NCBI GenBank assembly: GCA_038217285.1
Contig: JBBQPO010000226.1
Span: 1 to 10,209, forward strand
Direction: 5' to 3'
Origin: Chthonomonadales bacterium
Lineage (GTDB): Bacteria; Armatimonadota; Chthonomonadetes; Chthonomonadales; Chthonomonadaceae
Length of the DNA stretch: 10,209 bases
How positions within the stretch are numbered: position 1 is the stretch's first letter; each line of letters opens with the position of its first letter. Of the stretch, positions 1 through 10,209 are shown in pieces. The notes beneath the pieces are model-generated. The model did not search any database. It was not told the origin of the DNA and saw only the letters and a program-made list of their open reading frames with translations. Both the position numbers and the translations under genes were made by a program.

Positions 1-2
1 CC

Positions 3-99
3 AAATTCTCCGCTGCCGCGCAGAGAATTTCCTTCGCGGACTCAAAGCAGTGAGTCCGCGAAGGCGGACTTCCCCTTTCAGAACGGCAATTCATTGCCG
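3..99. repeat. Cluster of palindromes resembling a REP/REPIN-like element
   Basis: Hairpins seen: AAATTCTC/GAGAATTT (3-10/23-30); perfect 14-bp CCTTCGCGGACTCA/TGAGTCCGCGAAGG (31-44/51-64); overlapping AGTCCGC-GAAG-GCGGACT (53-70); CGGCAAT-TC-ATTGCCG (84-99). The AGTCCGCGAAGGCGGACT unit followed by an AATTCATT-centred palindrome resembles REP units linked to Y1 (RAYT/IS200-like) transposases (recalled, not searched). Confidence 0.6.
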
Positions 100-265
100 G
101 GAATAGGGCAGGAGGTTATGCACCGTGATGGATTTCATAATAAGTGGTCACACCCAATATCGTGGTTCAACCAGGAAGCCGATGCCAAACTAGCGAACAC
201 AATCCTGACGAGAAAAAGGGGGCCGCAGAGCACGGACGAGAGAAGCGCGGCGACAAAGGGGCAGC

Positions 266-2374
266 ATGGCGGACGATTTCAAATACGATGTTTTCCTGAG
301 TCACAACTCGAAGGACAAACCGGTCGTTCGCGCCCTTGCGAAACGATTGCGGAACAGCGGTCTGCGCGTCTGGCTGGATGAATGGATCCTCAAACCCGGC
401 GACAGCATCCCCGCAAAGATCGACGAAGGGCTGGAAGAATCCCGCCTGCTCGTTCTCTGCATGTCGGCAAACGCATTCGGCTCCGACTGGGCAACCCTGG
501 AAAGCCAGACCTTCCGTTTCCGCGACCCTCTGAACAGAGAACGCCGTTTCATCCCCCTGCGCCTGGATACCACGCCTATCAAAGGTTCTCTTGCCCAGTT
601 CCTCTATATCGACTGGCTCCCAAAAGTCCGCAAGCAGGCGTATGGAAAGCTTCTGGAAGCCTGTCTGCCGCAAATCCTCGTCGCAGGGCGCACCGATGCC
701 GGGTTCAAGGCGAGCCGCGCGAAGTTGAAAGGTTTTGCCGACGAAAACGGATTTGGCTACTTTGAGACCAGTGCCAAGGAGGGACACGGTTGTAAAGAGT
801 TGCAACAGGCGATCATGGAGACCATCGCCTGGGGCAATCTGGATAGACGGACGTCGCCGCACATCTTCAAGCGCATCAAGGAAGAGGTACTGAAACTGCG
901 GGATGAGGGACAGGTTCTCCTCACCTTCAAGGAGTTGCGTGAGATGCTCCGGCAACGGCTGCATGCAGAGCCGGAGTTTACCGATGCTATCCTGGAGACG
1001 GTGATCGGCCTGCTGGATGGCCCCGGCGCTGTGAAGGAGTTGGACTATGGGACGTATGTCCTACTCCAGCCGGAGTGGATCAACGCCTATGCCCAGGCAG
1101 TCATTCGTACCCTGCGCCAGGATCCTTCGGAGTTGGGCTGCCTGCCTCTGCGCAGCATCGCAGAAGGGAAGTTACTTTTTCAGACCGTGGATCGCGATGG
1201 CGGCATTGTAGATATGCGGCGTCTGCCGGAGACAGAGGAGCGCGTCGTCCTGCGGGAGATGGAGCGGCAACTGGAGGAGCGAGGTCTCTGCCTCAGACAG
1301 GGAGACAAGCTGGTCTTTCCCAGTCACTGCGGACGGGACCGGCCGGCGATTATAAAACATCCTTCGGTCTTCATCAGTTACGCAGTGGAGGGCTATCTCG
1401 ACGACATCTATGCCACTCTCGTGGTGAAACTGGCCGACAGTGAGGCGTTCAAACTCGATGATCTCTGGCGTGAAGCGGCGGACTTCGCGACTCTGGCGGG
1501 TGACCATCACATGGGGATTAAACTGACACGGGAGGCGGCAAACATTGGGGAGATCAGCGTCTATTTCGCGCCGGGTGTGACAACACAGGAACAGGTGATC
1601 TTCGCCAACTATATCCACGCACATCTGGAAGGCTACAGCGAAAAGGTGCAGAGACTGCGGCACTATGTCTGCCCCTATTGCAATACGCCGAAGGGCAACG
1701 CGGAAGTGCTCATGCAGAAGTTGTTGGAGAAGCGCAAGGCAGCCACGGTAGAGTGTGACAACTGCGAGAAACGCTTCGATCTCTGGGATAACCTGGAGCA
1801 ACTCTTTGCCAGCGCCGACGTGCGAGCGCAGGTAGAGGGAATGCAGGCCGAGGACGTTATTCGGCTCGACTCACGCCGTAAAGGCAAGTTATTGGCTCTA
1901 GAGGTGGCGGCACGCATCAGTAGTGCGGATCAGAAATGCTTTGAGATACCCGGCACGGAAGATGAGGGCATTGATATGGAGTTGGAGTTTACGGACGAAG
2001 AGGGGCGCGGCACCGGACAGCGGCTCTATCTGCAACTGAAGTCAGGAAACTCGCATCTGCGGACAAGGAAGACCGATGGTGCAGAGATCTTCGATATTAA
2101 AGAGCCGCTCTGGGTAGACTACTGGCTGAAGCAGAATGTACCTGTCATGCTGGTAATTGGAACGCTCGTCGGAGAAGGGGAGCGGTTCGCGGGGAAGGAC
2201 AAGTTGGAGTTTGTTGAGGTGCGCTGGATGGAGATCAGCAGTTATCTCAGACGGGAAAGCAAGAATGGCACGAAGCCTGTCAAGCAGATCGTATTCCAGG
2301 GCGAACGTCTGGATTTGAGCAGCGTACGCAAGTGGAGGAAGACGGTTTTGGACGCGCAGTCGCCATCCGCCTGA
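266..2374 (+). CDS. TIR domain + partial Roc GTPase (G4/G5 only) + COR-like region + Zn ribbon + DUF4365-like nuclease; putative defence/signalling protein, 702 aa
   Basis: N-terminus YDVFLSHNSKDK...RVWLDEW...PGDSI...IDEGLEESRLLVLCMS...SDWATLE is a TIR_2 pattern with Glu79 at the catalytic position. ILVAGRTD (aa137-144) and YFETSAKEGHG resemble small-GTPase G4/G5. VLLQPEWINAY and LVFPS resemble COR. CPYC (aa469-472) and CDNC (aa497-500) form a Zn ribbon. DEGID...LYLQLKSG...YW matches DUF4365. Purine-rich RBS AAAGGGG at 255-261. Confidence 0.88.
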   Translation: MADDFKYDVFLSHNSKDKPVVRALAKRLRNSGLRVWLDEWILKPGDSIPAKIDEGLEESRLLVLCMSANAFGSDWATLESQTFRFRDPLNRERRFIPLRLDTTPIKGSLAQFLYIDWLPKVRKQAYGKLLEACLPQILVAGRTDAGFKASRAKLKGFADENGFGYFETSAKEGHGCKELQQAIMETIAWGNLDRRTSPHIFKRIKEEVLKLRDEGQVLLTFKELREMLRQRLHAEPEFTDAILETVIGLLDGPGAVKELDYGTYVLLQPEWINAYAQAVIRTLRQDPSELGCLPLRSIAEGKLLFQTVDRDGGIVDMRRLPETEERVVLREMERQLEERGLCLRQGDKLVFPSHCGRDRPAIIKHPSVFISYAVEGYLDDIYATLVVKLADSEAFKLDDLWREAADFATLAGDHHMGIKLTREAANIGEISVYFAPGVTTQEQVIFANYIHAHLEGYSEKVQRLRHYVCPYCNTPKGNAEVLMQKLLEKRKAATVECDNCEKRFDLWDNLEQLFASADVRAQVEGMQAEDVIRLDSRRKGKLLALEVAARISSADQKCFEIPGTEDEGIDMELEFTDEEGRGTGQRLYLQLKSGNSHLRTRKTDGAEIFDIKEPLWVDYWLKQNVPVMLVIGTLVGEGERFAGKDKLEFVEVRWMEISSYLRRESKNGTKPVKQIVFQGERLDLSSVRKWRKTVLDAQSPSA

Positions 2375-2438
2375 GGAAGGCTTTGGGGGCTGGAGGGGAG
2401 CACGTGCATCCTGGATGTTGAGCGTCTCCGTTTCGTCC

Positions 2439-2468
2439 CTCCTGGTCGCAGGGGCCTGCGACCAGGAG
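2439..2468. terminator. GC-rich hairpin between convergent genes (possible terminator or mRNA stabiliser)
   Basis: CTCCTGGTCGCAGG-GG-CCTGCGACCAGGAG is a perfect inverted repeat 10 nt past the DUF1080 stop codon. There is no U-tract on either strand, so it is not a canonical intrinsic terminator. Confidence 0.45.
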
Positions 2469-2478
2469 AGAGAAGGGG

Positions 2479-3141
2479 CTATTTCAGGGGCTTGATTTTG
2501 ATGGAGCGGTAGAGCACTTTCGAGCCGGGATCGTGGCCCTGGATTGCGATGGTGCCGTCGCTGAGGACGCGGCCAGGCATGCCTGCCGGGCCCTTCCAGT
2601 CATCGGGCTGGGTCCACTCGGTGGTCGTCTTGCCGTTGATCTTCAGGGTCACCTTCTTGTCCTTGACAATGATGTCGTAGGTGTACCATTCGTTGGTTTT
2701 GGCGGGCGACTGGTCCATAACATCTTTCACATTGTAGAGGCCGCCGGTCTTCTTGGGATCGCCGTGGGTCTCGTTGACCTGGCACTCGAAGCCTTTGTTC
2801 GGCCAGCCTCCCTCCTGGAACTCCGTATGGAAGTAGATGCCGCTGTTGGCCTTCGGAAAGGTCATCAACTCCGCTTTCAGGTGGAAGTTTTTGAAGTCAT
2901 GCTTGTTGATCGGCCCTATATAGTACAGGTGCGAACGTGTACCGTTCACGACCAGGTTCCCGTCTTCCACCTTGAACGTTTCCGGGCTTTCGGAAGGCTT
3001 CCAGTCGTTCAGATCCTTGCCGTTGAAGAGGGCGTAGTACCCCTTCTTATCCGGCTTGGGGGTCGATTGGGTATCGTCCGCCCGCACACCGGCTCCTATC
3101 AGTACCGCCGCCACTCCTAAAAGCAGAAATTTGAGATGCAT
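2479..3141 (-). CDS. Secreted DUF1080 family protein (3-keto-disaccharide hydrolase-like), 220 aa
   Basis: Sec signal peptide MHLKFLLLGVAAVLIGAGVRA. Family motifs LFNGKDLNDW, NSGIYFH, GFECQV, TGGLY, NEWYTYDI, GTIAIQGH, YRSIKIKPL. RBS GGGAGGAG upstream of the ATG. Confidence 0.92.
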   Translation of the reverse strand: MHLKFLLLGVAAVLIGAGVRADDTQSTPKPDKKGYYALFNGKDLNDWKPSESPETFKVEDGNLVVNGTRSHLYYIGPINKHDFKNFHLKAELMTFPKANSGIYFHTEFQEGGWPNKGFECQVNETHGDPKKTGGLYNVKDVMDQSPAKTNEWYTYDIIVKDKKVTLKINGKTTTEWTQPDDWKGPAGMPGRVLSDGTIAIQGHDPGSKVLYRSIKIKPLK

Positions 3142-3489
3142 CTGCGCTCCTCCCTTGTCCTGCGATGGTATCCACCTATCGCTTCATGGCACCTATCCAG
3201 AATAGATAGCATCGTTCTTGTGGACAGGCACACGCTACAGTTTACCCCGCATAGCCCTGAACCTGAAACCGCTTCTTTCCCACGATGACGCCGAACGACA
3301 TTGTGACGAAATTCTTGCCCACTCGCCTTCGTGCGCGTGGGCAATCGTTGCTGCTCGTCCAGAGGAACCTTCGTCTGGACGAGCGGTGGCAGGACTCGCT
3401 CTTATTTCCGGGCAGATTGTTTCGGCTGCGGCCCTTCCGTTGGTCTACTTGCTCCCTACATGGCATTAGCCAGTTCGTCTGCCACTTCC

Positions 3490-3933
3490 TTACCGTACGT
3501 TCTGCGGCTCTACAACCGTGATGATCGCAGCATAGCGGCGAAAGCCAGTAGGGTCAAGAGTAAGGATATGCGAAATACCATGTGCCAGCATGACCGCCAC
3601 AAGGCGCGCATCGTAAACCTGGCGACCAATAACGTTGTAGGTATCGATCAGGTTTCGCCAGAGCGGATAGATAGCGGGCGTTTCCGGCAGAAGAGGAAAG
3701 ATGGCTTCTATCTTCCGAGCTTCGGCACTAGCCTGAGCGGTTGTCATACCCCAGCCATTAGCTGTAACCGGACGGCTCGCGAGTGCCTGGAACTCAACTA
3801 AGTTCTGCGCCGTGATGTAGACCGTCTCACCCTGCTGGTCTAGCAAGGTGAGTGCTGCACTTATTGTTGGGTATTGAGGATCGCCGGGGACGACGCGCCG
3901 AATAACAATGTTTGTGTCTGCCAGGCAAGCCAT
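3490..3933 (-). CDS. vapC: PIN-domain ribonuclease toxin (VapC family), 147 aa
   Basis: LADTNIVIR (D6), TAQNLVEF (E47), GRQVYDARLVAVM (D108) and ILTLD (D127) give the PIN acidic active-site pattern. The ATG directly follows the antitoxin's tandem TAG-TAG stops. Confidence 0.92.
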   Translation of the reverse strand: MACLADTNIVIRRVVPGDPQYPTISAALTLLDQQGETVYITAQNLVEFQALASRPVTANGWGMTTAQASAEARKIEAIFPLLPETPAIYPLWRNLIDTYNVIGRQVYDARLVAVMLAHGISHILTLDPTGFRRYAAIITVVEPQNVR

Positions 3934-3936
3934 CTA

Positions 3937-4194
3937 CTAGAAGCTCTCCTCATAGAGCGATTCACGATTATAGGCTTCTGGTGGCAATACAGGAACATCC
4001 TTGTTCATCTGAGCGATCTCGTCCAACGCCCGTGCGCGCTCCTCCGGGGTCGCGTGGTGTAGGTTCTGGGGTGTTTCTTCTTCCTCACCTTCGACAGGCA
4101 CAATCAGAGTGAGCCGTATATTACCGTTTATTGTCTTCAGATGATCCTGGATCTCCTTTGGAGTTCCTTCTATCACTTGTGCTTGTGTCATCAT
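3937..4194 (-). CDS. Probable cognate antitoxin (VapB-like), 85 aa
   Basis: Small acidic ORF immediately upstream of and co-oriented with vapC. The C-terminal PVLPPEAYNRESLYEE resembles the 'A..RESIY' tail of PIN-associated antitoxins. RBS GAGG precedes ATGATG. Confidence 0.8.
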   Translation of the reverse strand: MMTQAQVIEGTPKEIQDHLKTINGNIRLTLIVPVEGEEEETPQNLHHATPEERARALDEIAQMNKDVPVLPPEAYNRESLYEESF

Positions 4195-4220
4195 TGTTAC
4201 CTCTGCGTCTAATCATAGCC

Positions 4221-4229
4221 ATTATATCA
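4221..4229 (-). promoter_or_regulatory. Extended -10 promoter (TGnTATAAT) of the toxin-antitoxin operon
   Basis: Minus strand reads TG-A-TATAAT, ending 26 nt before the antitoxin start. No recognisable -35; that position is occupied by the IS-end remnant. Overlapping palindrome TCACG-N5-CGTGA at 4227-4241. Confidence 0.7.
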
Positions 4230-4237
4230 CGTTTCGC

Positions 4238-4326
4238 GTGAACTCTCCCACGGCTAAAGCTGTGGTCTTCTCAACTCGCGCTGAAAAGTTCCTGCTTCAA
4301 AGGAGAAGTGCTTCTTTTCAGAAGCA
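4238..4326 (-). mobile_element. Orphan IS200/IS605-family (TnpB-type) right end / 3' part of omegaRNA (reRNA) scaffold
   Basis: Minus strand: TGCTTCT-GAAA-AGAAGCA CTTCTCCTT TGAAGCAGGAAC TTTTCAGC-GCGA-GTTGAGAA GACCACAGCTTTAGCCGTGGGAGAGTTCAC. It contains the TGAAGCAGGAA motif, two GNRA-capped stems, the CCACnGCTTTAGCCGTGG subterminal hairpin and terminal TCAC typical of IS605/TnpB right ends. No tnpA/tnpB coding sequence is visible upstream. Confidence 0.78.
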
Positions 4327-4506
4327 AAAAGGCCGCCGCTATTGCGCCACTCCCCGGAGGGGATGACGCATGGAAAGTGTGTTCGTTCGTCTCACGGGAG
4401 CGTTCCTCCCGATCCGTCTGTCAGGGCAAACGTGCTGCCGTCTACGGAAAACAGCGTACCGGAGGCGTTCGACTTCTGCGTGTACACATACAGATCGGAG
4501 GTTCCG

Positions 4507-6180
4507 TTATGGGTCAGGCCGTTCAGGTGCATGTTGTCCCACCACAATAGGGACATATCCGGTCGCCATCCCCGCAGGTGGAGTCACGATGAGGGCCGGA
4601 TCAAGCCGAACCAGGGAGCCGGCGCTGGGAGGAGGCATGTAGTTCTGATCGATGGTCCAGTGTGCCTGGATCTCGGCGACCAGTTTCTGCAAGCGCTGTT
4701 TCCGCGCGTCGTCCCAGTGGTACTGCTGGAACACGGGTTGATCGATGAACCGGTACCAGGCATAAGTGACCTGAGATCCGTCTGTCAGCGTGACAGTTAT
4801 GGGCGCGGTCGCCGGACCGGGGGTCTTCCATGCTGCGCTGGTAGGCGTGATATAAGTAGCCCCCTTCTTCGCCACACGGAACTTCTGGGTAGTGAGACCG
4901 GTCTCGGGCGGCACTGCACTGGAGGGGACGGGGGTCCATTTCGCGCCGTCTTGCCGGAAATATTCCGGGAACTCCCCCGCGCGGGTGATGGTGTTGGGGA
5001 ACCATTCCATCCCCCAGCGGTTGCCTGGGAAGACCTTGGTCAAACACACTGCCTCGACACCGGTGATTGGTTTTTTCGCCTGATCGTAGCGGGTGGGGCT
5101 TGTGGTCAGCGTGGGCTTCCAAGCGCCGCTGGGATGAAATGCGCCGGAGCACCGTATGCCCTCGTCACGCCAACGTTTAACGGAGTCGTACAAAGCCGAC
5201 TTGGAGAAGTAGGTCACGTCCTGCACCAGGACGGCCCGGCCTGCGTCGTCGACGGGGAAGTGCAGCCGTGGGATCCGGGAATAGACGGTGCCCTTGGCGT
5301 CCTGTGCCTCGAAGCGCGGCACCGTATTGATCTCAATTGCGCCTCCTCCGACCACGCCAGGCCGGGCATCAAGCCCACGACCGTAGAGGAAGGGATCCTT
5401 GAAGAGGGCACCGATCTTGCTCCAGGTCTGGGGGACGTAGAAGGCGATGGGGCCCTTGAAATTGGCGGCGTTAAGACAGCAGGTCCAGCTCTGGTCCCCG
5501 GTCGGTGGGTCGTCCTCCGCTGTTGGGGTAGTGAAGGGCAGGGCTAGCCAGGCATAGCCCAAAAACTGCCCCTCATGGATGTGATCGAACGGCAGTCCGT
5601 CCGGGGGGATAAGGAGGCGATTGCTGAACTGAGCGATACCCAGGCGGTTGTCCGGCAGAGTTTTATCGTTGTAGAAGAAGGACCAGCCTGGGGAACCGAC
5701 CTCGTAGTCGTAGCATTGGGGGGTGGCGTTCATGCTGAATTTCGGCCCGCTATAGCGGAAATGGTTCCCTGCCCAGTATCCCAGTCCGCCCTCTACCGTC
5801 TGAAAGACGCTATCCCAGGTGGGGCCGCGCTCCTTCCAGGTGCGTGCGAGAGTGCCCACAGGAGCGAGAGGATGGTCTTTGTTGTCCTTGTTGTCCGGTA
5901 GTATCCAACATCCGGGCAGACCGATCTGGAAACCGGCCAGAGGTTGATCGATCAGGGGCCATACGGCCGAATAGAAGCCGATCCCTGCGCTGGATGCCGC
6001 CTTGTCAGGGTTAGGTTGTGTGTTGTAGCTGATGTATCCATGCAGGCCGTCCTCATGAGCCGTGACGTCGGCAGCCTCGGGTTGGTCAGGGCATGGAGAG
6101 GGAGGACCAGTAGGGGCGGCCATCGGCAGGGCGCTGAGCAGTGGTATGAGCGAGAGGATGCGTCGAACGGCACGTGTCAT
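4507..6180 (-). CDS. Secreted hypothetical protein, Gly/Pro/aromatic-rich, 557 aa
   Basis: Long ORF with GC-rich third codon positions, signal peptide MTRAVRRILSLIPLLSALPMAA and RBS AAGAAGGA upstream. No domain recognised. Confidence 0.82.
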   Translation of the reverse strand: MTRAVRRILSLIPLLSALPMAAPTGPPSPCPDQPEAADVTAHEDGLHGYISYNTQPNPDKAASSAGIGFYSAVWPLIDQPLAGFQIGLPGCWILPDNKDNKDHPLAPVGTLARTWKERGPTWDSVFQTVEGGLGYWAGNHFRYSGPKFSMNATPQCYDYEVGSPGWSFFYNDKTLPDNRLGIAQFSNRLLIPPDGLPFDHIHEGQFLGYAWLALPFTTPTAEDDPPTGDQSWTCCLNAANFKGPIAFYVPQTWSKIGALFKDPFLYGRGLDARPGVVGGGAIEINTVPRFEAQDAKGTVYSRIPRLHFPVDDAGRAVLVQDVTYFSKSALYDSVKRWRDEGIRCSGAFHPSGAWKPTLTTSPTRYDQAKKPITGVEAVCLTKVFPGNRWGMEWFPNTITRAGEFPEYFRQDGAKWTPVPSSAVPPETGLTTQKFRVAKKGATYITPTSAAWKTPGPATAPITVTLTDGSQVTYAWYRFIDQPVFQQYHWDDARKQRLQKLVAEIQAHWTIDQNYMPPPSAGSLVRLDPALIVTPPAGMATGYVPIVVGQHAPERPDP

Positions 6181-6646
6181 GGCGGCTAGTCCTTCTTGGA
6201 GATGTGTGGGGATAGGGTGGAATGTCTGCCCGCAGGGTTTTGGCGGCTGCCAGGATCCTGTTCCCGCCGGACCGCTTTTTCAGCAGCGCTTTCAGACTCT
6301 TCAACTCTCCCTCCCACTGGATCGCGGCGAAGTCGGCCGTGGGATAGATCGCGAGGAGTGGCGACTCCCCGGAAGCCTGAGTGAGCAGTTTGCCGAGCTT
6401 GCCGTCGAAGTAGTGAGGGAACTTGAACTCGATATGGGCGGGCCACTCATCGCCGGGAGGCGTGTCCTTCTGCAACGGAGCGGCTTTCAGAGACTGACGT
6501 GTCACGCCGACAGCGAAATCCAGCCCCTGCGTGTTGAAGCGCGTGTTCCCATAGGCGTCCCCAGGGTCCCCTCCGGGGGCAGCGTGGACCGCAGCGGTCA
6601 ATAAAGCCAGTATGCAGATCATCCCCAGCACCTTTGGCCTTTCCAT
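6086..6646 (-). CDS. Secreted hypothetical protein, probably 3'-truncated near 6200 (possible pseudogene)
   Basis: Likely start MERPKVLGMICILALLTAAVHA (ATG 6646, GGGAGG RBS upstream, signal peptide). Sequence is globular-looking up to ...RADIPPYP, then a Ser/Arg/Thr/His-rich tail overlaps the next gene by 95 bp. Confidence 0.6.
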   Translation of the reverse strand: MERPKVLGMICILALLTAAVHAAPGGDPGDAYGNTRFNTQGLDFAVGVTRQSLKAAPLQKDTPPGDEWPAHIEFKFPHYFDGKLGKLLTQASGESPLLAIYPTADFAAIQWEGELKSLKALLKKRSGGNRILAAAKTLRADIPPYPHTSPRRTSRHDTCRSTHPLAHTTAQRPADGRPYWSSLSMP

Positions 6647-6827
6647 CGTCTTTGTTACCTCCCGTTTCTTGCGTTCCATGATCTCTTGCTCCTTGGGATA
6701 TATTCGCTGGCTTTCCGCTGTCTCCTGCTTGACATTGCAGCAAGGGTGCGACTACGGGTGAAGAAACGACAAAAAGTCATTGTGGAATCGACCGCAAGTT
6801 TTGGGGTCAGTAGAATCATGTCTGATC

Positions 6828-6856
6828 TTGCATAAATTCAGGCGGCAAGTTATAAT
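6828..6856 (+). promoter_or_regulatory. Sigma70-type promoter
   Basis: TTGCAT (6828-6833), 17-bp spacer, TATAAT (6851-6856), about 105 nt upstream of the hydrolase start. Confidence 0.72.
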
Positions 6857-6962
6857 GGTCCCCAGAACCAGGCTGGCTTAACAGAGAAACGTTCTATCTT
6901 TGTCCGGCAGGTCGTCTCAATCAATGCATTGTTACTTTTGCAACACAAACATGGAGGTCCTT

Positions 6963-7955
6963 ATGCCTAACATCAACGTTTTGATCCTCATCCACGGAGT
7001 AGTTGAAGAGGCTGTGCCAAGCAACCATGTGCATCAATATGATGCGCTATGGCAGGCGCTGCAGGCTAAAAATCCAGCCCTTACGGGGCGGATGGATGCC
7101 GTTATCCGTGTCGAGTGGGGGCACGCGCCCTTTCCGATTTCTGCGGCGCTTCGGCCCGATGAGAGATTAACGGAAGCCGAGAACACTGTTCTGGATGCCG
7201 TGAGTTACGATAAGATCAAAGCCCATCCGACAGCAGACGATTCCTTCCTGAACTTCCCGCCCGACTTTCTCCAGCGATCGGTCGTACGCCCGCTTACGCG
7301 ACCGATCAAAGAAACCGTCCTGACGCTCGGGATCAGCGACAGTTTCTACTACTGCACTGCGGATGGCGAGCGGGCCGTGCGTGACAATGTCTACTCCCAG
7401 GTGCTGGCAGGATTGGCGCCTTACAAGGCGGCAGACAAGGTCGCTATCCATCTCATCGGCCATAGCCAGGGAGCTACCGTCGGTTTTGACTTCCTTTATG
7501 GCTTGTTCGCCCCTGATTCCGCATATCCGCCCGACGGCGTGCCTGGCTTTGTCAAGGACAACCAGAGTTCTCCCGATAGCGTGCAAGCCTACCTCGACTG
7601 GCGAACCCGCGCACAGCAAGGGAAGCTTGTGCTGGGCTCCAAATCCAGTTTTGGCTGCCAGATCGGCTTGATGATGTTGCGCAAGCAAAAACTGGTGGAT
7701 AAACTGTACAACAAGGAACGCCTGGATCCGACAGTCATTGGCGTTCCGAGGACCGGTTCCGCCAAGTGGAAGATATTCTTCGATACCGACGACATTCTCG
7801 GATTTCCGGCCCGCCGCCTCTTTGACACTGTGGGCTCCATTCGGGAATTTGAAGTCGATTCCGACTGGAATCCGATAACGTCGCATACCGCCTACTGGAC
7901 GACCGACCAGGTTCAGACGGAGATCACGACACTGATCACGCAGAATCTGATCTAA
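6963..7955 (+). CDS. Alpha/beta-hydrolase-fold (lipase/esterase-like) protein, 330 aa
   Basis: GGAGG at 6953-6957 favours ATG 6963 over the track's 6900. LILIHG is an oxyanion-type motif, IHLIGHSQGA is the nucleophile elbow (7458-7472), DTDDILGFP supplies the acid and SHTAYW the His, giving Ser-Asp-His order. No signal peptide. Confidence 0.8.
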   Translation: MPNINVLILIHGVVEEAVPSNHVHQYDALWQALQAKNPALTGRMDAVIRVEWGHAPFPISAALRPDERLTEAENTVLDAVSYDKIKAHPTADDSFLNFPPDFLQRSVVRPLTRPIKETVLTLGISDSFYYCTADGERAVRDNVYSQVLAGLAPYKAADKVAIHLIGHSQGATVGFDFLYGLFAPDSAYPPDGVPGFVKDNQSSPDSVQAYLDWRTRAQQGKLVLGSKSSFGCQIGLMMLRKQKLVDKLYNKERLDPTVIGVPRTGSAKWKIFFDTDDILGFPARRLFDTVGSIREFEVDSDWNPITSHTAYWTTDQVQTEITTLITQNLI

Positions 7956-7957
7956 CT

Positions 7958-8212
7958 TCCGGTGAACATATCTATGTTAAAGGCCTTCTCTATCGCCAGC
8001 GGATCACACAGACCCATTTTCAGGAGTTTCTCAAAGAATGTCCGATTGAACAGCTTACTTCGCTTTACCTCGACAATACGCAGGTGAGCCGTATCGAAGG
8101 ACTGGAGAACGCGGCACGATTGCGAAATCTTTCCCTCAACAATACGCAGGTAAATGAAGAGGAGAAAACGGCGTTTCAGCAGGGCAGAGTTGGGAAGGTA
8201 GATATCTATTGA
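7958..8212 (+). pseudogene. 5'-truncated leucine-rich-repeat protein fragment (not in ORF track)
   Basis: Open frame without a start codon: ...KGLLYRQRITQTHFQEFLKECPIEQLTSLYLDNTQVSRIEGLENAARLRNLSLNNTQVNEEEKTAFQQGRVGKVDIY* (TGA 8210-8212). Two LxxLxLxNTQV repeats are 22 aa apart, mirrored by a 66-bp-period DNA repeat CCTCRACAATACGCAGGT (8068, 8134). Confidence 0.75.
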
Positions 8213-8282
8213 TTACTTCGCACTGCTCCCGCTCCCCCGTCTCCGCCTCGAACATCGCGGTCACGGGAGAGACATCCACGGC

Positions 8283-8330
8283 CCTGCCTCCCCGACCTGG
8301 TGCGATCTAGGCCGGGGAGCGGGAGGCAGG
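8283..8330. terminator. Long GC-rich stem-loop between convergent units
   Basis: CCTGCCTCCC (8283-8292) pairs with GGGAGGCAGG (8321-8330), with further inner pairing, 6 nt past the TIM-barrel stop. An alternative 12-bp pairing exists at 8226-8237/8314-8325. No clear U-tract. Confidence 0.4.
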
Positions 8331-8336
8331 CGCTGC

Positions 8337-9224
8337 TCAGGCCAACGCCGCTTTGCAGTACTGGAAGCATTTGGCGACCTCTTTTACGGGGTCGGAGTCG
8401 GACGGGACCTGGTATTCCAGCTCGATGTCGGCGTAGATCGGCCACTTCTCCTTTTTGAGCAGTTGCAGCACCTCTTTGATCGGCGTCTGGCCCTGGCCCC
8501 AGGGGAGGTTACCGCCGTCGGCGGTGCGATCCTTCAGGTGCAGGCTGAGGATCTTCTTGTGGTACTTCTCGATCACTGGGATCGGCGATTTGCCATGCGT
8601 TCCGGCTACATAGTGACCGATGTCGAAATTAAAGCCGATGTAGTCGCTGATCTGCATCAGCGGGTCGAGGTCTTCGATGGTCGGCACATTGTTCGTGTGA
8701 TTGTGGAACGCGACCCAGATCTTGTGCTTTTCGGCGAATGGCGCGAGGCGTTTGGCCAGTTGGTCGTTGCGCTCGGTGGTGATGGCCTTGCAGCCGAGGG
8801 CTTTCGCTATCTCGAAGTTGAAGTCGATATCGTCGTCGCTCGGGCCGAAGGGGAACTTGTGGATATGGATGTGGACTCCGGCGTCGTGATACATCTTACG
8901 CAGATCCACGCAGCGGGCAAGCTGCTTCGGGCGGTCGGCGGCGTTGCCGTTGATGCCGGCGAAGGAGCGGATCGGTCCGTCCATTAGCTCGGCCTCGCTC
9001 AGGCCGTCCTTTAGGAGGCATTGCAGCGTGTACTCTGCGGTATCCGGGCCACCGCGATAGCTGTAGGTGATAGCGCCGATGTGGACGCCATGAATGACGG
9101 AGTTCGGCTTGGCGCCCCCCGCGCCGAAGACGCGTTGCGATGTGATCGCGCTCGCGGTAAGGGCGGCAGCGCCGCCAAGAAACGCCCGTCTGGTCATGGG
9201 CCTATCGATGATGTGTTGCGTCAT
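8337..9224 (-). CDS. Tat-exported sugar phosphate isomerase/epimerase (AP endonuclease 2 / xylose isomerase-like TIM barrel), 295 aa
   Basis: Twin-arginine signal MTRRAFLGGAAAL. Motifs GAITYSYR, EAELM, AFHNH, NFDIGH, SLHLKD, PWGQGQTP, DIELEY. RBS GAGGAG upstream. Confidence 0.92.
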   Translation of the reverse strand: MTQHIIDRPMTRRAFLGGAAALTASAITSQRVFGAGGAKPNSVIHGVHIGAITYSYRGGPDTAEYTLQCLLKDGLSEAELMDGPIRSFAGINGNAADRPKQLARCVDLRKMYHDAGVHIHIHKFPFGPSDDDIDFNFEIAKALGCKAITTERNDQLAKRLAPFAEKHKIWVAFHNHTNNVPTIEDLDPLMQISDYIGFNFDIGHYVAGTHGKSPIPVIEKYHKKILSLHLKDRTADGGNLPWGQGQTPIKEVLQLLKKEKWPIYADIELEYQVPSDSDPVKEVAKCFQYCKAALA

Positions 9225-9475
9225 TTTTCGCTCCTCGAAATGCGTTTTTTACGTTGGATTTCCGACTGCCAATCCGTCTGATCCCCAGAGGTCCCTGAGA
9301 GGAAGGCGACGGTCGTTCCGCGACGCCCCGCACGGCGCGGATGTTATCAGGGGGAGAAGAGCCTGCGTTTCCCGCTGACGATTCTGGTATTCAGTTTACC
9401 CGCTTTAGACAGAAACCTCATGGCTGCCAACCGCTTGCCCAGATCGTCGGAGAAGCAGTCCATGATAACCTCCAT

Positions 9476-9557
9476 AGACCAGACAGGCATAAAAACAGAC
9501 CAGGCAGGCATAAATATTGATTTGTAATGCCATAAATATTGATTTGTAATGCCATAA
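9476..9557 (+). repeat. Two adjoining tandem duplications (21-bp and 22-bp periods)
   Basis: AGACCAGRCAGGCATAAA occurs at 9476-9493 and 9497-9514. CATAAATATTGATTTGTAATGC occurs exactly at 9509-9530 and 9531-9552, plus partial CATAA at 9553-9557. Confidence 0.9.
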
Positions 9558-9559
9558 GT

Positions 9560-9575
9560 TGGCACGATTTGTGCA
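9560..9575 (+). promoter_or_regulatory. Sigma54 (-24/-12) promoter
   Basis: TGGCACG-ATTT-GTGCA has exact GG-N10-GC spacing and one mismatch to TGGCACG-N4-TTGCW. It points toward the secreted gene at 9714. Confidence 0.75.
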
Positions 9576-9713
9576 TATTCCGTATCTTGGTACAACTTGC
9601 ATACTTGCTTGCTCCAGAGTTCAAGGTAGGCGGTTCTAGGGTCTGGTACGCAGCATCTTTTCAGTATTAAGAATGCCTGCAGCCAAGGGCAGCGTTCATG
9701 GAGGTTCTTAAAC

Positions 9714-10094
9714 ATGCAACAGAGTCGTTTTCTTTCCCTTCTCGGTGCAACGGCACTGACCGTCGCTGGCACCCTGTCTCTCGGCAGCCGCGCGAACGCC
9801 CAGCTTACCCTGACCCCGGCAGGAGTTACGGCCGGTTTCTCCCTCTCGACCTTCGCCGATAACTTTCCGTCCGATGGCAGCATCGGGCCGCTTGGAATCG
9901 CGTTCAATGGCGGGCATGTGATCGTCAGTGATTACCCCGGCAACGTTCGCGTATTTCCGACGGATACAGACGGGCAACACGCGAACCTGGTCGCGGTTGG
10001 ACAGAACTACGGTGCGCACAACGCCGTCGGTCTGGCGACAGTTGGCAGCAACATCTATATGACCCAGCAGATTATTGACCTTCAGGTGATCTAG
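9714..10094 (+). pseudogene. N-terminal part of a secreted beta-rich (NHL/propeller-like, possibly PEP-CTERM-type) protein, probably interrupted near 10073
   Basis: GGAGG RBS (9700-9704), signal peptide ending ANA|Q, blade-like motifs GPLGIAF and AVGLATVGSNIYMTQQ. The ORF then ends abruptly in IIDLQVI*, where the DNA becomes more AT-rich. Confidence 0.65.
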
Positions 10095-10209
10095 CAACGA
10101 ACCGCCCAGGTTTGCGTATTGTGAGTATGAACACCTTAATTCTTACCCGAAAACAGATCCAACAGAAGCGTTACGAAGCCGCCGCTCTCTTTGAGCAAGA
10201 CCTCTCCAA
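10073..10209 (+). mobile_element. Left end of a probable IS630-family insertion sequence (continues beyond window)
   Basis: TA at 10073-10074 at the point where the upstream gene loses coherence, followed by TTGACCTTCAGG (candidate terminal repeat) and a transposase-like ORF start at 10127. IS630 elements insert at TA. The right end is not visible. Confidence 0.55.
10127..10209 (+). CDS. Partial CDS, probable IS630-type transposase N-terminal HTH
   Basis: MNTLILTRKQIQQKRYEAAALFEQDLS... resembles the 'R..A..LF..G.S' lead-in to the IS630 helix-turn-helix. Only 27 codons are visible. Confidence 0.5.
   Translation, partial: MNTLILTRKQIQQKRYEAAALFEQDLS

Follow-up and report, generated by a model that had tools for sequence, protein, structure and literature searches.

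A TIR, COR, zinc-ribbon, and nuclease protein from a Chthonomonadales genome is an in-frame deletion allele of a ROCO-type family with dual effector domains

Is a 702-amino-acid protein that joins a TIR domain, a COR domain, a zinc ribbon, and a nuclease domain a complete one-gene defence system, or what is left of a larger one? The question is raised by a gene on contig JBBQPO010000226.1 of a Chthonomonadales bacterium (assembly GCA_038217285.1). The whole stretch of DNA analyzed, 10,209 nucleotides, is called the window here. An earlier note, made from the sequence alone, had described the gene product as a stand-alone anti-phage protein in which assembly by the COR domain could switch on NAD+ cleavage and DNA cleavage or binding together. 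The open reading frame is real, and all four domain calls of the note, together with the catalytic residues that it named (E79, D570, Q590, and K592), proved right (Table 1). The claim of a minimal stand-alone system is not supported, since the protein is an internal-deletion derivative: the WD40 sensor of its relatives is gone, and so are the two thirds of their Roc GTPase that bind the nucleotide. An AlphaFold2 model of the 702-aa protein is confident (pLDDT of 92.3) except at residues 131 to 150 (pLDDT of 62 to 67), a region which overlaps the start of the Roc remnant.

Table 1. Features of the 702-aa gene and its surroundings in the window
Feature	Position (nt)	Strand	Basis or description
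Whole ORF (702 aa plus stop)	266..2374	+	In-frame deletion allele of a TIR-WD40-Roc-COR-ZnR-DREN family protein
TIR domain, aa 1-135	266..670	+	Pfam TIR_2, fold, AbTir alignment; Glu79 codon at nt 500-502
Deletion junction, codons L134-P135|Q136	665..673	+	Alignment A1, mapping of P0002 onto the ORF, and DNA read
Roc GTPase remnant, aa 136-191	671..838	+	Partial Ras profile match; complete Roc in P0002; secondary structure of the models
COR domain, aa ~192-464	839..1657	+	Fold comparison (Foldseek, VIA); Pfam COR absent
Four-Cys zinc ribbon, aa 465-505 (C469, C472, C497, C500)	1658..1780	+	Sequence, family conservation, fold alignment to residue 517
Helical connector, aa 506-553, including long helix 517-553	1781..1924	+	DSSP of the model
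DUF4365/DREN-type PD-(D/E)xK nuclease, aa 554-702	1925..2371	+	Pfam DUF4365, SPARDA DREN fold, motif alignment
Nuclease triad codons	D570, 1973-1975; Q590, 2033-2035; K592, 2039-2041	+	Motif alignment
Inverted repeat, 17-nt arms, 2-nt loop	2436..2471	.	Repeat search; between the 702-aa gene and the convergent gene

The N-terminal domain has the features of a TIR NADase. Residues 9 to 129 match Pfam TIR_2 (E value of 5.3e-27), and residues 4 to 136 of the model superimpose on solved TIR domains with VIA Z scores of 16 to 19 (up to 18.8). The best sequence matches are the TIR NADases AbTir, BtTir, and those of the SPARTA type. With AbTir (E value of 1.2e-14), the W-x3-E motif aligns with W75-x3-E79, so the motif that had been called intact is indeed in place, and the folds of SPARTA TIR-APAZ and AbTir align with Z scores of 16 to 17. 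E79 is conserved in 72 of the 80 family sequences with a residue at that position. In contrast to these enzymes, the TIR domain of the 702-aa protein is fused to a ROCO scaffold, and its NADase activity, whether for NAD+ depletion or for a cADPR-type signal, is putative.

The C-terminal domain had been assigned to DUF4365 from its D-x-G-I-D and Q-x-K motifs, and the assignment holds. Residues 549 to 691 match PF14280 (E value of 2.4e-15; 57.2 bits against a cutoff of 24.3), and residues 534 to 702 of the model adopt the PD-(D/E)xK fold of the XauSPARDA DREN nuclease (VIA Z score of 14.8). Both D566-x-G-I-D570 and Q590-x-K592 are present, and motif alignment puts D570, Q590, and K592 on the catalytic residues D41, Q60, and K62 of NbaSPARDA, as given in passages of PMC12205087. 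The three residues are conserved in 93 of 94, 86 of 96, and 81 of 95 family sequences, respectively. According to the same passages, the SPARDA DREN domain is monomeric and inactive by itself and is activated by tetramerization within a filament (PMC12205087). The 702-aa protein shares the DREN-type nuclease and its D...QxK triad with SPARDA but has no APAZ domain, Argonaute gene, or guide-nucleic-acid sensor, and its assembly would need to come from Roc-COR. No short Argonaute partner was found, the 11 ORFs that neighbour the gene in the window gave no PADLOC match, and the match to the PADLOC Aga_REase model is limited to residues 558 to 631.

Between the two putative effectors lies a COR-like core. 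Foldseek matched it to the COR domain of the Roco protein of Chlorobium tepidum (3dpt_A, E value of 1.7e-10 and TM score of 0.66; 3dpu, E value of 4.3e-11), and VIA aligned 281 residues of 3dpt with model residues 198 to 517 (Z score of 15.8, rmsd of 4.3), the alignment continuing through the zinc ribbon to residue 517. Of the Pfam domains expected by the earlier note, TIR_2 and DUF4365 were found, whereas COR was recovered by fold only: the Pfam COR models gave no match at an E value of ≤1 in the 702-aa protein and none in three relatives (P0002, P0186, and P0046). When PDB sequences were searched with profiles, alignment A1 gave WD40 proteins only, and alignment A2 gave Rab GTPases only. The COR identity thus comes from fold comparison of a predicted model. 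The cysteines of the zinc ribbon are spaced exactly as had been given, CxxC-x24-CxxC (C469-x2-C472, 24 residues, C497-x2-C500), and are kept in most family sequences (98 of 100, 93 of 98, 96 of 97, and 94 of 94).

By this fold match, COR directly follows a piece of Roc, as in ROCO proteins. The earlier note had overlooked the nature of residues 136 to 191, which make up the final third of a Roc GTPase. The Ras profile matches residues 117 to 187 below its cutoff (E value of 0.014) and over profile positions 93 to 160 of 162 only. The remnant consists of beta5-alpha4-beta6-alpha5 with a G4-like AGRTD and the G5 motif ETSAK; G1, G2, and G3 are missing. Relatives such as P0002 have a Roc GTPase with G1 to G5, and between TIR and the start of the Roc tail they carry about 400 to 445 extra residues, consisting of WD40 and Roc G1 to G3. 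In alignment A1, their GDTSSGKT and DFGGQ motifs and their WD40 block fall within the segment that is deleted here. The 702-aa protein is 88% identical to the 1,105-aa P0002 over both retained parts; P0002 residues 1 to 135 map to nt 266 to 670 and residues 540 to 1103 to nt 668 to 2359. The deletion corresponds to P0002 residues 136 to 539, about 404 codons or 1.2 kb. The allele is best explained by a single in-frame deletion event in a gene of a TIR-WD40-Roc-COR-ZnR-DREN family.

We found this junction in no other gene. It is shared by none of the 135 homologues having both a TIR and a C-terminal match, whose inserts have a median of 445 aa and a minimum of 130 aa. None of the best 150 representatives aligns across it in a single stretch, and the junction peptide pattern had no match in metagenome_contigs. 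The protein is the only sequence in its cluster and comes from one contig, and the missing segment is nowhere else in the window's 95%-complete genome. In contigs from two runs of another study (X2 and X3), nt 319 to 671 are present with 17 differences (about 95% identity) and are followed by LTSEKSL..., the linker of full-length P0002. Runs X2 to X7 contain only small shares of the stretch.

Such a solitary junction could be an artefact of assembly or binning in which two pieces of an ordinary full-length gene have been fused. The contig is a 10.2-kb metagenome contig of low depth (about 6x word depth), and WD40 repeats can collapse in assemblies; one family locus, L030, has a 126-nt tandem array in its WD40 region by Tandem Repeats Finder. 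However, the run was also put together by a second assembler, whose contig (a Logan contig of 1,471 nt from run X1, the probable source sample) bridges nt 578 to 1100 with no difference and no loose ends. This contig is the sole bridging evidence and, coming from the probable source sample, is no independent confirmation. On the right-hand side the break falls within non-repetitive Roc sequence, the join is exactly in frame, and the breakpoints, as judged from the protein alignment, have no more than a few bases in common, which is too little for a k-mer join. We regard an artefact as very improbable.

The full-length family is widespread. We found 933 homologues, typically of about 1,140 aa with Pfam TIR, WD40, Roc, and DUF4365 matches, and full-length members range from about 1,100 to 1,450 aa. 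Their order is an N-terminal TIR, a WD40 propeller, Roc, COR, the four-Cys zinc ribbon, a long helix, and a C-terminal DREN domain. In P0002, Pfam detects a complete Roc at residues 431 to 549 (E value of 1e-19), and the model (pLDDT of 85.8, pTM of 0.82) has the propeller at residues 154 to 400 and Roc at 424 to 592. The number of sensor repeats varies, giving forms of 910 to 1447 aa, and in some members the WD40 repeats stand in tandem and resemble one another; at another locus, L011, a WD40 array was not detected at the DNA level by Tandem Repeats Finder. One relative, P0186, has no WD40 but an intact Roc, so the sensor is not always required. The window's genome also encodes a classical LRR-Roc paralogue.

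Members of the family are scattered and often broken. The gene is present in none of 4 same-genus genomes and in 2 of 40 relatives, and sequences with 60 to 78% identity occur across Acidobacteriota, Verrucomicrobiota, Planctomycetota, Proteobacteria, Gemmatimonadota, and Bacteroidota. Judged by this distribution, the family appears to be horizontally mobile and accessory. Among 47 loci uncut by contig ends, frameshifts or in-frame stops disrupt 18, another 4 are remnants or deletions, and further one-off deletion forms (L056, P0196, P0243, and P0209) are each a one-sequence cluster. Plasmid matches were limited to distant (30%) Roc-COR-ZnR modules within proteins of cyanobacterial megaplasmids. 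A set of short proteins starting with the Roc tail (P0161, P0173, P0039, and others) was considered as a GTPase-less subfamily and rejected; they start at an internal Met of Roc and look like ORF fragments. In the literature we found no measured activity for any family member.

The family is a variation on known themes. It shares the COR fold with C. tepidum Roco (LRR-Roc-COR; 3dpu, 3dpt, and 6hlu; VIA Z scores of 15.0 to 15.8), which also has Roc immediately before COR, as the full-length relatives do. Unlike C. tepidum Roco, the family has a WD40 propeller instead of LRRs as the sensor ahead of Roc, a TIR domain at the N terminus, and a zinc ribbon and DREN domain after COR; its COR is invisible to the Pfam COR models, and the 702-aa protein in addition lacks Roc G1 to G3. 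Avs, bNACHT, and fungal WD40 NLRs combine an effector, an NTPase switch, and a repeat sensor in a single protein. The family has a similar outline, including a variable repeat number, but in place of a STAND ATPase it uses a Ras-like Roc GTPase with COR as the switch, and it carries two different effectors at opposite ends. Kaur, Burroughs, Iyer, and Aravind (eLife 2021; PMC8195603) computationally predicted prokaryotic AP-GTPase (Roc-COR) proteins to be counter-invaders which, in the passages describing them, combine a repeat sensor, Roc-COR, and a variable effector in one polypeptide, with N-terminal LRRs and a C-terminal effector. There, TIR is among at least 24 effector domains, and several paralogues per genome are possible (PMC8195603). 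The passages make no mention of a WD40 sensor, of an N-terminal TIR with a C-terminal DUF4365, or of the zinc ribbon, and the source-data tables of that paper may list the architecture (PMC8195603). We class the 702-aa protein as a variant form of these bacterial ROCO conflict proteins, the prediction of which dates from 2021.

No named defence system accounts for the protein, in agreement with the earlier note: matches in PADLOC and NCBIfam are all at the domain level and none spans most of a model. Thoeris, pAgo-associated, and retron TIR models match the TIR part. The best PADLOC match, PDC-S66, covers residues 5 to 82 only, and NCBIfam Retron_TIR reaches 55.6 bits against a cutoff of 600. 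The Thoeris ThsB models match the TIR core only, with E values of 1e-8 or weaker, and a ThsA-like neighbour, of the SIR2 or Macro-SLOG type, is absent.

A defence role of the family is suggested by the logic of its domains, its patchy spread across phyla, and the frequent decay of its genes. An alternative is that the family is not anti-phage and that the window's copy is the remnant of a ROCO signalling or regulated-cell-death protein acting in kin conflict, development, or stress. Enrichment of homologues near defence genes, a check that the earlier note had named, was not seen: PADLOC matches at an E value of ≤1e-8 occur near 8 of 18 homologue loci and in 7 to 8 of 9 random regions, a crude comparison with one control genome and a loose criterion, and strong matches at 4 of 18 loci and in 4 of 9 random regions of the same single control genome, which is the window's. 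We did not count this result against a defence role, given the single-genome control and the loose match criterion. Moreover, 50,697 phage records contain no match, most hosts are Acidobacteriota, Verrucomicrobiota, and Planctomycetota of soil and sediment, and NTPase systems of such a type are linked to multicellular or social bacteria in passages of Kaur et al. (PMC7159879). However, both effector types are known from defence systems, DREN from SPARDA and TIR from the systems whose models match here, and some loci do lie in clear defence islands, such as L031, which comes immediately after SIR2-HerA and SoFic, and L018, which is found together with PD-Lambda-2 and PDC-M41. Near-identity across phyla within a patchy distribution, the variable number of sensor repeats, and the high rate of pseudogenization also argue against a non-defence role, which we consider quite unlikely.

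How might the full-length protein work? If it resembles NLR-like single-gene defence proteins in this respect, a trigger would be sensed by the variable WD40 propeller, and Roc-COR would act as a GTP-dependent switch and assembly module. Assembly would gather the TIR domains, whose NAD+ cleavage needs TIR-TIR contacts, and also the DREN domains, which in SPARDA are inactive until monomers join into tetramers. Abortive infection or growth arrest would result. The idea of a TIR NADase and a DUF4365/DREN nuclease, both dependent on oligomerization and mounted on a COR scaffold, is a reasonable one for the full-length family. The window's allele retains both putative effectors, COR, and the zinc ribbon and has lost the whole sensor along with the P-loop, switch I, and switch II. 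With the sensor and Roc G1 to G3 lost, it would be unable to bind GTP or sense a trigger, and it is therefore probably an untriggerable, silent remnant. The deletion would be recent enough that further damage has not built up.

The retained parts have not decayed. All catalytic and cysteine residues are kept in an intact frame and a confident model. At 257 highly conserved columns the 702-aa protein has 2 private changes (rank 52 of 79), amino acid changes specific to the window's copy (22 to 24) are about as many as those specific to P0002 (25 to 26; P values of 0.77 to 0.89), and the TIR part differs from a full-length relative by 12 synonymous and 4 nonsynonymous changes. The lack of decay means that the deletion is recent or that the protein still works; as far as sequence constraint goes, a working, still-selected protein and a very recent deletion fit equally well.

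The truncated protein might then be a working stand-alone effector, a GTPase-less TIR-COR-DREN protein in which COR and the zinc ribbon assemble TIR and DREN and which would be controlled by expression level, by a partner, or by direct nucleic-acid sensing through DREN or the zinc ribbon. A promoter scan of nt 1 to 2600 had no match, and the region 2375 to 2480 has a predicted folding energy of -53 kcal/mol (z score of -3.0), with an inverted repeat that could be a two-way terminator and that a consensus terminator scan did not call. The undamaged frame and active-site residues, the lack of surplus amino acid change relative to the full-length sister, and the existence of WD40-less relatives are consistent with a working effector. 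As leads only, the ESM Atlas contains clusters of TIR plus COR-A plus COR-B proteins (63 to 73 members, 482 to 507 aa, scores of 0.86 to 0.87); these are too short for Roc and may be fragments of Roc-COR-TIR proteins. Against a working effector, the architecture occurs in none of the 135 homologues and the junction was not seen elsewhere, in a family where one-off deletions and frameshifts are abundant. The 56-aa G-domain fragment, running from beta5 to alpha5 and including the low-confidence part of the model, resembles a leftover more than a designed linker. An abortive-infection effector without a sensor is also expected to be toxic or inert. We consider a working stand-alone effector possible but doubtful. 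The fuller version, in which the full-length family is a one-gene ROCO-type immune receptor firing a TIR NADase and a DREN nuclease and the window's allele is a still-working TIR-COR-DREN module, seems less likely again; if it were true, COR and the zinc ribbon would be a self-sufficient assembly platform. A deletion allele of a mobile ROCO-type family with dual effectors, untriggerable and silent, is the reading that we favour as a whole, with some reserve, and the 702-aa protein is probably a recently disabled member of a putative immune-receptor-like family.

For the window alone, the lesson is more modest: what looked like a "minimal dual-effector" protein has arisen by deletion. The best-known ROCO protein is human LRRK2, and the ancestral role of the group is unsettled. 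With a large and mobile family of bacterial ROCO proteins that carries two immune-type effectors, an immune origin would become directly testable using one gene. The natural variants of the family, some having the WD40 sensor, some lacking it, and the one described here lacking the GTPase core, would allow the mechanism to be dissected.

Translation of the ORF at nucleotides (nt) 266 to 2374 of the window, an entire 10,209-bp metagenome contig (C226) that is one of 459 in a 6.2-Mb genome bin (95% complete), gives P0001, a protein of 702 aa, whose start is correct because relatives align from residue 1 of its N terminus. The earlier note had read it as a candidate one-gene, dual-effector defense system with TIR, COR, Zn-ribbon, and DUF4365-like nuclease domains. 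The TIR and nuclease domains were found by Pfam (see the table) and borne out by fold, with VIA-align Z scores of 16 to 19 to solved TIR domains (model residues 4 to 136) and the DREN domain of XauSPARDA as the fold match of the nuclease (Z of 14.8, model residues 534 to 702). COR had no Pfam match in P0001 and was recognized by fold in an AlphaFold2 model built from 111 family sequences (pLDDT 92.3, pTM 0.77, low confidence at residues 131 to 150 only). Foldseek matched the model to the COR of Chlorobium tepidum Roco (3dpt, E of 1.7e-10; 3dpu, E of 4.3e-11), followed by LRRK1 and LRRK2, and VIA-align placed it at model residues 198 to 517 (Z of 15.8, 281 residues aligned).

Every residue singled out in the earlier note is present and conserved across the family. 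W75 and E79 aligned with the W-x3-E motif of the AbTir NADase, and D570, Q590, and K592 with GxD...QxK of a SPARDA DREN chain. The available text on NbaSPARDA (PMC12205087) gives D41, Q60, and K62 as its catalytic residues and describes the isolated DREN domain as an inactive monomer that becomes active by filament tetramerization.

With residues 130 to 702 as the query, 933 homologues were retrieved, mostly of about 1,140 aa with TIR, WD40, Roc/Ras, and DUF4365. Aligned with nine homologues, P0001 lacks one block of about 400 to 450 columns that takes in all of WD40 along with Roc motifs G1 (GDTSSGKT) and G3 (DFGGQ). It picks up after the gap at LVAGRxD (G4-like), followed by ETSAK (G5), so that only β5-α4-β6-α5 of the GTPase remains. 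The nearest relative, P0002 (1,105 aa, 88% identity), has a complete Roc, and its model (pLDDT 85.8, pTM 0.82) contains both a propeller and a G domain. Its residues 1 to 135 map to nt 266 to 670 of the window and residues 540 to 1103 to nt 668 to 2359; as counterparts of residues 136 to 539, the genome bin holds only generic WD40 proteins (at most 39% identity) and one distant GTPase.

That the junction is an assembly artefact is improbable: a 1,471-nt contig from the probable source run, the same sequence data put through another assembler in a separate assembly, covers nt 578 to 1100 with no differences and no loose ends. Two runs from a different study hold a 401-nt contig that agrees with nt 319 to 671 apart from 17 differences and then diverges, encoding LTSEKSLTSI, the linker after EACLP in full-length P0002. 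This divergence puts the left breakpoint between codons 135 and 136, and the contig shows that a close full-length relative occurs in nature. P0001 itself forms a cluster of one sequence from one contig. None of the 135 homologues with both TIR and C-terminal matches (267 proteins compared) had an insert shorter than 130 aa (median, 445 aa), none of the 150 best representatives aligned across the junction in a single stretch, and a search of the metagenome contig collection for the junction peptide gave nothing.

The retained parts of P0001 are free of signs of decay. Of 257 columns with conservation of 95% or more, it has private changes at 2, which ranks it 52nd among 79 sequences, and it has gained 22 to 24 amino acid changes since its split from P0002, against 25 to 26 in P0002 (P of 0.77 to 0.89); its TIR part differs from the full-length relative's contig at 12 synonymous and 4 nonsynonymous sites. 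Such absence of decay implies either a recent deletion or a shortened protein still under selection, and the data fit both equally well. P0001 is probably a recently disabled copy of an uncharacterized ROCO-type, NLR-like dual-effector protein; a TIR-COR-DREN protein that still works is a less likely but serious rival. The observation of the earlier note holds and its interpretation is right in part: the domain logic stands, but P0001 is a deletion allele without sensor and GTPase rather than a system of minimal design.

Features of the window, its genome (G000), and related loci and proteins
Sequence	Position	Strand	Feature
P0001	9-129		TIR_2, Pfam E 5.3e-27
P0001	117-187		Partial GTPase, weak Ras match, profile positions 93-160 of 162 (last third only)
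P0001	549-691		DUF4365 nuclease, Pfam E 2.4e-15
P0001	E79		Kept in 72/80 family sequences
P0001	C469		Kept in 98/100
P0001	C472		Kept in 93/98
P0001	C497		Kept in 96/97
P0001	C500		Kept in 94/94
P0001	D570		Kept in 93/94
P0001	Q590		Kept in 86/96
P0001	K592		Kept in 81/95
P0002	431-549		Complete Roc
P0002	154-400		Propeller (model)
P0002	424-592		G domain (model)
Window	31-67		13-nt perfect inverted repeat (CCTTCGCGGACTC ... GAGTCCGCGAAGG)
Window	266-2374	+	P0001 gene
Window	3490-4194	-	Likely VapBC-type toxin-antitoxin pair
Window	4342-5547	+	ORF, 401 aa
Window	4507-6180	-	ORF, 557 aa
Window	6086-6679	-	ORF, 197 aa
Window	9347-9907	-	ORF containing the repeats at 9476-9552
Window	9476-9493, 9497-9514		18-nt near-repeat
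Window	9509-9530, 9531-9552		Perfect 22-nt tandem duplication
G000:C216 (L083)	1105-2013	+	Classical bacterial Roco paralogue
G000:C34	5663-6131	-	Second DUF4365 match
G000:C1 (L092)	30357-50356		Control region, large defense island
L012	6967-7359	+	130-aa TIR-only ORF, PDC-S66 E 3e-17
L031	3359-11746		Full-length family gene with SoFic and SIR2-HerA
L056	6376-8491		TIR and three WD40 repeats to mid-COR; frameshift ahead of nuclease domain
P0196			TIR and one WD40 repeat to DREN
P0209			TIR and WD40 to DREN; no Roc, COR, or zinc ribbon
P0243			Deletion extends into DREN
L098	2693-8757		1,443-aa protein annotated as metallophosphoesterase

Four genomes of the same genus all lacked the family, and it was present in 2 of 40 relatives, one of the two being multicopy. 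Members with 60 to 78% identity occur in genomes labeled Acidobacteriota, Verrucomicrobiota, Planctomycetota, Chthonomonadales, Gallionella, Nitrotoga, Desulfuromonadales, Gemmatimonadales, and Hymenobacteraceae, which points to horizontal spread. We classed 66 family loci from species-representative genomes against a full-length reference: 17 were colinear and intact, 4 intact with extra WD40 repeats (1,270 to 1,447 aa), and 3 intact with fewer (910 to 1,024 aa); 19 were cut by contig ends, 1 was masked, 18 had frameshifts or in-frame stops (some of which may be assembly errors in genome bins), and 4 were remnants or deletions without frameshift. Besides P0001, L056, P0196, P0243, and P0209 are one-off internal-deletion forms, each with different breakpoints, and P0186 lacks WD40 with Roc intact. 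The WD40 repeats of locus L030 form a 126-nt tandem DNA array (12.4 copies, 70 to 76% identity). On the conjugative plasmid p057_H of Nostoc sp. C057, a Roc-tail, COR, and ZnR-like module with 30% identity to P0001 residues 126 to 527 lies in a protein annotated as a metallophosphoesterase (L098), whose gene is followed by a NACHT-domain gene; this shared module suggests effector exchange on a Roc-COR-ZnR scaffold.

The window's own genome also holds a Roco paralogue in which the Roc GTPase (P-loop and DFGGQ intact) comes after leucine-rich repeats, its gene being cut by the contig end, and a second DUF4365 match in two reading frames (159 and 75 aa), probably a broken stand-alone DREN-type gene. 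The inverted repeat read from the window sequence sits some 200 nt 5′ of the P0001 gene start. Where the GC content of the window is highest, three long candidate ORFs overlap across both strands; none matched Pfam, NCBIfam, PADLOC, or PHROGs. The AT-rich near-repeat and adjoining tandem duplication could be operator-like or a slippage product.

The window neighbors lend no support to a defense role: they comprise a 3-keto-disaccharide hydrolase, a TIM-barrel enzyme, a 147-aa PIN protein (PF01850, E of 2.9e-10; VapC family TIGR00028, E of 2.4e-9) directly preceded by an 85-aa ORF without a family match, and several further ORFs with no family or PADLOC match. Around 18 homologue loci (274 adjacent ORFs; PADLOC threshold E ≤ 1e-8), PADLOC matches were found at 8, against 7 to 8 of nine regions picked at random from the window's own genome (same ORF calling, 141 ORFs), and strong matches at 4 of 18 against 4 of 9; by this loose criterion and single-genome control, no enrichment near defense genes is seen. 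One control region contains PDC-S05, a type III methyltransferase, a DrmD-like helicase, PDC-S01, and a mad3-like protein. The clearest defense-island setting among the loci examined is L031 (Terrimicrobiaceae), where SoFic and an entire SIR2-HerA pair (E of 5e-104 and 3e-142) immediately precede the full-length family gene. PD-Lambda-2_B, PDC-M41A/B, and PDC-S07 accompany the family gene at L018, and a retron-type reverse transcriptase lies near that at L036. The separate TIR-only ORF at L012 sits roughly 1 kb 5′ of an intact full-length family gene and could be what is left of a second copy.

A defense reading of the family draws on its two effector types, NLR-like effector-sensor-switch order, patchy and mobile distribution, variable sensor repeats, and frequent gene decay. 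In the available text of Kaur et al. (eLife 2021, PMC8195603), LRR-AP-GTPase (Roc)-COR-variable effector proteins are predicted to be prokaryotic counter-invaders, with TIR as one of at least 24 effectors of such proteins, and that of Kaur et al. (eLife 2020, PMC7159879) names AP-GTPase-COR in vWA systems. Among the papers found by our literature search, none describes or tests the TIR-WD40-Roc-COR-ZnR-DREN architecture; PDC-S66 is named in two papers. The interest of P0001 rests with this family more than with the window copy.
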